Shown piece by piece: positions 1-64,000 of a stretch of DNA of 64,000 nt; positions within the stretch are counted from its first letter, which is position 1, and every line of letters starts with the position of its first letter. Origin of the DNA: Tetramitus jugosus (taxonomy: Eukaryota > Protista > Heterolobosea); assembly GCA_937625935.1 (NCBI GenBank), contig OW569384.1, positions 186,001-250,000 on the forward strand, read 5' to 3'. The translations under genes and the position numbers were made by a program. Under the pieces are notes generated by a model. It was not told where the DNA came from and did no database searches. It was given only the letters and a program-made list of their open reading frames with translations.

Positions 1-1130
1 CGCCATGCACTCCAATCCTCTAGTGTGATGCTCGGTATGAAAAACACACAGACAACAGTCAATTGTTGAATGAGAAACAATGAATTCTCTGATATCGTGA
101 TACCTGGTTGTCCGTCTTGACTCTTCTTCATGAACCGCAGAGCAATCATGTAAATGGACAATGAAACAGTTGAAAAGAATGCCAGACTCATTCCCAATCC
201 ATCTCTCCATGTCAAGTGACCCTTGAACAGTTGGACCCAATCAATATACACTTGGAACAAGAAATCGTACCAGTGTCTCTTTGGAAACAGGTGAACTGAA
301 CCTCCAACGACAATCAATGCACCACCAAGAACAGTGATGATCATGGCGGCAACACCCTTCCAATTCCAAGCTTCTCTTTGACTCTCCTCAATCAGTCGAT
401 TTCCCAGACAAAAGGACAGCAAACTCACGACAAACGGTGTCGACAGTGATACGAGCTGAACATTCACTGCCGTAGTGAATTTTGTGGAATACAAGTTGGT
501 TCCCGATCTCAGGATAATTGCCACGATAAAGACAATCAGGGCAATGTATTTCTTGAGACCTGATAGTCTTTGCTTGAGCGATCGCTTTGCTGTTGGCTCC
601 AACAAGGTTTGTGTCTCTTCAGTTACCACAGCAGCTTCTCCTTCATCGACAATGACTTGTGACAAATTGCTTTCTTCTTGAATAGAAGCTTTTGGCTCGT
701 TTCTGTTGCGAAACCGTGTCCACAGAGACTTGAACCAAGGAATCAACAGCACTGGCATATACAACAGGAGAGCTACCAAATTACTCGTGAAAAGCAGAGA
801 CAATGTCGGAATAGGATGAGACACATCATGTTGAAGATATCTTGAGAATGGATGTTGAAGACCAAAAAGCACATGAGACAACAAACACATGGCAACTCCA
901 GTCGTATACTTTACCGATGTCGTCGATGCAGATGACACTGAGTGTTTGTCTTGACGTTTTCTTGATGTAGCTTGGTCACCATCAGCTGATTCATTACGTT
1001 CAGTTACGGTGGCGCCATCGATTGAGTCCATGAGAAGTGGTTCAGAGCTAACACCGTGGTCAACAGTGTGCGAAGTTGCAACAAGTAATGTCTTTTCTTC
1101 ATTTTCACGATTCAACGAAAATGAAGTCAT
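1..1130 (-). CDS. EamA/DMT-family membrane transporter (3' end runs off the window)
   Basis: Translated by hand from ATG at 1130 (MTSFSLNRENEEK...). The frame stays open to position 1, so it is absent from the ORF track. Multiple hydrophobic helices: VAMCLLSHVLFGLQHPF, YIALIVFIVAIIL, VQLVSLSTPFVVSFLSF, GVAAMIITVLGGALIVVG, DGLGMSLAFFSTVSLSIYMIAL, a DMT-like pattern. Confidence 0.7.
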   Translation of the reverse strand, partial: MTSFSLNRENEEKTLLVATSHTVDHGVSSEPLLMDSIDGATVTERNESADGDQATSRKRQDKHSVSSASTTSVKYTTGVAMCLLSHVLFGLQHPFSRYLQHDVSHPIPTLSLLFTSNLVALLLYMPVLLIPWFKSLWTRFRNRNEPKASIQEESNLSQVIVDEGEAAVVTEETQTLLEPTAKRSLKQRLSGLKKYIALIVFIVAIILRSGTNLYSTKFTTAVNVQLVSLSTPFVVSLLSFCLGNRLIEESQREAWNWKGVAAMIITVLGGALIVVGGSVHLFPKRHWYDFLFQVYIDWVQLFKGHLTWRDGLGMSLAFFSTVSLSIYMIALRFMKKSQDGQPGITISENSLFLIQQLTVVCVFFIPSITLEDWSAW

Positions 1131-1594
1131 AATTGGATAGTGTGAATACCTTTGAATGTTCGATGCCGACGTGAGAGCTAGGAAGAGTATGGTTTAGTTT
1201 TCATATGGTTTCAAACAGGCCTGTTTGGCATCAGATAAACTGTTTCCCACAATTCAAATTTTGATTTTTTCCGCTATAAATGGAATGATCAAAGTTGTTC
1301 GACCATTCCACCGCACAATCTGGCGGACCAAATTCTTGTATGGAAATTTCAGTCAACCTTGAATCTAACTTAGAAATCTCTAATTGTCAACATCCTTTCG
1401 CAGTTATTTGATTTCGGAGAATGTCGCCCGGTCAACATCGGTTTTCAGCTGGAATGCAATCCTGTTCATGCACTTCTGAAGCGAAAACTCATGTTCCAGG
1501 GTTCGGAGAACATGCAACACAAGTCCCATTATAAAAACAAAAACAAGCAGGTTGTCCAACCAATCACAAGAAAAAAAACAGAAAGAGCATCATC

Positions 1595-2818
1595 ATGGTC
1601 ACTACTGGTAAGCCAACATTCAAAAAGTATCCATCCATCGAAAATCACTACCGGGAAGAGTTCATGGAACAAGTGTACGAGAGCATCCAACACTTTCATA
1701 GCAAGAACGAAGAGAATCAATTACCAAGACAAGATATCGAATGGGTTTCATCTGAAAAGGTCCACGGATCAAACTTTAGCTTTATTGTGAGGCGCTCTGA
1801 TGAAGACGCAGACAATGTGTCGATTTCTGTTGGAAAACGTTCGGGTATTGTTGCTCCTGATGATAAATTCTTTCCGCAAGCAAGAGCCGCCGTACAGAGA
1901 AAATACGCTGGTGCTTGTAAGAGAGCTTTCGAGGTGTTGAGCCAAGAGTTTGAGTCTGATGACTCGAAACCAATTCGTGTGGAACAAGTGGTTGTTTTTG
2001 GTGAGTTGTTTGGAGGTCAATACAAGACAAAGATTACTGGCCGTGTTCCAATCCAAAAGGGTGTTTATTACTGTGAGGAGTTTGATTTTTATGCGTTTGA
2101 TGTATATGTATCGGGTGTTCCCAAGGTTGCTCGCGAAGAGTCAGAGGAGACTGAAGAAGGAAATTTGGAAGGAGATGGATCATCATCCAGATCTGGAGTA
2201 TGGTTGACTTTTGATGAGGCAGTCCAGTTGTTTGAAAAGGTAGGATTTCATGTCTATTGTAAACCGTTGGCCAGAGGAAAGCTGGCTGACGTGTTGGCCG
2301 TTGCTGTTGCGTTCAACACAACTGTGCCTGCCACATTCTATCCTCACTTGCCTCCTATGGAAGATGGAACAAATATTTGTGAAGGTGTTGTGATTAAGCC
2401 CGCGAATGCGGTATTGCGTCTGCGCTCAGGAGACAGAATTTCCATCAAGAAGAAGAATCCACATTTTATGGAGGTGTCAGCACCAAAGCCACGCACCTCC
2501 AGCGGCACTCAAGAAGGTCCTAAAGGTCCTGTGTTTGAGACAGAAGAAGGAAGGATGGCATATGAGGATTGCCAGCGCTACATTACACCACAACGTCTCA
2601 ACAATTGCGAATCAAAGATTGGACACTTGCACAGGTCCACAGTCGGAAGGTTGATTGGTGCGTTGTCAAAGGATGCCCTAGAAGACTTTATCAAAGACAA
2701 TCAAACCTTGTGGGATTCTGTCAAACGGGAAGATCAGAAGTTAATTACGAAGAAACTCTCAGTGCTCGCACAGGAGATGGTCAAGACTCAAATGAAACAA
2801 CTCAACGCAGCAGTCTAA
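1595..2818 (+). CDS. ATP-dependent RNA ligase, Rnl2 family (T4 Rnl2 / RNA-editing ligase-like)
   Basis: N-terminal FKKYPSIENHY. Nucleotidyltransferase motif I EKVHGSNFS, III FGELFGG, IIIa FYAFDV, IV EGVVIKP, V SIKKKN. Rnl2-specific C-domain YITPQRLNNCESKIG...SKDALEDF. Confidence 0.88.
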   Translation: MVTTGKPTFKKYPSIENHYREEFMEQVYESIQHFHSKNEENQLPRQDIEWVSSEKVHGSNFSFIVRRSDEDADNVSISVGKRSGIVAPDDKFFPQARAAVQRKYAGACKRAFEVLSQEFESDDSKPIRVEQVVVFGELFGGQYKTKITGRVPIQKGVYYCEEFDFYAFDVYVSGVPKVAREESEETEEGNLEGDGSSSRSGVWLTFDEAVQLFEKVGFHVYCKPLARGKLADVLAVAVAFNTTVPATFYPHLPPMEDGTNICEGVVIKPANAVLRLRSGDRISIKKKNPHFMEVSAPKPRTSSGTQEGPKGPVFETEEGRMAYEDCQRYITPQRLNNCESKIGHLHRSTVGRLIGALSKDALEDFIKDNQTLWDSVKREDQKLITKKLSVLAQEMVKTQMKQLNAAV

Positions 2819-2881
2819 GTTTTTGAGGTCGATGGACGTATTCGAATTGAATAAATGAATCAACCTAATTGGTCTTTCTAT

Positions 2882-3982
2882 TCATTTCACCACATTGTTG
2901 TTGTCCAGCATGGATGGGTGCCTCATCCGAATGGACACACGGTGTCTTCCAATGACTGATATGGCAGGATAGTACAAGATATCTCGTGTTGGAATGTCTT
3001 GTATGGTGTGGAAGTACTCGTTGTTCTTGAAAAGATACATAGATGCGTTGCCTGAGCGAGTTAGATTCTTCAGGTCGAGTTTCATCGATATTGTGTCACC
3101 AGTGCTGAACTTGAATTTCTTCTGATTCAGAATCGATGAATTCTTCTTTTTGCCTACGTGGGCTATATGTTGACCAATATTGTAACTGACACCCGTAGTG
3201 GAAAACCCTATAATGGCGTTCAGGGGTGCTTCAACAAATCCAAACGTACTTCTCTCAATTCCAACAAATATTCTATAGGCGTTGTAGTCCCCATTGTCAT
3301 GCTCATCCAGGCTGTACTCCCAACAATGCACCACTCCCATGACAAGTTTTCTACTGGCTCGTATGGTGTACCACTGGTTGATTTTCTCACAAGATATTGT
3401 CCTGTTATGATTGTGCATTTGGATGTCAGAGTTTGCTGTTCTTGTATCGGGATCCCAATGAATCATGTTTAAACAAACTAGTTCCCTCCACATGCATCTG
3501 TTCAATGTTGACAAACCATCAGTTGCCATTCTTCCATCATTTGTCGTGACCACATTTGACAATGTCACCTTGTGCTTTTCTTCATCTTGAGAACAATCTG
3601 TCTCTCTCAATTCCATTCCCTTTTGAAAGGATTCTTCAATTCCCTCCTTCTCCTTCAATTCTTCAATGTAAGCTTTAATTATGTCTTCATTGTTCAACCC
3701 GAGTTGACAAGCGATCAATTTCCACACGTAGATATCGGCATCTGAGCTCAGCACCAAGTACGCTCCATGCTGACAACTCAATGATACTTGATACAGATCT
3801 GACATGGTCAAAAAACTCAACATGTACATTTGCAGATCACATGACAATAGTTCAAAAATATTAGCGGTCAAAAATTCTTCTTTTTCTTCCATGTGCTCAC
3901 TATATTGTTGTTTGTGCGTTTTGGCTGGTGCCTGGAGAAAAATGGCGCGCGTTGTAGAAGTTGAAAGATTCGTTTTCAACAT
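2882..3982 (-). CDS. F-box + SPRY/B30.2-like domain protein
   Basis: F-box-like IFELLSCDLQMYMLSFLTMSDLYQVSLSC. SPRY-like C-terminus (VHCWEY...IFVGI...GDTISMKLDL...YYPAISV). The start could be the downstream Met (MEEKEEF). Confidence 0.75.
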   Translation of the reverse strand: MLKTNLSTSTTRAIFLQAPAKTHKQQYSEHMEEKEEFLTANIFELLSCDLQMYMLSFLTMSDLYQVSLSCQHGAYLVLSSDADIYVWKLIACQLGLNNEDIIKAYIEELKEKEGIEESFQKGMELRETDCSQDEEKHKVTLSNVVTTNDGRMATDGLSTLNRCMWRELVCLNMIHWDPDTRTANSDIQMHNHNRTISCEKINQWYTIRASRKLVMGVVHCWEYSLDEHDNGDYNAYRIFVGIERSTFGFVEAPLNAIIGFSTTGVSYNIGQHIAHVGKKKNSSILNQKKFKFSTGDTISMKLDLKNLTRSGNASMYLFKNNEYFHTIQDIPTRDILYYPAISVIGRHRVSIRMRHPSMLDNNNVVK

Positions 3983-4021
3983 TATTTGCTCAAGAATTGT
4001 GGATGGAGCGAGAGATACACA

Positions 4022-4809
4022 ATGTCGTTCACAAGTGTTAAAGAAATTGGAATCGTTCTTGATATGAACTCAAATTATCGGAGAACGATGGAAGATGGCT
4101 ACTGTTTTGTCGACTGTTTCAGGGGTAGACAAAGGACGCATTGTTTGCTGTTTTCGATGGTCATTTTGGTAGAGCGGTTGTTGATATCTTAGAAAGTACT
4201 TTCCATGTGGAATTGGCCAAAGCTCTGGATGCATCTGGTGAGGGAACTCCGGACAAAATTCAAGAGGCTATCGCAGCTGCATATACAAAGACAGATCAGA
4301 GAACCAAAGGAGTGGAAGGTGGCTCAACATGTGTGAGTTGCCTAGTGATTTCTGATCCAGACAACTCTCGAGTATTGTATACTGCCAATTGTGGAGATTG
4401 CAGGGGAGTGTTGTATATGGGTGACACAGTACACATTCTGACCTATGATCATAAGGGAACAGACCCTAACGAGATTAACAGAGTTATAGATGCAGGAGGT
4501 AGAATCAAACGTGGACGTGTGAACACACAGTTGGCTGTCACAAGAGCATTTGGAAATCACAAATGGAAGCAATATGTTATCAGTGAGCCTTTCCAGACCA
4601 AAAGTTCATTGAATAGTAGTTTCTCACTATTGATTCTTGCAAGTGATGGTTTGTGGGATGTCATTGGGAATGAAGAAGCCGTTGACTTCTGTAAAGTGAA
4701 ACTCCAAGCCCAACGATTGACTGCTCAAGAGTGTGCACAGGGACTGACTGACTTGGCCAAAGAGAAGAGATCCAATGATAACATTACTGTCATTGTTGTG
4801 GTATTGTGA
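4022..4809 (+). CDS. PP2C/PPM protein phosphatase, split by an apparent 1-nt frameshift near 4131-4133
   Basis: RRTMED lies in the frame starting at ATG 4022. LFAVFDGH, GST, ANCGDCR, LAVTRAFG, SDGLWD and DNITV lie in the frame starting at 4141. Adding one A to the caaag run at 4130-4134 fuses them (FRGRQKDALFAVFDGH). Confidence 0.8.
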
Positions 4810-5879
4810 CCAAGAAGATAGACATTTGGCTTTTGTAGTTTGTGTCTTTTCCAAATCACTATTAGATACTATACATTGTTATGTTTGAATAAGTGAATAC
4901 ATTGTATTATCATATGAAACCCTCACCATGAAAATCTATTATAGAACAATTTACCAGAAGAATCGATTCAGCACTCTCACCGTTGTTCTCCAGTTTAATT
5001 ATTCTTGTTTGACGAATTACAGTTCTTGGATGCTTAGGACCGTAGTTCGTCAGTGATAAACTGTGAAATTCAAAATCTTTTGACTGTCAATATGTACCAA
5101 GCTAGAGTAGATGAAGTTTGTAGAAAGTATATTCGACACAGGGTGTCACTAAATGAATTAGAAACAGTATCTGGTTGATCAGATGTATCGTATTTATTGC
5201 TTTTAGACGGAGGTCACAAATTCGTCCTTTATTCTATAATGCACTGTCTGATTCAATTAGTGATCACTTATGACTCCTAGAGTTTGGATTGTTGGCTAAA
5301 CAACTATCATTCTGATTACCGTTACAGACATGACAGAAGAATTCTGGAAGATAACTCGCTAATAGAAAAATTGCAAGAAAAGGGCAGAGGGTAACCCTTA
5401 CCCTGGTGGCTTCATGCTCAGTTCCACAATCACTTTTTGTTGAACTCTTATCGATCTGAAATTTGAACGATGCGATTCATTTGTGCGACCAGAAAGGTGT
5501 TATTATTCCCCGCCCTTGACCGCTGTCACACATCAGACATCAATGTCGAAAAGTGTAACCGCCACTGAATTTTTGGGGTTTGGTGCACCTTGGACCCTTC
5601 CCGAACTGCGCCCATGTTGCCAAACAACAAAACACTCTTGTTAAACAACAGTAACAAACACAACATCAACACCAAACAAGTCGTTTATCGAATAGTCGTT
5701 GCTTCTTCAGTGCTGACAATCCCTCAATTCTTCTTCTTCTTCTTTTCACACAACAACAACAACAACAGCTAAGAGAGCAACACACACGACTCCTCAAATT
5801 TGGTCATCATCATCACGTACTATAACAACGATCACCACACCACAAACCGAAACTTTGATTTTTTTGAAACAACCATAAC

Positions 5880-8800
5880 ATGTCATCACCACAAGATAAA
5901 GTCATTGATGATTTGATTGCTGGTCTTATTCGGATCACCACATCACTCGTAAGTGTGAAAAAACAATAATTCTCACTTGCTCTCTCTCTCTTTTTTTGTG
6001 TGTGTTGTTCATTGACATGATGTTGAAAAAAAAAGATGGAAAGCTAACACATAGCGCTCTACAATTTTTTTTGTAACGTTTCACTCTCTTTGATGACAAC
6101 ACAAAAAACACATATTTATTCATTTATTAGCTTCCATTTTCTTCCAAAATTACTACGACGAGCAGAATTGGCGACTTGAGACAAAATGCCAATTCGTTGA
6201 TCAAGCTCTCCAAATACAAATTGGACAGAGTGGTCGAAGGCCTACTGCACCTGCAGGCAGAGTTGATCAAGAGCTATGAAAACGCAAAGCAATTAGAATC
6301 TGTATCACTATCCAGCAACTCACACAACTCACTCACATCGAGCATCTCCAGTCCCACAGGTGCATCTTCACCGAGCAGCAGCACCGGTGGCAACGCAGGC
6401 AGTCACAATAGCATCAACGCCAACAACCTAAACAATAGCACCAGTAACAACAGTGATCGCAACAGCAGCAACAACAGTGCTAACAGCAGCAGCAGCAACA
6501 GCTCAAACTCTGGCAACAGTGCAACCAATAGTGGTTCAGGATTGTTTGACGATCCACAGAACGAAGACGTTTTGCACTCGAGATACATTCGATCCAAAAT
6601 CATTGTGTTCCAACTGTTTGTCAAGACATTGTCCGCTGCGATCAATCATGACAAGTTTGACCTTCGATTCGAAAACGATTTCTTGAATGAGAGTCTCTAC
6701 GGCACAGGCAACAAGGACGATGAAGACGATGGTGCACAACAAGAAACACTAGAGCAGTTGCTCAAGAAGCAAGCAGAGGAGAAGATGAGTCAACACACGA
6801 TTCAAATCTCCACCACTGGCGACGTGGATCAACTCCAGTTCGATACACAGTCCGAAATGTCCGACAGCACGAATCCGCATGCAAGCATAGACCTGACTGG
6901 TTCATTGATGCGCGCTGCTAGCAGTGGAAATTTGTTTACTGCCACGTTGGGCAACCAGAATGCGCAACAGCAGCAACATGCTGATGGAGACAAGTTTGAT
7001 GAGAGCAGATTGCCAAAGTTGGACCCTTCATTGACTCAGTCTTTGTTGAGATACATTATCGACACTTTGTGGCCATCGTCCGATAACACGAGAGACAAGG
7101 ACAAGGGCTATTTGAATGAGAGAGTGTTGAAGCACTTGGCTGCCAGAGCACTATTTAAGTTGTCTATTCTGAGCTTTGATGTCGTCTTTGCCAAGGTTGA
7201 GGACTTTTTCAAGAACATGAAGCAGGACGAAGTCAGTATTCCAATCTACAGCATGCTCGAGTACATTAACTTTGATCGAACAAAGACTTCACGACTGATT
7301 AGCTTGCTCGTTGACTCTTCTTCCAAATTCAAGAAGAATGCAATTGTCGCACTGGCGTATCCATTGCGCAAAGCCATCTGGAACTATATTCTCAATTTCC
7401 CTCAACAGTTCATATCTGACTGCGCAACAAAGAGTCCAATGCCAGGCAATCCAATCAAACTGTTCCAGGTCATTGCTGAGAAGAAGCCAAAGAAGACACC
7501 ATCGATTTGGCCACTGCAAACAATGATTCTGTTATTGTGCCCACAGGCATTGTCCGACGTCATCATGTTGATCAAGACTGGAAAGACAGATAACAATTAC
7601 AAGAAGGAGAGAAAGTTTTTGGAGTCTCTGATCAAGACACTGAAGACCAAGGGTGAACGTGTTGATTATGCTGTGATGTGCTTTGTTGATTTATACAAGG
7701 CATCCACCTATCTAGAAAAGGGCGTTCCTCACAATCTGAGACTGTTGATTGCCCAAGTTCAAAATATTGTTCTCGATCGTCTCTTCAAGAATGTTGAAAG
7801 TCCAGTGAGAACACTGGACGGTAAGATTGATGTGACTCTGATGGTCGATTTCTTAGTTAGTGCCTACAGAATCAATCCCCGATATGTTGTATCATACATT
7901 TTCCCATACTGTCTAAGAGGCACTGGCCTTCATAAGCTCGTGTTTGCCAAGGGTATGCTCCAATTGGCACAGGAAGGTGCTGTTTTGCCATTCCATCCAA
8001 CTCTCTCGCAATGCTTTGCACACATTGCCAAACCTGTTCGTCTGCTTTTCCAAGACTTGTTGAACGAAGAGAATCAACAACAGACCTTGAGAGCCAGTCA
8101 ACAGAAAGAAGCTGCCAGTAATCCAAAGGCCAAAAAGCATCAAAAGGATGCCGAACCAAGCTACTGTACAGAAACCTTGTTGAATTTGTTGGCAGTGTTC
8201 TACACTGAGCCTAGACTCGTTTTGGAGAACACTTCTGGTGCCAGTCATATTACAGATATGATGTATTTGTTCGCATCTTTGACTACTTGTCTTGGTGGAG
8301 CAAACAATGTTCAGATTCAAAATCAAGCTTACAGACTGCTCGAAAAGTTCTTCGATGTCAGATATATCATTCAGTGGTTGCCTGATGATATCGTCACTGG
8401 TTTCACTGAAATTTCATCATCTGTCATGGTCAAGCTCGCTTTCATTCTTTTGAATGATGTGAATATCAAGGGCAATGACATTAAGTCCATTCTGAGTTTG
8501 TTGAAGGAAATTACTAGTTCCGCCAACAAGTTTATTGAACAACACAGAGACAATATCAATGAAGCTCACTTGAAGGGTCGTAAGCGTATCGAAGCCATCG
8601 GAGGTATTGAAAGTGCACTCTTGGTCATGTTGTGTAGCACAGAACATGATGTGTTGACAACTGCGGCCTCCTGCTTTGGTGACTTGTGTAACCAGATTGA
8701 TATTTTGGGTGCCAAGGAAGTCAAGGGTCACAACTCCATTGCTCTCAATTATGAGTTGTACAGAAAGATTGCATCGCTACCATCAAACATCAAGAACTCC

Positions 8801-11800
8801 CAGGATTTGAGATCTGAGATCTTCAAGTTGTTGCGTCGTGTGGAAGTCAAGTCAAAGGCCAATATTGCTGCCTTCCTTGATGTCAATCCTCGATGGAAGA
8901 ACTACACGAAGAATATTATTAGTGCCCAATTCAGAATGAGAGACAGCAAGGATGATTCTGCTGGTAGTTTGAAGGTCATGCAGAAGATGTGGGTCAACTA
9001 CACCACTTTCCTCTGTTCCATCTGTGGTTGCTTGCTCAGCAGTGATAACTCATATGTGAAGAGTCGTCTCAATACGAGAGAAATGACTGAGGATCTTGTC
9101 AAGGAATTAATGCCTCTGTTGATCGCTGATGATCCTGAGATGAGAACTGCCGTTGCTAACATTATTGGTTTGCATCTATCTCCTGCTGCTTATGGTCTCT
9201 TGTTCCACAACTTGCACTCCATTATCGGCAAATTCTTTGGTGAGGAGGGAGCTGTCAAGGTGTCTGCAACATCTACACTCTATGTCGACATGATCATGAC
9301 CATCATGAAGATTATTATTATGCAAGCAAAGGAGAATTCTGCTGATTTGGCGTTGGCCAATTTCGAGACTTTGATTTATTCATTCGTCCAATATTGCTCG
9401 CAACTGGTTCTGAATGCTGAAAACGATTTCATCAAATGCAAGCTCTGCATGATGATTGATCTCGTTCTCGAGAAGAGAGAGTACATCACATTCAGTAATG
9501 AGATTCAATTCAAATTCCAGGTGTTGCGATCGATTGTCGAATGGACCAGCGACTTCGCCTCCAAATACAAGGATAACAATGGTAAGAAGTCTGACACTGT
9601 TGATCCATCCATTACTCTTGATGTCTTGTGTATGAAGGTCATTGCTGGATTGCTCAAGAATTTGAATCTTGCAAAGCTGAAGAGAGAAAAGGGATCTGGA
9701 AAGGAGAGAAACGAAGCAAACAAGAAGGAATTCTTGAAATACTTCCAATTTTTGTCTAGAAATCTATTGAAGTCTAAGGATTCTATGAACAGTGAAGCAT
9801 CCCGAAAGTTCCGTGAGTTCAACATCTTGGCTCTCGGTAACTTGCTCGAATCCAACATGAGTTTCGGTTTGGAACACTTTATGAAGATGGCTTACGACGA
9901 AGATCAAGAAACTCGATCTGCTTTCTTGTCCGTGCTCACCAAGATCATGAAACAGGGTATCCAATTGGAATCCGAAACATTTACCGAACCTCAAGAGAAG
10001 TATGAGAAATTGATGAAGCTGTTAATGGATAATAATCTTGAGATGGTGTTCTTCATCTTGAAGTCTGTCTCTGTGTCTGAACAGGATGACCTATGTAAGG
10101 CATTTGTTAAGTTGTTTGCCGCTCAGGGAGATATCATCAAGCTGTTGAAGACTGCTATTGATCACGAGGTCGAACAAACAATCCAAGCAAGTACTCTGTT
10201 CAGAGCAAATAGTTCCGCCAGTAAGATGTTGACATCTTTCTGTCAAATGTATGGCAAGGACTACATGAACGAGGTATTGTCTTCTCTAGTGAACGGCATT
10301 ATTGGCAACTCATCCAACTATGAAATTGATCCTTCTAAAGTATCCAAGGATGATGACATTGAGAAGAATTTGGCCAACTTGATGGAAATGAGTCAAAACT
10401 TCCTCGATTCCATCTTTAACTCTGTTGAATCTTGCCCAATGCCAATCAGACTCATCTGTAACTATTTAGGTTCAGCTGTTGAGGCTAAGTTCCCTTCGAA
10501 CACGCCTGATGAAGAGAATCCAGATGAGGCAGAGGAGAAGGGAAGCGAAGAAGACGGTCAAACCAATGGACACAAGAGAAAGTATGTTGCTATTGGAGGT
10601 TTGTTGTTCTTGCGTTTCTTGAACCCTGCTATTGTGGCTCCAAAGGCATACGGTATCGTTACTGATCAACCAAATCCTCAAGCCAGCAGATGCTTGTTGT
10701 TGATCTCCAAGCTCGTCCAGAATATTGCCAATGGTGTCAAGTTTGGTGGTAAGCAAGCATATAAGGAGGCATTTATGAAGCCATTGGATCCATTTGTCAT
10801 CTTGAATTTCACTTTGTCCAGAAATTTCTATGACAAGATTGCTGATGTACCTCTCGATACTCAAATCCAAGAGTCACTTCCAATTGAAGAAGAAGCCAGA
10901 ATTCAAAACTTCCTCGTTTTGCACAGATTCTTGTTCAACAACATTGATAAGATGCAGTTGAAAGCTCAGGAGAACGAAAGAGAAAGTGTCGAAAAATTAG
11001 CTTCTCTCGTGTTAGAATTGGGAAGACCTCCTGAGATTGAGAAGTTGATAACAAGCTCTGCCCCAGCGCACGGAGAGTTCTCCAATCCTGTGTTTGACAA
11101 CTTTATGAATCAGATGAAAAACAGAAACATTGATATGTCCGCTATTGAAGAGAAGCAATTCTTCTTTAAGAGTGGTGTGTCTAAATCTCAAAAACCAGTT
11201 GTCTACTTCATCTGTAGAAAGTTCGAAGGTATTGACAATGATGAAAGTCATGAGTTGGCAATGTATCACGTCTTGAGCACTTTGCAGAGTGTTTTCGTGA
11301 AGCCATTTGAAATTCTGGTGGACTGTACCGAGTTCAGAGAAGATCATGGTTTGCAATTGGCTCACTTGTCCAAGTTCTTCAAGTTCTTACCAGCCGGAGC
11401 CAAGAAGAACACCTCTCGAATTATTGTGTATAATCCAAACAGCTTCTTGAAGGATTCGTTCTCAAAGACTATTCAAGGCAAACTGCTGACTCGTAAGAGC
11501 ATTAAGAAACTCGCTCTCTGTTCTTCTATGAAGGAACTCAAGGAGTATATTGATGAGAAGAATTTGGCTCTGCCTGAAGATTCATACAGCTTTGAAAAGG
11601 ATGTTCAAACTACCTTCTCCCCTGCCTGGGTCGTTGCATCCCATAACCACATCAAGGAGGCATCCGTCAAGCTCAGCAGCAACAAGGTCTGTATCATGAC
11701 CAAGAAGGACACAATCTTTGGATTGACTGCCAGATTGGTTGAGTTTATCGATATCACAAAGATCAGTGCAAGAATCGAGTACAACCAAAATGATAACAGC

Positions 11801-14281
11801 TTGGAACAAGTCGTCATTGAGTATGACTCTCCTCCAAGTAAGATCGTGTTGAGAACTGAGGCCAACAAGCAATTGGTGTTGAATATTAATGCTATTATTG
11901 CTAGATTGAACAATGATAACGCCTTGACCCAATCTATGAGTGACAACAGCGCCCAGGATCATAATCAAATGAGACAAGAAGATATCCCTGGATCTATTCT
12001 TAATATGTGTTTCTTGAATCTTGAATCACGATTCTCAAAGACTAGAAGTGAAGCATACAACTTGCTCGCCGCTCTCTCGGAACAATTCGAACTGCCTATT
12101 ACAATGTTTGAAGCAGATAACATGTGTGTTCCTCACAATACAAGTGACCTTGTGGTTGCCTTGTCCGAGCAGGTTGCACGTGCAAAGCCAATTTTCACTG
12201 CTACATTCCTTAGCGAGAGTTTGAGAGGTTTCAACAAGGTTTCATTGCCTTACAAGTTCTTGTGTCTAAAGTACATGAAGCCATGGATCTCAAACCTGAC
12301 TCCTGCATACGAGTTGGCAAAGAAGAATGGCGACACCACCATGGTCGAAAGAATTATTGGATGGTTCCCAGAGTTGACTAACTCTACTGTGATGTTCCAT
12401 GACGTCTGTCCAGCTATTCTCAGTGATATTTGGGGAGAGATCAGCAAGGATGCCACATTGGTTCGCATTGCCGTCGACTGTATCTTGGAGGCTTCAATCA
12501 AGGCCGGTGTTGGTACAACTGACAGTGAAACACTGAACGATTTGATCGTTACATTGGCCAGTTGCAATTGTGCAGATCTCGTGGTTGATAACATTATCGA
12601 CTATACTCTGAACACTATCAACACGGAAATTGTTGATGCTGATGAACCTTTGGAGAAGAATGGACCATGGATGAAGATTATTCATTGCTGCAGATTCATG
12701 CTCATGTTGTCTTTCCAGAACAGAATCAACGTCATTGACAACGCACCAGCTATTTTCTACATCATTTCCCTGACCATTGGTCGTGGATCCAACTTTGTTA
12801 GATCTACCATGCACGCATTGACCCTCAATGTTGTTCACTCTCTTGCTACTGCCTTGAAATTCAACAGAGAACAAAAGAAGTTGATGGCATCTCATTTGGA
12901 CACCTTGACCAGTCCGCAGTTCAAGTCCATGTTCTTGGGCAGCTCTCAAGAATCTGATCCATTCTCTACCAAGACCTACTCAAGCCAAGGCAAGACTGAA
13001 CCAACAATGAAGATTGGAAATGTAGAAGTCCTCACTCACTACTTCATTGAAGTTATGAAGACTTGCTCATCTGTTAACTCCGATGTCGCAAGATGGCCAA
13101 TCGAGTTGTCCGCCCTCTACAAGTCACAGAGTGTGCTATTCAGTCCAATTATGCTGCCAAGACTTTTGATTGCTTATGGTGTGCTTATCAAGCCAGGTCA
13201 AGAAGCTCAAGATACATTGAACTTTGTGATGGAATGTTTGCTTGACAGCTTTGGCAAGTACTCACCGCACAGAAATGATTTGGCAATTGCTTCTCTGTTG
13301 TGCCTGCGCCAATACTGCTTCAAGTTGTCACCTGATGATCCAGTGTTGAAGAAGGTACTGGTCATCCCAATTATTCTCTTGGCTGCAGCCGATCCAGTCT
13401 TGTTCCCAGATGTGATTCGCGTGTTGGATAACGCCATTACTGCCATCAGTGAATCAAAGACATTCAAAGAATGTACTAGTATGGGACAATACTTCAATCT
13501 GCACTGCAGAGATGAGAAGACTGACCTAATCATCACCAGATTCGAAAAGATTTCTGGTATTAGCTTCAAGGCTAATTTCTCATTCGCTCTCTTGACACTG
13601 TTGATCAAGGGCTTGACCATTGAATCAACCAAGAGATGCACAACTGAGATTTGCTCGACTCTCGTTGCCATCAGTACCAAGTTGTCCAACAACGTGTCTG
13701 AGATTCTTGGTTTCTTGTGTGCCTTGATCCCTGAACGCTATGAGGACATCTCCAAGTTGATGGGTGTTGAGAATTACAATATGTTGACTGAGGACAACTT
13801 TGCTCACCCATACAGTGCTCTATTGTTTGTCCGATGTCTGTTGACTGTTGCTCAGAACATGCAAGATGAGACCAGTTCTCCTCTCGCCGATCGCCCTGAA
13901 GCATCCATCTACAAGACACTGAGAGAGGCATTCAAGAGAGTTCCAGAAGTGTTTGAGCCATTCTACCCAGACTTCATGCCTCGTGTCGTCCAGGTGTACA
14001 CTCAAACATCTAGTTCTCAAATTGCCGAAGTATCACTCGCTCTTATCAACACCATGATGACTGAGACTGGTGAAGCGTTCTCCGTCAAGGACAACCTCGA
14101 CAGATTGAAGGACATTTCCTTCACTGGTATCAACAGAGCTGGTTCCTTCAGAATGATCAGTGACCAGACAAGAACCGAGTGCTTCACCATGTTGATCGAC
14201 TTTGTCAAGAGCTCTTTCGATGTCTCTGAAAAGAAACAACCACCAAAGAAGGCCCAAGAAGTCGCTTCTCCTTCCAAATAA
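5880..14281 (+). CDS. NF1: Neurofibromin (NF1-type RasGAP with Sec14/CRAL-TRIO and PH-like modules); exons 5880-5948 and 6131-14281
   Basis: The phase-0 intron 5949-6130 (GTAAGT...TAG) joins MSSPQDKVIDDLIAGLIRITTSL to the 2701-aa ORF. NF1-like N-terminus (LIKLSKYKL), GAP arginine finger TLFRANS, FLRFLNPAIVAP, KLVQNIAN, Sec14-like KPFEILVDCT, and GSILNMCFLNL...RSEAYNLL. Confidence 0.93.
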
Positions 14282-14385
14282 ATTACAAATACAAATCAAG
14301 AACAATTCATAATCTCAACCCCCTTTTGCCAGCTAAAACCAAAACAGAGAAAAACAACTAGATCAAAACACACATCGCACAAGAA

Positions 14386-15279
14386 ATGACTCAATCAACA
14401 CCGACAACAACACCAGTACCCGCAGTCAACAAACAACAACAACAACAAAAAAAAGACGAAGAAATCACAATGATACAAAGTGCCATTGACTATTCCCTCT
14501 CCATGGCTTCATCATGTCACATGATGAAATGTATGTTGTCCGATCTGGTCACCATGTGTAACAACAACAACAACCACAATAAGCATCATGATGATGACGA
14601 ACATCTGCAACATCACATCTCACTACGTAAAAGAACACGTCAAACAGATGATCATCATCACAATAATGAAGATGATGATGGACATGATGATGCTCACCAA
14701 GTCAAAAGATCAAAAACTGTTTTTTCTTCTCCCAAGCGCAACATTGATTTAAATGCGACTGATAATGACGAAGAAGAGGAAGAAACAGAAACGGAAACAG
14801 AAGAAGAATACAATCAACAACTAGAAACCAGTACAACAACAGATGAAGATGAAGAAGATGAAAGATTTGAAGATGGAGAAGGTGTTGAAAAAAGCAAACT
14901 TGATGAGAACTATCCGCCAATCTTGGCGACAAGTGCTTTATCAAAATCTGTGCTTGGATCGATTCAATCCGCCAAAATTGATCCACGCGCGGTCATTGTC
15001 TGGGAAAGCGCGCCATTTCTTATCCGACAAGACATTTTACAGGTGACCAAACATCCTGATGCTGTTGGAGGCAAATTTTTGAAATTGTTCAAGCAGGAAA
15101 ATGAGGGAAAAGAGCCGTTTATACTTGTGACCAAGGAACACTTGCCAGAGCTAAAGAAACAGCAACCAAAGCTCAATGGACATCACTTTAGCTTCAAGGG
15201 AGGCAATACCGTTCATGCACTCAAGTTGTTTACACTGGATTATGTACTGTGGTTACAAAACTACTTGAAGAGTCATTGA
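14386..15279 (+). CDS. Hypothetical protein: acidic/low-complexity N-terminus, basic NLS-like motifs, C-terminal ~100-aa globular domain (possibly DNA-binding)
   Basis: 297-aa ORF after an A/C-rich leader. RKRTR and KRSK motifs, E/D tracts, ordered C-terminus. Confidence 0.7.
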   Translation: MTQSTPTTTPVPAVNKQQQQQKKDEEITMIQSAIDYSLSMASSCHMMKCMLSDLVTMCNNNNNHNKHHDDDEHLQHHISLRKRTRQTDDHHHNNEDDDGHDDAHQVKRSKTVFSSPKRNIDLNATDNDEEEEETETETEEEYNQQLETSTTTDEDEEDERFEDGEGVEKSKLDENYPPILATSALSKSVLGSIQSAKIDPRAVIVWESAPFLIRQDILQVTKHPDAVGGKFLKLFKQENEGKEPFILVTKEHLPELKKQQPKLNGHHFSFKGGNTVHALKLFTLDYVLWLQNYLKSH

Positions 15280-15539
15280 TGTAGTAGTGTAGTAGTTTCA
15301 CGCATAGAAGTTCTCATAGTCTTTAGGATAAAAGGCTGTTCAGAATACCATCATCTCCACACATGGTATTGGTGTTGTATTCGCGCGTAAATTCACCAAA
15401 CTCGTGTTCAATTAGCCGCCTGTCATGAAAAGTGATCAGCAAAAAAAGAACTTGCGGGGATCTTGGACAAGCTCAAACAACAAAAAATCAAAACACAAAA
15501 CAAAGATCAAAGAAAGGCAGACAATAGTGATAGTGTAAT

Positions 15540-16040
15540 ATGATCCTATCAAAGGCCGCATTCGGAGCAGGATGCTTCTGGGGAACTGAAAAATTCTTTC
15601 GTAGACAATTTGGTGCTGCACTCAAGACCACTTCTGTAGGGTACATGGGCGGAAATGAGTCAGCTGATGGAACTCCACCATCGTATGCACGGGTCTGTTC
15701 GGGCAGGACTGGTCATGCCGAAGTCCTTTTTATGGAATATGATCCCAACGAGGTCAAATATGAAGACTTGGTTCGATTCTTTTATCGTATGCATGATCCA
15801 ACGACATTGAATCGACAGGGTAACGATAAAGGTACACAGTATCGATCTGTCATCTTTTATTTCACACCAGAGCAGAAGCAGTTGGCAGAACAGGTGACAC
15901 AACAAGTTCAAGGTCAATTCAAGAGCCCTATTGTCACTAGTTTTGAGCCGGCAGGTACCTATTTCAAGGCAGAAGACGATCATCAGCTCTATCTGGACAA
16001 GAACCCAAATGGCTACTGCAATCATCGATTAAGATGGTAG
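15540..16040 (+). CDS. msrA: Peptide methionine sulfoxide reductase A
   Basis: GAGCFWG active site, VCSGRTGHAE, HDPTTLNRQGNDKGTQYRS, AEDDHQLYL...GYC. Confidence 0.96.
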   Translation: MILSKAAFGAGCFWGTEKFFRRQFGAALKTTSVGYMGGNESADGTPPSYARVCSGRTGHAEVLFMEYDPNEVKYEDLVRFFYRMHDPTTLNRQGNDKGTQYRSVIFYFTPEQKQLAEQVTQQVQGQFKSPIVTSFEPAGTYFKAEDDHQLYLDKNPNGYCNHRLRW

Positions 16041-16268
16041 AATAAATTTGAACAAGCAGTGATTGTATTTTAGAATAATTTACAGTTGGTTTGATGAAGA
16101 CAAAATGTGTAGCGACTAACCAGTGGTTGCACTTCGTGCATTGTGGCCTATTATACAATGTATGTACAGTACATGATGAGCAACGAGTTTCAAATCAGGG
16201 AATAACATTCGAATCCCACAACTTCTTTGCTCGTGACACTTCAATCTGTGTGAACAGTCAAAGTGATC

Positions 16269-16889
16269 CTACTTGTGGGAAAAGAGAGCAAACAAACAGC
16301 CACTCGATATCTTCCTTTGTGTTCGATAGATCTCATTGGGATGTATCTTTGCATATTCAAAAGAGGACTGAACAGCATTCCTTATTATGCTTTCGACCAG
16401 ATGTGTGTACTGAGTTCTCAAAGTGTTATTGATCTTCTGTTCACAAAACTCCAGATAAAACATCTTTTCCTCTGACACTGGTCTCCTTGACATCTCCTCC
16501 TGGAACACCTTCTCAACAATGATGGCAATTTCACTCCGACCACGAACCACACATCTCGAGGGCCTACATAGAATGTTGGCAGGTACGACCGAAGTGCTTG
16601 AGTTTACTCTACGTCTGTGCAATTTCTCATTAGTCTTTAGAGCTAAAATTCTATAGTCAATCAAGGGTTCTGATGGCATCCGAAGAGATTGAACAGTGCT
16701 TGGCCGATCAAGAATCTTGAAGCAATACTCGTCTGGTGTTGTCGGTTGTTCCGTGCCTTGTGGCTCCTTGGTTGATACAGCCCAATAGTTTTCCCAATGA
16801 TCGTCCTTCATTTTTAGGAAAGGAGTAAAGGCTGGTGCTTCAGACATCACTTGCCTGGATCTCTTGGTTGATGTAGCTACAATTCTCAT
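16269..16889 (-). CDS. Hypothetical protein
   Basis: 206-aa ATG-initiated ORF filling the gap between msrA and the RING gene. No recognisable motif. Confidence 0.35.
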   Translation of the reverse strand: MRIVATSTKRSRQVMSEAPAFTPFLKMKDDHWENYWAVSTKEPQGTEQPTTPDEYCFKILDRPSTVQSLRMPSEPLIDYRILALKTNEKLHRRRVNSSTSVVPANILCRPSRCVVRGRSEIAIIVEKVFQEEMSRRPVSEEKMFYLEFCEQKINNTLRTQYTHLVESIIRNAVQSSFEYAKIHPNEIYRTQRKISSGCLFALFSHK

Positions 16890-17423
16890 TGTTTCAGGTT
16901 CTTCGATTGAGCTCGGTCAGACAGGGAGACACTGCTATTGAAGTCGAATCGACAAATGTGTGATGAAGACACTCGTTTAATAGCTCGTTCTATGGAATCG
17001 AAGGGCAACTTCCCGTTTCAGATTCTTCTTTTCGAATTGGGATATTTCTCTTTGTGCAGAGTGGGAACCTGAGCAGAGTAAGTACTTTTACGTAAAGTGC
17101 ACCACTACTATCTAATGTCTGTCTATCTAATGTGTTATTGTTGTTATTGCGTTCCTCTTTCTGTGCACTTGGTTGTACAGCGTTCAATTTCTTCTTCAGA
17201 GATTGTACAGTCGGGGAATTCGCTGGCAAAGTTTACGGTCGCTCTTTCGTCAGGCCAAGGCCCCATCTTTGGTGGACACTTCAATCCAATTTGGACAGCG
17301 AACTCTGTTTGGGAATTGACTCTCAAGCAACTCTATCTGTGGCTTGTACTCTTGTTCCTTCATTATTGATTGAAACTCATCATTCAACTCAAAAAACAAA
17401 CAAACAAAAACCCACTTGTTGTT

Positions 17424-18419
17424 TTAAAAGTAAATGGTTTGAGCTTTTCGATAGGTATCTCTACACTTTGGACATCGACCACCCGTTGTGTTTCGAATAC
17501 AGTGAGAACAAAACACGTGACCACAAGGATCCAATCTCGTATCTCTCTCGTGCTCAAAGCATATATCACACATGCTAATGTTTTGCACTTTTTGAGACAT
17601 GACACTCATCACACGTTGCTGTAGCTCTGACATTCTCGTGTGCATCTGCTCCAACCGCTCAAAGCTAATTTGATCCATGGAGCTGCTTGTGAGCATGGAA
17701 GCCAATTGATCCATAGCATTGGACTGCACTTCACTGCTGCTTGTGCTTGCCTGCAGTTCTCTCACTTTTTTCTCCAATTGTTCATTGGCACTGCGCAATT
17801 CATTGACCTTGTTCTCTAGTTGTTCTCTGTTGCGCTTCTCTTGAGTGTACGCCGTTTCCAGTGATTGAACACTGACTTCCAACAATTGAACTCGTTCGTT
17901 CCTGGACATGAGTTGACCATTGAGCATGTGTATCGTGTTCTTTTGTTGTGTCAATTGATTCATGTATTGTTGTTGCTGCAGTGACAAAGGTCCACTTGTC
18001 GCTGCTGCTGTTGTCGTTGTCATCATTGTTGTTGTTGTGGATGCAGGAATTGTAAATTGTAAACTATTGTTGTTGCTATTGTTTTGTGTTGTAGTGTTGT
18101 GAATCATCATACCAGGCAATGATGAAGAAGCTGAAGTGACTAATGGTGGTGGTGTTGTTGCACTACTGGCACGAGTAGCAACAACAGATTCAGATCTACT
18201 AGGCAGTGGTGGAGCAACACTATTGTTGTTCGTATTCACTTGAGTCATGCTAGTCGTCGGATTATTGTGAAAACCATCGAACCGAAAAGAGAAATCACTA
18301 TTGTTGTTGTTGATATTGTTGATGTTTGTTGTGGAGGAGGGTTTCGCAGGTCTTCTTGGTTTATAACGTCTCGTTGTTGCGATAGCTGAGTGGTTGTGAC
18401 TCGAATCGTCGTCACTCAT
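17424..18419 (-). CDS. Coiled-coil protein with C-terminal C3HC4 RING (putative E3 ligase)
   Basis: CDICFEHERDTRLDPCGHVFCSHC...CPKC at the extreme C-terminus, preceded by a heptad coiled coil. First ATG at 18419. Confidence 0.88.
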   Translation of the reverse strand: MSDDDSSHNHSAIATTRRYKPRRPAKPSSTTNINNINNNNSDFSFRFDGFHNNPTTSMTQVNTNNNSVAPPLPSRSESVVATRASSATTPPPLVTSASSSLPGMMIHNTTTQNNSNNNSLQFTIPASTTTTMMTTTTAAATSGPLSLQQQQYMNQLTQQKNTIHMLNGQLMSRNERVQLLEVSVQSLETAYTQEKRNREQLENKVNELRSANEQLEKKVRELQASTSSSEVQSNAMDQLASMLTSSSMDQISFERLEQMHTRMSELQQRVMSVMSQKVQNISMCDICFEHERDTRLDPCGHVFCSHCIRNTTGGRCPKCRDTYRKAQTIYF

Positions 18420-18640
18420 GTTTGCTGTAGTTGGAATGGGAGTGGTGGCCAGATCACAACAGAATAGCAATCAAATACTGTTTTTTTGAATAAGAGTCTT
18501 TTTGGAGGTTTGGTTCAACAACGAACAACTAAAGACAAGAATTCAAGTCGACCAGTGAATCCCCGAAAAAAGGATTTTTGGCGGCAAGCCAGAACCCATA
18601 AAACTCCTTTGAACATCTTACTCCGAAAAAAGCAGAAAAC

Positions 18641-21580
18641 ATGTCCTCCCTGTTGTTGAGCAATAGCAATGCGACTGCTCTGTTGGCGGACATTCAATCA
18701 ATCAAGAATGGCACAACCAAAGATATTCGAAATTATGTCACTCAAGGAGGCATATTCTTTGTCTTGACTGTTGACTCGATTGTTTTTCTGATTGGAATCG
18801 TGTTGTTCCTTGTTTGTTGGAAGAGAACAGCTCTCTATCAAAAGACAGAGTCTGACAGGTTGATCAGTGATGTTGAAAATGCAATTGATAGTGATCATGA
18901 AGACGACGATGAAAATGAAGATGAAGGAGCAGAGGAGCTCATTGTAAACAATGAACGAATCAAATTGCCTGAAGAAGAAGACTCACAGCAGTATCATCAT
19001 GATGATGGCTATACTGTGAAGAGTGAGACGGATGATGATGATGATTCTTTGAATCATTATTCAGTGAATAATAGCAAAATTATTTTATTGAATGACGAGG
19101 ATGAAGGTGATGGCAATAGTGAGCATGCGACTCAAAAGAGGATTGCAAAACGAAGAGGAGCCAATCGTTCATCGTCCAATGGTGGATTCATGAGTCGTGC
19201 GATTGCCATTCGGGAACGATTTGTGCAGTGGATGTTCAAAGTGAGAGAATATGAGATTTTTGCGAACAAGTATGGACACGAAGTTGCTATCTACCTCTAT
19301 TTTTCAAAGCAAATGTTTTTGGCGCTGTTGTTGTGCACATTTTTGGGTCTATCAGTTCTATTGCCCATCCATTTGACAGGTACGGTGCCTGAAACGAAGT
19401 TGGAGGGACAAGAGTATGGAAATTGGAAGTTTAGCAAGAATGATTACTTTTTGTTGAGAACGACAGTGAGTATGGTCAATTCGGAACCAAACAAACTCTA
19501 TGCTCACTTGGTGCTGACTATAGTGTTTGTCTTTGTCATACTGGCCTTTTTGCGCCGCTTCACCTCTTCGTTCATAAGGAACTTTATCCATGCTCCATCA
19601 TCGTCGTCGTCATCCAAGTCGATGCTACTCAAAGGAGCTGCCAAGAAAGTTCTGATTAGTAATTATTCTGTGCAATTGTACAATCTACCGACTTCATTGG
19701 TCGATAACAAGATTGTGAAGCAAGCAGTAGAGGAAGTCTATCCTAATTCAGTTTACAGTGCCCGTATCGTGCTTGATATGACAAAACGTATTGAATTACA
19801 AGCCAAACTCGATAATGCAAATCAAATGATTGATCATTATACTGCAAAGAAGCGAAATAGAAACAACAGGGACGCTACAGTGTTGCTCTGTTTGGGAGCG
19901 CCTGCTACTGAGGGATGTTGTGGCACTGGTGTCAATGCTATCTCATACTGGGAGGCAAAGAGAGATCACTATCAGCAAAAGATTGCTCAGTGGGAGAATA
20001 GTTTTAAGGCCAAGCCCAGAAGTACAGGCCATGCCCATGTGATATTCAAGACGCGTGCTGCATCAGCTGTCTGCCAGAAGGAAGCCGACGAAGGAAATTC
20101 TCTGTTTAGAACCAAACATGTGGATTTTCGTGTGAGACGAGCACCTGAGCCTGATGATTTGAAATGGAAGAACTTTGGTGCTGGATTCAAGCAGAGATCA
20201 GTGAGAATGATTGGAGTGTATATCGTGTTGATATTCTTCCTCTTTTTCTTCACAAGTCCACTCAGTATTGTGTCCACAATTCAGAGTTTTGCATCACAAG
20301 TGCCCTATTTTGCCAAAACAACCCAGAAGATTCAACAACTCACTGGTTATGTTGGTGATCTACTGTTCCAGTATCTCCCAACACTGTTGCTGTTCATTTT
20401 CTCATTGGTGATCCCCATATTTATACCAATGCTAACGAAAGCAGAATTGTACAGGTTGCACTCTACAGAGTCTCGAGTGAAAATGCTGCGATTATTCATT
20501 TATTTGCTTCTATCGACACTCATTCTCCCAAGCTTGTTGCTCACTTCTCTCGATGGTGTACTCAACTATTTACAGAAGGACAATATTTCCAATGCCCTCC
20601 AGAATCTGTTTTTGCCTGGTAGTGGTGCCTTCTTCCTGAACTATGCAGTCCAATACTTTTTGTTGGGTGATTTTATTGATTTGCTCAGGTTGAGAGATTT
20701 TGCTCTATATTGGATAAGAAGATGGAACGCGGAGACGCAAAAGGAGAAGCAAGAGGCATTGCAAGTCGGTGACTTTGACCTTGCGGTCGAATATGCCTAT
20801 TTGATCTCGTTCTTTGGTATTATTCTATGCTACAGTGTCTTTTCTCCATTCATGTTGTTGGTTGGAGTGCTCTACTTCTTGTCCAAGTACACGATCGACA
20901 GACACAATATCACAAGGCTGTGCAACAAGAATGACAAGGCTCAGTACAAATTGACTCGAGACTTAATTGCTTACACACAAAAGACAAAGTTGATTGCCCA
21001 ACTAGTGATGATTAATGTGATTGTGTTTGAAGTGATGATGTTGCTGTTTTTCGCAAAAGGAGGCAAGGATCTATACTTCCACTTGATCACCATGATCATC
21101 TTTATGGCAGCTACGGTTGTATACTGTATCAATTGGACCATTGGATTCGACAGTGCTGTTCTAGAGCGTGAAATGGCAAGGAGAACCGCTGATTTGGTTC
21201 GAGATGATTCAGTCGATGAAGATTCCATTCTATTGTCTCAATACTGTGAAGCACAACCTGATGTGTACTTTAGTCCTTATAGTCTTGGCTTGTTTGAAGC
21301 ACTACAGACTCAATGCAGAGACGAGGTACTCAGAGCTGGTTCTTCTTTTGAATCGGATGATCTCATTATCAACGCTGTGATTGTCTCAAACGACGAAAAC
21401 AACGTTGCGGATTCAGTGTATCATCAGTCAGTTGTTCTTAAGGACAGCAATAACCAACAACAACAATTGGATAAGTTAGAAGAAACTGTGATGTCATCAG
21501 AGTTGTCTGCAGCAGAAGATGTCCACTCTTCTGTGGAGAGTGATCTTGACCAACAGCTCATGTACCATAATTCAGCATAA
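18641..21580 (+). CDS. OSCA/TMEM63/CSC1-family mechanosensitive cation channel
   Basis: N-terminal TM, GHEVAIYLYF, YSVQLYNLP, GHAHVIFK, RAPEPDDLKWKN, then a multi-TM C-terminal region with FLSKYTIDRHN. Confidence 0.9.
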   Translation: MSSLLLSNSNATALLADIQSIKNGTTKDIRNYVTQGGIFFVLTVDSIVFLIGIVLFLVCWKRTALYQKTESDRLISDVENAIDSDHEDDDENEDEGAEELIVNNERIKLPEEEDSQQYHHDDGYTVKSETDDDDDSLNHYSVNNSKIILLNDEDEGDGNSEHATQKRIAKRRGANRSSSNGGFMSRAIAIRERFVQWMFKVREYEIFANKYGHEVAIYLYFSKQMFLALLLCTFLGLSVLLPIHLTGTVPETKLEGQEYGNWKFSKNDYFLLRTTVSMVNSEPNKLYAHLVLTIVFVFVILAFLRRFTSSFIRNFIHAPSSSSSSKSMLLKGAAKKVLISNYSVQLYNLPTSLVDNKIVKQAVEEVYPNSVYSARIVLDMTKRIELQAKLDNANQMIDHYTAKKRNRNNRDATVLLCLGAPATEGCCGTGVNAISYWEAKRDHYQQKIAQWENSFKAKPRSTGHAHVIFKTRAASAVCQKEADEGNSLFRTKHVDFRVRRAPEPDDLKWKNFGAGFKQRSVRMIGVYIVLIFFLFFFTSPLSIVSTIQSFASQVPYFAKTTQKIQQLTGYVGDLLFQYLPTLLLFIFSLVIPIFIPMLTKAELYRLHSTESRVKMLRLFIYLLLSTLILPSLLLTSLDGVLNYLQKDNISNALQNLFLPGSGAFFLNYAVQYFLLGDFIDLLRLRDFALYWIRRWNAETQKEKQEALQVGDFDLAVEYAYLISFFGIILCYSVFSPFMLLVGVLYFLSKYTIDRHNITRLCNKNDKAQYKLTRDLIAYTQKTKLIAQLVMINVIVFEVMMLLFFAKGGKDLYFHLITMIIFMAATVVYCINWTIGFDSAVLEREMARRTADLVRDDSVDEDSILLSQYCEAQPDVYFSPYSLGLFEALQTQCRDEVLRAGSSFESDDLIINAVIVSNDENNVADSVYHQSVVLKDSNNQQQQLDKLEETVMSSELSAAEDVHSSVESDLDQQLMYHNSA

Positions 21581-21662
21581 ATTTTTTTGATCCACTTTAT
21601 CGAAATGATAGGTTTTTTATCAGGTTATGGGAATGATAATTGAAAAAGAGAAAAGGAGCTGT

Positions 21663-21899
21663 TCAAGTTTCTTCGCCGCAACTACTTGACTCATTGCTCG
21701 TTGGAGTAACAATCGATCTCTTGCTGCTCTTTCTCTTTTGGAGGTTGTTTGGCGAGTTGGTTTTGGGTTCTTTCGCTGGAAGCTTCAGCTGTGGTATTGC
21801 AGGATTTAGATTGATGACACCTTGTAACCAAAGACCGTAATAGCACAACAACCCACAAGCCAAAACCAACAACAAAACAGCCATCAGGAATTCCATCAT
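21663..21899 (-). CDS. Small single-pass membrane protein (hypothetical)
   Basis: MMEFLMAVLLLVLACGLLCYYGLWL hydrophobic segment plus a basic/Ser tail, after an A/C-rich leader. Confidence 0.45.
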   Translation of the reverse strand: MMEFLMAVLLLVLACGLLCYYGLWLQGVINLNPAIPQLKLPAKEPKTNSPNNLQKRKSSKRSIVTPTSNESSSCGEET

Positions 21900-22309
21900 G
21901 ATGATAAAATTTTTTGTTGGATTGGATGTTGTAATAACTGTGGTTGACAACTGAAACAACAGGTGTAAATGGGGCAGTAAGTAGTTCTCCTTTGATTATC
22001 AACACCTCCTTGAATATCACCGCTCTCTGTTTATCTTCTTTGCTCACAGCGTTGCGACTTTGTCAGAGTGTGTGGGATGTTGAAAGGTTCGATGTTCTGA
22101 GCGTCCTTCGCCAAATATGGCCAATTTATCGTGCATGTAAAATTGAATAACCGAAGGCAGGCGAACTGGTCTAATAGCAGAGAATAGTAATGGGAGAGTG
22201 CGCATTAGACAAGTTGCTCGCAGATAGATAAAAATAAATAAATGGATACATCAATCAAGCAGAAACTAAATTAATGCATTTTATCCTTCGTGACACAACA
22301 ATATAAATG

Positions 22310-24355
22310 TTAGTAGTTTTGAATCACTAATGAAGGATTGCAGTTTTCGAACATTGCCTTAAGCTTGATTCGTTCAATCTTGCTGTTGTGTCGGGGGTCA
22401 CACGGTAAGTAACCATCATTGCAATCCGTGACTTGTTTGTTCCATGTGGTCACAAACAACAAGTTGTGATTAATGATCAGATGAGGGCTGTAGTAAGCAA
22501 TCTGACTGCCATAATTAGTCAAAATATGAGTCAACTCCTGCTGAATGTCTTGAATCGTCATTCTTATAGCTTCCTTGTACGTTTCCAGTACGAGAATGGC
22601 CTTTCGACATTGATTTAATCCGTGGTGCTCGGGCAGCTGATGAGCGTTGAACCCGATTAGCGCACAGCGGCGAAGCCACGAGGCGCAATGTTGCATAAAG
22701 AAGTGCTCGATACACACTGGAGCAACAAACAAGTGCTCGTTTTGGCTGTTAGGTATCGTCAGGAAGAAGGAGTGTTTCATTCTGCCACAAAACCACAAGT
22801 AACTGTTAGAGTCCAGATAACCCAAATCTCCAGTATCGTGCCACTCTAGATCCTTTTTCTCTGCACTATCAGTCGTGTTGTACTCGTACTTGGGTGACAC
22901 TGCTGGTCCTTTTAGCCATATTTTTCGAATGGGCATTTCCTTGTCATTGATGTCAAATGGTACTATAGGGCGTAGACTTAGCTCGATTCCTTCGCAGATT
23001 CTTCCCAGGCAAACACCAGACACCTGGGAATCTTTTTCACCAAAATTGCAATCTCTCTCGATCTGCTCCGTGTTGATATAGGCAATTGGAAGACACTCGG
23101 TGGATCCATAAGTAGGATAGAGGTAGGCCTTTGGCGAGATACGTCGTAATTTACGATGTAGCTCGATGGGTATCGGCGCTCCACCAGCTATGACTATTCG
23201 AACACTTGGTGGCAGTTTTAAGCCATGCTTGACACAATAGTCCAGTATGACATACCAGACGATTGTCGAAGCAAACACAATTGTAGGTTGCAACTGGTTC
23301 ATACATGAGAGCCATTCTTGACAATTGACTCGTGCGGGAGAATCTTTGGGAAACCGAGGAGGCATGACCGCTCTAATATTTAAACAAATCACGCATATAG
23401 ACATCACTATGTTATGGTTCATACAAATGTGCTTCTCTGGGGCCTTTTCATCTCGATCAAATAGCTTGTAGTGCTCCGATAAGAGTTTACAAAAACTGCC
23501 CAGCTGATGTCGCAGCATACCATGAGTAATATGACATAATTTTGGAACACCGGTTGATCCCGTTGTATTAATCAGTGCAACTGTATCCCGGTCATTGTAA
23601 TGATGCAGAGCACTGTTGTTGGGCAAGTGTTTCCATTGTGCCTTTTGAAATGGTTTGATCAATGAATTGAAAACCTTTGACTCAGATACCAATGCTAGAT
23701 GTTCAATGGCAAGCACAGGCTGCTCCGGAGAACGATACCACCACATGATGAGACAGTACACAATGTATGTGATTGGAGTCGCAATAATGGCATTAGCATT
23801 CGAGTGACTGACACAGTGCACATAATCAGACAGAGATGGAAACTCAAAGGGAGACAGTACGACGATGGGCAGACCATTCTTCAAGCAACTGAATGCCAAA
23901 CTCATCAATAAATGGGTCTGTCCATAGGGAGACACGAGCATTATGGCTCTCAATTTGGATTGATCTTGCACATGACTAAACAAACTCACATTACTCATTT
24001 GTTCCAATTGCTCAAACGTGACACGAGTGAATTCTTGGTGTTGGTTGCGAAATGTTGCTCCTTCATCCGACTTTACAAAAAATCGATACAACACAAACGG
24101 TATCGCAAGCAAAAGCGCCGTTGTCACAACTTGACCAGTGATCTTTAATAATGAGAGGTGGTGGTCTGTCTTTGAGATGAGAAAAAAGCTCAGTGCAAGA
24201 ACACAACATCCAGTCAACAAAATGGTCTTTGGTGTCAGGGCAGAGGATCGGGCGGGAAATTCCAGCGCAATATCATGAGGAGAGCTCTGTGCATTCTCGC
24301 GTAAACAATAGGCAATGTTCAATTGTGATTTTGTTGATTCTTGATCTTTGATCAT
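22310..24355 (-). CDS. ANL-superfamily adenylate-forming enzyme, OleC (beta-lactone synthetase)-like, with an inserted TM hairpin
   Basis: NIAYCLRENAQSSP, P-loop TTGSTGVPK, GGAP, YPTYGSTECLPI, WHDTGDLGYLD...LWFCGRMKH, and terminal LPCDPRHNSKIER. First ATG at 24355. Confidence 0.8.
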   Translation of the reverse strand: MIKDQESTKSQLNIAYCLRENAQSSPHDIALEFPARSSALTPKTILLTGCCVLALSFFLISKTDHHLSLLKITGQVVTTALLLAIPFVLYRFFVKSDEGATFRNQHQEFTRVTFEQLEQMSNVSLFSHVQDQSKLRAIMLVSPYGQTHLLMSLAFSCLKNGLPIVVLSPFEFPSLSDYVHCVSHSNANAIIATPITYIVYCLIMWWYRSPEQPVLAIEHLALVSESKVFNSLIKPFQKAQWKHLPNNSALHHYNDRDTVALINTTGSTGVPKLCHITHGMLRHQLGSFCKLLSEHYKLFDRDEKAPEKHICMNHNIVMSICVICLNIRAVMPPRFPKDSPARVNCQEWLSCMNQLQPTIVFASTIVWYVILDYCVKHGLKLPPSVRIVIAGGAPIPIELHRKLRRISPKAYLYPTYGSTECLPIAYINTEQIERDCNFGEKDSQVSGVCLGRICEGIELSLRPIVPFDINDKEMPIRKIWLKGPAVSPKYEYNTTDSAEKKDLEWHDTGDLGYLDSNSYLWFCGRMKHSFFLTIPNSQNEHLFVAPVCIEHFFMQHCASWLRRCALIGFNAHQLPEHHGLNQCRKAILVLETYKEAIRMTIQDIQQELTHILTNYGSQIAYYSPHLIINHNLLFVTTWNKQVTDCNDGYLPCDPRHNSKIERIKLKAMFENCNPSLVIQNY

Positions 24356-24475
24356 CGTGTTAGTTATCTGCTTTGCTTTTTTTGATGGTTGACAAATGAT
24401 AATTCCTCGCGTGAGGTGGTGACACAATGGTGAGATAAACAGTTTACATGTGAGAAAAGAACTAGTTTGGAGGTA

Positions 24476-26440
24476 TCATGTTGAGTGAGTAAACAGTCCA
24501 AGTTGCTGGTGGAATGTAAACGGCAGCCGACGATCCCTGCCTCGTCGCTCTCTCATACATATTTTGCTTGGAGTGGTAATAGGACTTGAGATATTGCCTT
24601 GTTCTGATTCAATGTGCAGTAGCACCATGATACATTGGGCCACAAACGTCATTTGATGCGACAATAATCGATAATGATTCTCGTGACAGCTGTTGGAAGT
24701 CATGTCGTAGGCGTAATATTTGACATACTCCATTGGGAACAACACATTGGACTCATATTCTATATCGAGCAGATCAGTATTCTTGACATCACTTTCTGAA
24801 TCGTCCAAAACAATAGCGTTCTTAATCAAATGTCGTAGATGCTCGGGTATCGCGGGTCTTGAGAGGTGAGCTGCATTCTTGACAAATTCAAGCTTGGATA
24901 TCGTCGGAGGTATCAAAGGATAGTCAAAACGATTCACTTTGACCTCACATTGCAAAATAAAGTTACCTGCTTTGAATTGAGCCATGAAAATGGACGAGTT
25001 ATCCACGTCGGTCAATTTCGCAAACGAGTGCAACTTAACATTGTGTGTAAATCGGAGAGCTGATGTGTCCATGTTAGGCAAAGGATGCTTTGGTGCTCTC
25101 TTTGCCTGGAGCTCCTTGATCTCAAATGCCAGCATGTTGCCAGCTCTTACCTTGTACCTAATGATGTCAATAATCGAATTAATTGTGAAATATTGAATCT
25201 TGTCTGATTCACGCTCGAGGGGAACAGGTGGTAGAACATGGAGACCACACAGTGATTGTGCCCACCTGTACGGCCTTCCACACTCATACTCTGAAAAGTC
25301 AAAGTCAGAGAGACGTTCGGCATTGGAGGTCTCCTGACCAGAGTCGTTTGGAAACAAGTGTGGCAATATCTGATTGATAATCGTTTGTTTCTCAATGGAG
25401 CCTGCAACTGTGACGATATTGTAGCTCGATATGTAGAAGAATTCAATGACAATGTCTTCTGTTGGAGGTAATGAGCTCTTTTTAGCTCCTGTGGATGAGC
25501 TCTGGAGACCTGAATTGATTTGTACGAGTATACTGAGTGGATGAGGCTTCAGTTGCGCATCATGTGCCGTGGCCTTCTTTGTTAATCGACGGCGTTTCGA
25601 TGACGGTTCATACACTTCAGTGTCATTATCCTGGTTCCTATCCGTCTCTGTTTTGGTGCTTTCTGAAGGATCATTCACCAGAGGAGTAGTGGATTGCTGT
25701 GGTGTTGCTGCTGCCGTTGCAGAAAACACCGCAGTCAACGAAGACTCACGAATCTTGACTTGAACCTCATAGTGAGGAGATGACTGCTGTTTTCTATAAA
25801 TGTCCAACTTGTTGAACAGCGTGTACAGTGGAAAGGGCAATTTTCGTGCATGATCAATCTCTTGAATCTGTTCCTCGGGCAAAATGGACTTCTCTGTCGG
25901 AGGAATCGTGCTCATCATTCGACTCTGGATCGATACGGCATGATCACGTATCGTACCGAGATTGTTTCTCAAACCATCAACAAATTCTCGCTTCTTGATC
26001 ATATCCTGCTTGACCACATCTTGTTTCACAATCAATGATTCAATCTCGCCCTTCAATCGTCTTCTTTCCAACAATTCAAACTCTAATCGACTCATCATTC
26101 GTTCATGCTTCTTCTTCTCATCAGTTTCATCATTTTCAGTCTCAGAAAAATTTTGTTTCAAGTCATCTGGTGCACTATTGATAAACTCTTGTTCGGAAAC
26201 GAGTGGAATATCAGTGTGTCTCGAATGAAACTGTCTACACTCTTGAATCTGCTTCTGTAAATGATAGGCTTCATACTGTAAATTACTCAATCGAAGTGAA
26301 ATTTGATCTGTTTGTGATTGTGAGTGAAATCTCCGTTGATTGAGACGTTCATTCATGGCACATGCTTCTCTGTGAGCACTTCTCAATCGTAAAAAAAGTG
26401 AAACACCTTTGGTTAAGTGTATTTTCATCTCCATGTTGTC

Positions 26441-26475
<35 letters not shown>

Positions 26476-26650
26476 GTTGGGAGGAGGATGATGATGTTAG
26501 CTTTTGTTGTTGTTTGAGTTGTTTTAGCTTTGAGAGGTAGGAACGAAGTTCGTTGATAATGTGAGTGACTTGATTGGTTTTTTGACGACATTCAGTGAAT
26601 AGTGAAGTATCATCAACAGTGTTCACGAAGGTGTCTTGCTGTTGCGTCAT
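24476..26650 (-). CDS. THOC5: THO complex subunit 5 (FMIP)
   Basis: LRLSNLQYEAYHLQKQIQECRQFHSRHTDIPLVSEQEF, HERMMSRLEFELLERRRL, LPFPLYTLF, LFPNDSG, GRPYRWAQSLCGL. Confidence 0.9.
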
Positions 26651-26801
26651 TTTTTTGTTCTACTTGTTCTTTTCTTGATCTTTGTGTGGGCGATTCTCCG
26701 TTTTGTTTTTTTCATCGAGAACAACATAACAAAGCAAACAACAACTTGTCAATTTTTTTTTGTTGATCAATCAAACAAGGGATATTGTAACAAATGAACC
26801 C

Positions 26802-27428
26802 ATGCAATCAAATCATGTGAAACGGATCAGACTACTGTACAATCATCTCTATCCTCCCAATCATCACTCTTCTTTGAATGTTGCATCATCGTCATCTAGT
26901 AGTACTGACAACAACAACAATAGCATTGATGATGATTCAATGATGTCTTCATCATCTACATCGACATCACACAAGCCCTACCGTACTCTTCACACTGGAA
27001 TTATCAATGATCCCGACAGCGCCAATTTTGAGAGAAAATCTCCGCTCCGATTAGATTTACGAAATTACCGCCAAAATGAAAACAATGAAAATTCTCCGTA
27101 TACATCATTGTTGCTGTTGGATCACTTGTTTCATACATCGAAGCTCTTGCATAGCAGACACATTCATATGAAGTATGTCGAAGCAAGTGGTGATTGCTAC
27201 ATCATGTTCAGGACAGAGTATGGCCTGGTGACGTACTCAACCATACACAACAAACATTGGATCAAGTATTTAATGATGCACGCAACAGGTCAGGAGGATC
27301 CTGAGAGAGCAGGAGAAGGAGAGTTTCGGTTAGAGGTGTTGTCTGACAGGGATGGAGCCATGGGTTTTACGGTCAACATTGTGTATATCCAGGGAGGTGT
27401 CAAGCTCACCATCTCACCCATCAATTAG
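26802..27428 (+). CDS. Small protein with an N-terminal PTS2-like nonapeptide and a C-terminal GspE/PilB N2-like domain (tentative)
   Basis: First in-frame ATG at 26802. RIRLLYNHL fits R-[LI]-x5-H-L. The C-terminal ~110 aa follow the pattern S.HIH...I.FR..G.L...IK...R..EG.F.L...V...G.K..I. Confidence 0.55.
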   Translation: MQSNHVKRIRLLYNHLYPPNHHSSLNVASSSSSSTDNNNNSIDDDSMMSSSSTSTSHKPYRTLHTGIINDPDSANFERKSPLRLDLRNYRQNENNENSPYTSLLLLDHLFHTSKLLHSRHIHMKYVEASGDCYIMFRTEYGLVTYSTIHNKHWIKYLMMHATGQEDPERAGEGEFRLEVLSDRDGAMGFTVNIVYIQGGVKLTISPIN

Positions 27429-27525
27429 ACACGAAAGATCAAAGAAAACCAAAATTTCGATAAAGAAAACAATGTTCGCACCAGGAAAACGGCTGGAAAT
27501 TTACAGTATATTACATCAATAACAA

Positions 27526-27598
27526 GCCGTCGTAGCTCAGCTGGAAGAGCACTGGACTTCTAATCCAGTGGTCGCGGGTTCGAGTCCCGTCGTCGGTA
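27526..27598 (+). tRNA. tRNA-Arg(UCU), intronless
   Basis: Cloverleaf: D-arm GCTC/GAGC with loop AGCTGGAA, anticodon stem CTGGA/TCCAG with loop CTTCTAA, T-arm GCGGG-TTCGAGT-CCCGT, acceptor GCCGTCG/CGTCGGT+A. T-runs follow downstream (Pol III terminator). Confidence 0.93.
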
Positions 27599-27663
27599 CT
27601 TTTGTCAACTTTTTTCAGATCTTGAAACAACAAAAACATCCAAACTAATACACAAACAACTCA

Positions 27664-30600
27664 ATGATGAACCGTGATGACTCATCCACAACACCATTGA
27701 TCAACCCCCTATTTCCTCCTATTGCTGCCACAAAACCAACATCTCCCACACTCACACCAACATCTCCTCCACCTTCCAAATTGACTCCTCATCACAACAA
27801 CAACAACAATCATCACAGCGATCAACAACATCATCAATGCGCTAAATTTTTCCCCTCAACAACTTTCATCATTGCACAACAAACAATGGCAGAAGACACT
27901 CTGATCTCTACAAGCACAGTCATTTCCCCAAATGTGAACAACAACAAGGATGATAATTCTCAATTTCATTCAACAACAAAATCAATGTTCACTCCTATTA
28001 ATGCGACTGCTGCATTTCACAAGAATCATCACAGCTCGCCGAACAAAAAACGACCCTTTAGTCAATTTGAAAAACAACAACAAAATGAAGAAATCATGTG
28101 CCTCGATTATGCCTATGATCCAACAACGATAACGACGACGACAAAAACCACAAATGAGCAAATCTTCTCCATATCACCATCCTCCTCTTTAGCGTCATCA
28201 TCTCCATTTTCACATCATCTTCATCATGAATATGGCCATAGTAGTGAAGAAGAAGATGATGATGATGGTTATTTGAGTGATGATGTGACGACGACACCAC
28301 CACCCAAACAAAAACAAAAATCATTTCATTATCATCATGACAATGAGGTGTTAAAAACAACATCATCACCATCAACACCCATATCGACTAAAAATAACTT
28401 TTTTGGTAAGACAATGATGAATTCGATCGTATCATCGACACCTGATCAATCACCTGCTTACAATACTCAACAACAGCAACAGATCGAAAAGGAACAACAA
28501 GCTTCACAATCGATTGTGAAAAATGAGTGTTATGTATCATGTGGAAAAACACTTTCTTCGTATGTCGAGGATAATGATGAAAATGATGTGATTGAAGTGA
28601 TTGAATTGGATGATGATAGTGATGTTGATGATGATGATATGAACAATAAGAGTAATAATAGCAATGAGATTGATATGCAAGTGCCTATGGATGATAATGA
28701 TGATGAATCAGCAGAAACTGATCATCATTATCATTATCATAGTGATTCATCATCTGATTATGTGAAAATGAATGATAATGTTGATAACGATGAATCGACG
28801 TCATTATTGAGTGCTTCGTCATCACATCCATCAAAGAAGAACAACGACAATAATAATCATCAGAATTACTATAGACAATTGTGTTACGAATACAAGAACA
28901 TGGTTGAAGAGTTGATACAGTACATGAACGTTTCAACAGACATGTTTTATGAATATCAAAAAAAGTGTGATGCGCTGGCGGCCAAAATTGAGAATATTGA
29001 GGAGCATAGAGAGACACCTTGGACATTGTCCAATCATCACCATACTCATGATCATAGTCACTTGATCAATGAGAAGAGTGGTGCGAATCATGACGAGAAT
29101 GATAAGAGTAGTTGTTGTGGAGACGATCATGATTGTGGTGGTGGTAGTGATACGATTGGAACAAATGAGATGATTGGAGATGACGTAGATGACGATAGTA
29201 ATAACAATAATTCAGTTTCGTCGCAGATACGCATGTTTAAACCTGTTCCAGTCATGACACAGAGGATCGCTACGAGCACTCCACCGACACCTACCTTTGC
29301 TCCCGAATCGACAACATTCAATCATGGTGCAAATAACAACAACAACAACAGTAATAGTAATACGTATTATCCAAAACACAATGGAAACATTTTTGATACG
29401 CCAATCATACGAAGCGATATCGTGTCAGACAACTCGCTTGCTGATCAAATTGATATCAAGGGAATTTTGAACAATGTGTTTCGATTGTCCGAATTTCGGC
29501 CGAATCAAGAGCAAATCATTCGCTCGAGTCTCAACAGTGAAGACATTGTGGTTGTTCAAGCAACTGGTAGCGGAAAGAGTCTCTGTTATCAATTGCCTGC
29601 TGTCTGTGTTCAAAAATTGACCATTGTCATCAGTCCATTGATCGCATTGATCCATGATCAAGTTTCGTATTTAAAATCACTAGGTATTAAGGCCACGTAT
29701 CTATCGAGCACTCACAACAAGTTACAAACAACTGACAAAATGCTCATGAATCATTATAGAATCATTTATGTGACACCAGAGAGAATTGTAGAGAATGAAA
29801 AGTTTACAGCAGTACTGAAGCAGTTGTATCGAAAGGATTTGTTGCACCGGATTGTGATTGATGAAGCTCACTGTATTAGCAAATGGGGACACGATTTCCG
29901 TTATGACTACAGAAGATTGCATATTGTGAGGCAAAACTTTCCAACTGTGCCTATCATGGCACTCACTGCTACTGCCTCTCCTGAAGTGAAGACAGATATT
30001 ATTCATAGTTTAAATATCAATCCAAGAAAATTCGAGAGTTCTTTCAATCGAAAGAACCTATTTTATGAAATTCGATACAAGGGTACATTTAATGAAATGA
30101 TACGTGACATATCTGCCTTTATTACGGAAAAACATGCCAATTCCTGTGGTATCATCTACTGTCACAGCAAGAAGGAGTCAGCTAAAATCTCAGAAGAGTT
30201 GAATGCATTAAAGCATAACACTGCTGTGTATCATGCTGATATTGGTGCGAACAAAAAGGTTGAACATCATGATATGTGGAAGAGTGGAGACATCAAGATT
30301 ATGGTAGCAACAGTCGCATTTGGCATGGGAATTGATAAACCTGATGTCAGATTTATCATTCATGCAAGCATGGCTAAATCGATCGAAGATTATTATCAGG
30401 CAACTGGTCGTGCAGGCAGAGATGGAAAACCATCGGATTGCGTGCTGTATTTTAGTAATGGAGATCGAACAAGAAACGTGAAAATGCTCCAACAAACACT
30501 TCAATCTGAGCAGAACCATCAAGTACGAAAGAACGCAGAGAGATCTTTGAATAGAATGGTGCAGTATTGCGAGACAACTGGCTGCAGGAGAAAGTTTCTA

Positions 30601-31476
30601 CTCACTTACTTTGGAGAAAAGTGCACAGAACGCGATTGTGCCAACACTTGTGACAACTGTCGAAGAAACACAATTCCTGTGGAGGAAGTTAATATCACAG
30701 AGGACGCACTTGATTTGCTAAAAATTATTATGCAAACAAAGCAAAGATGTTCATTATCTCGCTGTGTCAATATTTGGAGAGGATCAATGAAGAAGATTCT
30801 TGTGGATGCTGGATACAATGAGATGCAGGGTCATGGAACTGGCAAACATTTGTCCATTGATGAAGCCAATCGAATTTCCAATCGGTTGCTCCAAGAAAAC
30901 TTTGTTGTTGAAAAAGCAAAGCCTGGATATGGTTCCTTCGGTGTTAGTGTTGCCATGCTCACCACAAAGGGAGAGAGTTTCCTCGCATCTGGTGTAGATC
31001 ACAATAATAACTTGGTAATGAGTGTACGCCAACCCAAGCAAAAAAAGAAGCCAACTCGTACCAGCACCTCCTCAGTTTCAAAGAAGAAGAACAAAGTTCG
31101 TAGCAATGAATCCTCAGAGCCTGAATACAGTAGTGAAGAAGAGAGCGAAGATGAGGAGAACGAGGAAGGCGAGGAAGATGATGAACATGAATACATGGAT
31201 GACCTGGATGATGACTTTGAACTACCGGACATTATCTCGGACAATGTGGAAGAATTTAGTACTCATCGCAATGCTCTCATGGACGACTTGCTCTTCTCGC
31301 AACCACCCACCCAGCCTGCCCCATCTACTATTTTCATGAGTCGGCAGAAGAAGCCAAGATCATCCAGAACCGTTCAACAACCACGTCGTCAACCAATCAT
31401 ATCGCGACTACAACCACAACCCCAACCACGCATCGTTTATATGCCCGTACGCAAAAACGAGGATTCTTCTGAATAA
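27664..31476 (+). CDS. RecQ-family DNA helicase (BLM/Sgs1-like, long disordered N-terminus)
   Basis: FRPNQ, TGSGKSLCYQLP, VIDEAHCISKWGHDFR, ALTATA, ATVAFGMGIDKPDVR, GRAGRDG, and RQC zinc motif CRR...C..TCDNC. Confidence 0.95.
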   Translation: MMNRDDSSTTPLINPLFPPIAATKPTSPTLTPTSPPPSKLTPHHNNNNNHHSDQQHHQCAKFFPSTTFIIAQQTMAEDTLISTSTVISPNVNNNKDDNSQFHSTTKSMFTPINATAAFHKNHHSSPNKKRPFSQFEKQQQNEEIMCLDYAYDPTTITTTTKTTNEQIFSISPSSSLASSSPFSHHLHHEYGHSSEEEDDDDGYLSDDVTTTPPPKQKQKSFHYHHDNEVLKTTSSPSTPISTKNNFFGKTMMNSIVSSTPDQSPAYNTQQQQQIEKEQQASQSIVKNECYVSCGKTLSSYVEDNDENDVIEVIELDDDSDVDDDDMNNKSNNSNEIDMQVPMDDNDDESAETDHHYHYHSDSSSDYVKMNDNVDNDESTSLLSASSSHPSKKNNDNNNHQNYYRQLCYEYKNMVEELIQYMNVSTDMFYEYQKKCDALAAKIENIEEHRETPWTLSNHHHTHDHSHLINEKSGANHDENDKSSCCGDDHDCGGGSDTIGTNEMIGDDVDDDSNNNNSVSSQIRMFKPVPVMTQRIATSTPPTPTFAPESTTFNHGANNNNNNSNSNTYYPKHNGNIFDTPIIRSDIVSDNSLADQIDIKGILNNVFRLSEFRPNQEQIIRSSLNSEDIVVVQATGSGKSLCYQLPAVCVQKLTIVISPLIALIHDQVSYLKSLGIKATYLSSTHNKLQTTDKMLMNHYRIIYVTPERIVENEKFTAVLKQLYRKDLLHRIVIDEAHCISKWGHDFRYDYRRLHIVRQNFPTVPIMALTATASPEVKTDIIHSLNINPRKFESSFNRKNLFYEIRYKGTFNEMIRDISAFITEKHANSCGIIYCHSKKESAKISEELNALKHNTAVYHADIGANKKVEHHDMWKSGDIKIMVATVAFGMGIDKPDVRFIIHASMAKSIEDYYQATGRAGRDGKPSDCVLYFSNGDRTRNVKMLQQTLQSEQNHQVRKNAERSLNRMVQYCETTGCRRKFLLTYFGEKCTERDCANTCDNCRRNTIPVEEVNITEDALDLLKIIMQTKQRCSLSRCVNIWRGSMKKILVDAGYNEMQGHGTGKHLSIDEANRISNRLLQENFVVEKAKPGYGSFGVSVAMLTTKGESFLASGVDHNNNLVMSVRQPKQKKKPTRTSTSSVSKKKNKVRSNESSEPEYSSEEESEDEENEEGEEDDEHEYMDDLDDDFELPDIISDNVEEFSTHRNALMDDLLFSQPPTQPAPSTIFMSRQKKPRSSRTVQQPRRQPIISRLQPQPQPRIVYMPVRKNEDSSE

Positions 31477-31873
31477 AAAAGGTCCAGCTCCATCCAACCG
31501 CAATTACTTTGTGGTGTTCACTTTTCTCGTTTGCTTGCCATGCAGTTTTTGGTGCCTGACAAATCAAAATACTGGCATGGTGGTGAAAAAATAGTGGTGC
31601 TTTTGGTTATAGAAGTTGAACGAATAGGAATTGGCTTTCACTTGAAACAACTACCTGCAACTACCATCTCCACGGCCGAGTCATCCAAAATAACTTGTAG
31701 TAATACAACAAAAGCTTACAAGGTCGAAATACAAAGATTTGAAGTCCCAGAAAGGAAACTGATTTTCCCTACGGAAGGAAGAACAGGAAGGGAGCCTTGA
31801 TAACAGTTTCGAGATTCTAATAATTAATTCAAAAACAAGATAATCCACACCTCCTTTTCGACAATACACAGGA

Positions 31874-32977
31874 ATGACATCGATACCTGTGCCACAACCG
31901 CTTGATCTTATCAGCAAGCTTTTCAATAATCAGGATTACTCTGATTGTGCTGTTCAATTTCCGAAAAGAAAGCTCCTTCTTCACAAGAACATTCTCTGTG
32001 CCCACAGCAACTTCTTCAGGGCGTGGTTTGCACAAGTAACAAAGGAGACTAGAGAAGGAGTGATAAAGATTGATGATGACGAAAATTTAATGGAAGAGTT
32101 GCTCAAGAGTCTGTACACTGGAAAAATTGAAATAGAGAAGCAGAGTGACAATGTTCCCATGATTTTGTTGGCTCAAAAGTATCAATTAACTTCTTTGATA
32201 CCGGCCCTCGTGGATACTCTGGTGAACAACATGGATGATAGCAATGTTTTGCACTGCACAGTCTTGAATCTGGAAGATGACCTATTTCAAGGCGTGCGAC
32301 AGAAGATGTCAATTCTCTTACGCGACTCAGCTGATGCTATCCTCAGAGGAGACTCCTATTTGACTCTCAATAGTGGACAATTGCTCTCAGTTCTCAGTGT
32401 GTTGGTCAATGAGAAGAATACTCTCGAAGCTTTTTATGCCATCCATTCTTGGATAAAGCTGGACGAGAAGAATAGAGGCTCCAAGAGTGTGGCTCTCATG
32501 GATGTGGTTACAAAAATGTCAAAGGTTCCCCACCAAACCGCTGTAACAGTAGCCTTCGATCCTCAGTATTGTGAGTACGGCACCGAATTTTCACAAAACA
32601 ACAAGAGAATCATCAAGTTCGAGGGTAAAACCTGTGTTGCCTATGGAACGAAGTGCGACACCTTTTCTGTCCGATTGATCAGAAATTGTCGTCACTTGAA
32701 AGTTGGAATGGCCCCAAGGACCAATGGACGTCGAAGGGAAGGATTCTACTTTGATGTAAAGACAGGAAAGTTTGATGCACCTGAGAGTAGATTCCGTCGT
32801 TCCAGACGGATGGGACACGGAGATGGAATGGTCATTCATTTCTCATTGAAGAATGGAGAGCTGAATCTGTTAGTGAATGGACAATTCTTGGATGTTGGTT
32901 TTCGCGATCTCTCTGGTTTTGATTTGTATCCTTCTTTTATTTTATCGGATGACGGATGCGAGTTCGAGTTCTTGTAA
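31874..32977 (+). CDS. BTB/POZ + SPRY/NHR-like domain protein (tandem copy 1)
   Basis: LFNNQDYSDC...LHKNILCAHSNFFRAWF...LLKSLYTG. Beta-rich C-terminus with VGMAP and LYPSF. Confidence 0.88.
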   Translation: MTSIPVPQPLDLISKLFNNQDYSDCAVQFPKRKLLLHKNILCAHSNFFRAWFAQVTKETREGVIKIDDDENLMEELLKSLYTGKIEIEKQSDNVPMILLAQKYQLTSLIPALVDTLVNNMDDSNVLHCTVLNLEDDLFQGVRQKMSILLRDSADAILRGDSYLTLNSGQLLSVLSVLVNEKNTLEAFYAIHSWIKLDEKNRGSKSVALMDVVTKMSKVPHQTAVTVAFDPQYCEYGTEFSQNNKRIIKFEGKTCVAYGTKCDTFSVRLIRNCRHLKVGMAPRTNGRRREGFYFDVKTGKFDAPESRFRRSRRMGHGDGMVIHFSLKNGELNLLVNGQFLDVGFRDLSGFDLYPSFILSDDGCEFEFL

Positions 32978-33177
32978 GATTTACAATTTTTCATTAAATA
33001 ATTGTTTTGAAAGAATCTGTTGAAGAGAATATAATTCCACGGAACAATTCGAAGTTTCACTAAGAAACGGAGCAATGAGGATATCAAGAGATAATGGACA
33101 TGTCCGGAAAAATTGATTTTCACTCTGCCGGCAGAAAAACGTCGTTGGAACTTCCTTCCGTCAAAAAAAGAAGTAGA

Positions 33178-34293
33178 ATGGAGATCAATGTCCCACCACC
33201 ACTCAATCAAATCAGTAAACTGTTCAATAATCAAGATTACTCTGATTGCACCGTTCAATTATCGAAAAGAAGAACACTTTACCTGAACAAGAGTATCCTC
33301 TGCATTCACAGTGACTTCTTCCGAGCGTGTTTTGCACATGGTATGAAGGAAGCAAGAGAAGGAGTGATTTACATGGATGATGGAGACGATGCGGAGTTGA
33401 TGGAAGCGTTGCTCAAGAGTCTTTATACTGGTAAGATTGAAATGAAGAACCAAAAAGACATTGCTCTCATGGTCGTACTGGCTGAAAAGTATCAATTGAA
33501 TACATTGATGCCAGCGCTCCTGGATACTTTGTTAAAGAACATGGATGAAGGCAATGTGTTGCACTGTGCAATGTTAAATCTAGAAAATGAACAGTTTCAA
33601 GCAGTGAAACAAAAGATGTCAAGAATCTTAAGTGAATCAGCCGATGCGATTCTCAGAGGAGACTCCTATTTGACTCTCACTTTTGACCAATGGCTCTCAG
33701 TTCTCAGTGTGTTGGTCACTGAGAAAAATCTTCTCGAAGCAGTAGAAGCATTACTTATGTGGATCAAATTTGACGAGAAAAATAGAGGGTCACACAGTCC
33801 GGAACTCATGTATGCGGTGACACAGGCTGCTCGTATCGATGCGAAGACCCCAAAGTTTGATCCAAAATTTTGTGGATCCAAAGCAAAACTTTCACATGGT
33901 AACAAGCATGTCATCAAATCTGGTGCACAAGGTTTTAACTGTGCTGTACTTGCAACAAAGTGTGACAACTTCTCCATACGATTGCTCAAAAATTGTGGCC
34001 GATTGAGAGTAGGAATGGCACCAAGGAAATTGGACAGAGAAGGGGCAAATTACAACAAACGTGGAGTGTTCTATGACTGCGGCACAAACTCCATTTTCGG
34101 GTCAAAAACTCTCAGACATGATCTTGCACTGGACTTCGCAGTCCAACAAGAGGGAAGAATTGAAGTTTCACTGAATGGCCAAACAATGACTATCTGGGGG
34201 TTTGGTTGGGTTTTTGAAACCCGTGTTCCAGCCATTGATTTGTATCCTGCTTTCCTTTTGTATGATGATGGATGCGAGTTTGAAATCGTGTAA
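33178..34293 (+). CDS. BTB/POZ + SPRY/NHR-like domain protein (tandem copy 2)
   Basis: Collinear paralog of 31874-32977. The ATG at 33178 aligns with the copy-1 start; an upstream in-frame ATG at 33094 is possible. Confidence 0.88.
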   Translation: MEINVPPPLNQISKLFNNQDYSDCTVQLSKRRTLYLNKSILCIHSDFFRACFAHGMKEAREGVIYMDDGDDAELMEALLKSLYTGKIEMKNQKDIALMVVLAEKYQLNTLMPALLDTLLKNMDEGNVLHCAMLNLENEQFQAVKQKMSRILSESADAILRGDSYLTLTFDQWLSVLSVLVTEKNLLEAVEALLMWIKFDEKNRGSHSPELMYAVTQAARIDAKTPKFDPKFCGSKAKLSHGNKHVIKSGAQGFNCAVLATKCDNFSIRLLKNCGRLRVGMAPRKLDREGANYNKRGVFYDCGTNSIFGSKTLRHDLALDFAVQQEGRIEVSLNGQTMTIWGFGWVFETRVPAIDLYPAFLLYDDGCEFEIV

Positions 34294-34339
34294 CATCAAA
34301 TTCGCTTCTATGTTCACAAAAGAATACAAAAACGAAGGA

Positions 34340-34461
34340 ATGACATTTCGCCTAGATCTAGTCTTTCGATACCCAAAATTCATTCAATCGCTAATAAAAA
34401 CTCGTTCGCAAGAACATCCTATGCGACTTTTCAGGCTTGGTTCACGTCTGGAGAAGGAGTG
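34340..34461 (+). pseudogene. Decayed fragment of a third BTB-gene copy
   Basis: aagaacatcctatgc-gacttttcaggcttggttcacgtctgga-gaaggagtg matches the KNILC...DFFRAWF...EGV segment of the two intact copies, with deletions and a frameshift. It is preceded by ggaatgacat, as at the copy-1 start. Confidence 0.55.
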
Positions 34462-34602
34462 CAACGATCTGCCAAAATGCTCCCACGATTTTGTTGGCTT
34501 AATTGTCTCAATTGTAACTCAATAACTTTGTTTCGGTCATTAAATTATCTGAACCGTAGATGAAAGGATTTATTTTTTTGATGATTCTTCCCTTTCATTG
34601 AC

Positions 34603-37600
34603 TCACATTTGGTCATCGTAGCGCTGGGATATCACATCTTGCTTTCTGATTGCAATTTGCTTTCTCAAATAAGGATGCTTGTATCTGTTGGCCATCTTCA
34701 TCAGATGTTCATGACTCACAACATTCTCAATGTCCTCAAAGGTCAACCTCCGCTCAGGACCCACCGATCTTTCTCTGAACGATGACAGAATGCTGGAAGC
34801 AAAACTGTTGGTGGGCAATTGCCGAACGCGACGAGTCGATGCTGATGGAGGGCTGAGTCCTTGGTCATCTTCCTCAAAATTGAATCCAGCCATGGATGAC
34901 TCACTGTCCTCCTCTAGATCATTCATAGTGTCCTGTTCATCTTCTTCGATTTCATCCATAGATGCTTCTCTGATGCCTAACACAATCTTGTCCACTTCTT
35001 CAATCTTGGATCGATAGTACAATCGATTGAGCACCACTGCTAAAACGATTAAAAATGGAACCATGATCACCCAAGTCTTCCATACTGCGAACAATGAAGG
35101 CAATATAGCCAATATGTAGATTGGAAACACCGAAATGTAATAGGATGAAACATCAGCCACAGTATTCACAACTCTTCCGTCTGACTCATGTGACTTCTCA
35201 TAGAAGAATAGAATCAGATACTTATCGACCCAGTAGGTGAAAACGTAGAAGAAGAGCACGAACACTAGAGTCAAGGGAGTCAATGCTCCAAAGACAAGCA
35301 TCAAAACCATGAAACTAATCTTGAAGCCGTAACTGCCGTCGTAATCAAATTCAATGCGATTCATCTTTTTCTCCATATACAATTGGAACATCATTCTTAG
35401 AAAAACTATTGCCAATTCAATACTCTTCGCGATCGTAGATAGAACGACACAAATAGTGATCATTTCGATACCAATATGATTGAAGTAATAAATGTAGTTA
35501 TTGAAAGGTGCTTTGGCGCCAAAGCACACCTTCCAAACTCCATTCACATACATGTAAAAATATGGCAATACAACAATCGAGAGTGTCATAAAGAACGAAG
35601 TTTTCCTGACAACTGACTTTCGGAACCCATATCTGGTGTGATGGCGCTCATAATCGGTTAGTATTTCCAACAAGGGTTTCACAAGTTCAGTTACAGCAGA
35701 AATCAACTCCGGAATCAATTCAACAACTCCCTGGAGGACGATGGCAATAGCATATTTCGAAATCAGATCCCAAATATTTGATTGATGATTCGATTTGTAC
35801 CAATGAAGGAGCGATGCGACGAACACGATTGAATACACGACCAACAATATAATAGTCATGATGCTGTTGGTGATGATGGATCGCAACCAAACCCTCCAAC
35901 CACTGAACGGCAAGTTATTGTAGTTTACATCATCCGATTCAGGAGCAGGAACGACATTGTAATCCCATCGACTGTCAACACACCACAAGGGGATACGAAT
36001 ACCACAGAAACTGAGCGAGTGATCGCCAACACATTGTTGTGCATTGGCAATGGTGGAAAAGGTAACAAATCCGTAACCAGTTCCCTTCACACCCTTCTTG
36101 TTTTCCTTCTTATCAATCTCGTTCTGAATCTTCTGCAACCTATCATAATAATAGCTCAGCGCATCTGACTGAGTCATTCTCAAGTAACCAGTTCGAACGG
36201 TGGCACGTTTGCCTGTCTTGTCCAATTGGTCCTGATAGTACTCCAACAAGCCTGTGACCCTATCTCGCTCTGCATCCAATTTTGAAAGAGCTCTTAAATC
36301 ATAGCAAATATGTGCATCTACAACAGTGTCTCCATATCTGTCCCTAAATTGGGCAAGTAATTGTTTGTTGTTTCGTAACTTTGGTGATAGACCAGATACC
36401 ATTACAGTAAATAGACTGCTGAAATTTTTGTTCGATTTGACCACAGTTCTCGCCAATTTCCTCAAAAAGCGCAAGTAAATGCATCCAATGGCCGCAAATG
36501 CCATAATGACCATGAACACGATCACGATCTTGCTGTTTTGCTTAAAGTCGATGGCAGCAATTGTCACTCCAGCAAAATCCTTAAAAGATATTTCGTGATC
36601 ATTACTAAAATAATACAGTGGTAGCAATATTGGCATACTGACGCACGCACAAGCAACCACAAACAACATCATATACTTTTGAAACCACAGATAATAATAT
36701 GCATCAGTACCACACTGTTCGATAATCTGTGAATCCGTGGCCGATATCAGCGAGTGGATAATTTCTCGAACAGAGTAGCGACCTGTTGTGGAATATCCTG
36801 GTAGGAATACTCGCTTCGGCAGTTCAGAATGATGTGAATCATCACCGTGATAATGCTTCTTGACTTGGAACTTTCCAACGCAGCACAAGAATGTTGATGA
36901 AACCAACACTAGAGCCAGTGTAATCAATGGAAATCCAGCATACAAGTGCGGTCCTTGATAAATCCATTGATAATCTGCTTTTTGCCAAATTTTGTTTGGA
37001 TCGGAAACAAATGCGCATTGGTAGGTCATCTCTGTTGCATTCCGAGGCAACAACAATGCGTAACCCATTTGATAATACTCTCTCGATTCTGATGCCACAG
37101 AAAGATCCTTGTACAAAATTTGACCCTGCTTCATCTTATAAGTCACAGGCTCACGATTATCCACATGAAAATTAAATGAGAAAAAGTATGGTCTTGCACT
37201 GTAGTGCACCTCCTTTTCATAGAAGTAATTGCCCACAATCAGATCCTTTGACTGATCCGTAATGTTTGCATCAAATGACAATCTAGGTTGCTGACCCAAT
37301 GGATACTTTAAGTTTTCGGAATAGAGACCACCACGTATCAATTTCACTATTTGTTTGTTACAAATGAACAACAAAGAAATGAACACAAAAAAGAATCGCG
37401 TGTCAGCTGACGCGCATGAAAAATAGCAACAACGACAACAACGACAAAATACGAGTGGCCACTCACGACAACATACATTCAGTTGTAGGACACTGATCAA
37501 CACTCGTAAAAATACCATTGTGGCAGTGATCAGGGATCGATTGACCAAACGTGGCACTCTCGACAACGAACCACGTCACATTGTACTTGTATTTACAATC

Positions 37601-37777
37601 CTTGATTGTCAATGCACACTTGTTGGTCAATGCGCACCACACATCGCCTTGTTCAATGCACGAAATGCAGCTGTTGCTTGATGATGAGCTCACGCTTGTG
37701 ACTGTCATCAATAGCAAAACAGAGAAAAGTAAACAGAGAGCAACACCAAGAGGTGCTCTAGTTGTTGTTGCCATCAT
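34603..37777 (-). CDS. OSCA/TMEM63-like channel with signal peptide and Cys-rich PSI-like ectodomain; exons 37777-37477 and 37346-34603
   Basis: The phase-1 intron 37476-37347 (GTATGT...TAG) fuses the 37463-37852 and 34603-37566 ORFs (CPTTE-L-KLIRGG). Motifs CGTDAYYYLWFQ, FTVMVSGL, GYGFVTF, APESDDVNYNNL, YWVDKY. Confidence 0.85.
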
Positions 37778-38462
37778 CTCGTTTGTTGTTTTGATGAATG
37801 AACGCTGGTGAGAGAACAATTTGTTCCCTGAACAGCGAATCGAACATTCCACACACGCGTTGGAAAGAGAAGGAGCGGAGTAAAGATCACATTGTCCGAT
37901 TTTGAGGGACGCTTTGATGATGTTTCAAGTTGCGGTTGATGTCAAGAATAGAAATCTGTGATGATTTCCCGGTCCTTTTGGTCACAAAAAAAACACCAAA
38001 ATAACCCTCTAAAAAGTTCTCAGCGAACGAGTCAAAACAACACAATCATCACGGCAAACACGCAACAACAAAAAAATAGTCTTTGCTCAAAAGAAAAAAA
38101 ACATCAGCAACTTCCCCCCAAAATCAAGTCTCCATTGTACAATTCCCATCTCATCGCTAAGGACAAGGAGTAGATATATACCAACCAACTACACTGTACA
38201 TTCCCATTCGATATCCTCTCTCAATCAGCATTTACCACCAACACAATCCAACAATTTCTCTCTCACACATACACACACACACACCCCGTAAATATCCCAT
38301 TATAGATACACACAATCGAAACTTCTTTCGAAACAACACACTGATTCATCTTTGACCAAACGATATTCACCACCAACAAGACAACAACGACCTACTACAT
38401 ATTTCCCCTACTATTGATACAAACAACAACAACAACAACAATTCACAATATAATTTTAAATT

Positions 38463-39854
38463 ATGCAAAATTTATTCCGAATGCTCAACTCTACCTCCAG
38501 CCCCTCACCAACAAATAACAACAACAACAACAGCAATAGCAATAATAATGCCACAAGCTCTTCATCATTGACTACTCCCACCTCCACACCACCAAATCCA
38601 ACTTCTTCCTCATCTTCTTCCTCCTCATCTAGTAGCACTACTAGTGCTAGTAGATTTGGTCAATTTTTTTGGGGAAGCTCCAACAACAACAACAGCAACA
38701 ATAGCTCTTCCAACGCATCGACGAGCAACAGTCAACAAACAACGACAGGAGGAAGTCAGAGCAAGGCCAACACTCAACAAGAAACGATAGCTACTTTGAC
38801 AAAGCAACAAATTACAGATTTTTTCAATCATGTCCATGGAAACAATTTGACTGAAGTGAGTCGATTGATTGATGAGAATATTGAGTACTTGCACTGCAGA
38901 GAAGACACTGAATGGAAGTACACTGCTCTTCATTGGTAAGTTCAAAAAAAACGAGTCTTTATTTATTTGTGTGTGTGTTGAAGCTTAAACTTTCCAATGT
39001 ATGAACCAAACGGTTGAACTAACACCGACACGCAATATTTTTTTTGGCGCCTCAATTTTTTTCCATTGTAATCTTCATCATACATGACGATATTTTTGTA
39101 TCCTTCTTTGCTTGCGTTGGGAATTTTTTCATCAAAAAATGTGATGGTCGGCAACAACAGGGCAAGTCAAAAGGGATTTGATGCCATGGTGAGCATACTC
39201 ATCAACAAGGGTGTCAATGTCAGTCAAGAAGCCAGCAAATACAATTGGAAAGCAATTCATTTGGCATGTCGTTTTGGTCATCCAAGAGTTGTTGTCCAAT
39301 TGTTGGACGCTGGTGAAAATGTCAATGTTGTTCAAGATGACGATGATAAGGCCAATGCCATCCACTGGGCTGCTCAATTTGGACACGAAGAAGTGTTCAA
39401 TCTCCTGATTAGCAGAGGTGCTGACTATACGTTCAAGAATGCAAAGGGCAACAGCCTGATTCACATTGGTGCATGCTACGGTTTCTGTTTTGTGATTGAT
39501 CGATGCTTGGAGCTCGGATGTGACATCAATATGAGAACTGACAACAAGTGGGAGTACACTGGACTGCATTGGGCAGCACAGTTTGACAAACCACATGTCA
39601 TTCGTCATTTGATTGAAAGAGGAGCCAAGATTCATCTCAAATCACGTAGCAACAACTTTACGCCACTCGAATTGGCTGAAAAGTATAACAATAAGGAGTG
39701 TGCTCAGGTGTTGAAGGACAGAATGGAGTATGAGAAGGAGATGGAATGGTATAGGATTATGGCACCATCGAGAAGAATGCTCCAGAGACAAAAGGAAAAT
39801 TGCTATGTTGACATGGAAATCATTTGTGATCTTTCACGGAGTGATGTATTGTAA
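38463..39854 (+). CDS. Ankyrin-repeat protein; exons 38463-38935 and 39161-39854
   Basis: The phase-2 intron 38936-39160 (GTAAGT...CAG) restores TALHWASQKG. Further repeats AIHLAC, AIHWAAQFG, GLHWAAQFD, TPLELA. Confidence 0.9.
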
Positions 39855-40020
39855 TGGCATGGATCACCATCTTCAAGCCAACAACTGCAACAGCAACAAC
39901 ACGAGAGAACCCATTCACCTCATATGTGTGTGTCGGAGGTGATTTCATGGCCTCATCATACGTCCTACCATTGTACGATATTGTAAAATGATTACCAACT
40001 TATTTTTCAGAAAGATTTTA

Positions 40021-42026
40021 TTACTGTTGTTGTTGTTTCAGCCTGGCAATCTCTTCCTTGAGTGCAGCGACCTCAGTCTGCCATTCTTCTTCCATACTTG
40101 CCTTTTCCTGTTGCAACTGTTCTACCTTTCGCTTCAGTGCTCCATTCTCGAATTGCAAGGCGGCCATACGCTTCTTATCACTTTCGGTTTGACTCTTGTT
40201 GAGTGATACAGTGTCTGGAAAGAGTGTTTTGGCATGAACGATCAACAGCTCACAAACCTTGTTGATGAATTTCGTATTTTGAACCAACTTTTGTGCATCT
40301 TCCTCCTCTGGTCTCATTCTCATCAAATTCATTCCAAAACAAGTGGATATAGTAGCAGGACTCATTTTAGTTTCAGGGCTAGCAATAACCTTGAGGAAGA
40401 ACTGAATGATACGAGAAAGACAGGCCTTATACGTAGCAGGCACCATAGATATCAACTTTTGCAGTTCTCTCACCTGTTCATCAGAGCTAGTTTTCTTGAC
40501 GGCACTAATAAACTGATCAAAATAGTCATACGTCAGCAGAGGTTCTGGCAATTCTCTTGTGAATGACTTGATGAGACCACAGACAGTGTGTGGCTTTCCC
40601 GTTCCATTCAAATTCAATTCATCGAAATCAATTTCCTGTCCCTTGTCAATATCCTTTCTCAATTGTTCCATGTCTTTTGTTTGACCTGGAACTCGCAGCA
40701 ATCCTTCCACCTTGAGACAATTGCGCTCCAAATAACTTAAAATATTCTCAACCACGACTGGATAAGGACCTGGTTCTTCCTCTCTTCGCAAAATCACCTC
40801 CAATGGCATACCAAACACTCTCTTCGAGTCTGCCTTGTTCAGTAAACGCCTTGTTTGAACAATTGGGTTGGCCTGTGGTGGAGCAATCGTGCTCGTCTTG
40901 AAACCACTCTTCTCCATCATTCTCTTGACTGGATTCTCACTAATGTCCTCTTGTGGACCAGTGTCTGACATCTCACTAGGTGATGAGACAACAGATGGAT
41001 CAACCAAAGAAGCCGAAGGAGAGGACGACGAGTTTCTGTTCGTTTGCACAGGAGACAACGAAGAACTAAAACGGTTGGATGCTGGACGTTCATCATAATC
41101 ATCAGTCTGAGCTCCTCCTCCGTTTGGTGCGTTGATCAACGACAAGACACTATCAGGAGGAGTAGGACTGTACACTGTCGTAGAAATCATTCTTCTCGAA
41201 GTTCTTGCATGCTTCTTGTTCAATCGTTCGATGAATAGCACAGGAAAATCATCGTCGGTAATCTTCTCACCAAGATTTCTCTTGAGAGCAACTTCAATAG
41301 CCTCCATAATGTCATCGTCTTCGATTGGGTTATTGGAGAGAACAACCTTTCGAAGTGTTTGATTGTGACCAAAGTAGAGCACTTCAGCAAGTGCGTTGGC
41401 ACCCTTGTCATGTATGTCGCAACCGAATAGGCCCAGATATTGTAGTGTAGAGTTGTTTGCTAACAGCTTTGCAAAATGTTCCACACCTTCATCGCTAATT
41501 TTGTTATTGTACAAATTCAAGTTTCTGACCGTAGTGTTCTGCTTGAGCGCGTTCGCAAGTTTTTCGGCGCCTAATTTTTTTTTGCACATTGGTATTTTAC
41601 AACAACCACGAGGTAGGTGTCAGCTTAACATGAATTTTTGTGGACTAACAAAAGAAAATAAACGATTGTGTGTCTGTGCCCATGCATACATGATAACAAG
41701 CAGCACACATAAAACACAAACAGCTTCCATCTATTATACAACTACATACCAAATGCTGACAGATGATTAAACTCCAGCTTTATCGTATGGAACTTTGGAC
41801 ATGATCGTATAATTTCAGTCACATAGTCCACACCAGTATCAGTAATGTTATTACCAATGAGCTCTAACGTATGAAAAAGCTTTTGATTATCTATGATTGT
41901 GCCAATGAGTTCCTTGAGACCATCGTCTCCAATTTTCATCTCTGTCAAATCACAGACACCATCCATCTTTGGAATGGCGGCTTTGAGTGATTTGGCTGGA
42001 TTTTTCTTGAAAAGCTTTTTGTGCAT
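40021..42026 (-). CDS. RI-like LRR + RhoGAP + coiled-coil protein; exons 42026-41750 and 41570-40021
   Basis: The phase-1 intron 41749-41571 (GTATGT...TAG) restores NHLSAFGAEKLA. LRRs (LxLxxNxIxDxG). RhoGAP VFGMPLE, EGLLRVPG (Arg finger), KSFTRELPEPLL. Confidence 0.9.
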
Positions 42027-42528
42027 GTTGTGATTGTATGATAAATGTCTGGTATGTATCTCTTGTTTCGCAGTTAGTGAATGAGAGACGTGACTTGTTT
42101 GACTTTTCTCTGCTTGTTGGTTGTTGTTTGGGGAGCAGAAGCGGACGTTGTTTGTTGTTAGCGCTGGGTTTCTGCGTTTGTTTTGTCCCACGTTTTGCGA
42201 TGACAAGTGAAATGTCTTGCTCTTTGACGAGACAATCAAGACCCCGACAACTCCTAAATACAGCGTTGCCTCGGAAAAACGGCTATGGTCTCAGAGAGAA
42301 CCAGTTGGCACAGATATCGTTTCATGCAATACAACTAGAGCTTTTTGTGTATTGGCAAGTCGTAAATCATTCTATCACTAGTGACTCTGATTCGTGATAT
42401 TCAATGAATATCGTGCGTGTTCAACTTTGTTGCTATTTAAGGAGCATGATTGAGAGATCCCAGAAAAGAGTTGGCTACATTGCCTTGTGACAGTCCGCTT
42501 GAAAAACAATAGAGCAACAACCATCACT

Positions 42529-42789
42529 ATGAACAACAAGTGGCAAGTACCTTTTGGTGTATGTGCCGTAGGAATCGTAGCAACCGTGCTATTGAACCGT
42601 TATGAAGCAGTTCGTTACTCTCAAAGGGTTCAAACTAGAAATCCAGGCGTAAATCCAACACCATATGACCAAAAAAACAAAGGTAGGTTTCAAATCTATG
42701 TCAATGACAAATCTTTCTTCAATAATTGAAGGTTGTATTCACTCGCGCTTGTACTTTGTATTGATCCAGCCAAATCCCGAATTCAATGA
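42529..42789 (+). CDS. Small single-TM protein, possibly spliced (intron 42683-42769)
   Basis: MNNKWQVPFGVCAVGIVATVLLNRY... A candidate GTAGGT...CAG intron gives the C-terminus KAKSRIQ*; unspliced, the ORF ends at 42729. Confidence 0.45.
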
Positions 42790-42918
42790 ACATTCATCCA
42801 ATTTCCTGACGTTCATCATAAAAACTATTTCTCCGTCTCCATTTGTCGGGCAATAAACTTCAAACTCACACACAACAACAAAAAGAACAACCACTGCGTT
42901 GCAACATCAATCATCATC

Positions 42919-43776
42919 ATGTCCAAACACAGACCAGAACTCACAGCTCCACCAGAGCTCTTTTATGATACGACACAAGCCAAAAAATACGCTCAAAACA
43001 GTCGTATTCTCGAAATTCAATCAAAAATGAGTGAGCGTGCCATTGAGTTGCTCGCCATTCCAGAAGACAACACCACACCAATGCTCATTCTCGATATTGG
43101 CTGTGGATCCGGTATTTCTGGTCAAACACTGACCGATCAGGGCCATGCTTGGATTGGAATGGACATTTCGAGACCGATGCTCGACGTGGCACGTGAAAAT
43201 GAAGTGGAAGGTGATTTGTTTCAGGCAGATATGGGACAAGGACTGTTTTTCAGAGTGGGCATGTTTGATGCTGCAGTGAGCATCTCTGCTGTTCAATGGT
43301 TGTGCAATGCAGATAAGAAGGATCATGTGCCACAGAAGCGGTTAATGAGATTTTTTTCAACACTGTATCGGTCGTTGAGAAAGGGTGCGAGAGCCGTGTT
43401 TCAATTCTATCCAGAGAATTCGCAACAAATGGAGTTGATTACACAGAGTGCAATGAAGGCTGGTTTCAGTGGTGGTATGGTGGTTGATTATCCAAATTCA
43501 GCACGTGCCAAAAAGTATTTCCTAGTGTTGTTTGCCGGTATTCCTGATCGAATTGCTCAGAAGCAGATGCCAAAGGGATTGGAAGATGAGAATGAAGCAC
43601 AGGTGAGAAATGTGACCACCAGGAAGAATCATGAGAAGAGAGGCAAGGGCAAAGACAGAGTCATGATCAAGAGCAAGGAATGGATCATACAGCAAAAGGA
43701 ACGGCAATTGGCCCGAGGCAATGAAGTGAAGCCATTCAGCAAATATACTGGTAGAAAGAGAAAGCCAAAGTTTTAA
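42919..43776 (+). CDS. BUD23: 18S rRNA m7G methyltransferase BUD23/WBSCR22
   Basis: RPELTAPPELFY, LDIGCGSGISG, SISAVQWLCNA, FQFYPE, GGMVVDYPNS, KYTGRKRK. Confidence 0.96.
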   Translation: MSKHRPELTAPPELFYDTTQAKKYAQNSRILEIQSKMSERAIELLAIPEDNTTPMLILDIGCGSGISGQTLTDQGHAWIGMDISRPMLDVARENEVEGDLFQADMGQGLFFRVGMFDAAVSISAVQWLCNADKKDHVPQKRLMRFFSTLYRSLRKGARAVFQFYPENSQQMELITQSAMKAGFSGGMVVDYPNSARAKKYFLVLFAGIPDRIAQKQMPKGLEDENEAQVRNVTTRKNHEKRGKGKDRVMIKSKEWIIQQKERQLARGNEVKPFSKYTGRKRKPKF

Positions 43777-43851
43777 AACTCAGTAGTGAATTAAAAGAAT
43801 TTTGTGTGAAAACAGAATTTCTTGGTTTCTTCTTCTTGTCGTCGGTGTTTA

Positions 43852-45357
43852 TTAATCTGATTCAGTTGTTGCTGGTGCTTCTTGGTTGTTGGTGTTGGAG
43901 TCTTCCTCGGCATAGTGTTCAACATTCATTTGATGCAGACCCAAGTCCTCATCCTGTTCCCAACTTCTGGTATACTTTTCAATGGTCATGTTTGGATCTG
44001 GATCAGGTGCATACAAGTTTTGCAAATAACTGTTGGACACTGGATCGTCAACAATAATGGTGAATGGCACTGTTCCACTCTCCAACTCTTCCAACTTACC
44101 CAAAAATTCCAAATGCTTACTCTTGTCAATGTTCAATGAACTGTCACCCAACTGGAATTGATTCATTCTCTTCAATTGATCTCTCAATGCTTCCAACAAA
44201 CCTTCAATCGTAGTGAACTTGCCACCCATGGATCCCTCAGTAATGTGCAAATCAATCTCTGGAATAGTGACTGAAGCAGTCTCTGATTTCAACAAATCTC
44301 TGCTCATGTCCTCCACACTGTTCACAGCAAGAGTAATCTTTGTTCCCTGTTCGGCAATGGCACCACCGGCCTTGATCTCATTCGTCTTGTAACCGCAGTG
44401 ATCACATGCGAACGCCATGAGGATAATCTTCTTGAAATGAGGAATATCAGTCTCAATCATCTTACATTCACCGTTGCGACCACAATTGTAGCAACTCTCG
44501 TGGAAAACAAGAATGTCTCTCTCGTCAGTCACATGAATGGCCATTGCCTTTTCAAACCTTTCTGCTTCTTCTTGTGTGCTAATCAGTGAGTTGGCTCTTG
44601 GTGCAGCATTTCTGTGTTGTTCGACTCTTCCTTCATCGTGACTCAACAAGACATCATCCTCTGTCATACCCAATCCCAGAGACATATTCTCCTCCTTTGT
44701 TCTCGTGTAATGATACGTCTTGATTTGAGGATCCTCCAATGGTGCACACAAATTCTCAATGTTGGAATTACCTGCTGGATCATCCAAAATGACAGTGTAT
44801 GGACCACCTTGCAACAACAAGCATCGATTCTTCAATTTTTCAACAAATTGATCAATTTTTTCAGCATTTTCAGGATCCGAAATCTTTCTCACTGGTTGTT
44901 GCTCCATCAAATCATCTACAGCACGACTCAACAAGCCTTCCAACGTGTTGAGAGAGCCTTTTTGAGTAATGGCTGGTACTTCAAAGTCAAGCTCAGGAAT
45001 CTTGATGACAGCAGAGTCAGACTTTACAATTTGTCTGTTCAAATCCTTTTCATTTTCCACGTGGAGCTTGATATTCACACCTTTTTCTCCGAATCTCCCG
45101 CCAAATTGAATTTCTTGATTACGGTAACCGCAGTGAGTGCACTCAAAGCTCATGACAATGACTTCTTTAAAGTGAGGGATAATGGTGAAGAGGAGACGAG
45201 TCTCTCCATTGTCGTGACAGTTCATGCACAAACTTTCGATAACAGTGGGCATGTTTTCGTGTTCAATGTCATCTCTCATGTCATGAAAGATTTCTTCATC
45301 TTGTTGTTGTTGTTGAGTTGTGGTTGTTGTTGGTTCCACTTGTTGTTGAGTATCCAT
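43852..45357 (-). CDS. ZPR1: Zinc finger protein ZPR1
   Basis: Two C4 fingers (ESLCMNC...FECTHCG; CYNC...FACDHCGY), each followed by an A/B domain (DDPAGNS, DDPVSNSYLQNLYAPDPDP). Confidence 0.96.
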   Translation of the reverse strand: MDTQQQVEPTTTTTQQQQQDEEIFHDMRDDIEHENMPTVIESLCMNCHDNGETRLLFTIIPHFKEVIVMSFECTHCGYRNQEIQFGGRFGEKGVNIKLHVENEKDLNRQIVKSDSAVIKIPELDFEVPAITQKGSLNTLEGLLSRAVDDLMEQQPVRKISDPENAEKIDQFVEKLKNRCLLLQGGPYTVILDDPAGNSNIENLCAPLEDPQIKTYHYTRTKEENMSLGLGMTEDDVLLSHDEGRVEQHRNAAPRANSLISTQEEAERFEKAMAIHVTDERDILVFHESCYNCGRNGECKMIETDIPHFKKIILMAFACDHCGYKTNEIKAGGAIAEQGTKITLAVNSVEDMSRDLLKSETASVTIPEIDLHITEGSMGGKFTTIEGLLEALRDQLKRMNQFQLGDSSLNIDKSKHLEFLGKLEELESGTVPFTIIVDDPVSNSYLQNLYAPDPDPNMTIEKYTRSWEQDEDLGLHQMNVEHYAEEDSNTNNQEAPATTESD

Positions 45358-45800
45358 TTTATTGTTGTTTGTGTTGTGATTGTTTGTTTTTCTTTTGTTG
45401 TTTTGGTTTATATTTAAAAACTAGGGCTCACAGTTTTTGTGTGGAATTGCGTGGAAATGACAATTTCCGCACCAAAAATTCCGCACTAGTGAGAAATAGG
45501 TAGGACGTGTCTCGAGAAAGCTTGCAAGGAGTGAGTTGCATTTGAGAAGAGCACGTCTGACTGACTTGAGTGCATTTATGAAAATCCAGTCCATGAAGAA
45601 CTACATCAAGTGCTTGATGCAGACAAAAAAATTTCGCCAAATCAATATTCACGCCCATAATCCTCCGCTCGAAAGAAAATTGAATCTCTCCGAGAGCAAA
45701 TCGGACTAACCCATTTCACCAACTGTCACCTGACACAAAAAAATTACCTTTTGCAAAAGTGAAAAAACCAAAAAAACAACCAACAACAGCTGCACCAACA

Positions 45801-47060
45801 ATGTCTCAATTCTATCTACAATCTGAACAACCCATTCACCCACACTTTTACCCCTACAAAACAATCGATCTCAAAACCAAGGACGTCCTTCCCAACATTT
45901 CCTCCAACGACAATAGCAACACCAATGGTAGTACTACTACTACTACTACGACTGGCAATGAAGAATATTTTGGTGGATTATCCAAACCGAGTATATCATA
46001 CACTGGTCGTCACTTTCTAGTCGGTACGACCAACACGACCAATGAGACCAACATGAGTAATCGATTGATTTTTGGCATTTTGGACTCGAATGAAACCACA
46101 GACGACTATTCTCAACATCATCATCATCATCATCGAAATTCACGTGGTTATAACAACACGAATCATGTCGGTAGTGGTGGAGTCACTCTTTGCACATATG
46201 CAGTCAATGAACACGTTCGTGATTTAGAGTGGCTTCACGGTGATGAGAGAAGAATTGTCGTTGCGTTGAACAATCATTTGGGTATGGTGTTGTTGAACGA
46301 AGAAATGACCAGTATTCAAAACATTGTACTGTTTCCGAATTTTCACACGGATACGATTCGACAATTGTGTCCGAATCCGACGAATCAAGCACTCGTGTTG
46401 AGTGGTGGTTTCGATGGAAAGGTTTTTGTGACTAATGTGAGTCGATTGGTCGATAATGCCAATAACACTAGCAACAGTAGCAGTACCATGTTGTTGGATA
46501 AAAAGTCGGAGAATAGTGTGTACTTGTGTGGTGATGTCGTGGGGAGTGTCAAGTGGCATCCGAGTGATAGTTCAGTAGCGAGTGCAACGACGGACAATGG
46601 TGTGTTGCACGTGTTTGATATTCGAACGGATCAGACGAAGCCTGCGTTCGTCTATGGCACAGATAAGTTAGAGTTGTTTAGTCATGCGTACCTGGATGAT
46701 TTTACAGTGTGTTTGGGTTATGGTGACGGTGTGATACAGATTCATGATATTCGTATCGGTAAAGGTCTCGTCAGCTTCAAGGACGGCAGTCAAATGTGCA
46801 TTGGAGATATTAGTTATGATCCTGTGCAGAAAAAGTTTGCAGTGTTTGGTGTGCCTTCGTTTAGTGCTTGGCAAGTGAATATGGACAGTACGATTAGCTT
46901 TTATGGCAGTCATACGAGTTTGTCTGGCCCTTTGATGGGAACACCGCAGACTCATTGGTTGGGTGCACATCAGACATCTGGTTCCTTTATTCCCAACTCG
47001 AATCGTGTCATTTGTTCGGACAGTGCAGGTATTTTGAGTCTTTATGATTTGTCTGGATAA
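45801..47060 (+). CDS. WD40-repeat protein
   Basis: HTDTIRQLCPNP...LSGGFDGKV, VKWHP...LHVFDIR, GDGVIQIHDIR, SDSAGILSLYDL. First ATG at 45801. Confidence 0.85.
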   Translation: MSQFYLQSEQPIHPHFYPYKTIDLKTKDVLPNISSNDNSNTNGSTTTTTTTGNEEYFGGLSKPSISYTGRHFLVGTTNTTNETNMSNRLIFGILDSNETTDDYSQHHHHHHRNSRGYNNTNHVGSGGVTLCTYAVNEHVRDLEWLHGDERRIVVALNNHLGMVLLNEEMTSIQNIVLFPNFHTDTIRQLCPNPTNQALVLSGGFDGKVFVTNVSRLVDNANNTSNSSSTMLLDKKSENSVYLCGDVVGSVKWHPSDSSVASATTDNGVLHVFDIRTDQTKPAFVYGTDKLELFSHAYLDDFTVCLGYGDGVIQIHDIRIGKGLVSFKDGSQMCIGDISYDPVQKKFAVFGVPSFSAWQVNMDSTISFYGSHTSLSGPLMGTPQTHWLGAHQTSGSFIPNSNRVICSDSAGILSLYDLSG

Positions 47061-47144
47061 CATTCTAGGCGCCCCAACAGCATGGTACCCTTGTACAATA
47101 ATTAATTACATATTCAATAAACAAACAATTACATTAATATAATC

Positions 47145-48497
47145 TTACAGCATTTTCAGGAACTTGTCATAGGGGACTTTGTCATCACCAGTCAGTGTGA
47201 TCATCTTTTGCAACTCTTCCTTCACTTTACATCGCTTGTACACTGAAATATCGGGACACTTTGTGAACAGGGCAGTAATCATCTTGAGTCGTTCGTCTTG
47301 ACCATCACGATAGAAAGCTCGCTTACCAGTATAGATGATGGTGTACTTATGAATCGGGAGAGACCCATTCTCATCCTTGATCAGCAACATCGGACCAAGA
47401 GAATTGTGAAATGTGTTCAGTAACTGCACTACAAACGCATGGTCAGCCTGTATCAAGTAGTGTACTATCGTTGGAGTTGGGTATTTGTCATCTAAATACG
47501 TTCCATAACCTTCATTCAACAGGAATTGAACAACTTTTGAACCATTCTTCCATCCATCATACCAATACCTCATGGCCCCTGATAGCATAGGCAACCTACT
47601 TCTTGTTCGAAGCTCAACTCCACAAGAAAGAAGAAACTGTAGCCTTGTTAATGTGTCTTCAGCTGGTTCTTTCTGGTATCTATCATCTATTATATTGCCA
47701 AAAGAATGTTTGCCTTCATAGAAAGAACTGTAGCGACTAAAGCATTTCTTTCTGTAATCAAGTACGAGTGGTTTCAGAGCATTGAAGCAATGTTTGGATG
47801 CCCAATGGGCAACAACCAATTCTATTCCTTCATCGTTATCCAGAATGAAGTTTGTTCCATATTGTTTCGTTAATCTTAAGATGCCATCAATCATTTGATC
47901 CATATCATATGGGTTATTGAGGAGGATCTCTTCCAAGAATTTCCAATCTCTGAAAAAGATTGATCGATCATGCCTTAACAGGAGCTCAATAACATCAAGA
48001 GCACCAGCTCTGTGTGTTGCATAGGGTTTAATTCTTTTCTGGTGAGCCACTAACCAATATTTGGAAGCCTCAGATGCAATCAATATCTCACAAAGTTCAT
48101 GATTTTCACTGATTAGTGCTTGAACAAATCTATCAGCACAAAAATTCTGATAAATGACCCAATATTCATCAATGCACTTCTTCTTAAAGTAAGAAGTTAA
48201 CAGAGTTTCGTCATCACCGAACTTCTTCTTACTCACTTCAGTGGTTGACTTTGTGAACATGCACAAACAACTCTTCCACAAGCGACTCATTCTCTGGTGA
48301 TTCAACAGTTCGTACCATTGCTTCGATGTCATGGACAACGCGAGAAGACTTCTCATGTTCTCAATCAGTTGTTTTTCTGTCAAATGAGTTTTGCTGCTGT
48401 GATGATAATATGTCGATTGCTTTGTAATTGAGGGCGTGTAAAAGAACACAAAGTTGTTGAGGATGGACAACTGAATCTCTCTTGGCAATTCATTCAT
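47145..48497 (-). CDS. F-box protein with degenerate ankyrin-like helical C-terminus (tandem copy A)
   Basis: MNELPREIQLSILNNF...LALSMTSKQWYEL. Ankyrin-like LQFLLSCG, VVQFLLNEG, KDENGSLPIH. Confidence 0.78.
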   Translation of the reverse strand: MNELPREIQLSILNNFVFFYTPSITKQSTYYHHSSKTHLTEKQLIENMRSLLALSMTSKQWYELLNHQRMSRLWKSCLCMFTKSTTEVSKKKFGDDETLLTSYFKKKCIDEYWVIYQNFCADRFVQALISENHELCEILIASEASKYWLVAHQKRIKPYATHRAGALDVIELLLRHDRSIFFRDWKFLEEILLNNPYDMDQMIDGILRLTKQYGTNFILDNDEGIELVVAHWASKHCFNALKPLVLDYRKKCFSRYSSFYEGKHSFGNIIDDRYQKEPAEDTLTRLQFLLSCGVELRTRSRLPMLSGAMRYWYDGWKNGSKVVQFLLNEGYGTYLDDKYPTPTIVHYLIQADHAFVVQLLNTFHNSLGPMLLIKDENGSLPIHKYTIIYTGKRAFYRDGQDERLKMITALFTKCPDISVYKRCKVKEELQKMITLTGDDKVPYDKFLKML

Positions 48498-49196
48498 TTT
48501 TTAATGTTGTTGAGTTCGATGTTTTTCAATGAGAGAGAATGAATTGAGCAATTTTATGTATCGATCTGAACTTCAAGCCTGACTTGCATCGTCCGAATGA
48601 CAGCTTGTCAACAATGTTGACAAAAAAAATTTCTTTGTAAAAAGGTTTGGCGCTCCACTATGGGTTCATCTGGACGGAATCAACTACTACTTGACTGCTC
48701 CTTTGAAACTGGTCAACAATCAGTTGGAATCAAAGAACTTTAAGCCGATTTACTACTTGCGAACAGCTCTTTGGCGCAAAGAAATACTCTTATTCTCAAG
48801 GGAGTAGTCGGATTGAACAAGACTCCTCTAACTGTTCAACTCAACTGTGAGGGTGCACATAGGTATCAGACACCTCTATTGACTGTCATCAAAGAGCTTG
48901 TAAGTCTGGATATGACCGAACGCATTATCGAAGGAAGCATTCAATCGAGAAAGGAATGCTGCTCACAGTTTTGGGCTGTCACCAGTTGACTACAATGAGC
49001 GTTATCGTTCCAGCTTGACTATGAATTGCAGTGGATTCAGTCAGTATTGGCGTACAAGTATCAAAATGATATTTCATCCTCTTGTTTCATCAGATTATGC
49101 CTTTTCCTCTGCTGGACTCAGCAATCTGGGTTGACCAGAAGTGTGAAAACACTAATCTCAAAGAATAAAGGTGACAAGGCAATGACCTTATACTGT

Positions 49197-50546
49197 TTAC
49201 AGCATTTTCAGGAACTTATCATATGGAGTCTTGTCATCACCAGTCAGTGCGATCATCTTTTTCAACTCTTCCTTCACTTTACCTCGCTTGTACACTGAAA
49301 TAGCGGGACACTTTGTGAACAGTGTGGTAATCATCTTGAGTCGTTGTTCTGGACCATTACGAGAGAAAGCTCGCTTACCAGTACAGATGATGGTGTATTT
49401 CTGGATGGGGAGATGCCCATTCCCATCCTTGATCAGCAGCATGGGGCCAAGAGAATTGTGAAATGTGTCCAGTACTCTCGCTACAAGCTCATCGCCTAAC
49501 TCAATCAAGTAGTGTACTATCGTTGGAGGTAAAAATTTGTCATCTAAATACATTCCACATCCTTCGTTCAACAGGAATTGAACAACTATTGAACCATTCT
49601 TCCATCCATTTCCCCAAAGTTGCATGGCTCGTGCTAGCATAGACAACGTATCTCTTGTTCGAAGCTCAACTCCACACGCAACAAGAAACTGTAGACTTGC
49701 TAATGTTTCTTCAGCTGTTTCTTTCTGGTATCTTATCTCTATTAAACTACCAAACGGGTATGTTCTTTCATAAACGTTGCGTTGACTGGGGTTCTTTTTT
49801 CTGTGCTCAAGTATTATTGGTTTCAGAACATTGAAGCAATGTTTGGATCCCCAATGGACAACAACCAATTCTATTCCTTCATCGTTGTGCATAATGAAAT
49901 CTGTTCCATATTGTTTAGTTAACTCTAAGATGCCATCAATAATTGGATCCATATCGTGCGGATTGTGTTGGATAATAGCTTCCAATAATCTCCAATCTTT
50001 GAAAAAGAATGAGCTATCATGTTTCAATAGAAGCGCTATAAAGTCGAGAGCAGTAGTTCTGTGTGTTGCATAGGGTTTAATTCCGTGCTTGTGAGCCACT
50101 AACCATTTTGTGGAAGCCTCTGATGATATCAATTTCTCGCAAAGTTCATGATTTCCACTGCTCAACCCTTCAACAAATCTATCAGCACAAATCTTTTGAT
50201 GAATGACCCAATATTCATCAATGCACCACTTCTTAAAGTAAGAAGTTAACAGAGTTTCGTCATCACCGAACTTCTTCTTACTCACTTCAGTGGTTGACTT
50301 TGTGAACATGCACAAACAACTCTTCCACAAGCGACTCATTCTCTGGTGATTCAACAGTTCATACCATTGCTTCGATGTCATGGACAACGCGAGAAGACTT
50401 CTCATGTTCTCAATCAGTTGTTTTTCTGTCAAACAAGTTTTGCTGCTGTGATGATAATATGTCGATTGTTTTGTAATTGAAGGTGTGTAAAAGAACACAA
50501 AGTTGTTGAGGATGGACAACTGAATCTCTCTTGGCAATTCATTCAT
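49197..50546 (-). CDS. F-box protein with degenerate ankyrin-like helical C-terminus (tandem copy B)
   Basis: Full-length collinear paralog of 47145-48497. Confidence 0.78.
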   Translation of the reverse strand: MNELPREIQLSILNNFVFFYTPSITKQSTYYHHSSKTCLTEKQLIENMRSLLALSMTSKQWYELLNHQRMSRLWKSCLCMFTKSTTEVSKKKFGDDETLLTSYFKKWCIDEYWVIHQKICADRFVEGLSSGNHELCEKLISSEASTKWLVAHKHGIKPYATHRTTALDFIALLLKHDSSFFFKDWRLLEAIIQHNPHDMDPIIDGILELTKQYGTDFIMHNDEGIELVVVHWGSKHCFNVLKPIILEHRKKNPSQRNVYERTYPFGSLIEIRYQKETAEETLASLQFLVACGVELRTRDTLSMLARAMQLWGNGWKNGSIVVQFLLNEGCGMYLDDKFLPPTIVHYLIELGDELVARVLDTFHNSLGPMLLIKDGNGHLPIQKYTIICTGKRAFSRNGPEQRLKMITTLFTKCPAISVYKRGKVKEELKKMIALTGDDKTPYDKFLKML

Positions 50547-50735
50547 TTTTCTTGTTCATGAAACTTGTTTGATTTGAACTTTAAAGGCTATTCTGAACTT
50601 CCATAGAAGGAAACTAGTGCAATCAGGATAATCTGCAGAATTAATGAAAAAACAATACAGTGGACCAGATCTCTGTATTGGTTTATTGTAAGAATCAAGT
50701 GCCAAAAAAGAATGCCGTTTCCTTGATAAAAAATG

Positions 50736-50957
50736 TTACAGATTGTACCGCGAGGATAGTGGTGGTGTCGGAGGAGCATTATTATTGCCTCCATTGGAAC
50801 CATAGTAGTATGATCCACCAGAGGAATACTGTGTTGGGGGTGGAGGTGCTTGATACACTGGTTGTGGATAATCTCCATAGCTACCACCAGATGAATAATG
50901 TACAGGTTCATAAGCACTTTCATTGCCGTCATAGCAGCACGCAAATATTATACCCAT
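50736..50957 (-). CDS. 73-aa Y/G/P-rich microprotein with an N-terminal MG..CC acylation-like motif
   Basis: MGIIFACC start, a repeated YSSGGSY motif and PPPP tracts. ATG context tcaacATGG. Confidence 0.6.
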   Translation of the reverse strand: MGIIFACCYDGNESAYEPVHYSSGGSYGDYPQPVYQAPPPPTQYSSGGSYYYGSNGGNNNAPPTPPLSSRYNL

Positions 50958-51288
50958 GTTGAACTAATTGAATTGATGTTGTTGGTTCCTACTACTATTC
51001 TGTTGATTGACCAAGTGATCTTCTTTTTGATGTTCGAACCTGATGAATTAATTAATTCAGGTTGATCAAAAATACATTCCGACTTTTGTGGAGAAAAATC
51101 AACCCAATAAAAATACATGGTGCTCGTCGTGGCATTCCACAATTGTGAGAAACGAAAATCATCCACCCTCTAAAAACTGGCGATGATGACGATGCCCCAT
51201 CACGACACCCTTGAAAGCTATGGTCTGACTGTGTCCCATGCGCGCGCAGAAAGAAAATATCACGCACATTGGACCAAGTTGAATTCCC

Positions 51289-52855
51289 TCATGAAAAATA
51301 CTTTCTTCTCATGGTGACAGCCAATCGAGGATCACGGAACGGACAACCCAAATGTTCACACGTCGGCCGAAAGTTTGGATTCTCTGGACTATCGATATGC
51401 CTCTGCCAAAACACACGATCCAGCATGAGCAACAACATTCCTTCAATCGGATTATCTTCAATGAACATTGGCTCCGAGTCCAACAGGCGATAATACATGG
51501 CATCGAGTTGTTCATGCGATTGGAAGCTATGAGAATGACTCTCCACACCACACATGCTCTTCATTTCATCGGTCAACTGAAGAGACATGTCATAGTGACC
51601 CTTGGAGCGTATGGTTGACAAGTAATCACCCATCATTGAGCTCGAAGTGTCCAATGCCTGAGGAAAACCTAGTGCCTTGATCAAGTCATCCACAAAATGT
51701 TGACCATTGGCCGTTTCATTATCGTACACCTTCTCCGTATTCCACTGAGAAATCACAGGCAAAATAGAGTTCAATACAAAATCGAGATCCAAATGACCAA
51801 TTTGCCAACCGTTGGTCACTAGATTTGCCGCGTCGGAGACAATACGCCGCGGTATACAAAGCGAGCTGTTGGAGTCCCATTCTAAGTACCAGGGACCAAT
51901 TACCAAAGCACTCGTAAGCTACGGTTGCAGCAATCGCAGAAAAAGGTGTCAGCGGAAAAGTTTACAATGTAACAATAATCGCAAAAAGATAATTTTGGGT
52001 CTCATACCATTTGTGGCTGTTCTCCCTCTCCCTGAGAAAGAGATGTTTTGATTGGACTCAAGAGCTTTCGTATCGTTTGATTCTTGGTCTGGCCCAAGCT
52101 TGCTGCTTCTGCCAACAAGAACCGCACACGCACCTTGTCCGTCACTTGAAAAAACGACAGTTCATGCTCGTTCTTTATCCGTTCCATGTCAGGTTTCATG
52201 TCATCAAACACAGTGTTGATCGCTGATTCTTCACTACCATTGCTACCATTATTATTGTTATTACCACGACAACGAACATCTCCCATGCACTGTAATCCAT
52301 CGAGCATTGACATCTATCATTTTAAATTTTTTGTTAAAAATCACATTACAAACAATCTCCGTATAATGATGCCATCGAACAACAATAAGATTCTTTAACG
52401 GCAATCGCAAACAACAATAAAATACAACGACATACCAATTGACTCGTCGTTTCAATATGTGGATGAAAAAGTTGATACTTCATTTCATCCAAATGATACA
52501 ACATTCTCGCCCACATGCTCAACCGTTCTTCTCCTAGTGCCACTGCCTGTCGATTACAATTCATTAGCTTTCGTACCACTGTTCGTTCCTTGTTCATTTC
52601 GCAACCCTCCTCAAGTGCTTCAACAATCGCTGTCGTCATTGTTGTTGTTGTTAAGGCGATCGTCGCATTTCTTCTTGATCTTGTTGGACTGGGCTGACCA
52701 TTGTTCGTGGCGCCGCCATCCACGACACATGCCGTCGTAGTATTATTTTGCGCTCCTTTTTTCTGCTGGAACTTTCCGGATTCCAAAATGTGGTTGCTGT
52801 CGTCCAGGGAAGCTTCAGACTGGGAAGCAAACAGGTTGTACAGCAGCTTTTTCAT
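51289..52855 (-). CDS. Three-exon gene; C-terminal permuted papain-like (PPPDE/LRAT-like) domain, probably inactive; exons 52855-52436, 52313-52008, 51918-51289
   Basis: Phase-0 introns 52435-52314 (GTATGT...TAG) and 52007-51919 (GTATGA...TAG) join three ORF-track frames seamlessly. Motifs SALVIGPWYLEW and YDNETANGQHFVDD. Confidence 0.7.
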
Positions 52856-53127
52856 AAAGTAGAGGAGGAATGGTGGTGATGTTTTTTTTTAATTGAAGGA
52901 ATTGGTATCACGAAATTTGTGTTTGTTGTTTGTTCCTGTTGTGGTTACGAGTTGAGTTGTGTTGTGTGGGTCAAGTGCGCAAATCGGTTCTCTCAGGGTA
53001 TTTTATCTGTGCTTCCAATCCCGGTCAAAAAAAAACCCTGGATGACATGTGATCTTTGCAATTGCCCGATATCTCGGAAAGGGATGAGATGTTCCGATGG
53101 ATGACTGTGTTGCGTAGGCCAGAGTGG

Positions 53128-53976
53128 CTAGGGGAATGAATGGTGAGGTTTTGACGGGGAACAAAGATTGCATATCTTACTCCAATCTATCTCGTTGTGG
53201 GCGGAAGTATCAGCTTTGAGAATCTTTTTCATGAGTTGGATGGCAGAGTCGTTTTCTTCCTTGGAGTTGCTGGCAATACAATCCTCCGGAACAAAGAGAG
53301 CAAAATCTCTCATATATGCATCATTGGCACTAAACAGGATGCAAATGTTGCCAGCGACACCGGCCATGATGAGAGTTCTGACCTTTAAGTGCTGTAACAA
53401 TACGTCCAGTGTAGTGCAATAGAATGCACTGTGTTTTGGTTTAATAATGAAGTAATCATCGTCTTCTGGTACAAGGATCTTCGACATGTAGGATCCGCCG
53501 CACTTATCACTAGTTGCATGTTCTATTATACCTTGTTTGTCAGACTTCCAACGACCAAAGTTATCATTGACATAAATGACTGGTATGTCCATCTTTTTGG
53601 CCTCTGTTTTCAGAGCTAGGATATTGTTGGCAATTCGATGCGACTCCTTGACAATGAACTCATTTCCTTCAAACTCTAACCCGTTGATAACGTCGATAAG
53701 AATTAGAGCCGTATCGCAGTGTGGTGTTACTTGTCCTGTGAGATTCTCCTGTGGGAGCCCAGTGTGACGTCTTGACTTTTGAAACGTGTTTAGGCTGTGT
53801 GGACAATTTTCATTTTCAGTGTAACAATCCCTTTCAGGTTCATTTTTTGATTCATTGATTCGTTGAGAATCCTTTTGGACAGAACATCCACCATTATCAC
53901 AATGTTCGGGTTGTTGTGCCTGAATACTATTCTGCCGTGAGAGGGCATCGTCAAGTCGTTCTTGTCTTTCAACCAT
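53128..53976 (-). CDS. Isochorismatase-family cysteine hydrolase
   Basis: ALILIDVIN (Asp), IKPKHSAF (Lys), AGVAGNIC (Cys), ANDAYMRD, PVIYVNDNFG. Confidence 0.92.
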   Translation of the reverse strand: MVERQERLDDALSRQNSIQAQQPEHCDNGGCSVQKDSQRINESKNEPERDCYTENENCPHSLNTFQKSRRHTGLPQENLTGQVTPHCDTALILIDVINGLEFEGNEFIVKESHRIANNILALKTEAKKMDIPVIYVNDNFGRWKSDKQGIIEHATSDKCGGSYMSKILVPEDDDYFIIKPKHSAFYCTTLDVLLQHLKVRTLIMAGVAGNICILFSANDAYMRDFALFVPEDCIASNSKEENDSAIQLMKKILKADTSAHNEIDWSKICNLCSPSKPHHSFP

Positions 53977-54268
53977 CTGAATTTCTTTTCGTTATTTCTA
54001 CCAAACTCGATGAAGGAAGTACCAGATCAGAGAGGAAATGGGCTCTCGACCGACTGCTACAATCTTCCATTTTATTTTCAGACGGGTTTTTTGTTGATCT
54101 CCGATCCCTCTAAAAAAAACTTGAGAAATCCCGTTATCCAAAAACACAAACTCGTGTCACCATTATTTCCCTCACTGAAGTCGAGAAGATCAATTGATCA
54201 CAAATCATCATCATCATTAACACAAACATCCACAACAACAACAACAACAAAAACAACAAACCATCATC

Positions 54269-54705
54269 ATGACATCACAAAACAAAACGTAAGAAGATCA
54301 CATCTCATTTTTCTCCACCAACAACATCAAAAAAAAAGCTTTGACTCTTACTGACACACTTGATCAACACATCACACACCATCACACAGTTTATTGGAAA
54401 GCACAGCACTAGAGCACGCCAAACGATTGACACCCATCTTGGAAGAACACTTGAAAAATGTTGAAGAAAATCGTGTCCAGCGAAAAGAAGAAGAAAAACA
54501 ACAACAGGCCGAAAACAGAAGGAATAGAGCAGCAGTAGAAGCAGCAGAGCACGAATTAAAAAAGAGCAAGAAAAATTATACGTTCATAATGGTGGCTGCC
54601 GCTGTGGCACTGTTGGCCTTCCTGTTTTGGAATTTTAAGAGTGAATTGATTCATTTGCAACAAAAGTATCAACAACAGCAGCAGGCACAGCAGAAAGCTC
54701 TATAA
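54269..54705 (+). CDS. Small coiled-coil protein with a near-C-terminal TM; exons 54269-54288 and 54390-54705
   Basis: The phase-2 intron 54289-54389 (GTAAGA...TACTGAC...CAG) supplies an ATG for the 54394 ORF. TM segment FIMVAAAVALLAFLFW. Confidence 0.7.
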
Positions 54706-54754
54706 TCACGTGATTTGAAAGACACAAAAAAAAAGATCTATATTCCATCGATTG

Positions 54755-54770
54755 ATATATATATATATAT
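54755..54770. repeat. (AT)8 microsatellite
   Basis: Read directly, in the spacer between convergent genes. Confidence 0.8.
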
Positions 54771-55073
54771 TATTGTGGAATATGGAGAGCGATGGATCAA
54801 TGGATCATGGTCAACCTGTGCTGCGAAGCCAGTGTGATCAGAGACTTTCATCTCACTTATTTTTGAACCATTGAGGATTCATTCAACTCCCGGAGGATCA
54901 CGCGTGTTTGATCATCACACCACATTGTATCATCATCATACCACTTCATAATCCCATAAAAAAAACTTAATTCTTACATGTGCCGGTAAGCATCACCACA
55001 AGTGTTTTATTTCAAAAAGACTAGTCTTGATTGCTGTTGTTCCCTCGAGGGGACACACTTCAAAAAGAACGAC

Positions 55074-56328
55074 TTAATTGTCAGCCTGGTTGGTCAAGTT
55101 TCCTCTCTTTTCTTGTTCGTCTTCGAGTGCCTTGAACAGAGCTCTAAAGTTACCTGCACCGAATCCGTCATTGTTTCTTCTTTGAATGACTTCAAAGAAC
55201 AATGTTGGTCTGTCTTCCACAGGCTTGGTAAAGATTTGCAACAGGTATCCCTTCTCGTCAAAATCGACCAAAATGTGCAAGCTCTCAATCACAGACAAGT
55301 CCTCTGCGACTTCAATACCAGAATTCTCCAATCTCTTCTTCAATTGCTCATAGTACGATGGAGGAACACTCAAAAAGTCAACACCGTGAGCCTTCATGTT
55401 TGCCACAGTCTCCAAAATGTTCTCAGTTCTGAGTGCAATGTGTTGCACACCGGCACCACCATAAAAGTTGACATACTCTTCAATTTGAGACACCTTCTTT
55501 CCCTTTGCTGGCTCATTGATTGGCATCTTGACCTTCTCAGACTCATCAGCCATCACAATACTCTTCAAAGCAGAGTATTCAGTGTGAATTTGCTTGTCAT
55601 CAACGGACCAGAATCTGTGGAAACCGAGCTTTTCTTCATACCACTCACAAGCAGGCACCATACCTTCCCAGTCTTGATTACCGACAATGTGATCTACATA
55701 CAGCAAGTCTACATCATAAGCCAATGGATCAACCCTGTCGGAAACATCAATGTAACCTGGCAAGAAGGCTCCCTTGTAGTTCTTTCTCTCGACAAATGTG
55801 TGAATTGTGTCACCATACGTCTTGACAGATGCAATCACAATTTCTCCATCCTTTTCACTGCTAATCTTCTCCACTGGTGAGACACTGACAGCTCCATTGG
55901 CAACAGCTGCATTGTAAGCTGCTGCAGCGTCTTCTACTGTGAAGGCAACGTCCTTGACACCGTCACCGTGTTGTTCTTGATGTGCACCCATTTCCTTGTT
56001 GCCTGGAGAGAGTGGACTAGAGAAGGCAAAGACAATATTGTGTTGTCTAATGACATGAGTCACCACTTGTCTTGAACCAGTTTCCAATCCCTTGTAAGCA
56101 TATGGCTTAAAGCCAAATCTTGCAATGTAATACGTGGCGGCTTGCTTGGCATTACCGACCCAAAAGTGAAGATGATCGAAAGCTTCGAATTTTGTTGCTG
56201 GAACAGGAACGTTTGTCTATCATGATATGATATAGGATAGAGTATATATGTATGTGTGTGAGTACATGTTGAAGAATCGATTCTGAAAATAGACAGAGTT
56301 GTTGTTGTTGTTTGACTTTACTTACCAT
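55074..56328 (-). CDS. HPD: 4-hydroxyphenylpyruvate dioxygenase; exon 1 codes only the ATG (56328-56326), exon 2 is 56216-55074
   Basis: Intron 56325-56217 (GTAAGT...TAG). FDHLHFWVGNAKQAA, HGDGVKDVAF, DHIVGN, GVQHIAL, YLLQIFTKP, FFEVIQR, GFGAGNF. Confidence 0.96.
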
Positions 56329-57090
56329 TTTGTTGTTGTTGTTATTTGATTAATATTATTGTGTGATTAGAGTTGTTTGATTTGTTTTTTTCAATGTTTC
56401 GTTCTGAAACTTTCCGGACTCTCGGACGATAGGGTTCGTCATTGACCAATCAAAATGAAAAAGTCCGAAGTGAATTCCAGGTTTTTTTTGGTTGATGGAA
56501 TGACCTGGATAGGCACAAAGTATTCTTAGTCTGGGTGGGTTCAGAACACAGGAAAAGTTGACCTTGGATACAACTTGGTTTCTCTTCATCAGGTCATTGG
56601 CAATTGTAAGTTGAATGGGAGTCGTACAAGCTTTTGGTTGAGCTGTTAGTTGAGGTTGACAGTATCTGATCTGGACAAAACGTGTTCCAGGCAATCGTTT
56701 TAAGTAGAAGCACGCACTCGAAGGCCCGACCTTATCTTCTTGGGTGACACTGCTAGCACCTTGAGAAGTACTGATTATTGGGCATCCCAAGCAAAATAAT
56801 AGTGTTCTGGTAACACTCTGGCAGAGTTGTTTTTTCCCACTCGTCACCATACAAGTATGAGCAACCAAGATATTTTAGGACTGTATCTAATCATTAAACG
56901 TCTTGAGTCTCGGTCCTTTCAGATTTGAAAACAAATCATGTCTCGTGCTACTCTTCAATTGTAAATACACTTCAGAACTCAATACACTGCTTGAACAACC
57001 AGACTCAACCCATCTATTCGCTTACCTACATTATAAATACCCAGAGGATAAATTTAGACTCTTTGTACATACCCTAGCAGGCCAAATACC

Positions 57091-58572
57091 ATGACAATGA
57101 GAGATAATTGCGTTCATTGTGCGTCAGAGTACCTTGTGCTACCATGTTTACACTCGGGTTGTCGATCATGTCTCGTTGAAAAATCACTGGACGGGCAAGT
57201 AATGTGCCCCACGTGCTACTCTCAAGTTTCTTTTTCCATGCTGAATAAGTTACCCATGGATCATTTGAGGTTGGATCGCGACGAACTCGAGAAAATAAAG
57301 AACCGGGAAGTGTACTGTTCAGTCTGTGCTCACCAATCAGAGATTGCTTCTCATCATTGTAAAGAATGTGATCATTACTTGTGCGAGATTCACAACATCG
57401 CTCATTCCAGAGCACAGCTGACCCAAGACCACCGATCTCAGCCCGTTGAGTTGTACATACAAGATTACCACGGGTTCGTCCCTCACATCACAAACAAAGT
57501 TCCTTGTTCGAATTGCCGAGCTTGTGATATTCGTCCAGATTATTATTGTGAAGGATGTCAGGAGTTTCTTTGTCTTAACTGTAAACCAGAGCACTCTAAG
57601 AACAAGAAAAAGTGTTCAAAGAAGGCCCTACCTATTCCTGAATACTACTCCAGGATACATCGATTAATAGATTCTTCAATAACAGAGGCAACTCAATCAG
57701 TTAATACTCTAACACATCAGTTAGATAAGTTGGACGATCTGAGTTCCAGTGTCATTTACGTGGAACAAAAGATGAACGAGCAGATTAACATGTCATTCGA
57801 TCGCATGATTGGTGTGTTGAACGAACGAAGAAAAGCCCTATTGAACAAGGGACAAGAAGCAATTGCTGAAAAATTGAGCAAGATTAGCTCAGAGAGACAC
57901 ATGGTGGAGAGTGTTATCGTCAGATACATGCAAAGTGTGGAGTTTGCAAAGGAATTGATGAACAGTGGAAACCAATGTGGCCTCATCCAAACTGTTGATT
58001 TAATATACGATAAATTGGACAGTATCAATGATGTACAGTATACTGTGAAAGAAACACCATTCCATATGCGTTTCGAATGTAACGATTGCGCCTTCAGTAA
58101 AGCGGTGAACAACTATGGAAAGATATCACTATGGATCGAGGAGGAACTATCAGTCCTCAAGGAAACGAATGAAAAAGACGACGAGGAAGATATTAAGGAA
58201 GCCTATGAGCAAAGAATACTAGACTTGAACAATAAGATGCAGGAGATTGAAACTAGTCAAAAAGAAACAGAAAATTCTCTTCGAGAGTCACTGGCTTCAA
58301 TGACTCAAGAGTACAAAGCTTTGAGGAAGAAGAGACTACAAGAGCTTCAAGAGGGATATTCCAAGAAGGAGGTAGATATTGCACTTCTGATAAAGAAATT
58401 GGATGAGATTTCCCAAAGAATGCAAAAGGGCAAGAAGAAATCCTACAAATCAGATGATGTAGTAGCGAAGTTGAAGGAGTTGATTGAAGCGATTCCTTGT
58501 TCTCCTTCTGTGACCAATAATAAGAGGAAACAATTTGTTGTGAGATCAGAAGTTGGAGGTAGAGAGTGTTGA
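57091..58572 (+). CDS. TRIM/RBCC-type protein (RING, two B-box-like modules, coiled coil)
   Basis: CVHC...LPCLHSGCRSC...CPTC. CSVC...CKECDHYLCEIHNIAH. YCEGCQEFLCLNC...H. Long heptad region. Confidence 0.85.
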   Translation: MTMRDNCVHCASEYLVLPCLHSGCRSCLVEKSLDGQVMCPTCYSQVSFSMLNKLPMDHLRLDRDELEKIKNREVYCSVCAHQSEIASHHCKECDHYLCEIHNIAHSRAQLTQDHRSQPVELYIQDYHGFVPHITNKVPCSNCRACDIRPDYYCEGCQEFLCLNCKPEHSKNKKKCSKKALPIPEYYSRIHRLIDSSITEATQSVNTLTHQLDKLDDLSSSVIYVEQKMNEQINMSFDRMIGVLNERRKALLNKGQEAIAEKLSKISSERHMVESVIVRYMQSVEFAKELMNSGNQCGLIQTVDLIYDKLDSINDVQYTVKETPFHMRFECNDCAFSKAVNNYGKISLWIEEELSVLKETNEKDDEEDIKEAYEQRILDLNNKMQEIETSQKETENSLRESLASMTQEYKALRKKRLQELQEGYSKKEVDIALLIKKLDEISQRMQKGKKKSYKSDDVVAKLKELIEAIPCSPSVTNNKRKQFVVRSEVGGREC

Positions 58573-59019
58573 GACTTCTCTTCTGACGACTGAACTGAGG
58601 GAATAAGGATTTCTCGAGGTACAAACTTGATATCAAAGAACAGAAGAAATTATGCACACAAACAGTTCCTTGATGAATAGAGTGTTCAACAAAGTACTCG
58701 ATGTCAGAAATAAAGAACTTGGGCTTGTGCATAACAAAGTCCGTTCAATATGGATTCTACTTCATGCGCGTGTTTGTGTTTACAATTTGTTAAACAAACT
58801 ACTTTTGTGAAGCTCAGAAAAACCCTTCCTCTTTGTGCTCTCAATATGGAGAGAAACTGAAATCTGGTTGGAGTTTAGATGACCTTTACCTATGGTTGAA
58901 GGAAGAAACCTTTAAGATGCTGGTGTGGCGTGGCCATCCTTGAAACGCCTGATTCGAACTTACCTGGATGGTTGGAACAAAGATCTAGAAACTACCAAAA
59001 TAAAAAACCCAAAAAGAAC

Positions 59020-59988
59020 ATGGCTTCATCATGCCTGAACAGATCATGCTTGAAGAAGTTACTTGTCAGTAAAAAATTTACTTGTGTGGCGGAAGTGTTA
59101 CCCCCAAAGGAATCCTACATTTCAGAAGAGTACTACAATGAACTGGATAGATTGGTGATGAATGGTGCACAGGTGTTCAGTGTTGCAAGCAATCCAATGG
59201 GTACCATCCGTATGGAGTCTGGTTTTGTGGCTCAAATGATTCAAAAGAGATTTGAGTCTTGGAGTATTCCCAGTATTGTCCATGTCACATGTGTCGGAAG
59301 GAGTTTATTGCAGCATCAGAGTCATCTGTTGTCGCTGTATCATTCAGGGCAGCGCAACTTGTTGATAATTGCGGGAGACGAACCAAAGTATTGTCCTGGA
59401 TCGAGCAAGTGTATGGACATTGACTCCCTTCAGTTCATTCAACTGGTCAAGCAACAGTTGGCCAATGGTTTGAATAGTTGCCATGGATCAATTGGAGAGG
59501 CGATGGAGTTCACAGTCGGATGTGCAGTGAATATGCAAGTAAAGAATCAGAAAGATGTAGACTGGCAAACAAGCAGATTGAATGCCAAAGTTCAAGCAGG
59601 GGTAGACTTTTGCATGACGCAGCCAATATTCGATCTGGAGGTCATGCAAAAGTTCTTGGAGGAGTACGAGCGGAGGTACGGCCTCTTAACGATTCCAATT
59701 CTCACTGGAGTCCTTCCTATTCGATCAATGAACCATGTACGATCTCTGGAGAAGATACCTGGTATCCTTGATCCCATCTCCTTGCAGTCAGGGTACTTTC
59801 AATCGTTGCAAAGCCTCGCCGGTAAGAGTGATGAGGAATTCTCGCAAGCCAGTTATGGATACACAGCAAATTTAGTGCAAGATATACAAACTATTCATCC
59901 CTATGTCAAGGGAATGTACGTCACAGCTGGAACATCCCTCCAATCAAACGACATGGCTATTCAATTGATCCGACAATTCTCCAGATAA
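59020..59988 (+). CDS. Methylenetetrahydrofolate reductase catalytic domain (bacterial YitJ C-terminal/MetF-like)
   Basis: VAEVLPPK, NPMGTIRM, IVHVTC..R, LLIIAGDEP, FTVGCAVN, RLNAKVQAGVDFCMTQPIFD, IPILTGVLPI. First ATG at 59020. Confidence 0.85.
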   Translation: MASSCLNRSCLKKLLVSKKFTCVAEVLPPKESYISEEYYNELDRLVMNGAQVFSVASNPMGTIRMESGFVAQMIQKRFESWSIPSIVHVTCVGRSLLQHQSHLLSLYHSGQRNLLIIAGDEPKYCPGSSKCMDIDSLQFIQLVKQQLANGLNSCHGSIGEAMEFTVGCAVNMQVKNQKDVDWQTSRLNAKVQAGVDFCMTQPIFDLEVMQKFLEEYERRYGLLTIPILTGVLPIRSMNHVRSLEKIPGILDPISLQSGYFQSLQSLAGKSDEEFSQASYGYTANLVQDIQTIHPYVKGMYVTAGTSLQSNDMAIQLIRQFSR

Positions 59989-60030
59989 CACCAAAAAACC
60001 AGGCACGTGAAATAAAAAAAACAAAGGACC

Positions 60031-60996
60031 ATGTTAAGGCTCAGCGGTCATCTGAAACCCTCGTATGCATTTTCATTTCCAAGCACTCGGATAAAGCTGG
60101 CAAGTACCGCCTTTCAACACTCAAAGATTCAATCTTGCAGGTACTCCTCTTCACTGGATTCAAGGCAGGGCGACACTATTCAACCAAGATTATCAGGAAT
60201 GCAATGTGCAATTCGATGGCTTCGTTGCACTCTTTCATCCGCTCCAAAATTCACCTATTATACTCTGTTGGGTATTCTCGGGCTGAGCAATACAATTGAG
60301 ATTCAAAGGAAAACATTGGAGCAGTATAGAGAGATTAGGAGTATATTTCAGATCGATATGAAGATAGAGGATAGAAATCAGGGGCAATATGAAGAAAACA
60401 ACAAGAGTGGTCTTGTGTTTGTTCTGTTGAATCAAACATCGTTAAGTGAGAATTTTGTCATCTTGCCAGCGATTCACGAAGCTGTTCTTAAGCATCGACA
60501 ACAGGATCAAGATCGAGCCGAGTGTTATCCGTTTGTCTTCGCTAACTTGGAGTACCTACTTGTACCGTTCCATGGTTGGGTCACGTGGCTCTGGTCAACA
60601 ATGGTTATTAGGCAGTGGTCTTCGCAAGCCAGGTCGAGCTTGGACAAGGCAAGGGACATGGTCATTCAAGGTCACTCGTGCTACATATCAATCGAAGGAA
60701 AGAGAAACCAAGACCCACGGTCCTTGCAACCATACAAGAAGGGCGCCGCCGTGCTTGCAATTCATTCCAACAATGCCACCATTGTTCCAATCTTTATCAA
60801 AGGAGCGAGTCAAGTGTGGCCTTCAGGTGATTGGAAAGTCCAACCAGGAGACATTACCGTTGTATTCATGAAAAAGATTTCCACAAAAGGGATGAGCTAC
60901 GAGGACAGAACTCGACTCACTGACCATCTCAACACCGTGGCTCAACAAGAGCTCCTCCTATCGAACAAACAACAACAACAAAAATCTCAACCATAA
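60031..60996 (+). CDS. PlsC/LPAAT-family acyltransferase-like protein with altered motif I and a presequence-like N-terminus
   Basis: VFVLLNQTSLSE (motif I position), PFHGW, ISIEGKR (motif III), PYKKGAAVLA, IVPIFI. Confidence 0.8.
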   Translation: MLRLSGHLKPSYAFSFPSTRIKLASTAFQHSKIQSCRYSSSLDSRQGDTIQPRLSGMQCAIRWLRCTLSSAPKFTYYTLLGILGLSNTIEIQRKTLEQYREIRSIFQIDMKIEDRNQGQYEENNKSGLVFVLLNQTSLSENFVILPAIHEAVLKHRQQDQDRAECYPFVFANLEYLLVPFHGWVTWLWSTMVIRQWSSQARSSLDKARDMVIQGHSCYISIEGKRNQDPRSLQPYKKGAAVLAIHSNNATIVPIFIKGASQVWPSGDWKVQPGDITVVFMKKISTKGMSYEDRTRLTDHLNTVAQQELLLSNKQQQQKSQP

Positions 60997-61175
60997 ACCA
61001 TCACGAGATCCCATGCATCTCCAAATTGAATCACACATTTCTAATTCCCCTATCACAAAAAACACAACATTTTCACACTTGCATCAATCAAATCAAAGAG
61101 AGACAAAAAAAAGCTTCACAAAGAAACAACAACAACAACAAAACCAAGTCGTCGTTATTTTTTTTTCAATTCATC

Positions 61176-64000
61176 ATGTCGAAGAAGCAAACCAAAATGT
61201 CTTTTTCTGATTTTCAGAAATCGACACTTCCACCGACTGCTTCTGGTTGGGCGCCACTTCCCACTTCAAAGCAACAAGCACCAGCCAACAAATCATCATC
61301 ATCAACTGGTGGTGGTAATAATAATAAGAAGGCAGCAGCAGCCACTTCTGCAAATAAGCAAGGTAATAACAAAGCAAACAACAAGTCTCAACCGCAAGCG
61401 AATTCTCCTACTGTCGCATCATCATCATCAGCAACAGCAACAGCAGACAAGAAGAATGCAGCACCAAAAGCAGCAGAGACTCAAAATGCGCCTCCTCAAC
61501 AGCAACAACAGCAGCAAAAGCAACAAAACAATAACAACAAGCAACAAAAGCAACAACAACAACAAAAACAATCATCAACACCTGCTGCTTCTACCACTGC
61601 ACCTACTGCAACAACAACAACAACTGCAGCAGCACCACCAACAGCAGCAGCAGCTCAACAACAAGCTCCACCTAGTGTCAATGGAACCAACAATCCTCCA
61701 CTAAAGAAGAAGGAAACTTCAAAAAATGACAACAAAAACAAGAACAAAAAATCATCATCAGATCAAAAGAAAAAGTCAAGCAGTGCAGGAGGAGGAGACA
61801 ATCAACAACAACAGGACCAACAATCAGAAAAGGTGGAACTGTTTTATCGTATGCCAAAGGACGTTGTGCCTATTGCTGAATACTTGAAGCAAAAATTGGT
61901 CGTTGTTCCGTTGGATGGTGATACTGAACAACAACAACAACAACAATTGGATCAACCCATCATCAACTATTTGAGTTGTGTGTTGCACGGTCAGAATGAT
62001 GTCGGTACAAGAACCAGTGAGGCAGAAGTCATTCAATTGTTGTCCAATTTTGCACATGAGACACGTGTTTGCAACAGTAAGCAAACTGCATCTGAACTCG
62101 CTCTGTCCATTCTCAATGATTTGTACGAGCAGAACTTGGTCAAGAAACCAGAGGCAGAAGGTCCATCATCAGGCAGCAAGGTCAAGGAACTCACTGAAGC
62201 CATCAGTCTCGGTAGACAATTCGAAGAACAACAAAAGCAGAACGAGATGATGATGGAAGTGGCCACTGGAACATCTGTGCCTTCTGCCAGCTCCATCAAC
62301 TTTAATGAACAGTTGGATTGGGAGAAGAGAATGGCAAAGTTGAGAGCAGAGAAGCAAGCCAAGCGTGATGCAAAGGAAAGAGATGCCAAGATGGTTGAAT
62401 ACGAAGAGTATTTGAAGAGAAGAGGCTTGTCCAATTCGAGAGGTATTGTCAAGATGCACAATGCTGATCAAGTCACTGGTACGAGAGACGTTGTGTTGAG
62501 AAATATTTCAGTCTCTGTTGGTAACTCTGAATTGTTGACTGATTCTGACTTTATGTTGCACTGTGGACATCGTTATGGTTTGATTGGTAGAAACGGTGTG
62601 GGAAAGGTTTGTAGGCTCTACCTCTTGATTTTATCATTATTTTTTTTTCGTTGTCTCGCGTACTGACTCTTACACCAATGTACACAAAATAGACCACCTT
62701 GTTGCGACACTTTGTGGAGAGAGATTTGGTCGGTATTCCACCATATTTGCAAATTTTGCACATTGAACAGGAAGTGACGGGAGATGAGACAACTGCAATC
62801 GACTCTGTGTTGAAGACAGATGTGGAACGATTGTCATTGTTGGCAGAGGAGAAGAAGCTCTTGGAAGGCAACAACGAAGATGCCGATGAGAGATTGACCG
62901 AGATTTATGCACGTATGGATGAGATTGATGGCCATAGTGCTGAATCGAGAGCAGCAGCCATCTTGAGTGGTCTGCAGTTCACTCCAGAGATGCAAAACCA
63001 AAAAACAAAGGACTTTTCTGGTGGTTGGAGAATGCGTATCGCCTTGGCACGTGCTCTGTTCGTTGAGCCTGATATTCTGTTGCTTGATGAACCTACCAAT
63101 CACTTGGATTTGGCTGCTGTTCTCTGGCTGGAGAACTATTTGACAAAGTGGAAGAAGACACTGGTTGTTGTTTCTCACGCCCGTTCCTTCTTGAACAATG
63201 TTGTGACCGACATTGTTCACTTCCATGAAAAGCAACTGCACTACTACAGAGGAGATTACAATACATTTGAAAAGACGAGACTTGATTCACTCAAGTTGCA
63301 ACAAAAGACATTTGAAGCACAGGAGAAACAAAGGAAACACATTCAACAATTTATTGATCGGTTTAGATACAAGACTGCCACTGCAAAGATGGTTCAATCG
63401 CGTATCAAAATGCTAGAGAAGATAGAGTTTGTTGCTGCAGTTGCAGAAGATCCTACATTCACCTTTGCTATACCGTCTCCAGAGCCTGAAGCACCACCTT
63501 ATCTCCAGGCTTGCGATGTCACATTCGGCTTCTCCGAACACAAGATTTTGTTCAAGAAATTGAACTTTAATTTGGATATGGACTCTCGGATTGCCCTCGT
63601 TGGTCCTAACGGTGCGGGAAAGGTTTGTATCTCTATATGACAATTCTTTTTGTGTGTTCTTGTTCAGTCGTCATTCATACACAGTGTACTAACTCTTATG
63701 CATCTATACAAATAGACTACTTTCCTTAATGTGTTGATGGGCGATCTGAAACCACTTGATGGCTACGTGAACCTGAACCGGAAACTGAGAATTGCTCGAT
63801 TCAATCAGCATCATATTGAGCAACTCGACTTGAGACTGACTCCATTGGAATATATGCAGGGCAAGTTCCCACAATCCGATCCACAGGCATTGAGAGGTCA
63901 TCTCGGTGGTCTAGGATTGAGTGGAACTTTGGCTACTCAGCCAATTTACACACTGTCTGGAGGTCAGAAGAGCAGAGTGTCATTCTCAGAGCTAACATTC
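61176..64000 (+). CDS. ABCF-subfamily ATPase (ABCF3/GCN20-like), truncated by the window end; exons 61176-62606, 62693-63622, 63716->64000
   Basis: RYGLIGRNGVGK|TT, FSGGWRMR, LLLDEPTNHLD, VVSH. Second NBD: ALVGPNGAGK|TT, FNQHH, LSGGQKSRV. No TM segments. Long Q/N/A-rich N-terminus. Confidence 0.93.
62607..62692 (+). other. Spliceosomal intron 1 of the ABCF gene (phase 0, in Walker A of NBD1)
   Basis: GTTTGT donor, TACTGAC branch, ATAG acceptor. Removal restores GNGVGKTT-type reading (GRNGVGKTTLL). Confidence 0.9.
63623..63715 (+). other. Spliceosomal intron 2 of the ABCF gene (phase 0, in Walker A of NBD2)
   Basis: GTTTGT donor, TACTAAC branch, ATAG acceptor. Removal restores GPNGAGKTTFL. 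Confidence 0.9.

Follow-up and report, generated by a model that had tools for sequence, protein, structure and literature searches.

The host gene

The window (the whole 64-kb stretch of DNA that was analysed) has at its end a gene on the + strand, with its ATG at 61176, whose predicted product is ABCF3-like. Once 62607-62692 and 63623-63715 are removed, there is an 882-aa open frame that reaches the window edge; left unspliced, each of these two introns, here termed the ‘twins’, contains stops. Exon 1 (61176..62606, 477 codons) holds the ATG, a low-complexity N-terminus and the start of the first ABC domain (NBD1) as far as its Walker A motif, ...GRNGVGK, and its 3′ part is covered by RNA contigs. 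Intron 1 (62607..62692) is followed by exon 2 (62693..63622, 310 codons), with the remainder of NBD1, the ABC_tran_Xtn linker and the start of NBD2 to ...GPNGAGK, and intron 2 (63623..63715) by exon 3 (63716..64000), which carries the remaining NBD2 and continues past the window edge. All of these features are on the + strand.

Two ABC domains with an ABC_tran_Xtn linker, the database matches and a tree place the protein in the ABCF family as ABCF3-like. Exon 2 has Pfam domains PF00005 (ABC_tran) and PF12848 (ABC_tran_Xtn), exon 3 has a PF00005 match below the curated cut-off, and PF12848 lies between the two PF00005 domains. The best matches of exon 2 are named ABCF3, followed by proteins of Acrasis kona (79%), Willaertia (75%) and Naegleria fowleri (74%). 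In its two NBDs, its linker and the naming of its best matches the product resembles eukaryotic ABCF3/GCN20-type proteins; the protein here is ordinary, and what is unusual is the gene structure only. The host genome looks intron-poor, most window ORFs being uninterrupted, with eight other introns placed.

Two spliced introns at one position

Both introns are excised exactly (GT..AG, 86 + 93 nt) in assembled RNA contigs, as distinct from raw reads, of two runs from different studies (X1 and X2), these contigs having at least 99% identity over 62300-64000. Four runs were compared, of which X19 and X20, with no contig across either site, are uninformative on the introns. Misannotation and read-through are rejected on the grounds that there are stops within both introns and that both are skipped in the RNA contigs. 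The twins are real, ordinary spliceosomal introns, and junctions that the preliminary description had proposed from the letters alone have now been confirmed in RNA. Their GT-AG ends, their removal from mRNA, candidate CTRAC-type branch motifs near the 3′ end and the lack of a U12 donor assign them to the U2 type.

The spliced frame of 882 aa also bears out their coordinates and phase: each is a phase 0 intron lying between the GK and the TT of Walker A (GRNGVGK in one domain, GPNGAGK in the other). Intron transfer calls for introns that agree in position and phase between homologous coding stretches, and the twins do so. The duplication that gave rise to the two NBDs is older than spliceosomal introns. 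Bacterial two-NBD ABCFs (YheS, EttA) align over the same region, in agreement with the preliminary statement that tandem NBDs are present in bacteria, and because such proteins exist there the shared position cannot stem from domain duplication; inheritance by that route is rejected. How readily might two introns land on matched positions in one gene? The visible CDS (2646 nt) has only 2 GGAAAG|AC sites, 75 of MAG|R and 207 of AG|, and therefore the matched positions are unlikely for one gene, even with a proto-splice bias.

Likeness of the exon flanks

The exon flank at NBD1 (62584..62606) has its partner at NBD2 (63600..63622), and the near-identity that had been noted in the preliminary description holds, with 14/15 nt matching upstream and 6/8 downstream. 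Within 62001-64000 the longest repeat with at most one mismatch is the 22 nt over the exon-donor junction, the next being 14 nt; a 13-mer shared at the branch is not longer than chance repeats of the same 2 kb.

Upstream of the junction, identical codons are used in the two NBDs for all five identical residues (G, N, G, G, K), for which the chance is 0.015, or 0.025 without Lys, on the codon usage of the window (11,081 codons). Elsewhere in both NBDs 14 of 33 codons are identical, with 12.1 expected, and directly downstream the codons for T, T and L are identical in 0/3. Among intron-free two-Walker-A frames from fetched loci, 5/5 identical codons occur in 10/78, and 14/15 nt is reached in 11/78, all at 66-71% GC. 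The upstream codon identity would be compatible with a template that was already there as well as with a conversion tract on one side, and does not settle the question. Since the T, T, L codons match in 0/3, the homology 3′ of the junction is thin for classical gene conversion.

Likeness of the introns themselves

The background for comparison consists of the 8 other window introns, hand-placed, each restoring a long frame and RNA-checked in 0/8; one of them, 54289-54389, is of uncertain frame, and one has no branch motif. Set against these, the twins depart from the local habit in several respects. Both begin GTTTGT, while the others begin GTA in 8/8, so that the unlike donors to which attention had been drawn earlier (2/2 in the twins and 0/8 in the others) do stand apart, with the qualification that the eight are hand-placed and RNA-checked in 0/8. 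The branch-like sequences are TACTGAC at 62661 in intron 1, 25 nt from the 3′ end, and TACTAAC at 63687 in intron 2, 22 nt from it; these distances of 22-25 nt are the shortest, compared with 29-137 nt in the others. TCTTA comes after the branch in both twins, and AC does so in 7/7 of the others with a branch.

The exons before the twins end in AG, which is so for 0/8 of the other window introns. A weaker intronic donor is tolerated where the exonic AG is strong. Exonic AG could explain the shared GTTTGT without common descent.

Over whole introns, 45 pairs were scored in three ways relative to dinucleotide shuffles, and the twin pair came out at ranks 2, 2 and 5. When donor, branch and acceptor are held fixed its score is reached by 28-38/2000 of its own shuffles, and it ranks 5, 4 and 5 of 36 pairs. 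In an anchored ungapped count the twins agree at 19/36 positions; of the 35 other pairs one reaches 21, the highest count, and one equals the twins at 19. Thus the alignment against random pairs suggested in the preliminary description, run on window pairs, leaves the best unrelated pairs matching or beating the twins, and to the extent of these whole-intron ranks the refuting outcome named there, a likeness no higher than that of random pairs, is partly borne out.

What likeness there is has an uneven distribution. The segment before the branch is at chance, its score being reached by 5667/20000 shuffles (p 0.28). From branch to acceptor the score is reached by 37/20000 shuffles and by 79/10000 real substrings of other introns, and is above all 56 control pairs; this segment (p about 0.002-0.008) was picked after inspection, and the background is small. 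From three bases before the branch to the intron end, 26 positions match and the rest differ by 5 transitions and 1 transversion. The end in ACAAATAG is also present in one unrelated window intron. Of the claimed ‘similarity beyond splice consensus’, then, the post-branch part stands at p 0.002-0.008, and the pre-branch part, at chance, and the whole-intron rank of 2-5 do not carry it. The case for a relationship between the introns is weaker than had been claimed. A common origin of the twins is not established, and we consider it about an even bet.

Presence in relatives

In a quick ML tree of 40 proteins, in which the window row fills only 41% of columns, the window gene groups with the JGI proteins P0001, P0002 and P0122 (SH-aLRT 100), and this clade is sister to the Acrasis group (SH-aLRT 99); the gene thus belongs to a heterolobosean soil amoeba close to the acrasids. 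The ORF of P0001, 91% identical and on a 35.6-kb JGI contig, is continuous over both Walker A motifs. Neither P0003 (7.3 kb) nor P0123 (35.9 kb) has an insertion at the two motifs, and the same holds for the N. fowleri ORF P0007 on a 14.9-kb Logan/ENA contig. P0124/P0125 (6.2 kb) have NBD2 only, with an ORF continuous across it, and at their start they seem to read through another intron. Read-through N-termini in P0124/P0125 and in P0123, together with the source of the relatives' ORFs, lead us to infer that these ORFs were called without splicing. None of the best 120 matches of each protein search is a close-relative fragment that breaks at either site.

If the ORFs are indeed unspliced, the closest relative, the Acrasis group and Naegleria would all have both sites empty, and on that footing a gain on the terminal branch is a simpler account than double loss on three occasions. 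Both introns were probably gained after the split from the closest sampled relatives, a recency read from the ORFs as proxies. The intron gain envisaged in the preliminary description is to that degree supported as a recent one, the ORFs of relatives on 7-36 kb contigs being continuous over both sites. A. kona has 1-2 introns in about half of its genes and N. gruberi has 0.7 introns per gene, according to the available text of PMC11589745; the exon structure of the A. kona ortholog AKO1_005406 is not given there or in its readable supplements.

Distant ABCFs dominated what exon 2 brought up in a metagenome scan (80 loci, 40-48% identity), and all 159 Walker A motifs on the + strands of those 80 loci continue GK[ST]. 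Prokaryote genomes and viral contigs scanned with a lineage-specific stretch yielded no true relative.

Walker A as an intron site elsewhere

The start of NBD2 is visible in 71 of the best 120 matches: 67 continue GK[ST], many of them being spliced annotations, three read GK-V and then stop, and one breaks earlier. Of the three GK-V proteins, one is ABCF3-like and 82-83% identical to a Spumella vulgaris protein, and two are ABCF2-like, with 74-83% identity to a protein from EukProt that is labelled in the same style; from these identities all three are chrysophyte-like. The NBD2 site is read through in a relative that shares 87% identity with one of them. Among the proteins compared, a GK-V break is found in NBD2 in 4/205 motifs, all chrysophyte-like. 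The corresponding break in NBD1 is found in 0/302 motifs, from 391 proteins of which many are spliced annotations and so uninformative, read-through ORFs serving as a proxy.

In NBD1 the best 120 of 955 short matches, which form a redundant list, comprise 105 with GK[ST], 0 with GK-V and 15 with a break at Walker A. The 15 breaks fit a putative phase-1 intron that would interrupt the Gly codon 5 nt upstream. It appears, then, that at least one distant lineage has the NBD2 position occupied and that interruptions of Walker A are frequent nearby. The preliminary description had treated the sharing of both positions across distant eukaryotes as telling against its reading: at NBD2 there is such occupancy, in chrysophyte-like proteins, and the exact NBD1 position was not seen among the proteins searched.

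Origin of the pair

As the single best explanation, to which we assign a probability of about 0.5, we favor the copying of one intron from one ATP-binding domain into the other of the same gene. That such a copy was guided by only about 22-30 nt of Walker A likeness, between domains that diverged before eukaryotes and within a single gene, is held with slightly more reserve. We infer both the copying and its chemistry. A first intron would have been gained at the AAG| site of one P-loop; gene conversion or templated repair across a distance of 1,016 nt may then have mended a break near the other P-loop from its look-alike, or by another route the excised intron may have been reverse-spliced into the look-alike junction; the present data fit either route. 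The copies would have drifted afterward, with likeness persisting mainly at the donor and from branch to acceptor. As to direction, NBD2 to NBD1 is a weak guess. Counted in favor of copying are that the twins depart alike from window habit in donor, in post-branch bases and in branch-to-end distance, that 5/6 of the mismatches from branch to acceptor are transitions, and that one of the three published intron-transfer cases involves ABC transporter paralogs (PMC9120149 Supplementary Note 1). Counted against it are a whole-intron likeness that is modest, its score being equalled or exceeded by unrelated window pairs, a pre-branch part at chance, and the occupancy of the NBD2 site in distant eukaryotes, with parallel gains being common in some taxa (PMC4202315). 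Intragenic copying as put forward in the preliminary description thus survives, on reduced evidence.

Somewhat unlikely in our judgement, but the nearest competitor to consider, are independent gains at the AAG| proto-splice site, within a motif prone to repeated intron gain, a reading which includes that of an old NBD2 intron joined by a new one in NBD1 only. The likeness would then come from common splicing signals, from base composition and from a donor less constrained after exonic AAG; with this reading the unexceptional whole-intron similarity and the chance-level pre-branch part agree. So do the GK-V stops in 3/71 of the NBD2 starts visible among the best 120 matches, in both ABCF2- and ABCF3-like proteins, and the 15 of the best 120 NBD1 fragments that would fit a nearby phase-1 intron. 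Parallel gain is put at ~5% of shared LECA introns in PMC9120149, and in Daphnia it makes up 48% of the new introns (PMC4202315); some positional coincidences are to be expected when very many windows are screened. Yet two rare gains at exactly paired sites would be needed in an intron-poor genome, and these would also have to yield the shared unusual donor, the post-branch bases, the similar length and the transition-rich differences; the GK-V break in 0/302 NBD1 motifs weighs on the same side, with the reservation that many of these are spliced annotations and uninformative. It is very improbable that both positions go back to early eukaryotes and were retained here while Naegleria, the Acrasis group and the lineage of P0001 lost them. 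Loss does dominate eukaryote intron history (PMC9120149), and occupancy of the NBD2 site extends to a distant lineage, but at least 3 parallel double losses are required on the tree, the NBD1 phase-0 break is not seen elsewhere (0/302 motifs), and the residual likeness of the introns is left unexplained.

An origin from outside the gene is distinctly unlikely, whether from an introner-like mobile intron that has short inverted repeats at its ends and duplicates an AG target, or from a donor intron in a third gene, of ABC or P-loop type, with the same Walker A flank. Within each twin the two ends are complementary over a longer run than in any other of the 10 introns, namely 7 nt in intron 2 (25/5000 shuffles) and 5 nt in intron 1 (370/5000 shuffles), the other window introns having at most 4 nt. 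One 0.005 result among 10 introns is weak, and the complementarity is a lead only. There is AG at both junctions of the twins, and AG|GT...AG fits introners that bring their own donor and take the acceptor from target duplication (10.1101/2022.06.06.494994); an AG repeat alone is insufficient for a target duplication to be called. Against such an origin, there is no third copy of the intron in the 64-kb window, the twin-intron pattern has 0 matches in viral contigs, neither intron folds into more structure than its shuffles (z 0.90 and -0.60), and paired sites are not expected from random insertion. No Rfam family matches the introns, and the main text of two introner surveys does not name Naegleria or Discoba. 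The mobile intron family targeting a P-loop site that had been offered as an alternative in the preliminary description accordingly finds no support, a third copy being absent from the 64 kb.

Relation to known systems

Copying between the two domains, were it correct, would have its closest precedents in intron transfer between paralogs, for which a 2012 review gives a definition and lists 3 events (PMC3443670). The three cases are the globins of Chironomus, the ABC transporter paralogs of Aspergillus and the metalloproteases of Mycosphaerella (PMC3443670; PMC9120149 Supplementary Note 1, 2022). As in these cases of ectopic gene conversion, the twins occupy the same position in homologous coding sequence, and one of the cases also concerns ABC genes. 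There the intron sequences are related and absent from outgroups, whereas here the likeness is modest and partial and absence is judged from proxy ORFs. Here, too, the partners are two domains of one gene, ~1 kb apart and diverged before eukaryotes, in contrast to paralogs, and the likeness of the DNA surrounding the twins extends for only about 22-30 nt, that of the introns being modest and partial.

Introners (10.1101/2022.06.06.494994; PMC12130899) likewise are short, recently gained, mutually similar introns with AG at both junctions, and intron 2 shares with them a short inverted repeat. The twins differ from them in being two copies only, both in paralogous sequence, of low identity and with no third in the window. 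The introner surveys require at least 4 copies in different paralogy groups, which filters out paralogous pairs (PMC12130899; 10.1101/2022.06.06.494994). Parallel gain at proto-splice sites (PMC4202315; PMC9120149) has in common with the twins the same position, phase 0 and the AAG| context, and the Walker A of other lineages is interrupted at the same or neighbouring positions. Under the rule applied in Daphnia, introns gained in parallel are alike in no more than their first 5 and last 3 bases (PMC4202315), a limit that the post-branch segment of the twins exceeds (p 0.002-0.008). Reverse splicing has its own precedent in two laboratory intron transpositions in yeast cited in PMC10996645. 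Transposition by this route (Lee and Stevens 2016, via PMC10996645) would yield a precise copy at a junction-like transcript or R-loop site, but the twins bear no direct sign of reverse splicing.

Within-gene intron transfer is absent from the available portions of PMC3737163 and PMC11139335. In the full-text literature searched, most subscription papers being outside that scope, neither within-gene transfer between ABC domains nor these ABCF introns were found reported; nor was a GTTTGT donor found there in a Naegleria splice-site consensus.

Significance

Should the likeness of the twins prove to be chance, a modest point remains, that the ABCF Walker A is a repeated site of intron gain. If one intron was indeed copied into the other domain, the interest is greater. 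Intron transfer is among the least documented routes of intron gain, and its listed cases are all between separate genes, so that copying within a gene would, if true, be a new variant of a known but rare process. Very short homology at a conserved motif would then suffice for intron transfer. Conserved motifs could pass introns between ancient repeats, and intron positions common to domains would not prove that the introns are older than the duplication.

Other genes in the window

Besides the ABCF3-like gene, the window has on its forward strand a 427-aa ORF (1535-2818) whose EKVHGSNF motif we take to resemble that of Rnl2-type RNA ligases, a PP2C gene (4022-4809) and a large gene (5881-14281; 2,739 aa), presumably neurofibromin-like, in which a 5' intron (5949-6130) is followed by one 8.1-kb exon. 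The PP2C gene changes frame near 4124-4130, its N-terminal motif being in one frame and the remainder in another, with no space for an intron between them; its Pfam match begins at profile position 33. The frame change is an assembly error or the mark of a pseudogene. A tRNA-Arg(TCT) gene lies at 27526-27599 on the same strand, and on the reverse strand the HPPD gene carries an intron (56325-56217) immediately 3' of its ATG.

Related genes also occur side by side. Two neighbouring ORFs of 377 and 404 aa (31844-34293, forward strand) have the look of BTB-domain proteins, and a tandem pair of paralogs of about 450 aa each (47145-50555, reverse strand), with a spacing of about 2,050 nt and 82-87% DNA identity, has an N-terminus that appears, putatively, F-box-like.

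Branch and acceptor features

All seven of the hand-placed non-ABCF introns of the window that have a branch-like motif carry AC directly 3' of CTRAC/CTCAC. The distance from this motif to the acceptor is unusually long, 48-137 nt, in the introns at 5949, 37476, 38936 and 41749. An AG at about 6054, shortly 3' of the motif in intron 5949-6130, is possibly an alternative acceptor.

Interruptions in other ABCF genes

Among the ABCF sequences matched in database searches, an Acrasis-like ABCF3 ORF (P0124, P0125) starts with foreign-looking residues ahead of IDAHSAE, which suggests that its lineage has an intron at a different position. Read-throughs near the last Walker A glycine codon are seen in the ORFs P0229, P0249 and P0251 and in 15 of P0265-P0384, a redundant set comprising the best 120 of 955 NBD1 matches. 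These would fit a phase-1 intron within the glycine codon; the domain affected would be NBD2 in certain ABCF3 genes and NBD1 in further ABCF2/3 genes.

In the group P0198, P0214, P0236, P0248 and P0385, chrysophyte-like ORFs of both the ABCF3 and the ABCF2 type are interrupted at GK|T of NBD2, the same site as that of the NBD2 intron in the window gene, and a relative 87% identical continues across it uninterrupted. Possibly these breaks are a second case of parallel gain, or of transfer between paralogs.
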